The notes beneath the pieces are model-generated. The model did not search any database. It was not told the origin of the DNA and saw only the letters and a list, made by a program, of their open reading frames with translations. The translations under genes and the position numbers were made by a program. 64,000 nucleotides of DNA from Methanotrichaceae archaeon (lineage in GTDB: Archaea; Halobacteriota; Methanosarcinia; Methanotrichales; Methanotrichaceae): the NCBI GenBank assembly GCA_963754945.1, contig CAVWIG010000024.1:32001-96000 (forward strand). The letters are read 5' to 3'. Below are positions 1 through 64,000 of the stretch, one piece after another; the first letter of the stretch is position 1, and each line of letters starts with the position of its first letter.

Positions 1-100
1 AAATAAAAGGAATTTAGGCCGGAAAAACGCCGTTGAACCATAATGATGGTCTGTACCAAAATAAAACGTTTCTAATTGTTGTGCGAGCCTGACACGACCA

Positions 101-132
101 TTCGTTCGGTCATATATTCATATATCGTTCAA
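101..132 (+). promoter_or_regulatory. Shared promoter motif copy A (TTCGTTCGG-N11-TATATCGTTCAA overlapping a TATA-like box)
   Basis: Same two half-sites at identical spacing recur at 3179-3210 and 6181-6212. Confidence 0.65.
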
Positions 133-432
133 GAGAAAAGGATGGTTGAGGACGATTCCTTCACATAAAACAAGAATAATCGTTCTTTAACAGAGATAAA
201 TAAACCATGAAATCGCTAATAAAGTCTTTGGCATTTGGTATGCTTTGTGAAGAAGCTGTGTTGCAAAGGAGAAGAGAGGCCAAAAAGGTTAAAGGTAGAG
301 CCAGAGATACCTAGAAGCGAGGCAACCACGATTCCATACAGAAGATCTACAATGAACTCCTTATTTATTGGAATAGGCTGCTAACTTCAATAGTCCTCCT
401 TCAATGCAATTAACAGGCAATTGGGTTTGAAG

Positions 433-1050
433 ATGAGATCAATAAGAAAAATTCTATTCATTGGGCTGACAGCCTTATGGCTGATGTACTTGATAGGAAA
501 CAGCTTTGCTCAGACTCCAGAGATTGGAGATAGGGCACATAAAGAACTTGCTCAGAGTAATGTTCCTTTCGTCAAGCCTATCGGGATGATGGAAGGTGCG
601 CCTGAAGGAATAATTTTTCACCATTGGCGAGGTTTTGCCTTAAAAGGGAATGAATCCTACCCCCTGAGGATCAGCATCGAGAGCGTGAGGCCTGTTGAGC
701 CAGTGAGTGTTAGAAAACTCCTGGCGTCAAATATGACCATTGAGGAAGTTAGTAAGAAGATTTTGGACCAGGAAGGAAATACGACTTACCGGGGCCATAT
801 CATGTTGCAAGATAGCCCATATCAGCTTATCAACATCAAAATGACATTCGCAAAGAACAACTTAACCCTGAACGCTGATGTGATTGCGTCCCAAAATAGT
901 GCTGCCCCCAGCAATACCACAATGATTCTAGGACAACTCAGGGTAGACACCACTAGCCAAGAGGGCGCAAAGAAAAGCCAAGGTGTGCTTATCATCAATG
1001 ACGGATTGCATAGTGGTGGCTACCAGGTATTACTCAACATGGTTCATTGA
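433..1050 (+). CDS. Secreted hypothetical protein
   Basis: ORF with basic N-terminus, hydrophobic core and SFA cleavage-like site; ATG at 433 preferred over TTG 421. Confidence 0.7.
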   Translation: MRSIRKILFIGLTALWLMYLIGNSFAQTPEIGDRAHKELAQSNVPFVKPIGMMEGAPEGIIFHHWRGFALKGNESYPLRISIESVRPVEPVSVRKLLASNMTIEEVSKKILDQEGNTTYRGHIMLQDSPYQLINIKMTFAKNNLTLNADVIASQNSAAPSNTTMILGQLRVDTTSQEGAKKSQGVLIINDGLHSGGYQVLLNMVH

Positions 1051-1434
1051 GCATGCAAGAGCGGAGTAAAACAACCATCCTGCTTAGGGATGTAACTCTC
1101 GTTTATCTCGCTTTCGGATGCACTACAGTAAAACATCCTCAAGAGATGGTTTTTGGGAGAAGATCAAGCGAGAATTAAACGGATTATCAAGTGCAGATCA
1201 TGACCTTGGTATTGAAGTAATACGTTGGGGAGTCTATATAGCCGATCGGGAGCAAAACTGTAGCTGAAGACGTTACGCCCATGTGAAGTTGCCCGATACG
1301 GAGTTTATCCTTCGTTTCTTAAAGCGGACCGGTTCGAGTTCCTCCATGAGTCTTGCGTGGAGAATTACCTGCGAAATCATCGTTTGCTTTTCGGTGCACG
1401 GATCTTGCCCATATGGTTGTCCTTATTTCTGATA

Positions 1435-2487
1435 TCAATCGCATTCGCAACTTTCGTTTGAGTAAATATAATATCTGAGCGGGTTTGAAGCTGAGGTATC
1501 ATCCTGGTCCGCAGTCCTCACATGGATTTTGTCCATGAGAGCGATATCTCTGTTTCTGGTTAGTGTGATCGGATTGTCCTTGTTGTCCATTATGATGGTC
1601 ATCGCGTTCGGATCGACTAGCCTTATGGACATCTTTTCATACTGCTGGCCAGTTGTTATGGTTGTTGGTGTGTCTGATATCTGAAATATCCCATCAATAG
1701 TGGCGACGTTGCTGTGAGAACTGCTGAATACGCTCTTGAAGTGGACAGCAATGATAACTATGCCCTTTAAGTCACCCAGGTCTTTCTTGTAGTAGTAAGT
1801 CTGGTCACCCATGTTGGCATTTTCTATTGAAGGCTGAATGACCTTGTTATCGACGATTTTGCCATTCTTGCTGAGTTCCAGATAAACCTTCTTGCTATCG
1901 GAATCTATAGCCTTGATAGAGAGATTATAGCCTTCATCCAGCTCCAAGGGGCTTGACGAGTCGAATGTCTTTTCAGTATTGTCATCGTTCAAGATCTCAC
2001 TGATCAGCTCGTCAGTCATTAGGTTCCTTTTCTCGGACTTATCGTATAGGAACGGAACTGACTGGCTGGTGGCACTCAAATCCCATGTTACGTTGCTGTC
2101 ATACGCCGCAAAGTAATCCTCGCCGAGGAAACCAATCTCATCATACTGACCCCATGGCCCAAAACTAAAATCAATAGGTATTGCCTCTGTGGTATAGACT
2201 ATGCCCCTGTTGCCATTGGTATCTGGTTCATCGCTGAGAGTAGCGCTAGCCTTGTCTTGAGCTATATTAGATAGCCTGAAAGTTAGATTTTCAGTGCCAA
2301 TGTCCTCACCAATATCATAGTAGAAGCCTGGAAATGTGTAGCTATCCCAAGTGACCCTTTTCTCTCCAAGGTCATGAACATCGCTTCGGACATCAATTCC
2401 TTGTGCTTGAGATAAAATCGACATAGTGAGTAAAATAATTATTGTGTAGATGCAGATTAGAGCTATATTTCTATTTTTATCTATCAT
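1435..2487 (-). CDS. S-layer family duplication domain protein (Methanosarcinales type), single domain
   Basis: Signal peptide; motifs W...TFPGFYYDI..DIGTENL, IGFLGEDYFAAY, LELDEGYNLSIKAID, KVYLELSKNGKIVD, IDGIFQISD typical of this family. Confidence 0.85.
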   Translation of the reverse strand: MIDKNRNIALICIYTIIILLTMSILSQAQGIDVRSDVHDLGEKRVTWDSYTFPGFYYDIGEDIGTENLTFRLSNIAQDKASATLSDEPDTNGNRGIVYTTEAIPIDFSFGPWGQYDEIGFLGEDYFAAYDSNVTWDLSATSQSVPFLYDKSEKRNLMTDELISEILNDDNTEKTFDSSSPLELDEGYNLSIKAIDSDSKKVYLELSKNGKIVDNKVIQPSIENANMGDQTYYYKKDLGDLKGIVIIAVHFKSVFSSSHSNVATIDGIFQISDTPTTITTGQQYEKMSIRLVDPNAMTIIMDNKDNPITLTRNRDIALMDKIHVRTADQDDTSASNPLRYYIYSNESCECD

Positions 2488-2904
2488 TTAGATCCTTTTC
2501 AAATGATGTATCTTCCTTTAAGCGTAATTACTGAACGGAATCTCCAATCCATATTGTATCTTCTCCAATATAAGAATGTATGATTATATGACGTCTTCCC
2601 GATCGCTTAAGAAAAGATATTTTGGAACGTAGTAGCTCAAGAGAAGCCTCCTATAGATTACAGCATTGTATTCGATATCGTAATTGGTGATACGCCATGC
2701 CGAAAATAGCCTGTGGGACCAAGAGGTAGTTCCAGGATCAAATAAGTTCGCGAAGTCAAAGAACTTGAATATGAATCTAAAAAGATATCATTATTGGCGT
2801 AAGATGGCCGAATAATTGACATTAATTCTTGCTTATTTTTCCATGAAAATGTCGCCTATGATATCGATTTCATTCTCCATGTATGATTCACTGAATCATG
2901 AGGG

Positions 2905-3050
2905 TTTAAACGTAATACCCCGCAGCTTGCTGCGGCTGGGATAAGGATTATAATCAACCTAAGGATGCTTCAGCTTTCATAGAGCATTTTTATGCGTCGG
3001 CGGAATCATGCCCCTTGCTTGCAGCTGGGTCCGCCGACGCAACGTTTGAC
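2905..3050. mobile_element. Non-autonomous IS200/IS605-like hairpin element (MITE/PATE), copy 1
   Basis: Sub-terminal hairpin CCGCAGC-TT-GCTGCGG, second stem TGCGTCGGCGGA...TCCGCCGACGCA, end TTGAC; similar copy at 38164-38314; no TSD. Confidence 0.7.
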
Positions 3051-3178
3051 TCTCCTGTGAAACGGGATTTTGGATCGGTTTATACCAAACTGAACTATTA
3101 TGAAGGTTTAAATGATTTTCCGAACAGTTTTATTGACATAATTCACTGTTCGCGCTGGTCTTATACGGTTCGTTCGGG

Positions 3179-3210
3179 TTCGTTCTGCTCTATCTTTTTA
3201 TATCGTTCAA
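3179..3210 (+). promoter_or_regulatory. Shared promoter motif copy B, with an extra TTCGTTCGG half-site at 3169
   Basis: TTCGTTCTG-N11-TATATCGTTCAA with TTTTATAT inside; GGAGGT SD at 3261 precedes ATG 3274. Confidence 0.65.
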
Positions 3211-3273
3211 AAGAATGAATTGCTGGATCACTCTTGCAACTAGAGTTGATCTTGAAAAGTGGAGGTATAATCA

Positions 3274-4083
3274 ATGAATTACGTTAGATATCTAGTGGTA
3301 TTGATAGCCGCATTCTCTCTCATGATACCGGCATTTTCGATGCCAGACGATGGACACTCAACAGGATGCTCAGATAACCAACAAAAAACTTTTGACAACC
3401 AGAATTCCATGATGGGACCCGATGGTCAACAGCAGATTGGCCCCAAGTCCATGATGGGGAATGATGGCAAAAAAATAGTATGCCTAACCATATGCAAAGT
3501 CATAGGTCAGGATGGACAAGAGAACGCTGCCCCCAGATCCATGATGGGTGAGAACGGACAGGATGTCAAGGACAAGACTTGCGGCTGTCAGAACTCAGTG
3601 AAAGGAGATCAGGGACAAGACGGCCAGCAGAAGACATGCGGTTGCCAGGCTGGACAAGAGAACGCTGCCCCCAGATCCATGATGGGTGAGAACGGACAGG
3701 ATGTCAAGGACAAGACTTGCGGCTGTCAGAACTCAGTGAAAGGAGATCAGGGACAAGACGGCCAGCAGAAGACATGCGGTTGCCAGGCTGGACAAGAGAA
3801 CGCTGCCCCCAGATCCATGATGGGTGAGAACGGACAGGATGTCAAGGACAAGACTTGCGGCTGTCAGAACTCAGTGAAAGGAGATCAGGGACAAGACGGC
3901 CAGCAGAACTCATCGAATGACGGCCAACAGAAGACATGCAGTTGTCAGAACTCAGTGAGTGGAGATCAGGGACAAGACGGCCAGCAGAACTCATGGAATC
4001 ACGGCCAACAGAAGACAAGCCATGAGTCTATGAAGGGTCAAGACGGTCAGCAAAACTCATGGAATGATAGCCAGAACCAATGA
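3274..4083 (+). CDS. Secreted Gln/Gly/Cys-rich repeat protein with TCGCQ motifs
   Basis: Signal peptide, SD, low-complexity repeats, five TCGCQ plus one TCSCQ. Confidence 0.8.
   Translation: MNYVRYLVVLIAAFSLMIPAFSMPDDGHSTGCSDNQQKTFDNQNSMMGPDGQQQIGPKSMMGNDGKKIVCLTICKVIGQDGQENAAPRSMMGENGQDVKDKTCGCQNSVKGDQGQDGQQKTCGCQAGQENAAPRSMMGENGQDVKDKTCGCQNSVKGDQGQDGQQKTCGCQAGQENAAPRSMMGENGQDVKDKTCGCQNSVKGDQGQDGQQNSSNDGQQKTCSCQNSVSGDQGQDGQQNSWNHGQQKTSHESMKGQDGQQNSWNDSQNQ
3514..3908 (+). repeat. 138-bp (46-aa) tandem repeat, about 2.9 copies
   Basis: Units start at 3514, 3652 and 3790 and appear identical at nucleotide level. Confidence 0.95.
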
Positions 4084-4340
4084 AGGAAATAGCGCATTTA
4101 CCGAGTAGAAAGGACTTGAAGCGGTCAGGATATTTCTTTCCTGACCAAATCCCTTTTAAAATCAATTTGTCTGTGATAGAGTGAATATGATTGGAGGAAG
4201 ATTCTGTCAGTACCATAAAACTCTCACATCAAGAGTCTCTCTGGTTCTGCTCCGTACTCATGCTGAGGTTCGACGCGTTTTTATTCAATGAACATCTAGC
4301 ATAAAGTACAGATCTAAATATCGAATGGAGGAAATCAAAT

Positions 4341-5816
4341 ATGAAAAAAAACTATTGTCTGGCAGTGCTGATATTTCTAATAATCAGTAGCATGGCATTA
4401 ACTGCATCAGCGGACTCAACAAAAAATACAGCTCCAATGAATTATCCTTCAGAGGCGAATTCACGAGGATATGAAGCGAATCAAGGAACATCAGATCAAC
4501 TGCAAACTACTTTGACTCTTTTTGTCCTGGATGGGGGCGTAAATGGCCCGGTGCTTCCTGGAGCGACGGTCACTGCATATGATGCGTCTGGTAGCAGTTT
4601 TAATGGAATAACCGACTCAAAAGGATCCGTTAGCATCAGCGGAAAACCAGGAAACTGGCGATTTACAATTTCAAAAGAGGGCTATGAAACCGTTAACTCG
4701 AATTACGACGTCACCGAAACGCATACAGCTGCGACTTATCTAAAGAAAAATCCACTGCCTCAAGAAACGGTCGCTCTGACAATCTATGTTCACGACGGGA
4801 ACCTCACGGGACCTCAACTCCCTGGTGTACATGTCTCCGGCCAGGACGCATCAGGTAACGGCTTTAACCAGCTAACCAACGCGGATGGATCTGTAGTAAT
4901 TAATGGACAGCCTGGAACCTGGCAGTTTATGTTCGCGAAGGACGGCTACAACCCGGTTAGCCTGAATTACAGTGTGACTGCGACCCAAACAACTGCAGCT
5001 TATCTCCAGAGGAATCCACAGACTCAAGAAACAGTTGCACTAACAATCTATGTTCATGACGGGAACCTAACAGGACCTCAGCTTCCTGGTGTACAGGTCA
5101 CCGGTCAAGACGCTTCGGGTAATGGCTTTAGCCAGCTGACCAACGCGGATGGATCTGTAGTAATTAATGGACAGCCTGGAACCTGGCAGCTAACGTTCTC
5201 GAAGGATGGATATAAACCGGTCAGCCTGAATTTTAGTATGGCAGGGACGCAAACAACTGCGGCTTATCTCCAGAGAATTGCACAGACTCAAGAAACGGTT
5301 GCGCTAACAATCTATGTTCACGACGGGAACCTGACCGGACCCCAGCTTCCTGGTGTACAGGTCACCGGCCAGGACTTTTCGGGCAATGGCTTCAACCAGC
5401 TGACGAATTCGGATGGATCTGCGACCATCAACGGACAGCCTGGAACCTGGCAGTTCATGTTCTCGAAGGATGGCTATAAACCGGTTAGCCTGAATTACAA
5501 TGTGACAGCGACCCAAGCAACTGCAGCTTATCTCCAGAAAAATCCACAGACTCAAGAACAGGTTGCTCTGACCATTTATGTTCACGACGGGAACCTAACA
5601 GGACCTCAGCTTCCCGGTGTCCAGGTCTCCGGCCAAGACGCATCCGGTAATGGCTTTAGCCAGCTGACCAACGCGGATGGATCTGTGATCATCAACGGAC
5701 AGCCTGGAACCTGGCAGTTCACATTCTCGAAGGATGGCTACAACCCTGTTAGCCTGAATTACAATGTGACAGCGACTCAAGCAACTGCAGCTTATCTCCA
5801 GAGTATTACAGCCTAA
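4341..5816 (+). CDS. Secreted protein of five about 88-aa beta-sandwich repeats (carboxypeptidase-regulatory/PEGA-like)
   Basis: Signal peptide; repeats LTIYVHDG..GPQLPGV.V...TNADGSV.ING.PGTW.F.FSKDGY; 264-bp periodicity. Confidence 0.8.
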   Translation: MKKNYCLAVLIFLIISSMALTASADSTKNTAPMNYPSEANSRGYEANQGTSDQLQTTLTLFVLDGGVNGPVLPGATVTAYDASGSSFNGITDSKGSVSISGKPGNWRFTISKEGYETVNSNYDVTETHTAATYLKKNPLPQETVALTIYVHDGNLTGPQLPGVHVSGQDASGNGFNQLTNADGSVVINGQPGTWQFMFAKDGYNPVSLNYSVTATQTTAAYLQRNPQTQETVALTIYVHDGNLTGPQLPGVQVTGQDASGNGFSQLTNADGSVVINGQPGTWQLTFSKDGYKPVSLNFSMAGTQTTAAYLQRIAQTQETVALTIYVHDGNLTGPQLPGVQVTGQDFSGNGFNQLTNSDGSATINGQPGTWQFMFSKDGYKPVSLNYNVTATQATAAYLQKNPQTQEQVALTIYVHDGNLTGPQLPGVQVSGQDASGNGFSQLTNADGSVIINGQPGTWQFTFSKDGYNPVSLNYNVTATQATAAYLQSITA

Positions 5817-6180
5817 AAACCTATTTTATTTTTTTGATATTCTCGAATTTTCAACATATTACTGTCATCTTTGGTGATGAATGTGTCATCCATATATGCC
5901 ATTCACGACTCTCGGTGTATATTTTTGATGTTGTACATCCACTTTTCTGACCATTCCGACTTCAGAAGCTTATCCTTTCTCAGATTAATGCCTGAGGGAT
6001 GCTTGCGAAAATTCTCAATCTAACCGCTTAAACAGAACCGAATAGCTACCAGGAGTTGTTAATAAGTAAAATAACGTAAATTAAGGCAAATAGCTAAAAA
6101 CAGAACTGTTTTATTAGTTTAAATTAAAAATCGAACATTATTAAACAATTATTAGCACTTCTAAAAAACAAGTTTAATAG

Positions 6181-6212
6181 TTCGTTCGGTCCAGGTTATA
6201 AATATCGTTCAA
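6181..6212 (+). promoter_or_regulatory. Shared promoter motif copy C; TATA TTATAAAT at 6196-6203 implies a near-leaderless NRPS mRNA
   Basis: TTCGTTCGG-N11-AATATCGTTCAA; ATG at 6228 lies about 24 nt after the TATA box. Confidence 0.65.
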
Positions 6213-6227
6213 TTGGGTTCATATATA

Positions 6228-9200
6228 ATGTTTGAAAAGAGGGCTCAGAGTTTATCGATTCCAAACACTCAAGTAAAGCCTGCCATGTTGCAGCAGTTGT
6301 TCGAAAGAACAGCCGATACAATGCCAGATCGCATCGCAGTCATCTGTGAAGGAAAGGAATACACCTACTTAGAACTGGAACACTACGCAAACCGCATTGC
6401 TCATTACTTGAGCGAAAGAGGTGTTAAGTTTGGGAACCGTGTTGGTATCCTGTTGAAGCGCTCGATCGAGACTTATGCCGCGATAATCGCTGTTCTGAAA
6501 CTCGGCGCTGCGTATGTTCCACTTGATACAAGCTTTCCCAGTGACCGCATTCGTTTTATTGCTGAGGATGCTGAGTTTAGCATGCTGATTTCGACCGAAT
6601 CGATCTCAGCCCGAAAGGCTGCGAACAAAAGCCCTCAGGTGCTTTTGGATCGTGAAAAGGCAGTAATTGCATCGCAACCTGGTAGTCGTCCCGAGATTGC
6701 CCTTTCCGGCCAGCCCGAAAGGGAGCTTTGCTACATTATTTACACTTCTGGCTCCACTGGCAGGCCGAAGGGTGTAGAGGTCGAGCATCGAAGTGTAGTC
6801 AATTTGATCAACGTCGTGACCGAGATCTACGGTATCAAGCCTGAAGACCGTGTTTTTCAAGGAATCACTATTGCTTTTGACTTTTCGGTCGAAGAGATCT
6901 GGATGGCATTCAATGCAGGCGCGACACTAATTGCTGGTCCAGCAGAAAAGGGGAGCTGCGTCGGCAACGAACTCGCCCGTTTTCTCATCGAGCAGCGTGT
7001 GACCGTTCTAGGCGCCGTGCCGACCATGCTTTCGTCGATCGATAAAGACATCCCAAGCCTCAGGCTGATTGAAGTCGGCGGTGAGCCGTGCCCTCAGAAC
7101 TTGGTTGACCGCTGGGCAAAGCCAGGACGACGCTTCCTCAACACTTACGGCCCAACTGAAACTACTATCACAGCGACCTGGGCAGAGCTGGAACCGGGAA
7201 AGCCTGTAACGATTGGACGACCGTTGCCGAGCTATAAGGTGCTTATCGCTGACGAAGCAGGTCGGAGAGTGCCCAATGGCGAGATCGGCGAGATCTATAT
7301 CGGAGGAGTGGGTGTCGCCCGAGGGTATGTCAAACGACCCGATATAACCGCCGAGCGCTTCATACCGGATCCAGACGCAGAACCAGGATATGCAAGGCTC
7401 TATCGGACCGGCGACCTTGGACGCTACACAGAGGCCGGTGAGATCGAATATCATGGGAGGGCAGATCTACAGGTAAAGCTGCGCGGCTACCGCATTGAGT
7501 TATCGGAGATCGAATCGGTAATCTTGAAGTCCGACGACGTTCAGGCGGCTGCAGTGGCAGTGATGCCATCTCCTGATGGAATCGAGGAGCTTGTCGCCTA
7601 CGTAACTCCAAAACTCGGCCACAACGTCGATCCTGCGAAGCTCCATGATCTGCTTCACTACTACATGCCACCCTACATGGTACCGGCTTATATAGAGTTG
7701 ATCAATGCACTCCCCGTCCTTCCCAGCGGCAAGATCGACCGCAAGGCCCTGCCCAAGCCTGGTTTGACCCGCCTGGGTTCTAACAAGCCATTCGTCGCTA
7801 CCAGAGGAGAGGTTGAAACCCATATCTCTGAAGTCTGGAGCAATGTCCTGAGGCTGCCGCAGATTTCAGCGACCGACGACTTCTTCCGTGACCTCGGCGG
7901 TCACTCGCTTTTCGCAGCCTTTGTGGTCTCGAAGCTGAGGGAGAATCCGGCGTTCGTGCATTTGAGCATGGCCGATTTCTATGCTAACCCGACTGTGCAG
8001 AAGCTCGCAAGGCTAGGTACTGCTGCTGAAGACCCCAATGGAATCTCGATTGTCGAACAGCCTAAAAAAACTACGTTCAAAGCACGTGCGTCGAAGAGGC
8101 TCGTAGCCGCTCAATCCTTATCTCTGTACTTGATGTTTGGCATTCCTGGCCTGATGATGATCCTCTGGCTGTATCTGTCTCAGAGGCTGACCGGAGGCGA
8201 TACCCTACTGAACTACGTGTTTATTGGGCTGCTTTTGTACTTGCTCTATATTCCCGCCTCAGTTGCTGTCGCAGTCGTCGCGAAACGGTTGCTGATAGGC
8301 CGGTTTAAACCAGGCGTGCATCCGCTGTGGGGTGATGCTTATCTGCGCTGGTGGCTGGTAAACCTAGCACAAAGGTTCGTGCCGGTGTCCATGTTTGTGG
8401 GCACTCCACTGATGGTCTGGTATTGCCGCCTGATGGGCGCAAGGATCGGCAAGGATTGCTACATCGGCACTGGTCTCGTTTCCTGCCATGACTTGATCTG
8501 CCTAGGCGATGGCACCAGCGTCGGCAACGGTAGCTACTTGTTGGGTTACTCCGTAACGTCTGGCAGCATCGAGTTCGGCACAATCGACATCGGTAGCGAC
8601 TGTTACATAGGAGCCAACAGCGTGCTCGGCATCAACACCATAATGGGCGATGGCGCAATGCTTCTCGAACAATCTCAGCTTGCCCATGGAAGCATGCTGT
8701 CGCCCAGCTATGTCGCTAACGGTTCACCAGCACGTTCTCGACCAATCGATCAGGCTCCCCCGTTCGTTGTGCCCGTAACGCAAGGCAGGCAACGTGTGTC
8801 GGAACGGATGTTGATTGCGGGATTCCTGGTTTCAGGCATGTTATTTCTGCCGCTTGTGCCGCTCTTGGCTGGGATACCCGGAGTTCTATTCGATTGGTGG
8901 CTGATCACGAACTATCCGGGAAATGTCTGGACCTGGGTCGTCGGCCTGATTTTAGCTGGCGCCATGTTCGTCTCATCCCTATGCATACTCGTTACTGGTT
9001 GCAAGCGGCTAATACTGCCAGATGTCAAGCCGGGCGGATACCCGTTGCAATCCACTTTCTACCTGCGCAAGTGGACGGTCGACGCGCTCGTGGGATTGAC
9101 CCTGATGCTCAATAATGCGCAGTATGGGACGCTTTACATAGCCCCCTTCTTGCGTATGCTCGGAGCTAAGATTGGTGTGCGCGGCGAAATCTCGACAGTT

Positions 9201-10316
9201 TCCAATATCACTCCTGAGCTGCTCACAATCAAAGACGAGGCCTTCGTCGCTGATCTGGCTTCGATAGGGCCAGCTCGAGTGTACCGAAAGACACTGATGG
9301 TCGCGCCCATTACCATAGGCGTCCGCACTTTCATCGGCAACTCTTCGGTGGTGCCGGTCGGTGGAAATGTTCCCGATGGTTGCCTTATAGGGGTACAGTC
9401 GACTCCACCCCAAGCCACGATTTATCCCGGCAGTTCCTGGCTGGGCCTGCCTCCGATGTACCTCCCTCGCCGGCAAGTTGTCGAGGGCTACACCGAAGAG
9501 CAGACATTCAACCCACATCTGGGCGCCTATGCGTTGCGCTACGGCTACGAATTCTTCCGAATCACGCTTCCGCCGGCCTTCGCGTTTGGCATTTTATGGG
9601 CTCTATACTTCTTGTCGCAAGCAAGTCTCGCCACACTGGGGTTAGGTTTTTCCCTACCACTGCTGCCGTTGTTCTACCTGGCTCCAGCGTTCGCGACAAT
9701 ACTCGCAGTCGCCGCACTAAAGTGGATATTGATTGGTCGCTACCTGCCGCGCTTCGAGCCATTGTGGAGCCACTTTGTACGCCGCACTGAACTCATCACC
9801 GGGCTCTATGAAAATGTCACTGTGCCACTCCTTCTGGGATTCTTGACCGGCACTCCGCTCATCCGGCCGATGTTGCGTTTGTTGGGTGTAAAGCTCGGTC
9901 GTAATGTTCTCCTCCTGACCACTTTCATGAGCGAGTTCGACCTTACCGAAGTTGGGGACAACAGTGCCATTAACCCTGGGGTCTCACTGCAGACTCATCT
10001 GTTTGAAGATCGTGTGATGAAGATGTCATACGTCCGAGTCGGCCCCGATTGTACGATCGGTGAACGCAGCGTGGTGCTCTACGATAGCGAGATGAAGGCA
10101 GGTGCGCGCCTGGGGAACCTTTCGTTGCTGATGAAGGGTGAGGTGCTTGCCAAAGGCAGCGAATGGGAAGGTTCGCCAGCGCAGCCGGTGCTACGAGTTG
10201 AAGCCATATTGTCTCCGCAGGCCAAATCTAAGAGACATATGGTAGTTCAGCCAAAGCAGAGTCTAAAGCATTCGGGATCATTGTCAAGAAACCCGAGCCT
10301 CGGGAAGAGTGTGTAA
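6228..10316 (+). CDS. Pls/PosA-type membrane-bound single-module NRPS (A-T-C-terminal repeat/TM region); homopoly(amino acid) synthetase
   Basis: A-domain cores YIIYTSGSTGRPKG, NTYGPTE, YRTGDL, GRADLQVKLRGYRIEL, PSGKIDR; carrier motif DFFRDLGGHSL (Ser codon 7905-7907); three hexapeptide-like repeats (LMGARIG, MLGAKIG, LLGVKLG) each preceded by TM pairs; QTHLFEDRVMK C-terminal motif; no canonical C or TE domain. Confidence 0.9.
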   Translation: MFEKRAQSLSIPNTQVKPAMLQQLFERTADTMPDRIAVICEGKEYTYLELEHYANRIAHYLSERGVKFGNRVGILLKRSIETYAAIIAVLKLGAAYVPLDTSFPSDRIRFIAEDAEFSMLISTESISARKAANKSPQVLLDREKAVIASQPGSRPEIALSGQPERELCYIIYTSGSTGRPKGVEVEHRSVVNLINVVTEIYGIKPEDRVFQGITIAFDFSVEEIWMAFNAGATLIAGPAEKGSCVGNELARFLIEQRVTVLGAVPTMLSSIDKDIPSLRLIEVGGEPCPQNLVDRWAKPGRRFLNTYGPTETTITATWAELEPGKPVTIGRPLPSYKVLIADEAGRRVPNGEIGEIYIGGVGVARGYVKRPDITAERFIPDPDAEPGYARLYRTGDLGRYTEAGEIEYHGRADLQVKLRGYRIELSEIESVILKSDDVQAAAVAVMPSPDGIEELVAYVTPKLGHNVDPAKLHDLLHYYMPPYMVPAYIELINALPVLPSGKIDRKALPKPGLTRLGSNKPFVATRGEVETHISEVWSNVLRLPQISATDDFFRDLGGHSLFAAFVVSKLRENPAFVHLSMADFYANPTVQKLARLGTAAEDPNGISIVEQPKKTTFKARASKRLVAAQSLSLYLMFGIPGLMMILWLYLSQRLTGGDTLLNYVFIGLLLYLLYIPASVAVAVVAKRLLIGRFKPGVHPLWGDAYLRWWLVNLAQRFVPVSMFVGTPLMVWYCRLMGARIGKDCYIGTGLVSCHDLICLGDGTSVGNGSYLLGYSVTSGSIEFGTIDIGSDCYIGANSVLGINTIMGDGAMLLEQSQLAHGSMLSPSYVANGSPARSRPIDQAPPFVVPVTQGRQRVSERMLIAGFLVSGMLFLPLVPLLAGIPGVLFDWWLITNYPGNVWTWVVGLILAGAMFVSSLCILVTGCKRLILPDVKPGGYPLQSTFYLRKWTVDALVGLTLMLNNAQYGTLYIAPFLRMLGAKIGVRGEISTVSNITPELLTIKDEAFVADLASIGPARVYRKTLMVAPITIGVRTFIGNSSVVPVGGNVPDGCLIGVQSTPPQATIYPGSSWLGLPPMYLPRRQVVEGYTEEQTFNPHLGAYALRYGYEFFRITLPPAFAFGILWALYFLSQASLATLGLGFSLPLLPLFYLAPAFATILAVAALKWILIGRYLPRFEPLWSHFVRRTELITGLYENVTVPLLLGFLTGTPLIRPMLRLLGVKLGRNVLLLTTFMSEFDLTEVGDNSAINPGVSLQTHLFEDRVMKMSYVRVGPDCTIGERSVVLYDSEMKAGARLGNLSLLMKGEVLAKGSEWEGSPAQPVLRVEAILSPQAKSKRHMVVQPKQSLKHSGSLSRNPSLGKSV

Positions 10317-11028
10317 CAATATGCGCCCGTCTCTGTTCGAGCTGTGGCGGGCATGCGGCGTTTTCCCGCCAGGACACGGAGAGTGCCTTAAACCCGGGCA
10401 GGTTCTTGTACATGCACTGCCGCTAGACTGTGGCTCGATGAAAGCAGTCTGGCCCTTTCTTTCCCATGACGAGCAAGCTAGAGCTGCAAGCTATGGTCGA
10501 GAGCTAGACGGTCTGCGTTTCGCAATCTCTAGAACTCTATTGCGTGGGGTGTTGGGGCTCTATACCGGAATTAATCCCCACAATCTAGTATTTCTCTATG
10601 GACCTCACGGACGGCCCCGGCTGGCTCTCGACCAGGCCAATGACTTGGATTTCAATTTAGCGCGAAGAGATGATTGCTGCGTGATTGCGTTGGGTTTAGG
10701 CCGGCGCGTCGGCATAGATCTTGAATCTCGTTGTCTTTCCAAATTGGTTGAAGCTACGGTAATGATGTCTGCGGGAGAAGATCGGTTCGCACTAGAAGAA
10801 GCTCGGGGGGATGAACGCAGCATGCGTCTGATCGAAGAATGGACGACGCTAGAAGCTAGAGCAAAGGCAATTGGAACCGGGCTATGCGACATGGTTACGC
10901 ATAACGCCGCATTGACATGCCGGAAATTCGAGCTAGGCAAAGAGTGGATCGGTTGTATCGCTTCAGAAGGTCATAATTGGCATTTCAAGCTTATTTTAGA
11001 AACGAACTTGACGACCAATAGCATATAG
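10309..11028 (+). CDS. Sfp-type 4'-phosphopantetheinyl transferase
   Basis: LS.DE..RA, YGPHGRP, LDFNL, VGIDLE, W...EA..KA.G.G motifs; overlaps the NRPS stop. Confidence 0.85.
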   Translation: MCNNMRPSLFELWRACGVFPPGHGECLKPGQVLVHALPLDCGSMKAVWPFLSHDEQARAASYGRELDGLRFAISRTLLRGVLGLYTGINPHNLVFLYGPHGRPRLALDQANDLDFNLARRDDCCVIALGLGRRVGIDLESRCLSKLVEATVMMSAGEDRFALEEARGDERSMRLIEEWTTLEARAKAIGTGLCDMVTHNAALTCRKFELGKEWIGCIASEGHNWHFKLILETNLTTNSI

Positions 11029-11209
11029 GCCGTTAAGGCTCTTTGTAGCCAGGACTTCCAGCCAAATTGCGACGATAAGATCGTCGATAACTTCCTTATA
11101 CATATATCACAGAATAATATAACAGAAATGCCATTTTTTTTCGCAAAATCTTAAATAGCATAGATCCTAATAGAATTGAGAATGCATAAGCGAGAAGGAG
11201 AGATGATTA

Positions 11210-11764
11210 GTGCATCGTATAATGTATTTTATATTGATTGGGTCATTAGCAATATTTGGCCTAGCAACAACCGCAATGGCCGCGGATCAGCTAATAAAAA
11301 CAGATCTCTCCAACTCAGATGGAATTTTGAAGTTAAGCGACAGCACAGCGAATAACGCTATTAACAAGTTTCCTTTCTTTGTCCTCGATTGTTACGTCCC
11401 ATGGTGTGAACCATGCAAGACTATGAGCACTGCACTTTATGAACTGGCCGGTGAGCTGAGGGGCCAAGTGACTTTTGGACTGATCGATATCGAAAATAAT
11501 TCGGTGACAGCGAGAAGGTACAATATCACGTCTTACCCAACGCTTCTGATTTTCAAGAACGGAATGCTAGTAGATAACCAAGCAGGATACGGTTCGAAGT
11601 CGGAACTCGTAGATTTACTTCAAATGGATGATCCAGGGTTGAATACCGGCAGTGCTGCGCTTGCGGCTCCACATCAGCCGCCGACTACCCCATTGAGCTC
11701 AAACTACTCACAAATGACAACACTTGATCCAATTAGGGATCTAACGACATACAAAATGCCTTAA
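11210..11764 (+). CDS. Secreted thioredoxin-domain protein (WCEPC)
   Basis: Signal peptide ending AMA; PWCEPC and cis-Pro YPTL motifs. Confidence 0.85.
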   Translation: MHRIMYFILIGSLAIFGLATTAMAADQLIKTDLSNSDGILKLSDSTANNAINKFPFFVLDCYVPWCEPCKTMSTALYELAGELRGQVTFGLIDIENNSVTARRYNITSYPTLLIFKNGMLVDNQAGYGSKSELVDLLQMDDPGLNTGSAALAAPHQPPTTPLSSNYSQMTTLDPIRDLTTYKMP

Positions 11765-11841
11765 CGATCATGAGTAGAAGGAATTGTGCCAGATTTCACC
11801 CGAACCACAAAAAAGGATTTCTGGTTGCATCAGAATCTTAA

Positions 11842-12255
11842 TCAATTGTGCTTCGCGAAAGATTTGACTGCATTAAGTGCATTGGTTGTATTTTTATTAG
11901 TCGCGTTTATGCTTGCGGGTATGATCGTGTTCGTGATTTCGGTTAGATTCTGAATTAATACGATGTTCAATGTAACATTCTGAAGCATGATCATTTCCAT
12001 GGACCCATTGGCCATCTTACTAGGCATATTCATCGGCATCGTCATGTTCATCGGCATCGTCATGTTCATCGGCATCGTCATGTTCATCGGCGTTGTCATG
12101 TTCATCGGCGTTGTCATGTTCATCGGCGTTGTCATGTTCATCGGCGTTGTCATGTTCTTCGCCATGCTACCTTTCTCTGTCAAGGCCACTCCTCCAAAAG
12201 AGAGTATCAATAGTATTGATAGTAGTGCCAATCCAGCCAATACGGAGCTTCTCAT
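11842..12255 (-). CDS. Secreted Met-rich repeat protein with NMT(T/M)PM hexapeptide repeats
   Basis: Signal peptide; SD-like GGAAGGA upstream; seven NMT repeats. Confidence 0.75.
   Translation of the reverse strand: MRSSVLAGLALLSILLILSFGGVALTEKGSMAKNMTTPMNMTTPMNMTTPMNMTTPMNMTMPMNMTMPMNMTMPMNMPSKMANGSMEMIMLQNVTLNIVLIQNLTEITNTIIPASINATNKNTTNALNAVKSFAKHN
12025..12157 (-). repeat. 18-bp tandem repeat, about 7 copies
   Basis: CATGTTCATCGGC(GTT/ATC)GT units on the + strand. Confidence 0.95.
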
Positions 12256-12683
12256 TTGTATCCTTCCTTACTTTCCCACGTTAATTAGTTTATACGGATT
12301 TAAATCTTCCTGAGGACGAACTTGTTGGCCATAACTCGTCCTCATCTTGCCAAGCTCTTCTCCCTCCAGCTCTTTCCTCAAGCCTCTTCCTGATCATGTC
12401 AGGCCTCCAAGGTTGTCTTGCTCTTTTATCCCAGTCTTCGATCGATCAAATTCATGATTGGGTATAGGGCTCTATGGATCATTTCGGTACTTGTGCAAAA
12501 TTTTGTCTGATCAATTCCTGTATGGGTTGAAGAATCGTCTATGAAGGTGCTGCCGATAGAACGGAATACACTACTTGTTCTTTCTCTATCGGCCAGCTAA
12601 TTCAAATAGCGGAACCTATGGAAGATCTTGTGTTGTAATCCTAGTCCAAAAGACTCCTACATCCGATCAAAGCGTGCGCATTA

Positions 12684-13292
12684 CTACTGCTTTACTGCGG
12701 TGACATTTCCTTTGCCTAAGGACTGTCCGCCTGAACTCAAGACATAAGTTCCCGACAGAGTATTGTTTTTCATAAGCAGGTCGAGATCGTACACATCATA
12801 TTTTTGATTGGCGTATTCGGGTGTGGCCGACTTAGCGGTCAATGTTAGCTCCTGCGCGGTTAAAGATCCGCTGGCAGTCACAGAGTTCTTAGCACCGTCT
12901 TCTGTTAGGGTGCCATAACCCATAATTCTGTTCCCGCCGGACGGCCATAGGTTCAAGTCAAGTGACCTGTCTGTGCCGTCATTAAACTTTATCGACCATT
13001 TGCCGCTCACGTTCATTGGTTGGACCCCCTGTTGTATTTGAGTCACTTGCGTCTGATTAGAACTCGTATTGCTGGTTTGGTTGAGTTCCTGTTTAGGATT
13101 GATGTTTGGCTCGACTATCGTCTTGGGGGTTGTCACTGGCACCTCCATGCTTGGCGCTGAGATGTGAGGCTCTGGCACGCTCATGTCCGGGACGGGCATA
13201 CTCGGCACTGCGATGTCACCAACATCGGCGTGAGCCTGAATTGATAAACATGAAAGTAATATAGCTGATAACAGTATGCTTGCCAATCTCAT
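12684..13292 (-). CDS. Secreted protein with Pro-rich linker and C-terminal beta-rich domain
   Basis: Signal peptide ending AHA; GGTGGAGG SD; NVSGKW...LSGTY pattern. Confidence 0.75.
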   Translation of the reverse strand: MRLASILLSAILLSCLSIQAHADVGDIAVPSMPVPDMSVPEPHISAPSMEVPVTTPKTIVEPNINPKQELNQTSNTSSNQTQVTQIQQGVQPMNVSGKWSIKFNDGTDRSLDLNLWPSGGNRIMGYGTLTEDGAKNSVTASGSLTAQELTLTAKSATPEYANQKYDVYDLDLLMKNNTLSGTYVLSSGGQSLGKGNVTAVKQ

Positions 13293-13514
13293 TCAACTAA
13301 CCTCCACCTTGATATGGTTGCACGCAACAACTTTAAAGGTTATCCCATGCATGGAGTTCACGCCAACTCTCTTAAACCCCTGGATGTGTGGATAGCAATC
13401 TCGCAGAGGAAGAGGTTTCTCCGCTACAGCTCTCCTCCAACGGCCTCCTCTGTATCATGTTCTCTACATCGGGAGGCTGTTTTAGGTATCATCCAGTACA
13501 GCCCTGTACACCAC

Positions 13515-14519
13515 CTAATCCTTGATCCCTGGCGTGGTCACCGAGAAAACCGCCTCGCCATCCGGTAGATTGGGAGAATCCACAAGTCGAGCGATGCGCT
13601 TCTCGCCCTTGGACTTGCGCAGGTACAGCCTGAAGGTTGCCGTGTGACCCAGCACATGCCCGCCCACGGGTTTTGTTGGATCGCCGAAGAAGGTGTCCGG
13701 CTTGGACATGACCTGATTGGTGACCATTATCAGGGCGTTGTTCAGATCTCCAAAGCGCATCAGAGCGTGGAGGTGTTTGTTAAGTTTCTGCTGCCGATCC
13801 GCCAGGGTTCCGCGGCCAACGTACTCAGCCCGGAAGTGAGCAGTGACCGAATCCACAATGAGCAAGCGGACTGGCTTGTCTGAGTCCTTCAGCTTCTCGG
13901 CTAGGTCCAGGGCGCTTTCGGCCAGGAGCATCTGGTGATTGGAGTTGTATGCCCTGGCCACGTGAATGTGCTTCAAAAACTCCTCCGGTTCCCAGGTACG
14001 GTCTTCGGATGCTGGAAGGCCGCCCACCATCTGGGTGATCCTCTCAGGCCGGAAGGTGTTCTCGGTGTCTATGATTATTGCCGAACCGTCGAGGCCGCCC
14101 ATCTCCTGAGGGAGCTGGACGTTGACGGCTATCTGGTGGGCCACCTGTGTCTTTCCCGAGCCAAACTCGCCGTAGAGCTCGACTATGGACTGGGTCTCCA
14201 TGCCGCCGCCCAGAAGATCGTCCAGGCTCTTGCTGCTGGTTGTCAACTTCCCAACATGCTTTCTTCGCTCCAGAACTATGTCTCCGGTCTCGAAGCCTCC
14301 GATGTCGGCGGCCTCGCGGGCGGCGGCTATGATCTTGGAGGCAGTAGTCTCGCCAACGTCCGCGCACGCGCCTAGTTCTCCGGGCGACGCGACAGCAATG
14401 GCCTCGATGGAGTTGAACCCGGCCTCTCTAAGCTTCTCGGCCGTGGCAGGACCAACTCCAGGCAGATCCTCTAGAAGTTTTATTGGCATTATGATTTCCT
14501 CTATACTATTTTGGGCCAC
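13515..14519 (-). CDS. radA: DNA repair and recombination protein RadA
   Basis: N-terminal Hh[10 protein letters not shown], Walker [32 protein letters not shown]. Confidence 0.97.
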
Positions 14520-14532
14520 TTACTTAACTGAG

Positions 14533-15648
14533 TTACTCAGGCGGGGCGAAAGTGATTTTGGTACTCCAACCGCAACTGATCTCGAGCTCTTCATTCCATC
14601 CGCTCTTGACCTGGCAGTCCACAATATCGGCCCGAAAGCCAATATCCAGCCCCTCCAAAAGCTGTGCATGATCTCCCCACAGAACAGCTTTCACCCGGCC
14701 GGTGGCATCGGAGACGTAGATGTTGGCCACCTTGCCCGGAGTGCCGTCGGCCTTCTGAAACTCCCTCACCTCGCCTAGACCGGAAACGAATCCGGAGACT
14801 GTGCAGATCATTCCCGGCTCAAGGTCGGCTATCGGCGTTATCTTCTCGCTATAGTTGATCGTAGCATTGCTCTTTTTCACTACGGTGTAGCCGCCGGTCT
14901 GGATCTCCACCTGGCCGTACCTCTCCCGAGAGGATCCGTTTATGATCTCCAGGGCATCGCCCGGGGCAATCTCCAAGCTGGCCTGGTCGTTCCACAGGTT
15001 GAGCCTGATCTTCCCAGTCTCATCGCCCAGAAGAACGGTCCTGACTAGCCCCTTCGATCCATCTTTACGCGCGAACTCCCTGACAACTCCTGGATCCAGT
15101 ACACGAGCGACCAGATTCACCTCGCCCATGTCTCTATTGATCTCCGAGATTTTGTAGGGCGCGAGCCTTGGCTTTATGTCCGCGTCCACCTCTTCGACGC
15201 CCCCGTTGCGGCCTATGGACACCTCCGTCCCAGCAAAGCCCTCCTTGGCCAGGCCCCGCACCTTCAGGCACTGGTCCACCCTTATGTCTCCGGACTTCAC
15301 CAGATCGGTTGCCTCATCCCACAGGGCTGCTCGAATGGTGCCCGTCTCGTCACCAAGTGTCAGGTTCACAACCCGTCCAGGCGAGCCATCCGACCTCTGA
15401 AACTCCTTGATCTCGGATATGGATATGATTTTTCCCGTAAAGGTGACTGTTCCAGTTTCCGGCTTGATCCTTCCGATCTTGAATTGGACCTCGCTTGCCC
15501 CAAGCTCCCGGGCCACCAGCATGGCCGCAGTACGCCTGTCGCAGAGGCCACCCATAAGGGAAACCTTCTCCGCTATTCTGGTCTCGAACTCCTCGGGGGT
15601 GATCTGGTCAGAAAGCTGCTGGTAGATCTCTGTCAGCTCATCATCCAT
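14533..15648 (-). CDS. rpa: Replication protein A-like ssDNA-binding protein with three OB folds
   Basis: Three repeats of EF...DG..G.V.....D.TG.....LW; adjacent to radA. Confidence 0.88.
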   Translation of the reverse strand: MDDELTEIYQQLSDQITPEEFETRIAEKVSLMGGLCDRRTAAMLVARELGASEVQFKIGRIKPETGTVTFTGKIISISEIKEFQRSDGSPGRVVNLTLGDETGTIRAALWDEATDLVKSGDIRVDQCLKVRGLAKEGFAGTEVSIGRNGGVEEVDADIKPRLAPYKISEINRDMGEVNLVARVLDPGVVREFARKDGSKGLVRTVLLGDETGKIRLNLWNDQASLEIAPGDALEIINGSSRERYGQVEIQTGGYTVVKKSNATINYSEKITPIADLEPGMICTVSGFVSGLGEVREFQKADGTPGKVANIYVSDATGRVKAVLWGDHAQLLEGLDIGFRADIVDCQVKSGWNEELEISCGWSTKITFAPPE

Positions 15649-15667
15649 GTCAAATCACATCAATAAA

Positions 15668-17386
15668 TCAAGTCAGAACTTGGCCTTCAGGCCGCTTAAG
15701 ATAGGCGGCTCCGCACCTGGAAAGGAAAGCATTGCAGACCTCGTCGGGGTTGCCGTCGGCCGATATGACTCCGTTCTCTATCAGAATTGCGCGGTGAGAA
15801 ATCTCACGCACGAAGTCAACGTGGTGACTGACCAGGAGGATGGTAGTCCCGAGCTCTCTGTTGATCTTCTTCAGGGCGTTAGATACTTCTCTCAGAGTGA
15901 GAGGGTCAATGTCACCAAAGGGCTCGTCCAGGATCAGTATCCTGGGCTTGGCCGCCAGGAGGATGGCGATGGAAGCCCTTACCCTTTCTCCACCGCTGAG
16001 CTGTTCGGACAGCTTCGTCAGCACGGTTGGGTCGAGGTCCATGAGCTTGAAGACTGGCTCTGCGAACTCGAGGGCCTCTGTAGTTGGGAACCTGGGGAAG
16101 AGATCCTTGAAAACATCCCTTGTCAATCCCATGGATTCCAGAACTGTTTTTGCCTCCTCTTCTTGCATGTCCGTCAGCGAGTAAATAAGATCCAAGACCT
16201 TATCGCTGATCCCGTTCTCCTCGGCCATAGATCTGGCGTGTTCTACGACATTCTGGCCCTTCACTCCCAGTTGGTAGGCTATCTGATCTAATATGGTCTC
16301 ACTCAGGGATAGGGCAAACTCCTGGTACATTATGCCCAAGGATCTTCTGACCTCCATCCTGGATGGCGAATAGGAGATAATGTCCACCCATCTTTCGCCC
16401 AGTCGGTAGAGCACTGATCCCTCGTCCGAAGGCCTCAAGCCCTCGATGATCTTGAGAATAGTGGTCTTGCCAGATCCTGATGATCCTATTATTGAGGTGA
16501 TCTCTCCTTCATTGATATCGAAGGTGAGATTCTCGATATTTAGAACCTCACCCGGGCCGACCAGGTAGCTCCTCTTGTTCAGCCCCTCAATGCGGATGAT
16601 CGGCTCTGGATTATCTCTAGAGGCAAGAGGTTCAGCTACGCCTATGCCTGATAGGAACTTCTCAAGAATCGCGGCGGGCAAACCCATGTCCACAATCCTT
16701 CCATTATCCAGCCAGATCAGCCTGTCGTCCAGATACTGGTGGACCTCGGGCAGGTGAGATACCACTAGAATGGTCAATCCTAGCTCTCTATTCACGTTCA
16801 AAACGGCGTCCAAAACCTCTTGCTTGGTGGCCGGACACGCCATTGTAGCTGGCTCGTCGAGCAGCAAGAACCTGGGCTTCTTGGCCAGTTGTCTCGCAAT
16901 CAGAAGCCTCTGCTTCTCGCCTCCTGAAAGGAGGGTGGCAAGCTGGTGGGCTTTCTTCTCCAATCCCACGAGCCGGAGGTAGTACATTGCCTCTTTGTAA
17001 AGATCGTCGTAGTTGCCCAACTCAGGTATTGGAAGCACCTCATAACCGGTTTCTCTTGAGTAAACTCGCATGACAACGTTCTTCAGAACGGACTCGGTCC
17101 ACAGCGCAAAATCCCTCTGCAGATGGATGGCCGATAGCCTCATCTGTTCCCTTCGGACGTCGTCTTCCGACTCGGGCGTTACAGTCAACTCCCCCATGAC
17201 GATCTTGCCGGAGTTGAATGGCTCCATCCCTCGCAGGATCTTCATCAGCGTGGTTTTGCCGCCACCGCTCTTGCCAACGAAACCCAGGATCTCACCGGGC
17301 TTGACGGAAAAGCTGATGTCCTTAAGTGCTGCAACCTCTATTCCGTCTATTGTATAAGACTTGGATAAATTATCAATTTGAAGCAT
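15668..17386 (-). CDS. atwA: Dual ABC ATPase, methyl-CoM reductase component A2 (AtwA)-like
   Basis: Two Walker A and LSGGE motifs; AIHLQRDFALW and DEPATMACP segments resemble the component A2 family; may be a paralog. Confidence 0.7.
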   Translation of the reverse strand: MLQIDNLSKSYTIDGIEVAALKDISFSVKPGEILGFVGKSGGGKTTLMKILRGMEPFNSGKIVMGELTVTPESEDDVRREQMRLSAIHLQRDFALWTESVLKNVVMRVYSRETGYEVLPIPELGNYDDLYKEAMYYLRLVGLEKKAHQLATLLSGGEKQRLLIARQLAKKPRFLLLDEPATMACPATKQEVLDAVLNVNRELGLTILVVSHLPEVHQYLDDRLIWLDNGRIVDMGLPAAILEKFLSGIGVAEPLASRDNPEPIIRIEGLNKRSYLVGPGEVLNIENLTFDINEGEITSIIGSSGSGKTTILKIIEGLRPSDEGSVLYRLGERWVDIISYSPSRMEVRRSLGIMYQEFALSLSETILDQIAYQLGVKGQNVVEHARSMAEENGISDKVLDLIYSLTDMQEEEAKTVLESMGLTRDVFKDLFPRFPTTEALEFAEPVFKLMDLDPTVLTKLSEQLSGGERVRASIAILLAAKPRILILDEPFGDIDPLTLREVSNALKKINRELGTTILLVSHHVDFVREISHRAILIENGVISADGNPDEVCNAFLSRCGAAYLKRPEGQVLT

Positions 17387-17394
17387 ATCGATTC

Positions 17395-19425
17395 CTACCT
17401 TACCTTTGTTCCCGGCTCTACCCTTTCCTGCGGTCTTAACAGCAATGCCTTTCCGCCGATATCGGCTGCCAGGAGCATTGCCTGTGATTCCACGCCGAAG
17501 AGCTTAGCGCGCTCCAGGTTGGCTACGACCACAGCCTGGGTTCCCACCAGGTCCTCAGGCGTGTAGGTCTCGGCAATGCCTGCAACCACCTGTCTCTTCT
17601 CTGTTCCTATGTCCACTATGATCTTGAGAAGCTTATTGGAGCCCTTGATCCTCTCAGCCTCTTTTATCTCTCCCACCCTCAGGTCTATGCCCTTGAACTG
17701 CTCAAAGGAAATGGTCTCCATTAACTTGTTCTTCTCCTTTTTGTCTTTTGATTCTGCCTGGTTCATCCTCTCTTTGAAGATGTCGTCCAGTTCTTTGATC
17801 GTCGCATCCTCCATCCTGACAAAGAGGATCTCCGGCTTTCCCAGCCTATGTCCCTCAGGCACAGGAACGACGGCATCAACAAACCGTTGGGCCTCTACGG
17901 TCCCTTCCAACCCCAACTGTCTCCAGGCTGCCTCCATCTTGGTGGGCATGACCGGGTCCATAAGGATGACAAGCGCCTTGGCGATCTGAAGGCACGATCG
18001 CAGCACGGGTCCTGCCAGCTCTTTGTCGGCCTTCACGAGCTTCCAGGGCTCGTGGGACTGGAAGTAGGTGTTACCGTAATCGGCCAGGGTCATCACAGTA
18101 TCAATGGCCTTCTTGAACTCGTACTCCTCCAGGCCAGATGTTACCTCCCTGGTCGTTCCAACAATCCTCGAGATGACCTCGGGATCTATCTCTCCTGGCG
18201 GCACCATGTTGTCGAAGTTCTTGATTGTAAAAGTAAGGGTTCTGTTCAGGAAGTTGCCGAAGGCTCCGGCAAGCTCAGTGTTCACCTTATCCCCAAAGAT
18301 CTTCCAGGCGAAGTTGACCTCCTTGTTGTGAGCGGTGTAGCTTGCAAGGTAATACCTGAGAAGGTCGGGGTGCAATCCACGATCCAGGTAGTCGTCCTTG
18401 ACCCAGATCACATAGCCTCGGCTCTTGGAGAACTTCTTGTCGTCGATCTTGAGCATTCCGCTGGCCACGACCGCCGATGGCAGTGTGTATCCAGCCCCTT
18501 TGAGCATTGCCGGCCAGAAGATGCAGTGATGGTAGACTATATCGCCACCGATGAAGTGGACGATCTTTGCCCCGTCCAGCCAGTACTCTTTCCAGTCCCT
18601 GTTGTTTTGGGCGCACCACTCCTCTGTGAAGGCTATGTAGCCGATGGGTGCATCCACCCAGACGTAAACCACAAGATCGTCATGCTCTGGGAACTTGATC
18701 CCCCAGGACATGCTTCGAGTAATGCACCAGTCCTTCAGCTCCATTCGTACCCACTCGGATGCGTAGTTCCTGGCGCTTGCTGTTCCCCCCAGGGTCTCAA
18801 GGTACTTCAGGAGGAAGTCCTTGAACTCTGAGAGCTTGAAGAAGTAGTGGATCTGCTTTCTGTACTCGGCCTTTCCGCCGCAGACCTTACAGACGGCGTT
18901 CTTTATCTCACCGGGCTCGAGATGGCGGCCGCAGCCCATATCGCACTCGTCGCCCCGTGCGGAAACGCCGCAGTAGGGACAGATGCCTTCCACGTACCTG
19001 TCTGGCAGGAAGCGGACGCACGCCGGACAGTAGGCCAGCTCTATCTCCTTGGGGTAGACGTAGCCCTTCTCCACCAGCGTCTCGACAATCTCCCGGGTCC
19101 GATGGTGGCTTTCGGGATCATCTGTGTCGCCGAAGAAGTCTAACTTCACGTTCATGTCCTTGAAGACAGCGTCGAAGTGAGCGTGGTACTTGGCTACCAG
19201 CTCTTTTGGCGTTGTCCCTTGAGCCTCGGCGTTGACTACGATTGGCGTTCCGTGAGCATCGGTGCCGCAGACGAAAAGGACGTCCTTGCCCATCTTTCTC
19301 ATGCCTCTTACAAAGATGTCCGCTGGTATGTAGGTTCTTAGGTGGCCTAGGTGGCAGGGGCCATTTGCATAGGGTAGGCCGCAGGTTACAAGGATACGAT
19401 CGTTGCCGGGAGACAATGAGAACAC
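17395..19425 (-). CDS. metG: Methionine--tRNA ligase
   Basis: LPYANG..HLGH, Zn knuckles, KFSKS, C-terminal Trbp/EMAP domain. Confidence 0.97.
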
Positions 19426-19512
19426 CGCCTACTGGTATGCGTAACAGGGAGATATATGTTTCCCAACCACCAGAAATATATTGGCTAAATTGAATTATAT
19501 AAATAGTTTAAA

Positions 19513-19731
19513 CTAGCCTCTCAGGGCTTGCCACAGCAGGATAATCAGTACAACCACCGGAAACACCAGGGTTATGAGCAGCGTCCAGGAGCCGAACCTC
19601 TCAGCCACGATGCACCAGTGCTCGCACAGCCTGCCGCCTGTGCACCCTCCGCAGACCAGATTGCACCACCAACGGGTGAGGGGCGAGTTGGCCACCTTCC
19701 AGTCCTTGCATTTTGCAGGAATCCTGCCCAT
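19513..19731 (-). CDS. Small Cys-rich membrane protein
   Basis: TTTATA box just upstream; CxxxCxxC..CxxxC followed by a C-terminal TM helix. Confidence 0.5.
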   Translation of the reverse strand: MGRIPAKCKDWKVANSPLTRWWCNLVCGGCTGGRLCEHWCIVAERFGSWTLLITLVFPVVVLIILLWQALRG

Positions 19732-19836
19732 AGAACAACGCTTTCGTCCTTGATGATATAAAGAGTCTGCTGACTCTATTGATTAACTTTATAGGCTAAG
19801 GGTGCTCTATAACCGAGACTATTCGGTGGCGGTGCT

Positions 19837-20016
19837 ATGGTAATAAGGGTCAAAGCCAGATACGAGGACAAGGTGCTGAAGCCTCTTCGGGACATCAAAC
19901 TGCGAGAGGGCGAGGAGGTAGAGATTGAGGTCCGGAGGCCCCCTGTTGATGAGTTTCACGGGCGGCTGAAGATAGATGAAAAGACAGCCGATGAGATTGT
20001 CGATATGGAGTTGTAG
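19837..20016 (+). CDS. AF2212/DUF104-type antitoxin, 59 aa (absent from the ORF track)
   Basis: Translates MVIRVKARYEDKVLKPLRDIKLREGEEVEIEV...; directly upstream of a PIN gene. Confidence 0.85.
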   Translation: MVIRVKARYEDKVLKPLRDIKLREGEEVEIEVRRPPVDEFHGRLKIDEKTADEIVDMEL

Positions 20017-20018
20017 GA

Positions 20019-20510
20019 TTGAAGCTAACAGAGATACCTGATGGTGAGAAGGTTTTCTTAGACGCAAACATATTCCTTTACTCTGCCTTCGATCACCCAA
20101 CCTTCGGCCGGAATTGCAGAGATCTTCTTACCCGTGTGGAAAATAAGGAGATCAAGGGTTGTTCTTCAGACTTCGTCCTGAGCGAGGTTTTCCACAAGCT
20201 CACTGTGGCAGAGATAGCAAGTGTCTACGGAGTCGAAGTCCGGAAGGCAAAGAAGCTGTTCAAAGAAAGGCCTGAGATAATCGATGAGCTGAAGATCGTC
20301 TGGGTGGAGATGGAACTCATAAAGAGCTTCAATCTCGGCCTGTTGGAAGGAGCGCTTTTCCCTGATTTCGTAGTGCTGTCCAGGAGATACAGCCTGATGG
20401 CAGCAGATGCAATCCACCTTTCGATGATGAGGCTGAACGAAGTAACTAACATCGCCACCAACAACAACGATTTCGAGAGGGTGGAGGGGATAACTCAGTG
20501 GAAACCGTAA
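20019..20510 (+). CDS. VapC-like PIN-domain toxin
   Basis: VFLDANIFLY, VLSEV, ADAIHL, ATNNNDFERV. Confidence 0.88.
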   Translation: MKLTEIPDGEKVFLDANIFLYSAFDHPTFGRNCRDLLTRVENKEIKGCSSDFVLSEVFHKLTVAEIASVYGVEVRKAKKLFKERPEIIDELKIVWVEMELIKSFNLGLLEGALFPDFVVLSRRYSLMAADAIHLSMMRLNEVTNIATNNNDFERVEGITQWKP

Positions 20511-20582
20511 GATTTCGTCCCTTTGTAAGAGGGTCTTGAGAGAGCCAAACGGAGTTTACTGGACGTATCGGAGGGAGCTAAA

Positions 20583-21260
20583 ATTACAAGACAGAGTTCA
20601 AGTGGAACCTGCTGCTTCTGCAAAGGCAACTTTGCCAAATCGGCGATGGCAAGGCATCTGAAGTCCTGTAAGGTCAGAGCTGAAGAGAACGATAAGCTGG
20701 CAATCAAGGGCACCGCCAAAGGCAGCACCAGTAGGACAATCCTTCATCTTCAGGTGGAAGGCCGCGACCGGCCGATGTACTGGATGCATATTGAAATCCC
20801 GGCGAATGCGACTCTGGAGGACCTGGACAGTTTTCTGCGTCAGATCTGGCTGGAGTGTTGCGGCCACCTCAGCAGCTTTGAGATAGGAGGCGGCACATTC
20901 ATTTCAGAAAAGATGGAGCCCGGCGACAGGAGCATGAAAATCGCCCTTGGAAAAGTGATCGTCCCGGGGATGAAGTTCGAGCACCTCTACGACTTCGGAA
21001 CCTCGACAGAGCTTCTACTTAAATTGGTCTCAGTTAGGGAAGGCCTGGCACAGGGCAAGGCTGTCAAGGTCCTGGCCAGAAACGATCCTCCAGACATTAA
21101 ATGCCAATGCGGCAAGCAGGCCACAGCCGTATGCTGTGAGTGCACCGACGATGCCGCTTGGGTCTGCGAGGAGTGCGCTGGTAAGCACGAGTGCGGAGAG
21201 GATATGCTCCTGCCGGTCGTCAACTCTCCTCGGGTCGGGATGTGCGGCTACACTGGATAG
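20583..21260 (+). CDS. pRiA4b ORF-3-like protein with N- and C-terminal Zn fingers
   Basis: TLEDLDSFLRQIWLECCGHLSSF and YDFG motifs; frame is open upstream of ATG 20646 to an ATT at 20583 with GGAGG SD. Confidence 0.75.
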   Translation: MTRQSSSGTCCFCKGNFAKSAMARHLKSCKVRAEENDKLAIKGTAKGSTSRTILHLQVEGRDRPMYWMHIEIPANATLEDLDSFLRQIWLECCGHLSSFEIGGGTFISEKMEPGDRSMKIALGKVIVPGMKFEHLYDFGTSTELLLKLVSVREGLAQGKAVKVLARNDPPDIKCQCGKQATAVCCECTDDAAWVCEECAGKHECGEDMLLPVVNSPRVGMCGYTG

Positions 21261-21414
21261 CGATACGGATAGTCGGCAAAAGGGGGGAGGCAAGGTAATT
21301 TAGAAACCAGAATCGGAAGCTTACCCATGCCGAGCACTCATAGATTAGAGCCAGCTTTTGAAGTCATAAAAGAAAGAAGGCAAAAGCGTATAACCGCTGA
21401 TATCTAAAGGATTA

Positions 21415-21786
21415 TCACTTGTAACTGTGCAGGCCGACGCTATTCCCCTCGGTGTCCATTATCATTGCTATCCAGCCCATATCGCCTATCTTAAGTTTCG
21501 GTGTGACGATCTTTCCGCCGGACTTTTCTACTCTTCCAATTACCTCATCGAGTATTCCCTGACAACTCAGGTAAACGCGTGTGCCGTTGGCGCATGGCTT
21601 TGCTCCCAATCCCGGAGGCACTATGTCGCCGCCAACACCTTCCATTCCTTCCATGGGGAAGAAACCGAGCTTTTGCCCCATGAATGTGTCCACGCGGATC
21701 TGTTGGCCTAGAATGTCAGAATAGAACTTAACCGCACGATCAAAATCCTCGGTTGGGATGTCAAACCAAGTTATTGCGTTTTTCAT
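21415..21786 (-). CDS. VOC/glyoxalase family protein, copy 1
   Basis: WFDIPTEDFDRAVKFYS...GGKIV......DTEGNSVGLH; ATG at 21786. Confidence 0.9.
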   Translation of the reverse strand: MKNAITWFDIPTEDFDRAVKFYSDILGQQIRVDTFMGQKLGFFPMEGMEGVGGDIVPPGLGAKPCANGTRVYLSCQGILDEVIGRVEKSGGKIVTPKLKIGDMGWIAMIMDTEGNSVGLHSYK

Positions 21787-21871
21787 AGTAGTAATAGGAC
21801 TTGTGATGCTATAAATGTTTCTAAATTTTTGAAGAAGTATCCACGCGGTTTTTGATATCTTTTTCGTCCTC

Positions 21872-21978
21872 AAGAACAGCTTCATCAGCTCCTCGGCGAT
21901 TATCCGGTAGCCCGCCTCGTTTGGATGATCCAGCCCTGGAATGATCAACGACTTAATGGAGTTCCCTTGCGCACGCGC
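21872..21978 (-). pseudogene. Duplicated 3' fragment of the SGNH hydrolase gene
   Basis: Encodes SLIIPGLDHPNEAGYRIIAEELMKLF, identical in protein to the end of 25114-25731. Confidence 0.85.
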
Positions 21979-22082
21979 TTCGTTGTAAGAGGGCCGGGGA
22001 GAATCCGAAAGAGAAGACGAGTTGGTAAAGGGCGCTACCAGAGGCAGTGCCAGAAGGCCAGAAGGCAATCCTTTATCTATAA

Positions 22083-23171
22083 TAGGACTTACGCAGTTGA
22101 ATCTTTCGACAATGAATAATAAGGATATTTTATATATTCGCGAATTGACTCGCGAATAATTCTTCGCTTAGATTCGAACCAACTTATTCCTATTCTAAGC
22201 CTTTCTACTTCTAATCTGAGAAACGCTCTCAGGGAGAACATTATGTGTGCTCTCTGGGACTGACTTTTTCTTGCTTGACAGCTTTCGACTCCACAGAATT
22301 GCTTTATGCCTCTGTGATATTCCTCAATCTTCCAGGAATATCCACCAAATTTTTCGCGTTTAGCTTCGTCTATCTCCAGCACGTCAGTTGCCCAGTATCC
22401 TATGTCACCGTCATTAGAGACTATCCGGAATACTTTTATAAAACCATAAGCTTTTAAATGCACTTCCCTGCCTTGCAACGGTATCTCTATCTCCTGAATT
22501 TGCATATTTTTGGTGTTATTCGGATTCACTAGCCTATTTTTCTTCAATCGGGTCAGCCAGTGCCATCCAGACTTTCGTATGGTTTTGAGATTATCTACAC
22601 TGGCATACCAGCTATCGAAGAGAACAATACGGGGCTGAAAACGCCGTTCTTTTGCTTTGGCAAGCATATCTCGAAAATGATCATTTTTTGTCTTGCCGTC
22701 GACATCTATATCGTAGATTCGGAAATCAACGGGAATTATAGCGTTTCCATCTGTCCACAGCAACGTACAAATATTGATTCCATTCACCAATCGATGCTGT
22801 TTTCCACTCCATTGATGATAGACTAGGCTCATATTTTTAGCATATGGCTTGTCCAACGTCGTATCGTCAATAACCAAGAAACCATTTTGAGGCTGAACAA
22901 TATCCTTTACCTCATTCCACAACGTATCCGTATCTGGAGGCTGTCTTTGTAGAAGACGGGTAAATGCATCATGCGATGGACTATTTTCTCCTACTGGCTG
23001 GCACCTTGCAGCCTCAGTACAGGTAAAAACATCTACTGATGCTATCAGAAAGTGAATATAATCAAGATCATCGCACTTGGAAGGATTCAAGTTCAGCCCT
23101 ATCCCATTTATTTGTTGGTATTAATATAGCATATGCAATATAAGAAGATTCTGCCAAGTGCGTAAGTCCTA
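22083..23171 (-). mobile_element. IS701-family element, copy 1 (1089 bp)
   Basis: TIR TAGGACTTACGCA; 5-bp TSD TATAA; second copy at 35712-36800. Confidence 0.92.
22089..23090 (-). CDS. IS701-family DDE transposase
   Basis: LVIDDTTLDKPY, VLFDSWY, WKIEEYHRGIKQ. Confidence 0.92.
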   Translation of the reverse strand: MNPSKCDDLDYIHFLIASVDVFTCTEAARCQPVGENSPSHDAFTRLLQRQPPDTDTLWNEVKDIVQPQNGFLVIDDTTLDKPYAKNMSLVYHQWSGKQHRLVNGINICTLLWTDGNAIIPVDFRIYDIDVDGKTKNDHFRDMLAKAKERRFQPRIVLFDSWYASVDNLKTIRKSGWHWLTRLKKNRLVNPNNTKNMQIQEIEIPLQGREVHLKAYGFIKVFRIVSNDGDIGYWATDVLEIDEAKREKFGGYSWKIEEYHRGIKQFCGVESCQARKSQSQRAHIMFSLRAFLRLEVERLRIGISWFESKRRIIRESIREYIKYPYYSLSKDSTA

Positions 23172-23221
23172 TATAAGAAAAGAAGGCAATAGCGTATACG
23201 CCGCTGATACCTAAAGGATTA

Positions 23222-23590
23222 TCATTTGGAACTGTGCAGGCCGACGGTATTTCCCTCAGTGTCCATGATAATTGCTCTCCACCCCATATCGCCGAGCTTA
23301 AATTTCGGAGCGATGATCTTTCCGCCGGACTTCTCTACTCTTCCGATGACCTCATCGAGTATTCCCTGGCAACTCAAGTAAACGCGAGTACCATTGGCGC
23401 AGGGCTTTCCCCATTTCGGGAGCACTAAGTCGCCGCCAACACCTTCCATTCCATCCATAGGGAAGAAGCCGAGCTTTTGCCCCATGAAGGTGTCGACGCG
23501 GATCGGTTGGCCGAGAATGTCAGAATAGAACTTCACAGCACGATCAAAATCCTCTGTAAAGATGTCGAACCAGGCTATTGAGTCTTTCAT
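23222..23590 (-). CDS. VOC/glyoxalase family protein, copy 2
   Basis: Close paralog of 21415-21786; ATG at 23590. Confidence 0.9.
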   Translation of the reverse strand: MKDSIAWFDIFTEDFDRAVKFYSDILGQPIRVDTFMGQKLGFFPMDGMEGVGGDLVLPKWGKPCANGTRVYLSCQGILDEVIGRVEKSGGKIIAPKFKLGDMGWRAIIMDTEGNTVGLHSSK

Positions 23591-23728
23591 AATGATAGTA
23601 ATAGGACTTGTGATGCTATAAATGTTTCTAAATTTTGAAAGAAGTGTTCCATTGAACAATAATGCAGAGACCGCAAGGTAGTGTGCCGAGATTTCTGTAA
23701 TTTGGAGTTGCCCTGTATCCCAACATAC

Positions 23729-24856
23729 TCAATCAGCATCCATAGATAAATACTTTTTAGCGGTCAGCCATTCTTCGTTGATATCGATGAGGATCGAAAC
23801 CCCTAACCTCATGAACGAGCTCTCACTTGGGAAGGCACCGACTACCCTGGATCTTCTTTTCAGCTCCTTGTTGATCCTCTCCAGCCCGTTTGTAGTCCGA
23901 ATCCTTCTCCAGTGACCTCTGGGGAATGCCCTGTAATTCCACAGACTGAATCTGAAGCGGTCGATAGTGTCAGCAGATTTCGCATAACCTCTTTCCCTCA
24001 ATTCTTTCGCTAAGTCCTGTATCTTGATTTCGTCTTCCAGAGCGATCTTGATCTTATCGGCGATCTCCTTATGATACTTCTTGGCAACGTTTCTCAAGAC
24101 CGCTCTTGAAAAGTGAACGTGACACATTTGCCATGAAGCACCAAGAAATGATTTCTCAACCGCTTTCTGGATTCCCTTATGACCATCTGATATCACGAGC
24201 TTTACTCCGGACAACCCACGATCCGCCAGATCTTGAAATAATCCCGACCAGAAGAGTTCATCTTCACTGTCAGCTATTCTTGCGCCAAGTATCTCGCGAT
24301 AACCGTCATCTCTAACACCTGTGACGATCATGAAAGCTTTGGTAACATATCTTGATTCTGTTCTTACTTTGAAGTAGCTTGCATCTACATAAAGATAAGG
24401 AATAGGACGTTCGATAGGTTTCTTCAGGAATTCTTCTACCTTCTCGTCAAGCTCTTTGGATATCCTGGAAACGCTAGAGGCAGATAAATTCTCGATGCCA
24501 AATCGAGAGACAATATCTTGGATTCTCCTGGTTGAAACCCCCTGGAGATACGATTCGAGTACAGCGTTGACCAAAGCCTTCTCTACGCGCGAAAATCTGT
24601 CGAACACCTTGGTTTCGAAGGAAATTTCACGGAATTGAGGTTTCTTGAGTCGGAGCTCTCCAACTCGCGTCTTCAGAGATCTTTCCTTGTAGCCATTCCT
24701 ATGTGCCTTTCGGGATTCGACTCTCTGATACGGTTCTGCATCTGCCTGTTGCGCCGCTTCTAGCTGCATTACAAGGTTCAAGAACCAGGTCAGAAGCTTC
24801 TTTAGTCCATCTTCCTGATCGATAAGGTAATCTTCCAAGAGTGCTATGGGTATCAT
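23729..24856 (-). CDS. IS256-family transposase
   Basis: RNGY..R.L.T..G, YLQGVSTR, VISDGHKG, WQMCHVHF, RTTN.LER.NKE.KRR; ATG 24856 follows AGGAGG. Confidence 0.93.
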   Translation of the reverse strand: MIPIALLEDYLIDQEDGLKKLLTWFLNLVMQLEAAQQADAEPYQRVESRKAHRNGYKERSLKTRVGELRLKKPQFREISFETKVFDRFSRVEKALVNAVLESYLQGVSTRRIQDIVSRFGIENLSASSVSRISKELDEKVEEFLKKPIERPIPYLYVDASYFKVRTESRYVTKAFMIVTGVRDDGYREILGARIADSEDELFWSGLFQDLADRGLSGVKLVISDGHKGIQKAVEKSFLGASWQMCHVHFSRAVLRNVAKKYHKEIADKIKIALEDEIKIQDLAKELRERGYAKSADTIDRFRFSLWNYRAFPRGHWRRIRTTNGLERINKELKRRSRVVGAFPSESSFMRLGVSILIDINEEWLTAKKYLSMDAD

Positions 24857-25068
24857 GGTCCTGTGTCCTCCTTTTCTCAAGATTGGATAGGATACAGGGC
24901 CGATAATCATTCTTATTATCAAAGTACAGAAAAATCGTTACACTGCCGTAATCTTCCAAGAGTGCTATGGGTATCATGGTCCTGTGTCCTCCTTTTCTCA
25001 AGATTGGATAGGATACAGGGCCGATAATCATTCTTATTATCAAAGTACAGAAAAATCGTTACACTGCC
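24827..25068. repeat. Exact 121-bp tandem duplication of the IS256 left end
   Basis: 24827-24947 equals 24948-25068. Confidence 0.95.
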
Positions 25069-25113
25069 GACCGCAATGAATTAGACTGTTTTAAATCCTT
25101 CCCGAGAATAGTA

Positions 25114-25731
25114 TTAGAATAGCTTCATCAGCTCCTCAGCTATTATCCTGTACCCTGCCTCATTAGGATGATCCAGGCCTGGAATGATCAACGAACTTAG
25201 AGGTGTCCCTTGGCGCACTCGATCCATCCAGGCTCCATAGACATCCACGAAACCAACGTCCATCTCCTTCGCAACCCGCTCGATAGCTTGATAGTAATCC
25301 AGGACCAGCCTGTCATAGGGCGGCGTCTCCAGAGGCTGAGAGGAGAGCAGCAATATCTCAGATGCAGGGCCTGACAGAATGCGCCTTATCATCTCCGCTA
25401 GGTTTGCCTCGAACTCCTCGAGCCCCAGGCCATAGACACAGTCGTTGATCCCAAAGTTGATGGTTACAAGATCAGGCTCGTAGGAGAGGACGGCCCAGTC
25501 CAGCCTGTAAAGGCCGTCCATGGTCGTGTCCCCTGAGACCCCTGAGTTGATCATCTCTATCCTGACGCCGGGATACTTCTGCACAAGCATCTCCTTCCAA
25601 AAAGTCGGAAATCCCCGCCGGACAGCGTACCCTGCAGTTATAGAGTCTCCGAAGACTACTATCGTCGCATCGCAGCCGTTATGGAGATCGGCTAGAGTCT
25701 TTTCGGCAAACCTCTTCGTCTCTTCTTCCAT
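25114..25731 (-). CDS. SGNH/GDSL hydrolase
   Basis: FGDSITAG, NSGVSG, FGINDC, DHPN..GY blocks. Confidence 0.92.
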   Translation of the reverse strand: MEEETKRFAEKTLADLHNGCDATIVVFGDSITAGYAVRRGFPTFWKEMLVQKYPGVRIEMINSGVSGDTTMDGLYRLDWAVLSYEPDLVTINFGINDCVYGLGLEEFEANLAEMIRRILSGPASEILLLSSQPLETPPYDRLVLDYYQAIERVAKEMDVGFVDVYGAWMDRVRQGTPLSSLIIPGLDHPNEAGYRIIAEELMKLF

Positions 25732-25744
25732 GCTGCAAAATTCT

Positions 25745-26530
25745 TCAGCAAACTATTGGAGCTTTGCTCTTATCGACTGCACTGATTGCCTCTTTCATAT
25801 CCCTGACCAGTTGCTCCAGGCGATCGATCTCTCCTTTGGCGATCAGGTCAACGCAGGCAGAACCTACGATGGCTGCATCCGCACCTGCTCTGATCACCTC
25901 TGCCGCCTGGGCAGGCGTGGAGATGCCAAAACCTACCGCCCTGGGAACGTTCCCGGGAACCCTTGTTATCAGGCTCTTGGTATCCTGGAGCACGTCTTTC
26001 CTGGCCCCGGTGACACCTGTTCTCGCCACCAAGTAGACGAACCCCGAGGTCTGGTCCAGGATCATTCGCATTCGATCAAGCGGCGTGTTGGGCGCTACAA
26101 GGAAGATCAGGTCCACGCCGTGGCAGATGCAGGCCTCCCGGAGAGGACCAGCTTCCTCCGGCGGTAGGTCGGGCACGATTAGGCCGGAAATACAGCTTTT
26201 GGCGCAATCGCTTGCGAACTTGTCCAGGCCTCGGGCGTAGATCATGTTGTAGTATCCCATGAATACCTTGGGAATGTCAACATCCATAGAAGCAACAGTT
26301 TCGAAGTAGACGTCTGTGTTCATCCCTGCGGCTATGGCCCTCTGGGCTGCTGCCTGGATGGTGGGGCCATCGGCTATGGGATCGGAGTGGGGTAGTCCCA
26401 GCTCTATTATGTCCGCGCCTGCCTCTGCAATCCTTTCTGCCAGGTCGACTGTAGCTTCAGGGCTAGGGTCTCCAGCGCAGATATAGACGATCAATAGAGG
26501 TTTATGCAGAAAAGCTTCAGAGATTCTCAT
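25745..26530 (-). CDS. trpA: Tryptophan synthase alpha chain
   Basis: [34 protein letters not shown]. Confidence 0.97.
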
Positions 26531-27719
26531 ATTCCATCACCGTTGCCAGATCTTTGTCGCCTCTGCCTGAGATATTTATGATCGCCAGGTCTCCTAGCGC
26601 CTCGGGCTCCCCAAGGGCGTACCCAACTGCGTGAGCAGATTCCAGCGCCGGGATTATGCCCTCCAGCTCGGAGAGCAGCCTGAAACCTGTTATTGCAGTT
26701 TTATCGTCAGCCATCCTGGGCTTGACGCGCCCAGTCTCAGCCAGATAGGCTAACTGTGGACCAACACCGGGGTAGTCCAGACCGGCAGCGACAGAATAGG
26801 ATTCCAGGATCTGGCCGTAGGGGTCCTGCAGGATCTTAGTAAGAGCCCCGTGGAGGACACCGTCATCCCCGCAGCCCAGGGATGCCCCATTGTCCGCAGT
26901 CTTGTCGGTCTTTCCCAAGCCCCTCCCACCAGCCTCAACGGCGATCAGATCAACATAGCTGTCATCCAGGAACGGGGCGAAGATCCCCATGGCATTGGAC
27001 CCGCCGCCAACACAGGCCACTATTGAGTCAGGTAGCCTGCCTTCGGCCTGCACGATCTGCTCCCTGGCCTCCTTTCCGATCACGCTCTGAAAGTCCCTGA
27101 CCATGCTAGGGAAGGGGTGGGGTCCGGCTGCCGTGCCCAATAGGTAGTGAGTGCTCTCGAAACTGGACGCCCAGTCCCTCATGGCCTCGTTTATGGCATC
27201 CTTGAGGGTTCGAGAGCCTGACTTGACCGGTATGACCTCGGCCCCCATCAACTCCATGCGGTAGACGTTCATCTTCTGGCGCTCGATGTCCACCTCACCC
27301 ATGTACACCTGAGTCTCGAACCCCAAGTTAGCCCCTACGATCGCTGTTGCCACACCGTGCTGTCCTGCTCCCGTCTCGGCTATCAGCCTGGTCTTGCCCA
27401 TGCGCTTTGCCACCAGTGCCTGGCCTAGAGTGTTGTTCAGCTTGTGAGCACCGCCGTGGACCAGGTCCTCACGCTTCAGGTAGACTTTCCGGCCCAGCTT
27501 CTCGCTGAGATTCCTGGCGTAGTACAGGGGCGTAGCCCTTCCTGCAAAATTCTTAAGCATGCCGTCCAGGTCGGCAGTAAACCCAGCATCCCCGCTCAAC
27601 CGTTCGTAAGCCTCTGCCAGCTCGGTCAGCGGCGGGATAAGAGTCTCGGGCACAAATAGCCCGCCATACCTCCCGAACTTCATCGTCTTGGGAATTTGAT
27701 CAGCAACCTGACATTTCAA
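26517..27719 (-). CDS. trpB: Tryptophan synthase beta chain
   Basis: [45 protein letters not shown]; start may be ATG 27683. Confidence 0.97.
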
Positions 27720-27735
27720 AGGATCACCGGCTTGA

Positions 27736-27781
27736 TGTATAACTTAGTACTATGATGTATGAAAAAGTACATTGTATTTAA
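27736..27781 (-). promoter_or_regulatory. trpBA promoter: TTAAATA box plus four TGTACA-like TRP boxes at 10-bp phase
   Basis: GTAY at 27737, 27747, 27757 and 27767, between the TATA box (27775-27781) and trpB. Confidence 0.7.
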
Positions 27782-27815
27782 GCCTTATCTTTCTCCTTTC
27801 TCCCAGCCTTCTTGT

Positions 27816-28076
27816 CTAAAGATCTCCAGGAAGCTCTCCGGTGAGGCTCTCGATCCTCTGCTCAGCGCTCTCCAGCCTGGAGCTGCACAATCTGACCAAA
27901 CGTATACCACGCTCAAACAGAACCAGGCTCTCCTCAAGCGAGAGCTTCCCATCCTCCAGCCTGCCGACAATCTGCTCCAGATCCGCCAGTGCTTCCTCCA
28001 AATTCAGATCGTCCTTCGAGATAACACCACACCCTAAATCTTCAACTTCCTCGCTTTTACATCTTTTCCAATACAT
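27816..28076 (-). CDS. xseB: Exodeoxyribonuclease VII small subunit
   Basis: LEEALADLEQIVGRLEDGKLSLEESL..FERG..L; true start probably internal. Confidence 0.9.
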   Translation of the reverse strand: MYWKRCKSEEVEDLGCGVISKDDLNLEEALADLEQIVGRLEDGKLSLEESLVLFERGIRLVRLCSSRLESAEQRIESLTGELPGDL

Positions 28077-29244
28077 TGCACTTCAGCTTTCCATCTGCTA
28101 GGATCAGCTCTATTACATCCCCTGGTGAGGCATCCCCCGCCTTGAGGATCAACCGTCCACCTGAGGATCGAGCGATGGAATATCCTCGGGACAGAGTAGC
28201 CAGAGGGCTAATCGAATCAAGGCTGCTCTCCGCTAGAGCGAGCCTGTTCTTCAGGTTCTCTATCCTCGTCCTTTGGGCCGATTCCATGTGCTCTGCCAGG
28301 TCGTCCAGACGCTGGCGGTGCTCAGCCAGGAGGGCGTACATTCTCCGGGCAGATAGGCTGCGCTGGAGGTATTCCAGGCGTTCTTGCTTGCGCTCCAGAC
28401 TGGACCAAAGGGACCTGGTCATCCTGGATTCGACAAGTCCGAGATGGATCTTCAGCTCTGCGACATCGGGGACTGCCATCTCCGCAGCCGCCGTCGGAGT
28501 TGGTGCCCGCACGTCTGCAACGAAATCTGCGATTGTGATGTCGGTCTCGTGCCCTATGGCCGAGATCACAGGAGAATCGCACTCGAAGATGGCCCTGGCT
28601 ACAATTTCGTGGTTGAAACCCCACAGATCCTCAGCCGATCCGCCACCTCGGCAAACTATGACAACGTCAGCCCTGCCCTGTAGGGACCTTACGGCCAATG
28701 ATATGCTCTCCGGTGCTCCGTCGCCCTGGACCTGAGCAGGTGACAGTATAATCCTGGCAGGATAGGAGCCGATGATGCTGAGCACATCCCTGAGGGCTGC
28801 TCCGTCAGGAGATGTCACTATGCCGATTCTGGACGGGTACTTGTGCAGGGACCTCTTGCGCTCGTCGTCGAAGAGGCCTTCTGCAGCAAGCTTTTGCTTG
28901 AGCCTCTCAAGCTCCTGGTGCCGGAGTCCCAGACCGGAGTCGAGCCTGATTCCTCGAACTACCAGTTGTACCTGCCCCCTGGGACGGTAAACCTCTACGT
29001 CTCCGAAGACCTGGACGTTCTGGCCATCCTTTAGCTCGAAGCCTAGTCGCGCCCCGTAGTTCCGAAATAGGGCACAGGAGAGTTGAGAATCCTTATCCTT
29101 GAGGGTGAAGTACCTGTGGCCTGAGCGATGGTTCACGACATTGGACAGCTCCCCTCGGGCCCACAGGTCGTGCAGCCGTAGGTCCGAATCCAGGCGCTCT
29201 TTTATCCTTTCGGTCAGCTCTGAGACTGTGAATATCTGGGTCAA
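28057..29244 (-). CDS. xseA: Exodeoxyribonuclease VII large subunit
   Basis: SGHRYFTLKD, RGGGSAEDLW.FN, SAIGHETD, APTPTAAAE. Confidence 0.96.
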   Translation of the reverse strand: MTQIFTVSELTERIKERLDSDLRLHDLWARGELSNVVNHRSGHRYFTLKDKDSQLSCALFRNYGARLGFELKDGQNVQVFGDVEVYRPRGQVQLVVRGIRLDSGLGLRHQELERLKQKLAAEGLFDDERKRSLHKYPSRIGIVTSPDGAALRDVLSIIGSYPARIILSPAQVQGDGAPESISLAVRSLQGRADVVIVCRGGGSAEDLWGFNHEIVARAIFECDSPVISAIGHETDITIADFVADVRAPTPTAAAEMAVPDVAELKIHLGLVESRMTRSLWSSLERKQERLEYLQRSLSARRMYALLAEHRQRLDDLAEHMESAQRTRIENLKNRLALAESSLDSISPLATLSRGYSIARSSGGRLILKAGDASPGDVIELILADGKLKCNVLEKM

Positions 29245-29303
29245 GGTGTTTCTTTTTTAGACGTGTGGCATATTTAACACCTCTCAGGGCAGGAAGAAAG
29301 TGG

Positions 29304-29989
29304 ATGCGAATAGCCGGCGATCTCATCTGGGCAAGGTTCCTCGAGCGGACGAGCAGGTTTACGGTTACTGCAGAGCAGGATGGCAGACTGCTCGACTGTT
29401 TCTTATCAAACCCCGGCCGACTCAAAGAGCTGCTGGTCCCGGGGCATAGCCTCCTGCTTAGGTGCGTCGCCGACACGGGCAGGACCAGAAAAACCGGCTT
29501 CGACGTCATCGGCGTATGTCTGAAAGACAAGGTCATCACCATCGACTCGAGGATTCCCAATGCTCTGATCGAGGAGGCTCTCAATGCCGGAAGCCTGCGG
29601 GAGTTCAAAGGTTACAGCGTTGTCAAAACGGAGCCGGCCTTCGGCTCCGGGAGATTCGATTTCCTCCTGGATTCACAGTGCTTTGTGGAAGTGAAGAGCT
29701 GCACACTGGTCAAGAACGGAGTAGCCCTGTTCCCGGATGCGCCCACAGCCCGCGGGAGGCGTCATCTGTTGGAGATGATCGAAGCTTTGAAACAGGTTAC
29801 AGGTGCGTCATCATCTTCGTTGTTCAAAGAGACGATGCTAGGGTGTTTATGCCTAATTCGGACACTGATCCAGAGTTCAGCAAGGCGCTCCAGGATGCAT
29901 GCAGCTCTGGAGTCGAGGCCATCGCCTACACAGCCAAGTATGAAGACAGACTAATAGAGCTTGTCAGAAGGATAGATGTTCAGGTCTAG
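29304..29989 (+). pseudogene. sfsA: SfsA nuclease-family gene with a frameshift near 29795
   Basis: SNPGRL.EL, FVEVKSCTL and FPDAPTARGRRHL in one frame; GYRCVIIFVVQR...DPEF..AL in another. Confidence 0.85.
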
Positions 29990-30135
29990 ATACCAATTGC
30001 CTCGTGATAGAATCTTCGGCTAAGCATGATGTTTTTAACGAAGAAGGATCACATGAAAAAATCAATTAAACTTTTTTGGTCTCTAATCAAGATAACTTTA
30101 TATGGCATAATTTCCTCTTCAATTGTGGTGTTGTC

Positions 30136-30831
30136 GTGCATATAATGGAAGGGTTCCTGCCTCATCCCTGGTGGGAGATCTGGTTTGGACTTTCACTGCC
30201 GGTGGTGGCGTATGGGGCTTTTAGGATGAACAAAATGATAAAAGAAAGCCGCGAAATTTTGCCCTTGCTTGCAGTCTCTGGCGCCTTTATCTTCGTCCTA
30301 TCTTCCCTGAAGATGCCATCCGTTACAGGAAGCTGCTCGCACCCCACAGGAACGGGCATGGGAGCGATCATCTTCGGTCCCTGGATTACTTCTGTGCTGT
30401 CGATCATAGTGCTGATATATCAGGCCCTGTTCCTAGCTCACGGCGGCTTGACCACGTTGGGGGCCAACACATTCTCCATGGGAATAGCAGGGCCGATAGT
30501 CGGATACATAGTCTATAAAGCGGCCATGAAGTCGGGGGTAAATATTTACATCGCCGTATTTCTGGCGGCGTTGCTCGCCGATTGGGCCACGTATGCTGTT
30601 ACATCCGTCCAGCTTGCTCTGGCCTTCCCCGCGGCTACCGGTGGAGTGCTGGCCTCGTTCAAGGCTTTCATGGCCATCTTTGCCATAACACAGGTTCCCC
30701 TGGCAGTAGTTGAGGGCGCTGTAACTGCACTTATGTTCAAATACATCGTCCAGCTCAGGAGCGATGTTCTGGTAAGACTCAATGTTGCATCTCCCAGCAT
30801 TATTAAGAAACTGAAGGAGGCTTCGGCGTGA
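30136..30831 (+). CDS. cbiM: Cobalt ECF transporter substrate component CbiM
   Basis: GTG start gives MHIMEGFLP; GSCSHPTG; AHGGLTTLGAN. Confidence 0.96.
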   Translation: MHIMEGFLPHPWWEIWFGLSLPVVAYGAFRMNKMIKESREILPLLAVSGAFIFVLSSLKMPSVTGSCSHPTGTGMGAIIFGPWITSVLSIIVLIYQALFLAHGGLTTLGANTFSMGIAGPIVGYIVYKAAMKSGVNIYIAVFLAALLADWATYAVTSVQLALAFPAATGGVLASFKAFMAIFAITQVPLAVVEGAVTALMFKYIVQLRSDVLVRLNVASPSIIKKLKEASA

Positions 30832-31136
30832 AGTTAGAGTTAATAACCTTGGCTATTTTAGTGACCTTCATCGCAGTCTTTGCATATGTCAGTTCAAGCG
30901 GAAACCACGAGTGGGGAGGCGCAGATGATCAGCCGGCAAAAGTCATCAATGAGCTGACTCATGGGTCCTACCATCCTTGGTTTAATAGTGTATGGGTACC
31001 TCCTAGCCCTGAGATAGAGAGCTTGCTTTTCGCCTTGCAGGCGGCCTTCGGCAGCCTCATTATCGGCTATTTCCTGGGCTACTACCGTGCCATGGCAAAG
31101 ATTAAGAGTGCGGCAGCTTCGGCTAAGCAAGATTGA
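30828..31136 (+). CDS. cbiN: Cobalt transport protein CbiN
   Basis: WGGADD, Y.PWF..VW.PPS.EIESLLFALQAA. Confidence 0.95.
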   Translation: MKLELITLAILVTFIAVFAYVSSSGNHEWGGADDQPAKVINELTHGSYHPWFNSVWVPPSPEIESLLFALQAAFGSLIIGYFLGYYRAMAKIKSAAASAKQD

Positions 31137-31143
31137 GAATTGA

Positions 31144-31926
31144 ATGCACGACCTGCTAGACGACTACGCACATTCCAACGCACTAAGGGACACGAATCCG
31201 AGGCTCAAGCTGCTGCTTGGTCTCGGAGCTATCATCCTTTGCGTATCTTCGGCCACTCCGATAGCGCCTTTATTCATAGCTGTTACCATGAGTCTCATAA
31301 CTGTAAGGTTGGCCAAAATTCCAGGGCGTTTTTACTCCACACTGCTGCTAATACCCATCTCCTTCTCCATGATGAGCGCCGTAGTGGTGGCCTTCATGCA
31401 TGGCGGAGGCGACCAATTATTTACCTTTGACATCTTCGGCATCAGCTTGGGCATCAGAGAAGAGGGGGCCAACCTGGCCCTGCTTCTGGTCGCCAGGACC
31501 TTTGGGGGCATGTGCTCCCTATTCTTCATAGCCCTGACCACGCCCATGATCGAGATCTTCTCGATCCTGAAGTCCCTGGGCCTGCCGGACTTCTTGGTTG
31601 AGCTTTCCATGTTGATGTACAGGTATATCTTTGTCTTCGTGGATCAAGCTGCCATGATCCACAGCGCCCAAACGATGCGGCTTGGAGATATGGGAATCAA
31701 AAACTCTCTTAACTCCTTCTCCATGCTTTCGAGCGTTCTTTTTCTACGGGCCTGGGAGCAGGGGGAGCGCTTAATGGTGGCCATGGACTCCCGTTGCTAC
31801 GATGGGAGACTGGATGTATTCGAAAAGCGGACACCAATTATGCTGCAAGGCGCATTGATCGTTGTCGGCTATTTGGCCACAATTGCAGCGATCGCCTTTT
31901 TGACAAGGGATTTCAGGCTGATATGA
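31144..31926 (+). CDS. cbiQ: Cobalt ECF transporter T component CbiQ
   Basis: LTTP, LMYRYIFV, AQ..RLG, AMDSRCY. Confidence 0.93.
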   Translation: MHDLLDDYAHSNALRDTNPRLKLLLGLGAIILCVSSATPIAPLFIAVTMSLITVRLAKIPGRFYSTLLLIPISFSMMSAVVVAFMHGGGDQLFTFDIFGISLGIREEGANLALLLVARTFGGMCSLFFIALTTPMIEIFSILKSLGLPDFLVELSMLMYRYIFVFVDQAAMIHSAQTMRLGDMGIKNSLNSFSMLSSVLFLRAWEQGERLMVAMDSRCYDGRLDVFEKRTPIMLQGALIVVGYLATIAAIAFLTRDFRLI

Positions 31927-31933
31927 GGTTGTC

Positions 31934-32974
31934 ATGGACAACATTCTAGAAGCAAGGAACGTTCGATACTCTTACTCGGATGGTCCGGAGGCGCTGAGAG
32001 GATTGAGCACTGCGATAGAAGAAGGCAAAAAGATCGCTCTTGTTGGCCCCAACGGAGCAGGAAAATCCACCCTCATGCTCATGTTCAATGGCATTCTCAG
32101 GCCTACGTCCGGGGAGGTGTACTTCAGGGACCAGCCCATGAAGTACGACTCTCCTTCTTTGAGGAATGTGCGGCGTAAGGTGGGTTTGGTCTTCCAGAAC
32201 CCAGACGACCAGCTCTTCGCTCCCACAGTCTACCAGGATGTGGCTTTCGGGCCGGTCAACCTGGGATATCCCAAGGACAAAGTCGAGAAGTATGTAAACT
32301 ACGCCTTGAGCTACGTCGGCCTTTCCGGCTTCGAGAGCCGACCACCCCATCATTTGAGCGGCGGTGAGAAGAAGCGGGTAGCAATAGCCGGTGTCCTGGC
32401 CATGGAGCCTGAGGTGATGATCCTTGACGAGCCGACATCCAACCTTGACCCAGCAGGCTCCGAGGAGATCATGGAGATGCTGGACGAGCTGAACAGCAGC
32501 GGGAAGACGATGATAATCTCCACCCATGACGTTGAGCTGGCCTATCGCTGGTCGGACCAGATCCTGCTAATGGAAGACGGCAAACTCCTCCACTACGGCC
32601 CGCCAGCAGAGGTCTTTGCCGATCATGAGTTAGTGAGCAAAGCTCGCATGAAGCCGCCCGCCGTGATGGAGATCTACCAGGAGCTTAGAGGGAGAGGGGT
32701 CTTGGATGGTGACCGACCGCCCAGGAATATCCTTGAGCTTACAAACCTTTTGGAGACAAGGGCCACAGTAGGCTGTCCAAAAGTCAGCCCAGGCAAGATC
32801 TATCTGTACAACGTAGACCGTGCCGACCCTGGGGAGATAAGATCCTTCCTTGATTCAGGATCTGCCAAATATGTTGGCGCTATGGGTACCAGCGCCAAGA
32901 TGATGGCGGAGAGAGAGTTGATCCGTCTGGACTTCACCTTCGGGGTTATAGACAAGAGAGTTTCGAAAAACTAA
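31934..32974 (+). CDS. cbiO: CbiO ATPase, C-terminally truncated by an IS5 insertion
   Basis: GPNGAGKS, FQNPDDQLF, LSGGEKKR, DEPT intact; last residues RVSKN come from the IS. Confidence 0.93.
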   Translation: MDNILEARNVRYSYSDGPEALRGLSTAIEEGKKIALVGPNGAGKSTLMLMFNGILRPTSGEVYFRDQPMKYDSPSLRNVRRKVGLVFQNPDDQLFAPTVYQDVAFGPVNLGYPKDKVEKYVNYALSYVGLSGFESRPPHHLSGGEKKRVAIAGVLAMEPEVMILDEPTSNLDPAGSEEIMEMLDELNSSGKTMIISTHDVELAYRWSDQILLMEDGKLLHYGPPAEVFADHELVSKARMKPPAVMEIYQELRGRGVLDGDRPPRNILELTNLLETRATVGCPKVSPGKIYLYNVDRADPGEIRSFLDSGSAKYVGAMGTSAKMMAERELIRLDFTFGVIDKRVSKN

Positions 32975-34240
32975 TCAATCGAAATACTTATATACTATTA
33001 ATACTATAATATAATGCATGAGGACTCTCATTGATTTTGCCATTCGAGCAGAATATGCTCGAGTAAAAGCCCTCGGAGATGATCTATCCGAGATCGGATC
33101 GTTGATCAATTGGGAGCGTTTCAGATTTTTGGAACCATTGATATACAAAAATAAAACTAGCCGCGGAGGTCGTCCGAACATTGACATCGTGATTATGGTG
33201 AAAGCTCTCGTAATTCAGCATTGGTTTGGTCTAACAGATCCAGAACTGGAGCGACAGGTTGCGGATAGGATCTCTTTTCGTATTTTCCTTGGCACCACTG
33301 AAGTAATTCCTGATTTCAGCACAGTTTGGCTATTCCGTGAACGTTTGATTAAGTGCGACGTATACGATGATCTTTGGAATGAGCTTCAAAGGCAGCTCGA
33401 TGAGATGGGGTTTACTGTAAAGAATGGCACTATCCAGGATGCAACCTTCATAACTTCGGACCCAGGTCGGAAGAGGAACAAGAAAGACGAGCAAGGCGGG
33501 GACAAAAAGGAAGGTCAAGATTCCGAAGCCACCAGTACGAGCCTGAATCAGGAGTTTGATAAAGAGCTAATTGGTATTTCAAATAATATTATTGATGACA
33601 AGGCCAAACCACAGAGACTCGAAGAAGAGCCAATAAATGAGGGAAGTTGGGCAAAAAAGGGTGTCAAATCCTTTTTCGGATATAAAGGTCATATCTCAAT
33701 CGATACCAATTACCACCTTATCAGATATTTTGAGACTACAACTGCTTCTGTACACGATAGTCAGGTAGATCTTGGAATTGAAGGGCTACCACGTTACGCC
33801 GATAAGGGATATGATGGTGCAAAAACTCGAGGATATGATGCAGCCATGAAAAAAGCTACAAGAGGTCACAAGCTTGGAATCATAGATCTTCTGAGGAATA
33901 AGAGAATCAGTAAAACGCGATCGCACATCGAAAGATGCTTCGCTGTTATGAAGCGGGGGCATAAGGGAGCACATGTTTATGTAACAACTGTCGCAAGAGC
34001 TGGAGTAAAATTCATGATGAATTCGGTCGTTTACAACCTGGAACAGTTGAAATATTTAGTGCATAAACAAACAGCCTAGCGGAAGCTCTCTAAAAAAGCG
34101 CAAAAATTAGAAACAACAAGGTAAATTGAAATCTAATAAGCCAATTTAGGGGTGAAATATGCTAAAAAACCACTATAAAGATTGAAAATATTAACGCAAG
34201 AATTTAAGGCTTCATTAACCAACACTAAATCGAAACCCTC
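32956..34240 (+). mobile_element. IS5-family element
   Basis: Imperfect TIR GAGAGTTTCGA / GAGGGTTTCGA; flanks ACAA and ACCA (4-bp TSD with one mismatch). Confidence 0.88.
33018..34079 (+). CDS. IS5-family transposase
   Basis: GGRP, DRISFR.FL, PD.ST.W.FRE, IQDATFI, FGYK.H, ASVHDSQ, ADKGY, IER.F. Confidence 0.92.
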   Translation: MRTLIDFAIRAEYARVKALGDDLSEIGSLINWERFRFLEPLIYKNKTSRGGRPNIDIVIMVKALVIQHWFGLTDPELERQVADRISFRIFLGTTEVIPDFSTVWLFRERLIKCDVYDDLWNELQRQLDEMGFTVKNGTIQDATFITSDPGRKRNKKDEQGGDKKEGQDSEATSTSLNQEFDKELIGISNNIIDDKAKPQRLEEEPINEGSWAKKGVKSFFGYKGHISIDTNYHLIRYFETTTASVHDSQVDLGIEGLPRYADKGYDGAKTRGYDAAMKKATRGHKLGIIDLLRNKRISKTRSHIERCFAVMKRGHKGAHVYVTTVARAGVKFMMNSVVYNLEQLKYLVHKQTA

Positions 34241-34244
34241 ACCA

Positions 34245-34437
34245 GTCAATTCTCAAGGCTACAACAGGCCAGAGCTCTCTGATAATGACCTCTGGAGGCA
34301 TGGTCGAACACGCTCTGCGCCGAATAGAGGCCTACTGCGATGAGTGGGGAGCGAAGATTCAGACATCTGTACTCAATGCATCTGTACTCAATGCATCTGT
34401 TCTCAATGCATCTGTTCTCAACGATCCTGGAAAATAA
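34245..34437 (+). pseudogene. cbiO: Detached 3' end of cbiO
   Basis: Joins in frame to ...GVIDK as SILKATTGQSSLIMTSGGMVEHALRRIEAY...DPGK*. Confidence 0.8.
34364..34421 (+). repeat. 15-bp tandem repeat, about 4 copies (SVLNA)
   Basis: CATCTGT(A/T)CTCAATG units. Confidence 0.9.
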
Positions 34438-34544
34438 TTGGCTTGATAAATTTGGTGGTCTCTATCGTGCCGGTCTTCAAACATTGTTGTGATTATATTA
34501 TATTATTAATTATTTAGTTATTGCAAAATCTGCATTGGACAAAT

Positions 34545-34598
34545 GAATGGAGCGGGTAGGGGAGTGGGGGTTAGTAAAAAAGATGAGTGTACCCGCTC
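34545..34598 (-). ncRNA. Candidate small RNA: 9-bp stem with a C/U-rich loop
   Basis: BRE-TATA GAAAAG-TA-TTTATA at 34634-34621; stem GAGCGGGTA/TACCCGCTC starts at the expected TSS distance. Confidence 0.45.
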
Positions 34599-34664
34599 AA
34601 ATCTCCAAACCCTTTTGTTGTATAAATACTTTTCCGGATAGGTTTTATAATTAATTATCAATAA

Positions 34665-35432
34665 CTAATGATTGATTCTGAGCATTGCTATTTTAGCAGC
34701 ATAAGCCCCAGCCACGAAGCCTGCATCTATGTTAACAACGGTCAAGACCGAACAGGATTGCAGCATGGACATCAGCGCTGCGATGCCGTTCCCGCCCACT
34801 CCGTAACCTGTTGAGACGGGCAAGCCTATCACAGGAGCGTCCAGGATTCCGGCCACAACCGCAGGAAGGGTTCCCTCTCTGCCCGCAGCGACCACCATTG
34901 CATCAACGTCCAGCATCTTCTCAAGGCAGGGAAAAAGCCTGTGAATCCCGGCCACGCCGACATCGTACTCTGAGACGACATGACAGCCCATCTCCCGGGC
35001 AACCACTTTGGCCTCCTCTGCAACGGGAATATCCGCTGTGCCGGCTGCAAGTATGCCCACCTTGCCCCGTCCCTGCTTTCTCTCACCGGCCCTCAGTACC
35101 ACCGTCCTGGCTCTTGGGTTGTGGTCCAGAAATGAACCCGTAGGAAGATCGGCCTCCTTCAGGACCTGGAGCTGCTCAGGGGAGACTCTGGTTATTATAA
35201 CGCTGCCAACTTCCTCCAGATGGGCCAAGGCGATCTCGGCAAGATCGTCCTTGTCCTTGCCTTCGGCCAGGATTGCTTCAGGCACTCCGATCCGGTTCGC
35301 CCTCTGGGTGTCCAGCTTGGCCATGTCGCCTAAGGCACGACAGGATAGAAGCCTGATCTGGCCCAGGGCTTGGTCCAGGGAGACCTCGCCTCTCGCATGC
35401 TGCTCCAGAAGGTCTCTAAGGCTATCATTCAC
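34665..35432 (-). CDS. larB: Nickel pincer cofactor biosynthesis protein LarB (PurE-like)
   Basis: G.PEAILAEGK, AGTADIPVAEEA, DVGVAGIHRL, AGREGTLP, P.S.GYG, VVNID.GF.A. Confidence 0.9.
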   Translation of the reverse strand: MNDSLRDLLEQHARGEVSLDQALGQIRLLSCRALGDMAKLDTQRANRIGVPEAILAEGKDKDDLAEIALAHLEEVGSVIITRVSPEQLQVLKEADLPTGSFLDHNPRARTVVLRAGERKQGRGKVGILAAGTADIPVAEEAKVVAREMGCHVVSEYDVGVAGIHRLFPCLEKMLDVDAMVVAAGREGTLPAVVAGILDAPVIGLPVSTGYGVGGNGIAALMSMLQSCSVLTVVNIDAGFVAGAYAAKIAMLRINH

Positions 35433-35711
35433 GACAGGGGATTGGCGGGCGAAGAATAAAGGGTTTGTCCTATGGAACGGGAGGCATGGGCTGATGATAT
35501 TATTCGATGAAATTACTGGTCATCATCACCAGTCCTGCAAACATGTGGTTAATGTGACTTCAAGAAAGCGTAAATAACGTCCTTGATAAGATATACGGCT
35601 CGATCTATAAATCATTTGATAGAATCTGAGATTTTCAATCTTTGGATTCTTTGATCTATGTCACATTCTGCATTGAATATTTCTTGCGATTCAATAATTT
35701 TTTTATCGTGC

Positions 35712-36800
35712 TAGGACTTACGCACTTGGCAGAATCTTCTTATATTGCATATGCTATATTAATACCAACAAATAAATGGGATAGGGCTGAACTTGAATCC
35801 TTCCAAGTGCGATGATCTTGATTATATTCACTTTCTGATAGCATCAGTAGATGTTTTTACCTGTACTGAGGCTGCAAGGTGCCAGCCAGTAGGAGAAAAT
35901 AGTCCATCGCATGATGCATTTACCCGTCTTCTACAAAGACAGCCTCCAGATACGGATACGTTGTGGAATGAGGTAAAGGATATTGTTCAGCCTCAAAATG
36001 GTTTCTTGGTTATTGACGATACGACGTTGGACAAGCCATATGCTAAAAATATGAGCCTAGTCTATCATCAATGGAGTGGAAAACAGCATCGATTGGTGAA
36101 TGGAATCAATATTTGTACGTTGCTGTGGACAGATGGAAACGCTATAATTCCCGTTGATTTCCGAATCTACGATATAGATGTCGACGGCAAGACAAAAAAT
36201 GATCATTTTCGAGATATGCTTGCCAAAGCAAAAGAACGGCGTTTTCAGCCCTGTATTGTTCTCTTCGATAGCTGGTATGCCAGTGTAGATAATCTCAAAA
36301 CCATACGAAAGTCTGGATGGCACTGGCTGACCCGATTGAAGAAAAATAGGCTAGTGAATCCGAATAACACCAAAAATATGCAAATTCAGGAGATAGAGAT
36401 ACCGCTGCAAGGCAGGGAAGTGCATTTAAAAGCTTATGGTTTTATAAAAGTATTCCGGATAGTCTCTAATGACGGTGACATAGGATACTGGGCAACTGAC
36501 GTGCTGGAGATAGACGAAGCTAAACGCGAAAAATTTGGTGGATATTCCTGGAAGATTGAGGAATATCACAGAGGCATAAAGCAATTCTGTGGAGTCGAAA
36601 GCTGTCAAGCAAGAAAAAGTCAGTCCCAGAGAGCACACATAATGTTCTCCCTGAGAGCGTTTCTCAGATTAGAAGTAGAAAGGCTTAGAATAGGAATAAG
36701 TTGGTTCGAATCTAAGCGAAGAATTATTCGCGAGTCAATTCGCGAATATATAAAATATCCTTATTATTCATTGTCGAAAGATTCAACTGCGTAAGTCCTA
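35712..36800 (+). mobile_element. IS701-family element, copy 2
   Basis: TIR TAGGACTTACGCA; 5-bp TSD CGTGC; near-identical to 22083-23171, inverted. Confidence 0.92.
35793..36794 (+). CDS. IS701-family transposase
   Basis: Same protein as copy 1 except R to C in FQP(R/C)IVLFD. Confidence 0.92.
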   Translation: MNPSKCDDLDYIHFLIASVDVFTCTEAARCQPVGENSPSHDAFTRLLQRQPPDTDTLWNEVKDIVQPQNGFLVIDDTTLDKPYAKNMSLVYHQWSGKQHRLVNGINICTLLWTDGNAIIPVDFRIYDIDVDGKTKNDHFRDMLAKAKERRFQPCIVLFDSWYASVDNLKTIRKSGWHWLTRLKKNRLVNPNNTKNMQIQEIEIPLQGREVHLKAYGFIKVFRIVSNDGDIGYWATDVLEIDEAKREKFGGYSWKIEEYHRGIKQFCGVESCQARKSQSQRAHIMFSLRAFLRLEVERLRIGISWFESKRRIIRESIREYIKYPYYSLSKDSTA

Positions 36801-36812
36801 CGTGCATTAATA

Positions 36813-36903
36813 GAGGACTCCTAAAAACCCACTCAAAGGAATCCCTTATTTATATACTATTTATATAAGCCAAGCACTGAATCAGGGGTTAATAGGAATC
36901 CCC
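36813..36903. mobile_element. About 91-bp IS5-derived MITE
   Basis: TIR GAGGACTCCTAAAAACCC / GGGGATTCCTATTAACCC; internal TTATATACTATT also present in both IS5 left ends. Confidence 0.7.
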
Positions 36904-36929
36904 TAGCATCGAGATATAATTCGGTTACC

Positions 36930-38077
36930 GAGAATTCCTATAAACCTACCTGGCTTTGATCATAGTAATGTTTATATACTATTAATACTATTATATACTA
37001 TGGATTCATTTACTACTTGGATGCTTAAAGGTCTCCATGCCAAGCAAGAGAAGTCGCGACTCTCAGAGATATCGAATAAGATTGATTGGGCACCTTTCCG
37101 CCAAATTCTCGAAGAGATGTACGATAATAAAAGCGAGAAAGGTGGAAGACCAAATTGCGATGTCATCATGATGTTCAAGATTTTGATCCTTCAGAAATGG
37201 CATGGTCTGAGCGATTTGGGAATTGAAAGACAAATGGCTGACCGCATATCATTTATGGCGTTCCTTGATTATCCTGATCCTTTGCCAGACTCCCGAACGA
37301 TATGGCTATTCAAGCAACGCATTGCAGAATCCGGGAAAGCTGAGTTGATCTGGTCAGAACTGCAAAAACAGTTAGTCGCTATGGGTTTGCAGGTTAAGTG
37401 TGGAACGGTGCAAGATGCTACATTTATTGAAGCAGATCCCGGTTCTTCAAAAAAACCTCGTGGCGAGGATGCTAAGACTCGGCGCAGTCGAGATGGAACC
37501 TGGGCAAAGAAGGGAAATGAGACTCATTTTGGATATAAGCTGCACCAAAAAACCGATATCGATTACTGCCTAATACGCGAAATCGAGACAACAACCGCTT
37601 CATTGCATGATAGTCAGGTTGACTTATCAACCAAAGATGAAATCGTCCTTAGAGATAGAGGATATTTTGGCGCTGAAGCAAAAGGTATCGATTTCACGAT
37701 GAAACGCAGAACATCAGAAAAGCCTCTTGAGGAGCTTGATAAAGAGCGAAACAGGTTGATAAGCAAACTAAGATCTCCGGGAGAACGACCTCATGCAGTT
37801 ATAAAAAGAGTATTTGGGATGGGAAGAGTGTTGGTTACAACAGTCAAGAGGGTTCATGTTGAATTGATGGTTACAGCTTTCGCTTTGACCTGTTTCAGCT
37901 CTGTACATTGAAAAAAGCCAACGTCATCTGAACATAGCGGAAGCTATCGAAGAACAGATTGAAAGAGGGCTAATTCAATGAAATTCATAACAATTGAACC
38001 AAAAGGCTAGGTCATTCGGTAGTGAATCTTGAAAGAAAGAATAGAAGCTTGTTGAAAGCTAGTTTTTAGGAATACTC
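36930..38077 (+). mobile_element. IS5-family element
   Basis: TIR GAGAATTCCTATAAAC / GAGTATTCCTAAAAAC. Confidence 0.85.
37000..37931 (+). CDS. IS5-family transposase with a late frameshift near 37885
   Basis: GGRP, VQDATFI, FGYKLH, LRDRGY; plausible tail FDLFQLCTLKKANVI* is in another frame. Confidence 0.85.
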
Positions 38078-38163
38078 AATAAATGCACGGAATAAATATC
38101 ACATAGTGCTTGAGAAGCAATTAATAAGTCAGTATCACCTAAAAGACGATCCTTATCTTTTAT

Positions 38164-38314
38164 TTTAAAACGCAATACCCCGCAGCTTGCTGCGGCTGGG
38201 ATAAAGAGCATGTAACTCCAACTTAAGGATGCTTCAGATTTTGTAGAGCATTTTTATGCGTCGGCGGGAACATGCCCCGCTGCTTGCAGCGGGGTCCGCC
38301 GACGCAACGTTGAC
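38164..38314. mobile_element. Non-autonomous IS200/IS605-like hairpin element, copy 2
   Basis: Similar to 2905-3050; interrupts the PIN gene; no clear TSD. Confidence 0.75.
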
Positions 38315-38640
38315 TTTCGCCGCCAGTTTTAAAGAGTCTGATCTGGCAGGTTTAAGATCAATTTTTTCGCTTTCTAGTACTTCGAAAAATTCACCAATAG
38401 CTTCTTGATTATCGTTCTTATCGAGGTCTGCTTTTTTGTTCAAATTGTTTATTAATTCCCCAGCAACTACAAATGGAAATATGACAAAAATTTTTCTATT
38501 GCCATTTGCATGCGCAATTGCTTTTCTAACTTGTTCTTTTCTCCAATCATCCTCTTCTTTTTCCTGAATTAAATAAGATTGGAGATTTGAAGTATCAATG
38601 TATATATGCTGCTTATCTCCATTCGACGACATGATGCATA

Positions 38641-39138
38641 TCAGCTAGATCTTATCAGATTATATTCTTTTAGGTCATGGAATACATTCTCAATAAAGCA
38701 ATCTTTGTCATATTCGCTTTTTATATTTTTCGTTCTTTCTAGTAGAAGCGAAGCTATCTTATCTTCTTCGACCTTGTCCTTAACGTTATTATAGATCGAA
38801 AGCATCGTCGTTCCCACTTCTAGCCATTCTATATTCTTTTCTTGAATTGTCTGGGCGAATCTCTTCTTATCGCGACCAGCTAGACAATTTCTATCCTCCT
38901 CCAGAGAAGCGGGACTAATGTTAATTTTATAATAATCCTTAGCTAGATCAGGTGAATAAGGTCCCCTAATATAGATGTTGTAAGGATAATCATGATTCCA
39001 TCCTAGAAATCTAGCAATAAACACATATTTCTGTAGCATAACTCTATGGTCAAAGCTATTTACATCAAAGGCAAAACCCAAACCTTTTAGGAATTCAGCG
39101 AATGCCTTCAACTCAATAAATCTTGTGACCATATTCAT
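38641..39138 (-). CDS. YwgA/SocA-like putative antitoxin
   Basis: R..LQKYVF, YNIYIRGPYSPDL, WLEV..T motifs; directly upstream of the PIN gene; AT-rich. Confidence 0.6.
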   Translation of the reverse strand: MNMVTRFIELKAFAEFLKGLGFAFDVNSFDHRVMLQKYVFIARFLGWNHDYPYNIYIRGPYSPDLAKDYYKINISPASLEEDRNCLAGRDKKRFAQTIQEKNIEWLEVGTTMLSIYNNVKDKVEEDKIASLLLERTKNIKSEYDKDCFIENVFHDLKEYNLIRSS

Positions 39139-39430
39139 CTTCTCTTTTGTATCATGTGTAAAAGATGCATTGATATATACATCTTTGGGACACGGAAAAA
39201 GTAATCGACTGAATTTTAGGAGCAAAGGAGATTAACCTACATACAAAAAATTTATATTCCGTCCCCCTTTTTTAGTAACACTCATGACATACTCTAATTG
39301 CGACCACCATAACTGCCAACACATATATGCACCATATGAGTTTACAACAGAACCACCTACCAACGTCTTTATATAGAAGTTCAAATACCCGCTAAATTGT
39401 TTCGATAATACGAATATTGGAGGAAATTGA

Positions 39431-41071
39431 ATGGCTGGACAACTAGGTGGAACACCTGTACTCATTCTGAAGGAAGGCAGCCAGAGGACTGCCGGACGTG
39501 AGGCGCAGAGGTCGAACATCATGGCTGCCAAGGCTGTGGCCGGAGCAGTCAGGACAACCCTGGGCCCCAAGGGCATGGACAAGATGCTCGTTGACACCAT
39601 GGGCGATGTAGTAATCACCAACGACGGTGTCACCATCCTCAAGGAAATGGACATCGAGCACCCCGCGGCCAAGATGATGGTGGAGATCGCCAAGACCCAG
39701 GACGCTGAGGTTGGAGACGGAACCACCACAGCCGTTGTCGTTGCCGGAGAGCTGCTCAAGCAGGCAGAAGCCCTTCTGGACCAGGAGATTCACCCCACGG
39801 TGATTGCCGCCGGTTACAGAGATGCCACAGACAAGGCCATCGAGATCCTGAAGGCCATAGCCGTAAAGGTCACAGTCAAGGATGAAGCGCTGCTGAAGAA
39901 GATCGCAATCACGGCGATGACCGGCAAGGGGTCCGGCACATCCAGGGACGATCTGGCAGGTCTGGCTGTAAAGGCAGTCAAGGCAGTAATCGACGAGGAC
40001 GGAACAGTCGATACCGACAACATCACAATAGAGAAGAAGGTAGGCGCTGGAATCACCGACTCCCAGCTTGTTGAGGGCGTAGTGGTCGACAAGGAGAGGC
40101 TCCACCCCAATATGCCCAAAAAGGTAACTGACGCAAAGATCGCCCTGCTCAACGCTCCAGTGGAGATCGAGAAGACAGAGGTCGATGCGAAGATCGAGAT
40201 CACTTCCCCTGACCAGCTCCAGGCCTTCCTGGACCAGGAAGAGGTAATGCTCAAGGGCATGGTCGAGAACATCGTCAAGACCGGAGCTAACGTTGTCTTC
40301 GCCCAGAAGGGCATCGACGACCTGGCCCAGCACTTCCTGGCCAAGGCTGGAATATACACGGTTCGCCGCGTTAAGAAGAGCGACATGGAGAAGCTCGCGC
40401 GTGCAACAGGCGGCAGGATCGTCACCAGCATCCATGAGCTGTCCAAGGATGACCTCGGCAAGGCAGGCCTCGTCGAGGAGAGGAAGATCGGCGACGATAA
40501 GATGACCTTCGTTGAGGAGTGCACCAACCCCAAGTCAGTCTCCATCATCCTCCGCGGCGGCACCGAGCACGTCGTTGACGAACTTGAGAGGGCCATGAAC
40601 GATGCCCTTCGCGTTGTGGGCGTTGTCGTGGAGGACAAGATGCTCGTCCCAGGTGGCGGCGCCCCAGAGGTTGAGCTGGCCCTGAGGCTGCGGGAGTACG
40701 CGGCAACGGTTGGAGGCCGTGAGCAGCTAGCCATTGAGGCCTTTGCGGATGCCATGGAAGTAATCCCCAAGACTCTGGCCGAGAACGCTGGCCTGGACCA
40801 GATAGACTCTCTGGTATCCCTACGAAGCCAGCACGAGAAGGGCATAAAGAGCGCAGGCCTCGACATGGAGACCGGCAAGCCAGTGGACATGCTCAACCTC
40901 GGAGTTGTCGAACCCCTTAGGGTCAAGACCCAGGCAATCCAGTCTGCAGCCGAGGCGGCAGTCATGATCCTGAGGATCGATGATGTCATCGCCTCCAAGT
41001 CAGGCGGACCAGGCGGTATGCCAGGCGCTGGCGGCATGCCTGGCGGCATGGGCGGAGAGGACTTCGATTAA
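39431..41071 (+). CDS. ths: Thermosome (group II chaperonin) subunit
   Basis: [29 protein letters not shown]-rich tail; TTTATATA promoter at 39368. Confidence 0.98.
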
Positions 41072-41258
41072 GCCCTAACTCCTCCTTTCGGTTTCGTCTT
41101 TTTTAGATTTTAGATTATATTTTATATTATATAAATGTATTTTTAGCGTAAATCATATCTCATATAAGTCATATAATCAGTTTTATATTTTGAGCCAAAG
41201 ACCGTTGGGCAAACTGCAAACGCAAAGATTATCATCTTCTCCAGACCTAAGTCAGCCA

Positions 41259-42173
41259 ATGGATCGCAAGCTTCTGATGAAAGGAAAAGTCAAGGCTGCC
41301 TACGATTTGGGCGATAAGTTGGAGTTCAGATTTACAGACAACATCTCTGTCTTCGACAAGGTTATCCCTAGCATAATCCCATACAAGGGGGAGACTCTCT
41401 GCAAAGAGGGCGTCTACTGGTTCAAACGAGCGAGCAGAATGGGGATCAGGAACCACTTCCTGGAGTATCTTCCACCCAACGGGATGCTTGTCAAGAAAGT
41501 TGACATCGTCAAGCCCGAGAAGATCACAGCAAATTCCAGATGCCACCTGATTCCCCTAGAGTTCATTTGCCGTTGGTACGTGGCTGGTTCCCTTCACGAC
41601 AGGATAAAAGCCGGAGAAGTCTCGCCGGAGGCCCTGGGCTTTGCCCCGGGTCATCGGGTCGAGTACGGCGAACCGCTGCCCGAGCCTTTCCTAGAGGTGT
41701 CGACCAAGCTCGAAAAGACCGACCGGCTTCTGGACAAAGCCAGCGCTCTACAGCTTTCGGGACTCTCACCCTCCGAATATGAGGATGCTCGAGAGATCGT
41801 GCTCCGGATAGACGAAGACATAAGAAAGAACGTTGAGCCTCGCGGTCTTATTCACGTTGACGGCAAGAAGGAGCTGGCCTTCGACGAGGAGCGTCAGATA
41901 ATGGTCGTAGACGTTTACGGGACAGCCGATGAGGACAGGTTTTGGGACAAGGCCGGGTACGATCAAGGAGAGTTCGTGGACCTATCCAAGGAGTACGTCC
42001 GCCAGTATTACCGCAAGACAGGATACAAGGACGATCTTTACGCTGCTAGATCGAAGGGACTGGCCGAGCCGAACATACCCAGCCTGCCAGCTGAGGTCAT
42101 AGATCAGACCAGTAAGATCTACGTAGAGCTGTACGAGAGGATCACCGGGGAGAGCTTCAAACCAGCAGGCTGA
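41259..42173 (+). CDS. purC: SAICAR synthetase
   Basis: GKVK..Y, ISVFD, IP.KG, IPLEFICR.Y..GS, VDGK.E, DEDRFW, LSKEYVR. Confidence 0.93.
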   Translation: MDRKLLMKGKVKAAYDLGDKLEFRFTDNISVFDKVIPSIIPYKGETLCKEGVYWFKRASRMGIRNHFLEYLPPNGMLVKKVDIVKPEKITANSRCHLIPLEFICRWYVAGSLHDRIKAGEVSPEALGFAPGHRVEYGEPLPEPFLEVSTKLEKTDRLLDKASALQLSGLSPSEYEDAREIVLRIDEDIRKNVEPRGLIHVDGKKELAFDEERQIMVVDVYGTADEDRFWDKAGYDQGEFVDLSKEYVRQYYRKTGYKDDLYAARSKGLAEPNIPSLPAEVIDQTSKIYVELYERITGESFKPAG

Positions 42174-42320
42174 TCTGGGACGCCAGGTGTTAGTGCAATC
42201 GACAGAAGGAAGCGCGAAATCGCAAGAGATTTAAGCCTGTGCTCTAATTCATAAAGTGCAAGAGAAGCCGGACTGGCGCAGATTGCCGTCCGGGCAATTT
42301 ATGTCATTGGAGATAATGAG

Positions 42321-43253
42321 ATGAAGAGATTTATATTGGCTTTGGCCATAATCACTGTGGCTTTCTCCGGCTGCACAGAGAAGGCACCCAGTTCTGATGT
42401 AATCAAGACCGCGTTGAATCATTCTACAGCAAACCTCAGCGCCTACGGTTTTACAATATCGAACAACCAGACGGGATCCATAAGGGATCTGGTAAAAAAT
42501 AATATCACTAACAGTTACAATACAACTTCACGCTCGGACGATACGAAGGTTACTGCATCCATCGATCTGGCGGGCCGGAAGGCTGAGGCGGCCATCTCCA
42601 CTACGACCATTGTAAAAGGCTCATCAGGGTCGCCAGTCGTGGGTAACACTGAGAGCACTGAGTACAACGTAGGAAACATCACCTATGTCTTCCAGAACGG
42701 CAACTGGACGGTGCTGAAGGCCCCAGAATCGGCAGAGGCCATTTGGGCAAGAGGGAGCTTCGATCTAATGAAGTCAAGGGCGGTCTCCATTAATCAGACC
42801 CAGGCGGATGTAATAGGATCTGAGAGCATCGATGGAAAAGACTGTTACAAACTCCGGCTGATCTTGGACAACCAGACCTATTTGGGAACTGAGTATAACC
42901 TGCTTGTCCGCGCTCTGTACCCCTTCGTGCCCGAGGCCAACCAGACCGACCTGCTCAAGAGCAGCAAAAATGAGAACACGGTGTGGGTAGAGAAGGACAA
43001 TAACCTGCTCAAGAAATACCAGCAGACTATGAACATACAAATGGTACCAAACATCATTGGTGTCGTCGATAGCAAAGGAAACATCCAGAAGCTCAACCAG
43101 ACTATGAAGCTGGTCGAAGTAACACTTGCCTCAGACAGCATTGAGACGTACACCGATTATAACAAGCCAGTAGTTATAATTGTGCCGAAAGCTGCCTTGA
43201 ACGCCACCCAGATCATGCCCACACCGATACAGGCTGCCACAATCACCGGATAG
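42321..43253 (+). CDS. Putative lipoprotein with many N-glycosylation sequons
   Basis: Lipobox FSGC; GSESIDGKDCY..; VWVEKD..L. Confidence 0.75.
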   Translation: MKRFILALAIITVAFSGCTEKAPSSDVIKTALNHSTANLSAYGFTISNNQTGSIRDLVKNNITNSYNTTSRSDDTKVTASIDLAGRKAEAAISTTTIVKGSSGSPVVGNTESTEYNVGNITYVFQNGNWTVLKAPESAEAIWARGSFDLMKSRAVSINQTQADVIGSESIDGKDCYKLRLILDNQTYLGTEYNLLVRALYPFVPEANQTDLLKSSKNENTVWVEKDNNLLKKYQQTMNIQMVPNIIGVVDSKGNIQKLNQTMKLVEVTLASDSIETYTDYNKPVVIIVPKAALNATQIMPTPIQAATITG

Positions 43254-43256
43254 AGT

Positions 43257-43709
43257 ATGACGGAATCCCTGGATTGGCTCTTCCTCAAGGAAAAGCCAAC
43301 CCTTGCATTACTGGCGGTAGAGGAGCTCGATCCGGCTTACGCGTCCTTGGTGTCCAAACGGATCGACTCCACCTTTCCCTACACTTCTAGCATACTTTCC
43401 CAGTTGGAAGAGCAAGGGCTCATCCGTGCTCGCCCGGAAGGACGGGTCAGGTACTTAGAGCTAACATCCCGGGGCAGAAAGATAACCATCGGCCTGAAAT
43501 CCCTATTAGATGCGCTAATGGCACCCGGAGTCCACCAACGAAAGGCGGAACGACTCAGAGAGCTCATCGGTTCGGGGAATAACGGCTCGGAGCTGGTACT
43601 TGGCCCTCTGCGTCGAGACGTCTCCAAGCTGAAAGGCCTGGGGGACGAGGAGCTGATTAGAACCGCCGATGAGCTGGACAGGATAATCCAATCGGCCCTC
43701 CACAAGTAA
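43257..43709 (+). CDS. Winged-helix (MarR-like) regulator
   Basis: YAS.VSK.IDST.....IL..LE..GLI...GRVRYLELT.RG. Confidence 0.8.
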   Translation: MTESLDWLFLKEKPTLALLAVEELDPAYASLVSKRIDSTFPYTSSILSQLEEQGLIRARPEGRVRYLELTSRGRKITIGLKSLLDALMAPGVHQRKAERLRELIGSGNNGSELVLGPLRRDVSKLKGLGDEELIRTADELDRIIQSALHK

Positions 43710-44069
43710 GCTAAGTCTGCATCAAGAACTAAGTTGAATCGACAAAAAGATCGAAGATAATACCCAAAGTCCGAATGGTATATCTACAGCCCGTTCGGCC
43801 TGTCGATCCGGAAGTGTTGAATCTCCTAATGCAGAGCCTGTCCTCATTCTATCCAACGAAGCTTCTACCCCGATTGAAGTTCCTCAAAAAGCGTATGAGA
43901 AAACACATGCAATAAGATGAGCATTTGCTTGCGACCGATTAAGCATCCGACAAGACCGCTACGAGCAGGTTGTCGAAGCCGTTCATGCGAGGTGATAGGA
44001 GACAGCTCTCGAAGGTTACAGTCTTCCGAACCCCTCTATTAGGTCTGTTGAGATGTCCAAGACCGGTGT

Positions 44070-44500
44070 GTAGGCCTCGCTCGACCCACCCCCCCCCCGA
44101 CCTGGCTGTCCTTTTTCAACAAGACCGAAATCCTGCACATATTCAACTGCTTGGAGATTATTCGAATTGATTCACGGTCTCTGGTCTATGTTCGAAAGCC
44201 GCTAGAATTCCTGGCCTTCCAAGATCTGCCCTGGTGCAGGAGTTCAACTAACTGTTGGTTGAATTGTCTGGAACCATGTAAGTTGGGCTGGAAGAATGAC
44301 TCATTACTAAGCCTGAAGGTTCAATCTCCTTCTTTTCGAGCATCAGAGATTTGAGCTTGACCTCCCCTTGCTGTTTCGGATCTCTTCCCGAAGCTGCAAG
44401 AGTTCTTGGTTATATCGCTTCGAGGTCTGGTCCTGATCACTATCGAGGCGTAGCTCTACAGTCTATATACGAATTTTGAAAGTGAGATACTGCTCGCTTG
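44070..44500 (-). pseudogene. Degraded gene remnant (coiled coil plus winged-helix-like end)
   Basis: Protein-like pieces in shifting frames: QELLQLREEI, GEVKLKSLMLEK, QLVELLHQGRSW, IRIISKQL, QDFGLVEK; several stops. Confidence 0.4.
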
Positions 44501-44642
44501 GAAAGTTTCTTCCTATCGTTCTGGATCGTTCTCCGATGAAAGATAAATGTCACAATACCTATTCTTGAATTTATATAGTCGATACCGCACATACACCAAC
44601 CCTAATAGAACTTGGAGAATATAATTGGTGCCGGTAGAATAT

Positions 44643-45440
44643 CTAAATAATTTTTTTAATTCTTACCTGAAAGGATTCACCGGCCGCCTCCAGGGACGAT
44701 CGCAAACTCCTGATCTGCATTGGACTGGCAGGGATAAGATCCCGGAGCCTCATCTCCTCTGTCTTGGGATAACGTAGCAATCGGGAATGGTCGCCTGATA
44801 TACTGTAGTGATAATGGCCGTAGGCCACAGTAAAAGCATAGGCCAGGAGCTTCTCAGCCCTTCTCGACGAGGTATAAACCACCTGATTGGGATCGTGTCT
44901 AACTCTGGCTTTATCTCTGAACAGCTTTAGAGAAAGATCGTAATCGTCCAGAAGGGAGATGTCGCTGTGGCCCCCGATCTGCCTGTATGTTCCGGCTCGC
45001 ACAGCCATGTTCGATCCCAGGATGTAGTAGAAGTTAGACAGGTAAAATATCCTGTACATACTACGCCATCTCTGAATGAGCTCGGATTTCACTCCCTGAT
45101 CCTGGTAGACGACAGGACCGGTGCTTGCATCATATCGATCCAGATTATAGCTTATAGCCTCAAGCCAGCCCTCGGAAACGATCGTGTCCGCATCCGTAAA
45201 CGCCAGCTTGTCCCCATAAGCAGCCTTCGCTCCATCCCTTCTAGCTCCGCCTATGCCCGGGCTTGTCTGAAAGACCACCTTGTCCGCAAGCTCACGGGCG
45301 ATGGACGCGGTGCGGTCCTGAGAGCCACCATCAACTACTACGACCTCGTAGTCCTCAGAAGGACTCTGTTCTGAGATGGATCTCAGGCATGCCTCGATGC
45401 CCGATTCCTCATTGAGGGCTGGTAGTATTACGGAAATCAC
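44643..45440 (-). CDS. Glycosyltransferase family 2
   Basis: ISVILPALNEE, VVVDGGSQD.T, FTDADT, GSNMA. Confidence 0.92.
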   Translation of the reverse strand: MISVILPALNEESGIEACLRSISEQSPSEDYEVVVVDGGSQDRTASIARELADKVVFQTSPGIGGARRDGAKAAYGDKLAFTDADTIVSEGWLEAISYNLDRYDASTGPVVYQDQGVKSELIQRWRSMYRIFYLSNFYYILGSNMAVRAGTYRQIGGHSDISLLDDYDLSLKLFRDKARVRHDPNQVVYTSSRRAEKLLAYAFTVAYGHYHYSISGDHSRLLRYPKTEEMRLRDLIPASPMQIRSLRSSLEAAGESFQVRIKKII

Positions 45441-46230
45441 GAATTAAGCTCCTGCAAGAGTAGGCTGGATAGACTAACAAGTACCAGCCCAGAGCGGTTA
45501 CGGCCCAGAAGGGCAGCGGTTTTGTTCCTGCCATGAACATCAACAGGATGATGGAGAACACGGCAGCGGAACCCAGTAGCAGCAGGCCATTTCTCCGCCC
45601 AATAAAGGTTACTGTGGTCCTGGTGGACAGTACATCCTCTTCGTACTCAACCACTTGGTGAGCTATCAAGGCCTCAGCTCCCAGGATAAATGGAAATGAG
45701 GAAGCCAAAAGGATCTCAGGTGGTATGCTGCCCTTGGAAAGGGCGAAACCTGTTAGAAATGGAACTGCTCCGAACATGAGTCCGTGGGTTATTATGTCCA
45801 GGAAGAACTTCTCTTTGAGGCGTATGCCCCCTGAATAGGCTGTGAACAGAATTAGGTTCAGCAGGACAAGGCAGAATCCAAGATAGCTCATCTCAAGGGA
45901 GATCAGTGCTATTACGATCTGGAATAACATCATCAACACAACACCACTTCGGCCAACAGACCCTGAAGCCAGAGGATTCTTGTTGGACTCCATTTTTCCG
46001 ACGTGTTGCCTGTCGATTTCAACATCGAAATAGTTGTTGACTGTAAAGGCGTAGCCTATGAGGGCAAAGTATATTACGAAAACCAGAATAATTTGAGAGT
46101 GCACTGCACCGGCTAACAGAGCGCCGGCCAAGGGCGCTGCTATGTAGAACTTAATCCAGTCGCCGATGCGAAGCATCCTAAGATACTCATGCATTCTCAT
46201 ATCAATCTTATTTTCCTCCGAAACGCCCAC
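45409..46230 (-). CDS. UbiA-family prenyltransferase
   Basis: NNYFDVEID, NPLASG, AYS..IRLK, second acidic motif EYEED; multiple TMs. Confidence 0.88.
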   Translation of the reverse strand: MGVSEENKIDMRMHEYLRMLRIGDWIKFYIAAPLAGALLAGAVHSQIILVFVIYFALIGYAFTVNNYFDVEIDRQHVGKMESNKNPLASGSVGRSGVVLMMLFQIVIALISLEMSYLGFCLVLLNLILFTAYSGGIRLKEKFFLDIITHGLMFGAVPFLTGFALSKGSIPPEILLASSFPFILGAEALIAHQVVEYEEDVLSTRTTVTFIGRRNGLLLLGSAAVFSIILLMFMAGTKPLPFWAVTALGWYLLVYPAYSCRSLIRDFRNTTSPQ

Positions 46231-46279
46231 GTTCTACCCGGATGAGTGCCTCAAAGAACAGTTTCGGTTCTATAACAAT

Positions 46280-47773
46280 CTACCTACTGGCCTCAGCCGA
46301 AAACCGATCCTCAACCTCATTTCGGTGTACTGTGTTGTAGGCACAGAAGGGTATTATCCTGCCGTCAGGGGTGGCGTAGTGTACACCGCACCTCCGAAGC
46401 CTCTCAAGGTCCATGTTGTATCGGTCCTGGAAGTGCATAGCCCCCAGAAATAGAGACTTGTTGTGGAACTCTCTAATAGACTGTCTTGTGCCGTTCCAGA
46501 AAACGCTGAGGAGCATCTTGGTCACATTAAGGTCCCGAGGTGCCTTGGCCTCATCAGCAAACCTTGACAGCTCTTTGAGTATCGCGCCTCTCTTTTTCAG
46601 TTTGCTCAGGCCGGACCCAACATAGTTCTCTGCCTCCTCGGCGATGCGTTCCATCAGTCCTTCTACGTCGAGGAACCTGTTGATGGGGGTCATCTTGCCG
46701 TCCATGCAGTAGATATAGGTGGCAGCCCCACAACATGGGTGGACTGTGAAAACCGGCTGGGGGCGCTGTGTCTCGGCTGCTATGAGCCTGGATATGGGAG
46801 CTACGAAAGGAACAGGATAGAAGTCCTCCCTGGTTATCTCATTGTTCGTCTGTTCCTCGACCAAAGTCAGAAAATCGGGGATCGTTATTCTCTTTTCCGA
46901 TCTCTCTTTCTGATCGATCCTCCCGGCGAAGGAGACCGGCTGAACATTGATTCCCTTGATGACATCCAGGTTCTTGGAGGCGAACCTGATTATGTCCCCC
47001 ATCTGATCGTCATTGACGCCCTTTGCTAGCGTGGGGACTAAGACTATGCTCGTCTGGCTAGCCTTTCTGAAGTTCTCGATTGCTTTGAGCTTAATGGGCA
47101 GGAGATTTCTGCCCCTCATCATCTTGTAAGGCCTGGAACTAAGTCCGTCAAATTGGAGATAGACTGTGCTCAATCCAGCCTGTTCCAGGCTTTGGCAGAG
47201 CTTCAAATCAGCTGAAAGCATTATTCCATTGGTCGCAATCTGAACCTGGGTAAAGCCTAATCCTTTGGCCAAGGCTACTATTTCGGGCAAATCCCATCTC
47301 AAGGTCGGTTCACCCCCAGAGAACTGGATAGCCGAGCATGGCACAGGCCTCTGTGATCGCAGGTTCTGCAACATAGCCGTTATCTGATCGATTGTTGGCT
47401 CCAAAATCCGGCCCCCGGAGTTTGCAAAGCATACAGGGCAGGACATGTTGCACCTATTTGTCAGGTCGACGTTTGCTAGAAGAGTACCTGTTAGGTGTTT
47501 CTCGCACAATCCGCAGTCGAAAGGGCAGCCCCTCTCGGACGTGGTCGGGTCCTCGATGCCTGAGCCCTCACAGAAGTACCTGTAGAACTTCCTGTACAGT
47601 GCAGCATCCGACCAGTAGAGATCCTTGAACTCGCCGTGGATCTGGCACTCCTTCTCGATGAAGACCTTCTCTCCTTCCTGGAATATGTGAGCCTTTATAA
47701 CCTTGAGACATACTGGACAAACGGACGAAACAGTCCTATCGATGGCTGTTAGATCGGAAGTAGTGAGTTCCAT
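46280..47773 (-). CDS. tes: Radical SAM protein of the tetraether synthase (Tes/GDGT-MAS, MJ0619) family
   Basis: N-terminal CPVC...C..HG, CPFDCGLC..H, CNMSCPVCFA, QFSGGEPT, YLQFDG, HPCCG, RC..HYATPDGRIIPFCAYN. Confidence 0.8.
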   Translation of the reverse strand: MELTTSDLTAIDRTVSSVCPVCLKVIKAHIFQEGEKVFIEKECQIHGEFKDLYWSDAALYRKFYRYFCEGSGIEDPTTSERGCPFDCGLCEKHLTGTLLANVDLTNRCNMSCPVCFANSGGRILEPTIDQITAMLQNLRSQRPVPCSAIQFSGGEPTLRWDLPEIVALAKGLGFTQVQIATNGIMLSADLKLCQSLEQAGLSTVYLQFDGLSSRPYKMMRGRNLLPIKLKAIENFRKASQTSIVLVPTLAKGVNDDQMGDIIRFASKNLDVIKGINVQPVSFAGRIDQKERSEKRITIPDFLTLVEEQTNNEITREDFYPVPFVAPISRLIAAETQRPQPVFTVHPCCGAATYIYCMDGKMTPINRFLDVEGLMERIAEEAENYVGSGLSKLKKRGAILKELSRFADEAKAPRDLNVTKMLLSVFWNGTRQSIREFHNKSLFLGAMHFQDRYNMDLERLRRCGVHYATPDGRIIPFCAYNTVHRNEVEDRFSAEASR

Positions 47774-47935
47774 TGCAATGCATTAGTTCTTTTAAAGGAT
47801 AGAGTATAAAGATTATGCCCAAACGTCTTTTCATGATGTTGGAATCTATTGAGATCGAAGGGATGCAAGGGCCTGGGTTGATATATCTAAAATTTAGAAG
47901 AATAAAATGATCTTGATCGACCCTTTAACCGATGA

Positions 47936-49435
47936 TCAATCCAGTGCGAGCATCTTCCAGATCTCGTCCATGCGCAGGTTGGCCTCAACTGCCTTGGCCA
48001 GCTCATCGTATACATCGCATTCGTGAGATGTGGTCGGCCTGCTATTATGAATCTGGCCTGAATCACTGTTCTGGACCGTCTTTCTGCGGCTGTAGAGGTA
48101 ATCCAGGAAAGCATTTCTGAAGTTCTCGTTCTCAAAGATGCCGTGGAGGTAAGTTCCAATGACAAGACCGTCCTTGGCGACCGCACCGTCGTCTCCGAAG
48201 GCTGCTTCATCCTTGGGGAACGTCACTCCCATGTGGATCTCGTATCCAGTGACCTCCTGGCCTTGGATCCCCCCCAGGATTGGACCTCCACCAGTGACCT
48301 TTTTCCTTGTCTGTACGGTCTTCTTCTCGTACAGGTCGAAGCGAGTGACAGCGTCCAAGAGGCCCAGTCCCTGAACTGTACCGACGGTGTCCTCAATGCC
48401 GCAGTCGATTATCTCCTTTCCCAGGATCTGGTAGCCGCCACAGATTCCCAGGACTGGGATATCCTTTAGGGCCAGAATCTGGCGGTCCAGTCCACTTCGC
48501 CTCATATCTTCGAGGTCGGAGACGGTGTTCTTGGTGCCGGGGATTATCACAGCATCAGGTTTTCCCAAAGGCTCGTCCAAGCCCACATACCTGATCCGAG
48601 CGCTCTGCTCCAAGGCCCCAAAATCCGTGAAGTTGGAGATACGGGGCAGCTTGATTACTGCAATCTCCACCAGATCATCCCTTCCTGAGGCCGTCTTGTT
48701 TGCCTGGGTTTTATCTCCCAGGGATACTGAGTCCTCAGAGGGAAGGGTTAGATTGAGGTAAGGCATAACCCCTAGGACCGGAATGCCGGTAAGCTTCTCC
48801 AGCGATTCCAGCCCAGGCTCAAGGATTGCCGGATCTCCCCGGAACTTGTTTATGACCAGCCCTTTCACCAAAGAGCGAATTTGAGGCGGAAGCAGCTGCA
48901 CCGTTCCGAAGAGGCTGGCAAACACCCCGCCGCGCTCGATGTCCCCCACAAGGATTATCGGAGCCTGGAGACGTTCAGCCACGTAGATGTTGGCGATGTC
49001 TCTGTCGTACAGATTGATCTCGGCGGCCCCGCCGGCTCCCTCCACAACGATGTAATCGTACTCCTTCTCCAGCTCGTCCAGAGAACTGTCGACGACCTCC
49101 TTCAGGTCGTCTATCCCTTTGTAGTACTCCTCAGCGGATTTGTCAGCTACTGGTTTTCCCAGGACTACGACCTGAGACGTTCTGTCCCCCTTAGGCTTCA
49201 GAAGAATGGGGTTCATGAACTCGGAAGGCTCGATCTTGGCCGCCCAGGCTTGAACTGCCTGTGCGATTCCGATCTCGCTGCAGTTAGCTGTAACCCAGGA
49301 GTTCAGGCTCATGTTCTGGGACTTGAAAGGCGCAACGCTCAGGCCGCGGTTGCTGAGGATGCGGCATAGAGCAGCCACCAGGGTGCTCTTGCCGGAGTGG
49401 GAGGTAGTGCCTAGGACAACGATGAATCTAGCCAT
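47936..49435 (-). CDS. cbiP: Cobyric acid synthase
   Basis: GT.S..GKS, PFKSQNMSLNS, EGAG..AEINL, ISNFTDF, GICGGYQ, GTYLHG. Confidence 0.96.
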   Translation of the reverse strand: MARFIVVLGTTSHSGKSTLVAALCRILSNRGLSVAPFKSQNMSLNSWVTANCSEIGIAQAVQAWAAKIEPSEFMNPILLKPKGDRTSQVVVLGKPVADKSAEEYYKGIDDLKEVVDSSLDELEKEYDYIVVEGAGGAAEINLYDRDIANIYVAERLQAPIILVGDIERGGVFASLFGTVQLLPPQIRSLVKGLVINKFRGDPAILEPGLESLEKLTGIPVLGVMPYLNLTLPSEDSVSLGDKTQANKTASGRDDLVEIAVIKLPRISNFTDFGALEQSARIRYVGLDEPLGKPDAVIIPGTKNTVSDLEDMRRSGLDRQILALKDIPVLGICGGYQILGKEIIDCGIEDTVGTVQGLGLLDAVTRFDLYEKKTVQTRKKVTGGGPILGGIQGQEVTGYEIHMGVTFPKDEAAFGDDGAVAKDGLVIGTYLHGIFENENFRNAFLDYLYSRRKTVQNSDSGQIHNSRPTTSHECDVYDELAKAVEANLRMDEIWKMLALD

Positions 49436-49633
49436 ATCTTAATCGGGAGGGATATTCAAGTTTATTTGTCTTTTGGAAGGTGAGGTTTTCTAACAGCCAG
49501 ATCATGGAAGAAAAGGAAGGAGCTGGACTAATGAACGATATATTCCGACATGTATGTCGATGTATCTCTCAATTCTTATTCAATGCCCAGACTCTAGCAG
49601 ATTTCTGATTTTAATAGTCTTAAACAAAAAACT

Positions 49634-49930
49634 CTATCCGAACAGCGCTCCCATCCCTGCCTCTGCAGCCTCGGCCTGCTCCCTGAATGCCTTGATCACA
49701 GCCTCACCCTCAACGCCTGTCAGCTCCTTGGCAGGCGACTCAGAGAGCATCTTTTTGGCCTTGAGAGCTAGTTCGTCCCTGACCTTGATGTACATGCAAA
49801 AGCCATCCTTGTTTATGCTCATGAACTTGCATTCCACGATCGTAGGAACAATCTCATCGAACAGGTCGTCGTCCAGTACCTTCTTCATAGCCTTCTCGTT
49901 CTCTGTGCTGTAAGAGTAAACCATCTCCAC
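49634..49930 (-). CDS. Hypothetical archaeal protein
   Basis: Coupled ORF ending AEAAEAGMGALFG. Confidence 0.7.
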   Translation of the reverse strand: MEMVYSYSTENEKAMKKVLDDDLFDEIVPTIVECKFMSINKDGFCMYIKVRDELALKAKKMLSESPAKELTGVEGEAVIKAFREQAEAAEAGMGALFG

Positions 49931-50151
49931 TATCTCACCTCAAGATCATCCTTTGCTTTCTTCAGCATCTCTGTGCACTGATCCATCAGGTCAGCCGCCT
50001 GGTTTATCTCTGTGGCTGCCTGCCTGCTTATCTCCTCGATCTGCTTGGCCCTTTCGCGAAACGAGCGGCTGTGGCTCTCGTTATGCTCTATCCAGTGCTC
50101 TAGAAGATGTTCTGCTTCGTGTTTATTCAATGAGGCACTCTTTTCTGACAT
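49930..50151 (-). CDS. Small His-rich helical protein
   Basis: HEAEHLLEHWIEHNESH motif; in operon after the GGPP synthase gene. Confidence 0.7.
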   Translation of the reverse strand: MSEKSASLNKHEAEHLLEHWIEHNESHSRSFRERAKQIEEISRQAATEINQAADLMDQCTEMLKKAKDDLEVR

Positions 50152-50153
50152 TA

Positions 50154-51116
50154 CTAATACCCTCGTCTGATCATATAATCCGCCAGATCAAGCAATAACA
50201 TCTTTGCGGGCGAGTCAGAAAGTGCATCAAGCGCTCGCTTTCCACGGTTCACCAGATCGGCAGCTCGAGTCCTGGCATAATCTATAGATCCGGCCTCCTC
50301 TAGAACATAGAGGGCTTTTTCAATCTCTTGCGGTGTTGCGTCTTTCTTTCCAAAGACATTCACTTCGACGCCTTGCCCCAAGGCGTGGATCATTATCAGA
50401 GTCTTTTTCCCCTCAACCAGATCGCCCCCACGTCGCTTTCCCAGGACTTTCTCGGGAGCAGTCAGATCCAGTACATCATCATGGATCTGAAAGCCCATTC
50501 CTGTAAGCTTGCCGAATTCATCTAGACCCGTAACCTCTTTTGCTGAGGCACCTGAGAGCGTAGCGCCCATGCAAGCGGAGGCTCCATAGAGAACGCCGGT
50601 CTTCTTCTCGATCATCTCCAGGTATTCATCCTCGGAGACGCGAGACCTGTTCTCGAACTCCAGGTCCAGCCACTGCCCCTCACATATAGCGGTGCAGGTC
50701 TTGGAGAGGATGTTCATGGACAGAAGGATCAACCTCGGTTCCGCAGGTGTACTGCCCAGGATCTGGAATGCCTTGGAATACAGGGTATCCCCGGCCAGGA
50801 TTGCTCCGGAGTCGCCCCAGATTTTGTGGACCGAAGGCCGACCTCTGCGAATATCGGCATTGTCCATTATATCGTCGTGGATCAGAGTGAAGTTATGGAT
50901 CAGTTCAATGGACACAGCCGCAGACACGAGGGCCAAAGGGTCCCCCCCTGTTGCCTCTGCGGCAATCAGCAGCATTGAAGGCCTGAGCCTCTTTCCGCCG
51001 GCATCAACCAGGTGCCTGCCTGCCTTGTAAAGCTCCGTGGGATGGACGACAGGCAGTAGATCCTCTATCGCCCTGGAAATTATTCCTGCTCGTCTAGCCA
51101 GCTCTTCGTCGATCAT
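50154..51116 (-). CDS. idsA: Geranylgeranyl diphosphate synthase
   Basis: GGKRLRP, FTLIHDDIMD, RRG, GQ.LD, KKTG, FQIHDD.LD. Confidence 0.93.
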   Translation of the reverse strand: MIDEELARRAGIISRAIEDLLPVVHPTELYKAGRHLVDAGGKRLRPSMLLIAAEATGGDPLALVSAAVSIELIHNFTLIHDDIMDNADIRRGRPSVHKIWGDSGAILAGDTLYSKAFQILGSTPAEPRLILLSMNILSKTCTAICEGQWLDLEFENRSRVSEDEYLEMIEKKTGVLYGASACMGATLSGASAKEVTGLDEFGKLTGMGFQIHDDVLDLTAPEKVLGKRRGGDLVEGKKTLIMIHALGQGVEVNVFGKKDATPQEIEKALYVLEEAGSIDYARTRAADLVNRGKRALDALSDSPAKMLLLDLADYMIRRGY

Positions 51117-51137
51117 GATCCACCCTTGCCGTCACTT

Positions 51138-52478
51138 TCACTCTAAGAGAAGCTCCTGGCCGTTTCTCACAAGATGGATGTTGGACCCCAGGCTGTAGCC
51201 GGTGTCCTCTGCCATCATCAGGTAGTTGCCGTGGGACACCAAGTTTCCGTGGCTGGGGATTACGTGCTCTGGATTTATCATCCTCAGAAGCTCCCAGTGA
51301 TCTTCTCGGCAGGCGTGACCAGAGACATGGATGTTGTCGTATACCCTGGCACCTCGCATCTTGAGCTTGGTCTCCACTGTGTAGCGGTTGGAGATGTTCA
51401 GAGGCTGGGGTATTATTCCCGCACTAAACACGACTTTGTCTCCGGACTCGACCAAGTACTCTGTCTCTCCATTCGCCACTCGGCTTAAGATGGCACCGGG
51501 CTCTCCCTGATGGCCGGTCATAATGGGGAGGTACTTATCCTTTCCTTCGACCATGATCCTCTTCAGAGCTTTGTCCACCGACTTTCTGCGGCCGTAGACG
51601 GCCAACCCGTCGTCCCTCTCGGCATAGCCTGTTCTTACGGCAGTGCCCCAGTACTTCTCCATGGACCTGCCTAGGAGAATTGGCTTTCTGCCCATTTTGT
51701 GCGCCGCCTCGATGATAGACCTTATGCGGGCGATGTGGGATGAGAAGGTCGTAACCATTACCCCAGACTTGCTCTCTTCTGTCCCCATCAGCACATCCCA
51801 CACCAGGTCTTTCGCAATCTGCTCCGAAGGAGTCTTGCCGGATATGGACGCGTTGGTGGTTTCGGTTATCAGCGCAACAACCCCCTCCTTTCCGAGAGCT
51901 TTGAGCCTGGCAAAGTCCGGCGGCTCTCCCAGTGTAGGACTCCTGTCTATTTTGAAGTCGTTGGCATAGAGGATGATCCCTTGACTGGTGTGTATAGCGG
52001 CAAAGACACAGTCGACTATGCTGTGCTGAACCCTGACGAACTCCAGCTCGATGTCCGGAGTTACCTGGAACCTCTCTCCCGCACACATGGGTTTGACTGG
52101 GTTATCTACCCCGAAGATCCTCTCCGATTTTATCTCCTGATCGATCAGGTCCGCTGTAAAAGGCGTGGCTATAATCGGCGCTTTGTACTTGTGCGCCAGC
52201 TTGGAGATCGCACCAATATGGTCCAGGTGGCCGTGGGTGCAGGCTATTGCCCTTACCTTGCCATCAACGTGGCTCATGATGCTGTCATCGGGGATTGCCC
52301 CCATGGCGATCAGGTCGGAAGCGTGAAGGGACTCTACATCCGTATCCTCATGAATCTGGACCCTGTCCAGACGGATGCCCATGTCCATAACCACTATGTC
52401 TTTTCCTATCTTAATCGCGGTCATGTTCCTTCCGACCTCGTTATATCCACCGACCGCAATAATTCCAATATCCTTCAT
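51138..52478 (-). CDS. rnj: Ribonuclease J (beta-CASP)
   Basis: GGYNEVGRNM, THGHLDHIGA, TTFSSHIAR, TGHQGEP, HVSGH. Confidence 0.95.
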   Translation of the reverse strand: MKDIGIIAVGGYNEVGRNMTAIKIGKDIVVMDMGIRLDRVQIHEDTDVESLHASDLIAMGAIPDDSIMSHVDGKVRAIACTHGHLDHIGAISKLAHKYKAPIIATPFTADLIDQEIKSERIFGVDNPVKPMCAGERFQVTPDIELEFVRVQHSIVDCVFAAIHTSQGIILYANDFKIDRSPTLGEPPDFARLKALGKEGVVALITETTNASISGKTPSEQIAKDLVWDVLMGTEESKSGVMVTTFSSHIARIRSIIEAAHKMGRKPILLGRSMEKYWGTAVRTGYAERDDGLAVYGRRKSVDKALKRIMVEGKDKYLPIMTGHQGEPGAILSRVANGETEYLVESGDKVVFSAGIIPQPLNISNRYTVETKLKMRGARVYDNIHVSGHACREDHWELLRMINPEHVIPSHGNLVSHGNYLMMAEDTGYSLGSNIHLVRNGQELLLE

Positions 52479-53560
52479 CTTGCCATCTCTCTGTAAATAG
52501 AAAATTTTCTCGTATCAAATCCTCTCTGCTCCAGGATCTCCCTGGTCCTTCCCAGGATTACGACCTGCGCTGAACGTAGCGTTGAAAGATCCTTGCATCC
52601 GGTCAGGAACATTGACATCCTGAGAGCCCTGATGCACTCTTTCAGGGCTTTTTCCACATCCTTTGGGCCGCGGCATGCAGGCGCTAGCAATGGGAGGGCC
52701 ATTCCTGCCATAGATGCGCCCAAGGCCAAGCTTTTTGCCACATCTATACCGTTTCTAACGCCTCCGGTTGATATAACATCTGCTCCTGCGAATGCGCACT
52801 CCACAACACTGACGGGCGTTGGAATTCCCCAGTCCTTGAAGATCCTGCCCATGTGAAGAGACTCTATGTCTCCTGCTTCCTCTGCCCGGAGAGCCTCCAC
52901 CGATGAGAAGCTTGTACCTCCAACTCCAGAGACGTCCACAATTTTGATTCCTGCTTCCAGGAGTTCCGAAGCTACCTCACCGGATAATCCAGCCCCAGTC
53001 TCCTTGACGATCACAGGAACGGAACTACGCGCCGAGGCAATAGCCTCCAAGACCCCAGAGGCATCTCTGTCGCCTTCGGGCTGTACAGACTCCTGAAGGA
53101 AGTTCAAATGAACGGCCATGGCATCGGCATCTATCATCTCCGCCAGTCTGTCCAGGACCTCTGGACCAGATTCTCTGAGCTGCACGGCTCCAATGTTGCC
53201 AACTATGGGCACGTCCGGTGCTACTTCCCTTACCATGGAAAAGGTTTTCACTTGCATTGGGTCCTCCAAGGCGGCTCTCTGAGAACCTAGGCCCATGGCC
53301 ACTCCCATCTCCTGGGCGGCCGCGGCCAAGTTCATGTTGATCTCTCGAGCCTCAGGATGGCCTCCGGTCATGCCCGTGATCATGAGGGGCGCCTTGATCT
53401 TCCGTCCCAAGAACCGGCAGCTCGTATCGATCTCCGCCTCGCTGATTTCAGGAAGAGCCTTGTGGATGAGCATCAGGTCGTCAAAGGGCTTAGGTTCTGT
53501 CTCTACTGACCTGTCTAAGCAGATTCTGATGTGATCCATTTTTCTGCTGGATGTGGTCAT
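52475..53560 (-). CDS. fni: Type 2 isopentenyl-diphosphate isomerase
   Basis: T..RK.DH, MTGG, GSQR, HLN.LQE..QPEGD, KETG.G, GGTSF; ATG 53560. Confidence 0.95.
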   Translation of the reverse strand: MTTSSRKMDHIRICLDRSVETEPKPFDDLMLIHKALPEISEAEIDTSCRFLGRKIKAPLMITGMTGGHPEAREINMNLAAAAQEMGVAMGLGSQRAALEDPMQVKTFSMVREVAPDVPIVGNIGAVQLRESGPEVLDRLAEMIDADAMAVHLNFLQESVQPEGDRDASGVLEAIASARSSVPVIVKETGAGLSGEVASELLEAGIKIVDVSGVGGTSFSSVEALRAEEAGDIESLHMGRIFKDWGIPTPVSVVECAFAGADVISTGGVRNGIDVAKSLALGASMAGMALPLLAPACRGPKDVEKALKECIRALRMSMFLTGCKDLSTLRSAQVVILGRTREILEQRGFDTRKFSIYREMAR

Positions 53561-53562
53561 TC

Positions 53563-54309
53563 CTACCTCTCTACCTTTGTTCCCAATACATCTCCCTTCA
53601 GAACCCTGGAAATATAGCCATGTTTTGAGGCGTTGAATATCAAAGAGTTTATGCCCGCATCGGCAAGTTTCAGAAGCTTCAGAACCTTCTCTCGCATGCC
53701 ACCCGTCACATCCGTAGTGGAGCTCCCAACAAGAAACTTCTCTACGGCAGGCCAATCATCCCTACTTATCCTTTCGAGGGGCTTTCCTTCTACTAGAACC
53801 CCATCCTTGTCAGTGCCCTCAGCCACCATCTCGGCGTCCAATGATCTTGCAAGGTACGGAACTAGATCATCTCCCGAGACGATGCCAGCTCTGCGGGTTA
53901 TATCCATGGCCACATCTCCGTGCAGAACAGGCAAGAGGCCTTCCTCGATCATCAGCACGATAGGCTCCAGGGAGAAGCTCTCAATCCTTCCATCTCGCAG
54001 AGTAACGCAGGAAAAGGGGTGAATGGGCATGGGGTTTGCGCCAGATCGGGCCAGAGCCTCGACCACCAGGCGATTAAGCTCCACAACGGAACTGTGGGTA
54101 ACCCTGAGGCCCTCGGGGTTGAATTTTTCCCGAAGCTCGTACTCCTCTGCCTGTACGTGCCCAAAGGACCCAGCACCATGGACTAGGATCAAGTTCTCTG
54201 CGTAAGGAGCAACCTCTTCAGCCACACGATTTATTTCTTCAGACCGGGCAAACAGTCGTCGATTCTTGTCCGTCAGGATACTTCCTCCGATCTTCAGCAC
54301 TTTAACCAA
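53563..54309 (-). CDS. ipk: Isopentenyl phosphate kinase
   Basis: LKIGGSILTDK, VHGAGSFGH, LHGD, SGD, DVTGGM. Confidence 0.93.
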   Translation of the reverse strand: MVKVLKIGGSILTDKNRRLFARSEEINRVAEEVAPYAENLILVHGAGSFGHVQAEEYELREKFNPEGLRVTHSSVVELNRLVVEALARSGANPMPIHPFSCVTLRDGRIESFSLEPIVLMIEEGLLPVLHGDVAMDITRRAGIVSGDDLVPYLARSLDAEMVAEGTDKDGVLVEGKPLERISRDDWPAVEKFLVGSSTTDVTGGMREKVLKLLKLADAGINSLIFNASKHGYISRVLKGDVLGTKVER

Positions 54310-54312
54310 TGG

Positions 54313-55263
54313 CTAGGCCTCCACCCGCACTCCATCGCAACCTGTCTTTACAAGGAAGGCCTTACCGCGTGCTTGCATTAGTGCTGTGATCACAGCCTCA
54401 GAACCCTTCCTTGGCGGCATGGCAATCATGCACCCGCCACCTCCTGCTCCTGTAAGCTTTGCGCCAAGGGCACCGCCGGTTCCTCTGGCAGCATAGACCA
54501 GCTCACTCAACTCGCGGGTACCTACGCCTAGAGCTTCCAATAGCCCGTGATTGAAGTTCATAAGCCTGCCCAGCTCTTCCAGGCGGTTGTCTCTTATGAG
54601 GGGAACCGCTCTGGTGGATATGGCTCCGATGGCACTGAATATGGGTTCGACAATGTCCGGATACGTTGACCTCATGTCCTGGACCTTGTGTACCTCTGAC
54701 CTGGTATCGTGCTCCTTTTCTGTATACCCAACCACCAACTCCATTTTAGGGAGATCGATCCTTTGAACTATTCCAGATACTAGCATGTACCCGCCGAAAG
54801 TGGACAGTGCAGTGTCCATGGGGCTGCCGAGACCCATCTGCACAGTCTTCTCTATCCTGTGGGCACTAGATGCTATCTCTTCCCTGGTCAAGCCCGTATT
54901 CTTGTGTTGGTTGAGGGCTGCCAGAGTGGCAACCACGATCGCGGCCGAGGAACCAAGGCCTGCGGCGGGAGGAATATCTGAATCGACTATCACCCTAATG
55001 TCATTGGCTTGAAACTCTTTTAGAACAGCAGAAACGTATCTCAAAGCGTTTCGGGCTCCAGACGAGCAGACCTCTCCAGTCATTAGATCCAAAGAGAATC
55101 CCATCAGCATCAGGTTGCTGGCCTTTACTTCAAGCTTGCCGGGGAGGTCTTCAATGGTCACATTAGCCCGGAGGTCAATTGCTGACCCCAGGGCGGGAAT
55201 GCCAGAGACGACGGCATGCTCTCCGAACAGTATGACCTTGCCGGGAGCAGATGCCTTGGTCAA
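54313..55263 (-). CDS. mvk: Mevalonate kinase
   Basis: SAPGKVILFGEHAVV, PPAAGLGSSAA, AKLTGAGGGGC. Confidence 0.95.
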   Translation of the reverse strand: MTKASAPGKVILFGEHAVVSGIPALGSAIDLRANVTIEDLPGKLEVKASNLMLMGFSLDLMTGEVCSSGARNALRYVSAVLKEFQANDIRVIVDSDIPPAAGLGSSAAIVVATLAALNQHKNTGLTREEIASSAHRIEKTVQMGLGSPMDTALSTFGGYMLVSGIVQRIDLPKMELVVGYTEKEHDTRSEVHKVQDMRSTYPDIVEPIFSAIGAISTRAVPLIRDNRLEELGRLMNFNHGLLEALGVGTRELSELVYAARGTGGALGAKLTGAGGGGCMIAMPPRKGSEAVITALMQARGKAFLVKTGCDGVRVEA

Positions 55264-55273
55264 GAGACCTCCG

Positions 55274-56068
55274 TTACGTGAAAGCAATGGCTCCGTAACC
55301 TACGACCTGACTGTAGTCGCCGGTGACATCTCCGCTTGTCGCGTATCGAAGGAGCTTGCCGCTGGTAGCACCCAAAGCCCGTGAGGCCGTGATGGCGGCA
55401 GCGATGGGCCCGTAGCCGCATGCCGTGGCTTCATACCTGTAGACCCTGGAATAGAGTTCCGGAATGTCCATTCTGAGAATAGCCTCGATCAGGTTGGCAT
55501 CGACTTTCCTGGCCAACTCCTGAGGTCCATAGTGCGTGAAGTCGCTGCTGGCTACGAATGTGCAGTCCCTCTTCAGATCTCGTGCAGCTTTGCCTATGGC
55601 CTCGCCCACCTCCGTTGCCGTCTCCTCGTCCTGTAGCCCCATGGCTATTGCCAGGATTTTGAAACCAGCAAACCTATACTGAAGAAAAGGCAGTTGAACC
55701 TCAATGGAGTGCTCGTGAAGGTGAGCGGATTCTTCCTGATCTATTATAGTGCCTGCAAGAGCGTCAGCCATCTCCTGGTCAGGCTCAACAACGCCCAGAG
55801 GCGTCCTCCAGGAGTCCCTGGACAGAGCTACAGGCGCTCCCAGACCGTGATGGTTGGGGCCGAGGATGACATAGGTCTGCCTTTTGGGAAGCCGGGCGTA
55901 AACCTCCGCTGCGACTGCCCCAGAGTAAACATAGCCCGCATGGGGAACCACAACCCCCAGAGCCGGAAGCTCCTCTGAGGCTACGCCTTTAAAGAGCTCG
56001 TCCAGCTGGAGCTTAAGGTCCTCGGGGTCTAGGGGATAGAACTGGCCCGCCACAGCCGGAGACCGCAT
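55274..56068 (-). CDS. MEMO1-family protein
   Basis: R.PAVAGQFYP, PHAGY.YSG, GPNH, EHSIEVQLPF, SSDFTHY, CGYGP. Confidence 0.93.
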   Translation of the reverse strand: MRSPAVAGQFYPLDPEDLKLQLDELFKGVASEELPALGVVVPHAGYVYSGAVAAEVYARLPKRQTYVILGPNHHGLGAPVALSRDSWRTPLGVVEPDQEMADALAGTIIDQEESAHLHEHSIEVQLPFLQYRFAGFKILAIAMGLQDEETATEVGEAIGKAARDLKRDCTFVASSDFTHYGPQELARKVDANLIEAILRMDIPELYSRVYRYEATACGYGPIAAAITASRALGATSGKLLRYATSGDVTGDYSQVVGYGAIAFT

Positions 56069-56073
56069 CCCGA

Positions 56074-56694
56074 TCAAAACTCCATCTCAAAGTCAGAGAT
56101 AGTGTACTTGAACCTGTCTTCCTCTCCACGCTCACGCAGCACCTGTCTGGCCAGTAGCCAGTAGATCAGAGTCAGAGCCTTTCTGCCCTTGTTGTTGGTT
56201 GGTATGACCAGGTCCACGTTGGAGATCATATTGTTGGTGTCACAAAGGGCAATCACGGGAATTCCGGCATCTACAGCCTCGTTGACCGCCTGGGCGTCGC
56301 CGCTCGGGTCAGTGGCTATCAGGGCGTCCGGTTCTGTAAATCCATAGAAATCGGGATTGGTCAGAGTGTTGGGTATGAACCGTCCTACGTTGGACTTGGC
56401 TCCTATTGCCTTGGCAAACATTGTAGCGGGCCGCTGACCGTACTGCCTGGCAGAGACCACCAGGATCTTGGATGGATCGTACTTGGCCAGGAACTTGGCG
56501 GCCAAGCGGATGCGCTTATCTGTGGATTGAACATCCAGAACGTACAGACCATCTGTTCGCACTCTGTAGATGTAAGGCATCATGTCGTTCGTCTTCTGCT
56601 GAGTGCCGATGTGCACACCAGCAGCAAGGTACTCGTCTATGGGTATGAGAGTTTCGTATTCTCCCACTACCTTTATCACCTCATCTTCTTCCAA
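56074..56694 (-). CDS. rps2: 30S ribosomal protein S2
   Basis: [32 protein letters not shown]. Confidence 0.97.
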
Positions 56695-56703
56695 CTAATT
56701 CAC

Positions 56704-56889
56704 CTACCTTTTTGCTATCGCCCGTTTCACGGTGATGGGTACTACCCCCAGTCTCATCTCTTCTAGCGCTATTTCGAGGGGGTCCATAGATGCGGTATCG
56801 ATGAATACCGGGGCGCCCATGAAAATCTGCAGAGCCCGTGCTCCTACTATCCTGGCACGTTCATATCTTGTATACTTCTCACCCTTCAA
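56704..56889 (-). CDS. rpoK: RNA polymerase subunit K (Rpo6)
   Basis: [20 protein letters not shown]. Confidence 0.97.
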
Positions 56890-56916
56890 ATAGCCACCTC
56901 AAAAGGAAGAGCATGA

Positions 56917-56991
56917 TGGGGTTGCTGAGATTCGAACTCAGGTCACAGCGTCCCGAACGCTGTAGGATGGGCCAGGCTACCCTACAACCCC
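56917..56991 (-). tRNA. tRNA-Pro (CGG)
   Basis: GGGGTTG acceptor stem, anticodon arm CAGCG-TTCGGGA-CGCTG, T-arm CTGAG-TTCGAAT-CTCAG. Confidence 0.96.
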
Positions 56992-56995
56992 CTTC

Positions 56996-57181
56996 TTACT
57001 GGTACCGCCTTAGCGTTTCCACTATTTCCACATGGGCAAGGAGCATGCGCCTGCAACAATAGCTATCTATGCCCAGATCGTCGAGGACTTTGCCGGGAGG
57101 TTCAGTTTTTATGCGCTCCCGGTATTCCTCCCATACATTAGAGATAACTTTCCCGCAGGAAAAGCACCTGACTGGAATCAA
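56996..57181 (-). CDS. rpoN: RNA polymerase subunit N (Rpo10)
   Basis: IPVRCFSCGK...YCCRRMLL.H. Confidence 0.97.
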   Translation of the reverse strand: MIPVRCFSCGKVISNVWEEYRERIKTEPPGKVLDDLGIDSYCCRRMLLAHVEIVETLRRYQ

Positions 57182-57187
57182 GCCATT

Positions 57188-57586
57188 TCACCTGTAGGAC
57201 TTTTGGAACTTGGATCTTGCACCATGACCGCCGAACTTCTTCTTCTCCTTCTGCCGGTGGTCACTGACCAGGAGGTTTCTGTCGTACTCAGTATAAGCCT
57301 CTTTAAGTCCAGTGTCTCCAGTCCACTCAACTATCCCTTTGGCAATGGCAGTACGAACTGCATCCGCTTGCCCTATGGTCCCGCCACCGCTGACTGTTAC
57401 ATCGATATCGATGCCCTGAACCAGCTTGTCGGCTATCGTCACGGCATCCATGATCTTCATCTTGGCCAGCTTGGGCTCATAAATCTCTAAGGGCATTTTG
57501 TTGATCCGGACCCTGCCTTTTCCATCCTTCAGCGTAGCCCTGGCAGTAGCAGTCTTCTTCTTGCCGGACGAGTTGATTATCTTCAT
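57188..57586 (-). CDS. rps9: 30S ribosomal protein S9
   Basis: [29 protein letters not shown]. Confidence 0.97.
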
Positions 57587-57596
57587 AAAGAACCTC

Positions 57597-58013
57597 TCAG
57601 AAATGTGCGCCAAGCCTCTTGCTCAGATCGCCCAGCTCGATAAAGTTCGCGCTGCTGGACCCTCTGACCTTTGCGGCCTGGGGTTGTTCGAACTGCTGTC
57701 CCGACAGATCCCTGGGAACACCGATATAGATCCTGAGCCTGGACAATGCATCCCGTCCGCGTCTTAGCTTGTAGGGTAGCATGCCTCTTACAGTCCTCTT
57801 CATTATCATCTCAGGTCTTCTGGGGAAGTAAGGGCCTCTCTCCTTGTGCCCTCTGTCACGGCAAGCGAAGTACTCTTCGTAAATGCTCTCTCTGCGGCCA
57901 GTGATTATAGCCTTCTCAGCGTTGACGATCTTGATCTCGTTTCCTGCCAAAAGCTGCGTCGCGACCACTGAAGCCAGACGCCCCATGACCAATCCAGTTG
58001 CATCAACTATCAT
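57597..58013 (-). CDS. rpl13: 50S ribosomal protein L13
   Basis: DA....[19 protein letters not shown]. Confidence 0.97.
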
Positions 58014-58017
58014 GAGA

Positions 58018-58380
58018 TCACCTCAAAATCTTTATGCCGGAGCCCTTGGGGTGCTCTTGTATCAGGCTCTCTATCTTGAGGCACTTTCCGCCGGCCGATT
58101 CTATCTTGGAGATTGCCTGGCCACTGAATCCCAGGGCGGCCACAATCACGCTATGCTCCAGGTCGCCTGAGGCCAGCACCTTTCCGGGAACGAGAACAGT
58201 ATCGTTAGGACTGGTATGCCTATTGATCTTGCTTAGGTTTACTGCAGCGTAGTTGCGTTTGGGCTTCTCCAGCCTTCTCGCGACGTCGCGCCAGAGGCCA
58301 ACATTATTATTACGGGATGCCGCCTTCAAGTCGCCAATGAGGCGGACCAACCTCGGATTTGTCTTAGCTATCGCTTTCAT
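58018..58380 (-). CDS. rpl18e: 50S ribosomal protein L18e
   Basis: KTNP, VNLSKINR, VPGKVL.SG, A...I..AGG. Confidence 0.97.
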   Translation of the reverse strand: MKAIAKTNPRLVRLIGDLKAASRNNNVGLWRDVARRLEKPKRNYAAVNLSKINRHTSPNDTVLVPGKVLASGDLEHSVIVAALGFSGQAISKIESAGGKCLKIESLIQEHPKGSGIKILR

Positions 58381-58384
58381 CTTG

Positions 58385-58488
58385 AATCCTCCGCAAGGCC
58401 TCTTTTGGGCCCACTCACGCGCTGCACGCGCGTTCGAACCTTCGGGTTCATGCGCCCCGGGACTCCTGCCCCCAGGTGCGGAATGATT
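58385..58488 (-). promoter_or_regulatory. GC-rich multi-hairpin 5' leader of the rpl18e operon
   Basis: Outer stem TCCGCA/TGCGGA overlapping the GGAGG SD; four internal hairpins; BRE-TATA at 58506-58520. Confidence 0.55.
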
Positions 58489-58695
58489 AACCGACTCTTC
58501 ACCAGTATTTAAGAGTTTTCACCATTTGCACCTTGCTGTGCTTTTTGACACGGGCCAGCGCCAAGACGGTCAAAGGCCACCCCATTCAACGCGCCAATCC
58601 TGCAATGCCTGCCTCAGTAAGCTATTAATCCTTACATGTAATCCTTACAGGTTAAATTAAGTCCGACAGTTGCTATCATCATCTCTCAATCAGCT

Positions 58696-59958
58696 ATGAT
58701 CGACGTTATAATAATCCTTTGTGCCTCTGCGGGACTGATCCTAGGGGCTATCAGTGGGCTTACCCCTGGCCTGCATGTGAACAACTTCGCAGCCATGCTG
58801 CTGGCGGCTTCACCCATTTTGATGTCCTACGGCCTTTCTCCTTATCACGTGTCAACTATCATTTTGGCGGCGGCCATCTCCCAGACCTTCTTCGACGCCA
58901 TCCCAGCGGTGTTCGTGGGAGCACCCGACTCGGACACAATTCTGACGGTCCTGCCAGGCCACAGCCTCATGCTCGAAGGACGGGGGATAGAGGCCATCAG
59001 GCTATCAGCAATAGGCTCGGCAGGGTCCATCATTGCCGCTATGCTCCTGGTCTTTCCCCTATCCTGGATCTTCTCTCATTACAACGATCTTTTGATGAAG
59101 TACGTTGGAGTCTTGCTGCTGGTCATTGCTCTTTTCATGATCAAGACTGAGAACGGCCCGGTGATTGAGGGCCAGGGGTCTCTGGTCCATCTGAAGTACA
59201 AGGCCATGGCGGTCCTGGTCTTCCTGACAAGCGGTTTCTTAGGAAGCTTCGCCTTCAACCACGAGAGCATGTTCCAGTCACCCATTGGCTTGCAGCCACA
59301 GCCCATGCTGCCCCTTCTATCAGGGCTCTTCGGCGCATCCTTTCTGATAATCAGCCTTTCATCAGGGACGAGCATCCCGGAGCAGAAGGATACCGGCCTG
59401 CACATCCCCGCTGGCTCTCTGGCCAGATCGGTCTTACTTGGCAGCCTGGGCGGATCGGTGATTGCCTGGATTCCCGGGGTGTCGCCGTCCATCGCTGCCA
59501 TGGCCACGCGCTTGGGTGCTCCATCCACTGGAGAGGAGTTTCTTGTCTCCATCTCCGGGGTGAACACCGCAAACGCATTGTTCTCCCTGGTAGCCCTTTA
59601 CGCCGTGGACAAGCCCAGGAGCGGCGCCGCTGCAGCCATAAAGGAGCTGATCACCATGAACTGGGACGTCCTAGTTCAGATGCTGGTGATAATAATAGCC
59701 GTCGGCGCAGCCTCTTATATTGCGGCCATAGGATCGGCACGGGTCTTTGCCAGAGTGATATCACGGCTGAACTACCCTCGGCTCTGCATGGGCGTGCTGG
59801 CGGGCCTGACGGCCTTGACTCTAGCCTTCACAGGATGGTTTGGGCTTTTCATCTTCGTCATCTCAACGATAGTGGGGATGATTTCACCCTTAGCTGGAAT
59901 CCGGAAGACTCACGCCATGGGAGTGCTGATGCTGCCGCTGATTGTGCATTATCTATAA
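58696..59958 (+). CDS. TctA/DUF112-like integral membrane protein
   Basis: G..SGL.PGLH.N, IP..F.GAPD, LPGH.L..EGRG.EA, P.LSGLFG. Confidence 0.85.
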   Translation: MIDVIIILCASAGLILGAISGLTPGLHVNNFAAMLLAASPILMSYGLSPYHVSTIILAAAISQTFFDAIPAVFVGAPDSDTILTVLPGHSLMLEGRGIEAIRLSAIGSAGSIIAAMLLVFPLSWIFSHYNDLLMKYVGVLLLVIALFMIKTENGPVIEGQGSLVHLKYKAMAVLVFLTSGFLGSFAFNHESMFQSPIGLQPQPMLPLLSGLFGASFLIISLSSGTSIPEQKDTGLHIPAGSLARSVLLGSLGGSVIAWIPGVSPSIAAMATRLGAPSTGEEFLVSISGVNTANALFSLVALYAVDKPRSGAAAAIKELITMNWDVLVQMLVIIIAVGAASYIAAIGSARVFARVISRLNYPRLCMGVLAGLTALTLAFTGWFGLFIFVISTIVGMISPLAGIRKTHAMGVLMLPLIVHYL

Positions 59959-60190
59959 ATGTATCAATCTCTTTGTGATTTATAAACCCACATGAGCCTA
60001 AAGATCAGGACAGAGGCTCACGCCCGAAAAATGAAAGTGATATCTGCGGGCACCACTTTCATGGGAATTAAAACACAGTTCGGGCTCAGCTATTCCAACT
60101 TAGTAAAGACGTAAGGAGATTTTTAGAACGTTGCTCGAAAGAGCAAAAGAGAATCCTAAAATGGGAATACACTTTTAAATTACAATACCT

Positions 60191-61147
60191 CTATCGAAAA
60201 AAGCTCTCTATTAGGTCCAGCGACGTGGCCTCCATCCCGCACTGCTGTAAATGATGGGCCAGCAGGTTCGACCGTTCTCCCCCGGGATGATAGACCAGCA
60301 CCTCCTGCGGAGAGACGTGCTCCACCATCCTCATCAGCCCACGGAAATCAAGGTGGTCACTGATCATGATAGTTTGGTAGGACATATCTCTCCTGCCGGT
60401 GAGCATGTACTTGTTGTTGCCCCGGACCTGGTGAAGGTTCCAGGGGGTAACCACGTTGGTGCAGTCCTTCTGGACATCGACGAATGGGCCGGAGTCTGCC
60501 ATGAGCTCTCTGGTCAAGGCAAGGCTTTCAGAGTCCATGCCTATCTCACCCTTGTACCCCATGCCCCGGATCAGTGCAACTGCACGCTGGGCCTTTCCGA
60601 AGGCGTAAGCCCCGAAGGATGCGCCTGAATCCAGGGCCTCAAAGAAGCCGGCCAGATCATCATCGAAGATGCAAGCCGGGTCCCAGGGATCTCCGTAGTT
60701 GGCCTCAGAGATAAGAAAATCGCAACGCGGCAGAGCGCTGTAGTCCTTGACATCGCCAGTGACCAGGATCCTGGTCCCGACTTCCGTCTGCCAGGAGAAG
60801 GCTGCGGAGCCTATGGTGTGGCCTGTCGGGTGGGTCTTGACCTCCACGTCTCCCACCATTATGCTCTCTCCAACGGAGAAAGTCCGACCATTATATTTGC
60901 GGCCGTAGCGTATCTCCAGTGCCCGGGCGGTCTCCACCGAGGCCACCGCTCTTTCGGAGAGCATTGCCGACTTGCCGTAGTGATCACTGTGGGCGTGCGT
61001 TATTAGGTAAACATCGGGCTGAACGCAGGCCTTGGGCGACCGGCTGGTGTCTATGGAGAAGAGATGGGAATCGAACTTTATGGACAGATGCGGCGCAGGT
61101 TTGCAGTGGCTGTTAAGCCTCCTCACAGGCTCCGCGCCAAGGTCCAT
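60191..61147 (-). CDS. Metallo-beta-lactamase fold hydrolase
   Basis: ITHAHSDH, GHTIGS, TGD, EANYG, SDH.D; ATG 61147 preferred. Confidence 0.85.
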   Translation of the reverse strand: MDLGAEPVRRLNSHCKPAPHLSIKFDSHLFSIDTSRSPKACVQPDVYLITHAHSDHYGKSAMLSERAVASVETARALEIRYGRKYNGRTFSVGESIMVGDVEVKTHPTGHTIGSAAFSWQTEVGTRILVTGDVKDYSALPRCDFLISEANYGDPWDPACIFDDDLAGFFEALDSGASFGAYAFGKAQRAVALIRGMGYKGEIGMDSESLALTRELMADSGPFVDVQKDCTNVVTPWNLHQVRGNNKYMLTGRRDMSYQTIMISDHLDFRGLMRMVEHVSPQEVLVYHPGGERSNLLAHHLQQCGMEATSLDLIESFFR

Positions 61148-61158
61148 CTGGTTACACC

Positions 61159-61431
61159 TTACTTCAGGGCGGCATCCAGGGCCGCAGTCAGCTCTTCTTT
61201 CGAGGTGACGCCCGTCCACTTGTTGAGCTCTTTGCCATCCTTCTCCAGGATCAGCGTCGGCACGACGAAGATCCCGTACTTCGAAGCCAGATCGTTCTCC
61301 TTGTCCACGTTGATCTTCTTGATCTCAGCTTTTCCCTCGAAGGCGGCCTTTATCTCTTCCAAAATCGGCCCCTGCATCCGGCAGGGTCCACACCAATCAG
61401 CGTAAAAGTCCATCAGAATCGGTTTAGCCAT
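61159..61431 (-). CDS. trxA: Thioredoxin
   Basis: DFYADWCGPC, VPTL. Confidence 0.95.
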   Translation of the reverse strand: MAKPILMDFYADWCGPCRMQGPILEEIKAAFEGKAEIKKINVDKENDLASKYGIFVVPTLILEKDGKELNKWTGVTSKEELTAALDAALK

Positions 61432-61507
61432 TTTTGTACCCTCCTCAGAGCTATCATACCCATCTATTCAAAGAATCTAACAGTTCATCCTATATCAACA
61501 TTCTATA

Positions 61508-61957
61508 TCAAACTATATCGAACTTCACCCCGATCTTGAATATCCTGACCGTGGGCAACACCAGGAGCTTTCGGCCTGTCCCTGATCTTATCTCGGTCAG
61601 GATTTCCTGAATCCTATCCTCCTTAGCGGATACCGTGAACCACATGTTATAACCAGAGTCGTTCGGTCGCAGGTAGTTGTGAGAGACCTCTTCGTACCGG
61701 TCCACAATACTCGCAACTCCTTGGGCCTCTCCTTCGGAGACCTTCATAGCCACCAGGACGCCTGCCAATCCCAGCTTCCTGATGTCCAGGATGGGACCCA
61801 GCCTGCGTACCAGCCCGTCTCTCTTCAGCTTCTCCACCCTGCTTATTACCTCATCTTCACCTAGACCAAGCTTCTCGCCTAAGGCCAGGAAGGGCTTGCT
61901 GACCAGGGGAAACTCCGCCTGTACCGCGGCCAGGATCTTCAGGTCTGTATCGTCCAT
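61508..61957 (-). CDS. ahbA: Siroheme decarboxylase subunit (Lrp/AsnC-like)
   Basis: D.KIL...Q..FPL...PF, VSHNYLR, YNMWFT; adjacent to an ahbD-like gene. Confidence 0.85.
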   Translation of the reverse strand: MDDTDLKILAAVQAEFPLVSKPFLALGEKLGLGEDEVISRVEKLKRDGLVRRLGPILDIRKLGLAGVLVAMKVSEGEAQGVASIVDRYEEVSHNYLRPNDSGYNMWFTVSAKEDRIQEILTEIRSGTGRKLLVLPTVRIFKIGVKFDIV

Positions 61958-62925
61958 CAGGCCGCCTCATAGTTGCACATGGGGTCGGATTCCAGGTAGT
62001 CGCCATTCTTGGCAAAAGCCCTTGCCCTGCATCCTCCGCAGGCAGTGCGATAGCTGCACTCTCCGCACTTGCCTTTGAGCTTCCGCTCCCTTAGCGCTTT
62101 AAAAACAACCGAGTTATCCCAGATCTCCCTAAAACTCTGCTCTCTGACGTTCCCTGCAAGCATCGACAGGTAGCCGCACGGATAGACCTCCCCCCGTCTG
62201 GAGATGAACGCGAAACTCGTCCCGGCCAGACAGCCTCCGCTCCGCCTACCGCTACCGGGCCGTGCTATCCTTGCAAACTGGGGGGCACAGGTGACCTGCA
62301 CCTCGATGGCTCTACTCGATCGCTCGAGGTCTATCAGGCGAAGCAGCTCTTCTTGCATTTCGGGGGAAATAAGATCCCCCTCTGTGCCACTCCCAGTGGG
62401 AACCAGGAAGAAAAAGTGGAGGGCCTTTGCCCCTAGACTATCCGCCAGATCAAAGATGGGCAGTATGCACCACGCATTTCTTTTCGTAATAGTGAAATTG
62501 ATCTGAAAATCTACCTTGTCACAAAGGTTCTCTATTCCTTTCATGACCTGCAGGTAGCAGCCCTGGCCACGAGCAGCATCGTGTTCTTCTGGAGTAACTC
62601 CATCTAGGCTGATGCTTATTCTGCTTACTCCAGAGGAGGCTATCTTGTCAACGATCTCTGGTGTGAGAAGGGTCCCGTTTGTGGCCAGAGAAACGCGCAA
62701 ACCCTTGGAGACCGCGTAGCGGGCTAGGAGAAAAATATCAGGCCGGAGCAGCGGCTCTCCTCCGCTGAGAATCAGCAAGGGCTTGAGAGGCGCAACCTCG
62801 TCTATGAGGGCCAGGGCCTCCTCTGTGCTAAGCTCATCCGGATCAGGCTCTGCGGTTGCCCTAGCCCGGCAGTAGCTGCACTGCAAGTTGCAGGCCGAGG
62901 TTGTCTCCCAGGCTACTATCAGCAT
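61957..62925 (-). CDS. ahbD: Radical SAM/SPASM heme synthase AhbD-like
   Basis: AWE.T..CNLQCSYCRA, LVPTG.G, TCAPQF.R, GCLAG, GKCGEC.Y...CGGCRARA. Confidence 0.8.
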   Translation of the reverse strand: MLIVAWETTSACNLQCSYCRARATAEPDPDELSTEEALALIDEVAPLKPLLILSGGEPLLRPDIFLLARYAVSKGLRVSLATNGTLLTPEIVDKIASSGVSRISISLDGVTPEEHDAARGQGCYLQVMKGIENLCDKVDFQINFTITKRNAWCILPIFDLADSLGAKALHFFFLVPTGSGTEGDLISPEMQEELLRLIDLERSSRAIEVQVTCAPQFARIARPGSGRRSGGCLAGTSFAFISRRGEVYPCGYLSMLAGNVREQSFREIWDNSVVFKALRERKLKGKCGECSYRTACGGCRARAFAKNGDYLESDPMCNYEAA

Positions 62926-63954
62926 TTAAAGGATGCCTTTCTTGTGAAGCAACTCGGCGTTCAGTATGCTAGCGCCCGCTGCGCCGCGAACCGTGTTGTG
63001 GCCCATTGCGATGAACCTTATCCCCGACCTTATCCTGCCAACGGAGACGGACATGCCGTTGCCTCGGTTGCGGTCAAGGCGTGGCTGAGGCCTATCAACC
63101 TCATCCTTGACTATTAGCGCCTTCTTGGGCGATGTAGGCAGGTCTCCCAGGCCAGGGTCGAAGTCGAGCATTGCCTGTCGTACCTCCTTTGGAGTGGGGT
63201 TATCCCTCATGGTGACCCAGACAGCCTCGGTGTGTCCATCCATGACCGGGACACGGTGGCAGCTAGCGCTGACGCTGAAATCGGCGGGCACTATCTTCTC
63301 TCCATCGAAGTCGCCGAGGATCTTCTGTGGCTCCGTCTCCACCTTCTCCTCCTCGCCTCCGATGTAGGGGATCACATTGCCAAGGATTGCCATGGAGGGA
63401 ACGCCCTCGTAGCCTGCGCCGCTCACGGCCTGCATCGATGCAACGTGAACGGTCTGGATTCCGAACTTCATGAGCGGTTTCAGGGCCAGAGTGAACATTA
63501 CCGTCGTGCAATTGGGGTTGGTTGTGAGGTAGCCGTCCCAGCCTCTCTTCTCCTGCTGCACTTTTATAAGATCCAGGTGCTCGTAGTTGCACTCGGGAAT
63601 GAGAAGCGGCACATCAGATACCATTCGATAAGAGCTGGTGTTGCTTGCCACGGCAAAGCCAGCGGCTGCGAAGGCGGGCTCGGCAGTTTTCGCCTCGTCC
63701 GCCGGAAGCGCTGAGAATACAATGTCAGCATCGACCTCTTTCGGGTCCACGTTCACTACTGTCATCTCGGCTACGTCTGCGGGAAGCTCGCTCTCCAGAC
63801 GCCACCTGGCTGCTTCCTTGTACTTCTTGCCTGCACTCCGCTCAGAAGCGGCTATGCTGGTAATCTCGAACCACGGATGGTTTTGTAATCCCTCGATGAA
63901 ACGCTGTCCTACCGCGCCGGTGGCGCCTAAGACGCCTGCTTTGATCTTGGCCAT
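62926..63954 (-). CDS. asd: Aspartate-semialdehyde dehydrogenase
   Basis: GATGAVGQ, NPNCTT, QAVSGAG, RVPV.DGH, HNTVRGAAG. Confidence 0.97.
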   Translation of the reverse strand: MAKIKAGVLGATGAVGQRFIEGLQNHPWFEITSIAASERSAGKKYKEAARWRLESELPADVAEMTVVNVDPKEVDADIVFSALPADEAKTAEPAFAAAGFAVASNTSSYRMVSDVPLLIPECNYEHLDLIKVQQEKRGWDGYLTTNPNCTTVMFTLALKPLMKFGIQTVHVASMQAVSGAGYEGVPSMAILGNVIPYIGGEEEKVETEPQKILGDFDGEKIVPADFSVSASCHRVPVMDGHTEAVWVTMRDNPTPKEVRQAMLDFDPGLGDLPTSPKKALIVKDEVDRPQPRLDRNRGNGMSVSVGRIRSGIRFIAMGHNTVRGAAGASILNAELLHKKGIL

Positions 63955-64000
63955 CAATCATCACCTAAACTGGTTTGGCCTTACTTGCAGGGGTGTATAT

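Follow-up and report, generated by a model that had tools for sequence, protein, structure and literature searches.

What would a bacterial type of membrane polymerase do in a methanogenic archaeon, and does it work in an archaeal ether-lipid membrane? The question is raised by a locus in a stretch of 64,000 nucleotides (the window) from a Methanotrichaceae archaeon, a peat and freshwater methanogen of the Methanothrix family. Few archaea possess NRPS chemistry and, judging from a literature search, an archaeal homopoly(amino acid) synthetase has apparently not been studied. The locus is compact, its two genes holding the only carrier and the only phosphopantetheinyl transferase (PPTase) found in the genome, and it also leads to the question of what a polycation does for a family of acetoclastic methanogens that is important in peat and freshwater methane production. 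The first-pass annotation, made from the sequence alone, had read it as a Pls-type poly(amino acid) synthetase with a dedicated PPTase. The reading reached here, held with good confidence, is that of a two-gene operon encoding a Pls/PosA-family homopoly(amino acid) synthetase and its own Sfp-type PPTase, which would have come from bacteria and would act by the mechanism proposed below.

Architecture and substrate pocket of the synthetase

The pls-like gene (6228-10316; this and the following features lie on the plus strand unless stated otherwise) encodes a single-module NRPS of 1362 aa from its ATG, which is also the start of the database record (P0003), and an alternative in-frame TTG at 6213 would extend it to 1367 aa. 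The A1-A10-like motifs and DDFFRDLGGHSL are legible directly in the translation, when set against the consensus of these motifs. Profile searches place an adenylation domain at 6300..7733 (Pfam AMP-binding at residues 30-372 with 276 bits, AMP-binding_C at 432-507; TIGR01733 at 430.7 bits, cut-off 317.4) and a carrier (PP-binding) domain at 7824..8012 (PF00550, residues 538-600, 30.7 bits), and Pfam also reports Hexapep. The phosphopantetheine-attachment serine of the GGHS motif is S560 in P0003 numbering (nt 7905-7907), a residue found in 100% of 194 family sequences, and Condensation and Thioesterase domains are absent from the protein (Pfam, E <= 0.01). The NCBIfam model TIGR02353 (Pls/PosA) matches residues 633-1323 with 551.2 bits (cut-off 423.1), spanning model positions 2-695 of 695, and the same C-terminal domain reached 553.9 bits in a six-frame profile search of the genome. 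The adenylation domain, the carrier and TIGR02353 together explain the entire length of the protein. Over the carrier and the polymerisation domain, it carries the family consensus in all 95 of the 95 columns that are conserved to at least 97% among the 194 sequences. Since there are an adenylation domain and a carrier, no condensation or thioesterase domain and a TIGR02353 match above its cut-off, the gene is, by score and by domain order, a member of this family. The intact frame of about 1360 aa, the adenylation cores, the GGHS carrier, the lack of C and TE domains and the Pls-type family were all read correctly in the first-pass annotation.

The polymerisation domain itself (8109..10181, delimited by TIGR02353, hydropathy and AF2) contains six transmembrane helices in three pairs and three tandem left-handed beta-helix (LbH)-like units (C1-C3), the pattern expected of the family. 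Hydropathy places the helix pairs at nt 8115-8297, 8811-9005 and 9561-9737 (about residues 630-690, 862-926 and 1112-1170 of P0003), and the LbH units were located at about nt 8496-8744, 9222-9464 and 9945-10169 by repeat alignment and AF2. The three repeat units can be aligned with one another, and AF2 models residues 601-1341 (pLDDT 92.8, pTM 0.92) as three hairpins of helices with a beta-helix after each, which agrees with the three repeats of a TM pair and a hexapeptide-like stretch proposed earlier. Searched with Foldseek, the domain model found only single LbH acyltransferases and no full-domain match; a PDB sequence search with the protein returned matches to the adenylation and carrier domains only, and a literature search for a structure of the polymerase domain, by cryo-EM or otherwise, found none. 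Stand-alone homologues with two TM helices and one LbH unit adjoin a family-2 glycosyltransferase gene in other Methanotrichaceae.

As to the monomer, the specificity code reads DFEGEGTITK (P0003 residues D218, F219, E222, G262, E282, G284, T306, I314, T315 and K502), its positions having been placed through alignments to PosA (8g95/8g97) and Pls (7wew) and then read across 202 sequences. D218 and E222 align with D217 and E221 of PosA and with the Asp and Glu of Pls, which is the combination of Asp1 and Glu3 that defines binding mode 1 for diamino acids. In the parts of PMC10522769 and PMC12042044 that were available, Glu at position 3 is given as the experimentally validated anchor of the side-chain amine in the Pls/PosA family, and Asp1 and Glu3 here indicate, as far as a code can, a diamino acid substrate. 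Phe at position 2 marks the PDAP/PDAB synthetases, according to the available text of PMC10522769. [quoted passage not shown] Positions 4 (Gly) and 5 (Glu or Asp, with Lys in P0013) are unlike those of all the characterised members compared, so the rule that relates the pocket to chain length may not transfer to this clade, whose own pocket, DFEG(E/D)GTITK, contains a second acidic residue. Dab or Dap would be the leading candidates, though somewhat short of an even chance, followed at a distance by Orn and, slightly behind it, by some other monomer, with Lys the least probable. The genes of the host do not fit the Phe2 (Dap/Dab-type) pocket: in the 87.7%-complete genome no SbnA, EctB or AblA match above cut-off was found that would speak for a supply of Dap, Dab or beta-Lys, and among class-III aminotransferases ArgD is the best match. 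Could the neighbours of related genes calibrate the pocket? When the ArgD-like aminotransferase and the CysK-like fragments of this genome were searched with phmmer against the ORFs of 81 pls loci, a class-III aminotransferase appeared in the flanks of only 4 (L040, L053, L075 and L084), immediately beside pls only in Kitasatospora (L084) and, by position, Embleya (L075), and PALP-type neighbours in none of the 81. Such supply-gene neighbours are too sparse to calibrate a Dap-type against a Dab-type pocket.

The phosphopantetheinyl transferase gene and the proposed mechanism

Directly after pls lies a gene for a divergent Sfp/HetI-like 4'-phosphopantetheinyl transferase, recognised by HMM and alignment, which starts at 10309 (GTG) or 10321 (ATG) and ends at 11028. 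The overlap of the two genes that had been described depends on this choice: the GTG gives an overlap of 8 nt, the ATG lies 4 nt past the pls stop codon (10314-10316), and the database form (P0123, 235 aa) begins at the ATG. Either way the genes abut, and they are presumably co-transcribed. The key residues are kept, but all family profiles score under their curated cut-offs, namely HetI with 71.1 bits (cut-off 370), AASDHPPT_N (PF22624) with 25.5 (27) and ACPS (PF01648) with 18.2 (25); the orthologues in other Methanotrichaceae do have precomputed PF01648 or PF22624 matches. In an alignment of 16 sequences, bacterial ones included, the residues of GxDxE and W-T-x-x-E-A-x-x-K are invariant (G131, D133, E135, W174, E178 and K182), and the protein has both the acidic residues and the two-lobed length of about 230 aa. 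GxDxE and the Glu-x3-Lys of the W..E motif supply the metal-binding and catalytic acidic residues of such enzymes. In the Methanotrichaceae enzymes the usual motif FNxSHS reads FNLARR and the usual WxxKEA reads WTxLEA, and about 30 residues found in the bacterial sequences are missing. With a dN/dS of 0.42, this gene is more loosely constrained than pls (0.15 and 0.135, about 0.14).

Is this enzyme dedicated to its neighbour? The host genome (87.7% complete) gives one PP-binding match, in pls, and one ACPS-like match, adjacent to pls, with 19.9 bits (below the cut-off). All 8 archaeal loci (the window, L003, L004, L007, L008, L020, L089 and L011), which stand for no more than two independent lineages of archaea, have the PPTase gene next to pls. 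Among bacterial loci with 1.5 kb or more of sequence to each side, the figure is 5 of 53. Transfer of the cofactor to the pls carrier is inferred from this adjacency and from the pair being the only one of its kind found in the genome, which together suggest a dedicated enzyme. That a PPTase stands beside pls in both independent archaeal acquisitions, and in about one in ten bacterial loci, gives a small-scale view of what a gene needs along with it in order to function after a transfer between domains.

In the mechanism proposed, the PPTase would turn Ser560 of the carrier into the holo form, as the single carrier/PPTase pair of the genome suggests, after which the adenylation domain would activate a cationic diamino acid and load it as a thioester; the domain and its pocket residues are observed, and Asp1 and Glu3 point to the substrate class. 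The membrane-embedded, pseudo-trimeric beta-helix domain would then join the aminoacyl group to a side-chain amine, either that of a free monomer or that of the growing chain, and, by analogy with the Pls, PosA, PDAP and PDAB synthetases, an isopeptide-linked cationic homopolymer would leave the cell.

Locus, origin and the weighing of explanations

The sequence TTATAAATAT (6196..6205) lies 23-32 nt upstream of the pls ATG, within an AT-rich intergenic stretch (5817-6227), and resembles an archaeal TATA box; it is a possible promoter, from which a leaderless or short-leader mRNA might start. A run of eight T (11134..11141), about 105 nt past the PPTase stop, is a possible oligo-T terminator. 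The surroundings are clearly archaeal, as had been claimed, with genes on the minus strand for an S-layer-domain protein (1435..2487; PF07752, 244 bits) and RadA/Rad51 (13515-14519; 280 bits); downstream of the PPTase follows a thioredoxin-domain protein with a hydrophobic N-terminus (11210..11764; PF00085, 70.7 bits). In L008 and L020 an orthologue of the S-layer gene lies immediately upstream of pls (tblastn, 72-73% identity), and in L003 and L007 the thioredoxin gene is likewise found downstream of the PPTase (81-84%). CarboxypepD_reg repeats also occur near the locus.

The survey of archaeal genomes found pls in 4 of 105 genomes of the family and in 0 of 400 other genomes of the phylum. 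Full-length, intact frames occur in four species of two genera (76-90% identity to the window protein), and the pair of the window recurs in L003, L004, L007, L008, L020 and L089, on contigs of 2.22 Mb in L008 and 162 kb in L020; the protein P0010, whose cluster has a longest contig of 3.26 Mb, is identical to that of L008 in the tree, and in the 7-contig assembly G019 the pair lies on contig 1, at 1.87 Mb. A congener that is 99% complete (G001) does not have the gene, which is therefore dispensable; the G001 contig C126 ends at window position ~12096, short of any readable insertion site or deletion scar. Among long ORFs, pls is at the 63rd percentile of GC, the 47th of GC3 and the 16.5th of codon-usage distance, and GC, about 41-44% to either side of the gene, rises to 54-56% within it, a level (54-58%) that matches neighbouring core genes such as radA. 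The composition of the pair is thus native, and the dN/dS values show that it is kept by purifying selection.

The phylogeny places the Methanotrichaceae sequences in a monophyletic clade (support 100), sister, again with support 100, to a bacterial clade with Sulfuriferula plumbiphila; FastTree (194 rows) and a quick IQ-TREE run (52 rows) gave the same topology for the Methanotrichaceae clade, with identities of at least 63% within it and at most 47% outside. A Methanosarcinaceae MAG (L011) contains an unrelated copy of the lysine type, which is also accompanied by a PPTase. The pair would accordingly have passed from bacteria into an ancestor of the two Methanotrichaceae genera, long enough ago for its composition to become native.

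Could the locus be an artefact of assembly or binning, a bacterial fragment joined to an archaeal contig? This is very improbable. The bacterial nature of the nearest non-archaeal relatives, the GC step at the borders and the fragmentation of G002 around the locus would fit it, and of the two borders named earlier as places of possible chimerism the 5' one (6028-6272) is crossed by none of the contigs listed. The 3' border, in turn, is bridged by a DNA contig of run X1 (window 9945-11541) that joins pls, the PPTase and the thioredoxin gene; the pair recurs on Methanotrichaceae contigs of up to 2.2 Mb and in G019, and in these assemblies it again has an orthologue of the S-layer or thioredoxin gene as a neighbour; its GC and codon usage are those of radA and of the genome. 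A silent or decaying relic of horizontal transfer, for instance with an inactive PPTase or a synthetase that does not insert into ether-lipid membranes, is unlikely too, although a little less so. The intact frames in four species, the dN/dS of both genes, the conserved residues, all of them kept, and the native codon usage argue against decay, as do contigs matching pls from three peat metatranscriptome runs, each of a different study (roughly 90-98% identity), whose pieces, among those listed, measure 160-804 nt and lie between 6267 and 10578. The three RNA runs have no depth at 6004-6254, where the DNA run X1 has depth, and 10773-11023 is without RNA-contig cover in X17 and X19, a gap that carries no weight as evidence. 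These contigs are only a hint of expression, as they may derive from DNA, and from relatives rather than from this strain; this is in favour of a relic, together with the patchy distribution (4 of 105, absent from G001) and a PPTase with altered motifs and sub-threshold scores.

A further explanation, unlikely but the most plausible of these, accepts an active enzyme and gives it another acceptor: the aminoacyl group would go to an acceptor at the membrane that is not an amino acid, for example the head group of a lipid, a protein, or a glycan of the S-layer or sheath, as a cationic decoration of the envelope in effect like D-alanylation or the formation of lysyl-lipids. Solved relatives of the LbH acyltransferase units acylate sugars, serine and antibiotics, the pocket code differs from those of characterised polymerases, and the stand-alone homologues beside a glycosyltransferase and the surface or secreted genes of the locus (the S-layer gene in L008 and L020, CarboxypepD_reg, the thioredoxin-domain protein) would suit such a role, although a surface-gene neighbourhood is by itself weak evidence. 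What weighs for the homopolymer synthetase instead is that all 95 conserved columns are kept, that the score is well over an equivalog-domain cut-off and that each characterised TIGR02353 member cited in the available text of PMC10522769 makes a homopolymer.

Polymers of the Pls/PosA class serve as preservatives and cell-penetrating carriers, and the unusual code marks this synthetase as a candidate for a new one. As a speculative extension, which is rather doubtful at present, this small peat and freshwater clade might make an unfamiliar cationic isopeptide polymer, with a new monomer or linkage set by DFEG(E/D)GTITK, for envelope, sheath or aggregate and not for antibiosis. If this were true, archaea would have their first homopoly(amino acid) made by an NRPS, a polymer for adhesion, charge control and partner contact, and pls with its PPTase would form a minimal self-sufficient unit for crossing into a domain without carrier-protein machinery.

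Comparison with known systems

The PDAP gene cluster reportedly carries Dap-supply genes, and in this it differs from the window and its genome, where none were found. The founding member of the family, Pls of Streptomyces (epsilon-poly-L-lysine synthetase, 7wew), has the same domain order and is the second-best PDB match over the pocket (106 bits), and its code DAESIGTVVK, with Ala2 for the long Lys side chain, is resembled by that of L011 (DAESIGTVIK) and not by that of the window gene, which has Phe2. Over the pocket region PosA, the delta-poly-L-ornithine synthetase of Acinetobacter baumannii (8g95-8g98), ranks first among PDB entries (125 bits); it has the same TIGR02353 architecture (A-T, six TM helices and three LbH units) and is compared here by its adenylation domain only. 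Its code, DMEHNGTVSK, shares Asp1, Glu3, Gly6, Thr7 and Lys10 with DFEGEGTITK, which has Phe2 for Met, Gly4 for His and Glu5 for Asn. In its bacterial host posA is a single-gene operon, and the available text of PMC10522769 reports no adjacent PPTase.

The PDAP and PDAB synthetases of actinomycetes share Phe2 with the window protein (PMC10522769, available text), and the bacterial DFE-type homologues form its wider kin; in the set compared, their position 4 is occupied by Tyr or Cys and their position 5 by Leu, Ile or Asn, where the window protein has Gly and Glu. Among them, the uncharacterised Sulfuriferula-type homologues (P0016-P0021) are the sister clade in both trees, with 46% identity over the C-terminal domain and the code DFECNGTASK. 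The first-pass annotation knew of no characterised archaeal example, and the literature search found none either, but archaeal homologues as such had already been surveyed: in the available text of PMC10522769, Patel & Gulick (2023) list archaeal Pls-family homologues of unknown substrate in group 4, with the PDAP/PDAB types, and give their code as DLEDIGTV(T/V/I)K. This code occurs in 0 of the 202 sequences compared here, so those homologues appear to belong to a different lineage. The enzyme family is therefore known and its archaeal copies had been noticed, and the window gene, going by its pocket residues, is a further archaeal copy with a distinct code.

Domain architecture and conservation of the pls product

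Judged on its sequence, the pair formed by pls and the adjoining 4'-phosphopantetheinyl transferase (PPTase) gene is a genuine and apparently functional synthetase with its own PPTase, belonging to a narrow clade of Methanotrichaceae; the first-pass observation is confirmed, and its interpretation of the locus as a Pls/PosA-family enzyme with a dedicated PPTase is supported in kind. Read from its ATG, the gene pls (6228-10316, + strand) encodes 1362 aa in a single uninterrupted frame; starting instead at a TTG in the same frame (6213) would lengthen the product by five residues. In this product Pfam recognises AMP-binding (276 bits; residues 30-372, counted from the TTG), AMP-binding_C, PP-binding (538-600) and hexapeptide repeats; neither a condensation nor a thioesterase domain was found by the same search, as had been described for this intact Pls-type frame of about 1360 aa. 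The NCBIfam model TIGR02353 ("Pls/PosA family non-ribosomal peptide synthetase", 695 positions, curated cut-off 423.1 bits) scores 551.2 bits over model positions 2-695, which bears out the proposed family membership, and TIGR01733 (amino acid adenylation) scores 430.7 bits against a cut-off of 317.4.

Hydropathy reveals three pairs of TM segments (~630-690, 862-926 and 1112-1170, ATG numbering), each opening one of three C-terminal units that can be aligned with one another. AlphaFold2 modelling of residues 601-1341 on a 75-sequence alignment (mean pLDDT 92.8, pTM 0.92) gave, three times over, a helical hairpin leading into short helices and then a beta-helix; this picture matches the three TM-pair/hexapeptide repeats seen previously and agrees with the PosA C-terminal domain as modelled in PMC10522769. 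When this model was compared with the PDB, Foldseek returned no match to the whole domain, only single left-handed beta-helix acyltransferases covering one unit each (serine acetyltransferase, maltose/galactoside acetyltransferase, streptogramin acetyltransferase, LpxA/LpxD and GlmU; query TM-score at most 0.15). The product possesses every feature of the Pls/PosA (CHPA synthetase) family that a sequence can reveal.

From residue 530 onward, it carries the consensus residue in all 95 columns that are at least 97% conserved among 194 full-length family sequences, including the carrier Ser560 and two conserved polar clusters, one in unit 2 (E987, S989, D1009, N1038) and one in unit 3 (E1236, D1238, Q1255, H1257, E1260, D1261, R1262, K1265). 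The dN/dS ratio of pls (Nei-Gojobori) is 0.15 and 0.135 against the homologous loci L007 and L008, respectively, and that of the PPTase gene is 0.42.

Stand-alone proteins of ~220 aa, with two TM helices and one hexapeptide beta-helix, are encoded in three Methanotrichaceae genomes devoid of pls (L090:1492-2157, - strand, with counterparts in L005 of G006 and L091 of G055), and score ~80 bits with TIGR02353. The L090 protein, whose gene lies beside those of a family-2 glycosyltransferase and a TldD-like protein, shares ~30% identity with every one of the three Pls units and has the His that aligns with H1257; as a homotrimer, it could be a free-standing equivalent of the Pls polymerisation domain.

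Substrate pocket and candidate monomers

The ten positions of the specificity code were located by aligning the protein with HMMER to Pls (7wew) and to the A domain of PosA (8g95/8g97); the chain numbering of 8g95/8g97, which is the native one plus two, reproduces the published D217, M218, E221, H260, N280, T304, V312 and S313 (PMC10522769). The resulting codes are DFEGEGTITK for the enzyme in the window, DMEHNGTVSK for PosA and DAESIGTVVK for Pls. According to Table 1 of PMC10522769, mutation of Asp1 or Glu3 abolishes PosA activity, and PMC12042044 treats Glu3 as the distinguishing mark of the CHPA mode of binding, from Dap through Lys. The former source further relates chain length to position 2, where PosA has Met, Pls has Ala and PDAP/PDAB synthetases have Phe. 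The enzyme studied here has Phe2, like PDAP/PDAB synthetases and unlike PosA and Pls, and should by that rule take a short diamino acid. Its pocket does not fit that of an epsilon-poly-lysine synthetase sensu stricto (DFEGEGTITK versus DAESIGTVVK).

Three observations call for caution over the monomer. Gly4 and Glu5 (position 5 being Asp in some members of the clade and Lys in the protein cluster P0013) are confined to the crown of the Methanotrichaceae clade, whose basal members carry DFECNGTVTK or DFEVNGTVTK, as some bacteria do. SbnA, EctB and AblA gave no match above cut-off in G000, the genome under study (87.7% complete), where the best class-III aminotransferase is ArgD; primary metabolism would supply Orn and Lys. 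None of the Methanotrichaceae loci has a supply gene linked to pls. Dab or Dap, to which the position-2 rule points, is the leading candidate, at somewhat less than even odds; Orn is rather unlikely and Lys quite improbable, while some other monomer is doubtful to a degree lying between these two.

The adjacent PPTase and the carrier machinery of the genome

The stop codon of pls occupies 10314-10316, and the following frame, ending at 11028, is open from a GTG at 10309 (8-nt overlap); it also has an ATG at 10321, 4 nt past that stop, where the database version (235 aa) starts. The adjoining Sfp-type PPTase gene of the first-pass annotation stands, whereas its overlap with pls holds only for the GTG start. 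Matches to PPTase families are all real, yet below their curated cut-offs (HetI 71 bits, AASDHPPT_N 25.5, ACPS 18.2). In a 16-sequence alignment including bacterial relatives, G131, D133, E135, W174, T175, E178, A179 and K182 are invariant, but Methanotrichaceae sequences have FNLARR and WTxLEA where their bacterial counterparts have FNxSHS and WTxKEA, and lack ~30 residues of the latter. These features, together with the low scores, identify the second gene as a predicted divergent Sfp-type PPTase; the conserved acidic residues of the alignment are those assigned metal-binding and catalytic roles in such enzymes.

Within G000 (87.7% complete), the carrier domain of pls is the sole PP-binding match and the neighbouring PPTase gene the sole ACPS-like one. 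When the 53 bacterial loci flanked on each side by 1.5 kb or more were searched with a profile from the PPTase alignment, eight had a PPTase somewhere in the flanks, and in five of the 53 it lay no further than 500 nt from pls. The pairing was found in 8/8 archaeal loci examined, which represent only two independent lineages, and therefore no statistic is attached to it. What the analysis adds is a strict pls-PPTase pairing in both archaeal lineages and a genome with no other carrier machinery.

Genomic setting, origin and relation to known systems

G000, whose contig C24 holds the window at 32001-96000, comprises 2.97 Mb in 54 contigs, with an estimated contamination of 3.2%. The closest named records are from Methanothrix sp. 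fen_7, at 90% identity, and from a pair of Methanotrichaceae MAGs, at 76-77%. The archaeal surroundings noted earlier are confirmed by an S-layer protein (PF07752, 244 bits) and RadA (Rad51, 280 bits), accompanied by an OB-fold RPA-like protein and others. In composition, pls is no outlier in G000. Among 945 long ORFs it ranks at the 63rd percentile for GC content (53.9%) and at the 47th for GC3; among the 254 ORFs of 500 aa or more, its codon usage is at the 16.5th percentile of distance from the genome. The GC step at the gene reflects AT-rich flanks coding for repetitive secreted proteins; radA and its neighbours have 53-58% GC, like pls.

The operon sits amid genes for repetitive proteins with signal-peptide-like N-termini (3274-4083 and 4341-5816, + strand; 11842-12255 and 12684-13292, - strand), one rich in Gln/Gly/Asp with CGCQ repeats, one with at least four CarboxypepD_reg/PEGA-like repeats and one small with tandem (P)MNMT(T/M) repeats; it is in these AT-rich genes that related assemblies break up.

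Chimerism at the island borders, which had been considered, is countered on the 3' side by a 1593-nt contig of the DNA run X1 spanning 9945-11541, and the same-order pair recurs in six loci: L003 (G002), L004 (G019), L007, L008, L020 and L089 (G041). An orthologue of the S-layer gene lies upstream of the pair in L008, from a 2.2-Mb contig, and in L020, and one of the thioredoxin-domain gene downstream in L003 and L007. No contig among those listed bridges 6028-6272, so the evidence for the 5' border consists of assembly and comparative data.

TIGR02353 exceeds its cut-off in 3/41 genomes of the "relatives" sample, in 4/105 species genomes of Methanotrichaceae (G000 and G002 in genus g1, G019 and G041 in g4; 0/59 in g2, the largest genus) and in one of 401 genomes sampled phylum-wide, G000 itself. 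In the 99%-complete congener G001, neither pls nor the PPTase finds a match, but the radA-side flank is shared (G001:C126:1-1382 with window 12096-13470, 92-94% identity), the contig stopping exactly at the edge of the variable surface-protein region; the pair is therefore a presence/absence polymorphism within the genus.

Elsewhere in G000, a cysteine-synthase-like (PALP) gene (C17:111327-112215, - strand; loci L092/L093) is apparently split by an in-frame TAG into 154-aa and 182-aa frames; a pseudogene, read-through or an error of sequencing may explain this. It adjoins a hexapeptide (CysE-like) gene, the weak second TIGR02353 match of this genome.

Over the C-terminal domain, 13 protein-database clusters are 63-100% identical to the pls product; the next best, at most 47%, are bacterial, e.g., Sulfuriferula plumbiphila. 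Both unrooted trees (FastTree, 194 rows; IQ-TREE quick, LG+G4, 52 rows) unite the Methanotrichaceae sequences in one clade (support 100), whose sister (support 100) is a small clade with the Sulfuriferula protein. We infer a transfer from bacteria to archaea because family membership is overwhelmingly bacterial (76/80 kept loci), and pls would have been acquired from bacteria and then domesticated in Methanotrichaceae. An uncultured Methanosarcinaceae MAG (L011) has a second, unrelated pls-type gene (9851-13972, + strand; 44% identity to that of the window), with the Lys-type code DAESIGTVIK, close to Pls, and ~190 nt downstream a canonical Sfp-type PPTase gene (14162-14887, + strand; ACPS 68 bits). 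Since this copy falls in a separate, well-supported clade beside Sericytochromatia, Bacteroidota and Bacillus sequences, it is an independent acquisition, archaea having gained the gene at least twice.

Three peat metatranscriptome runs, each of a different study, yielded contigs that match pls at ~90-98% identity; those listed measure 160-804 nt and range from 6267 to 10578, and none of them falls in the intergenic 6004-6254, a stretch covered by X1. They give only a hint of in-situ expression, because they belong to relatives and DNA can be present in RNA libraries.

With respect to previous knowledge, no study of an archaeal Pls/PosA-family enzyme was among the papers listed by full-text literature searches, in line with the earlier statement that no characterised archaeal example was known; archaeal homologues are nonetheless in print, being placed in PMC10522769, with Rhizobia and Methylobacterium, in group 4 (code DLEDIGTV(T/V/I)K). 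Because that code occurs in 0/202 sequences compared, the Methanotrichaceae clade is probably not the archaeal lineage described there. While the Pls/PosA family itself and, from that same source, the existence of archaeal homologues are already known, the clade-specific pocket, the PPTase pairing in both archaeal lineages, the lack of any further carrier machinery in G000 and the hint of in-situ expression are added here.
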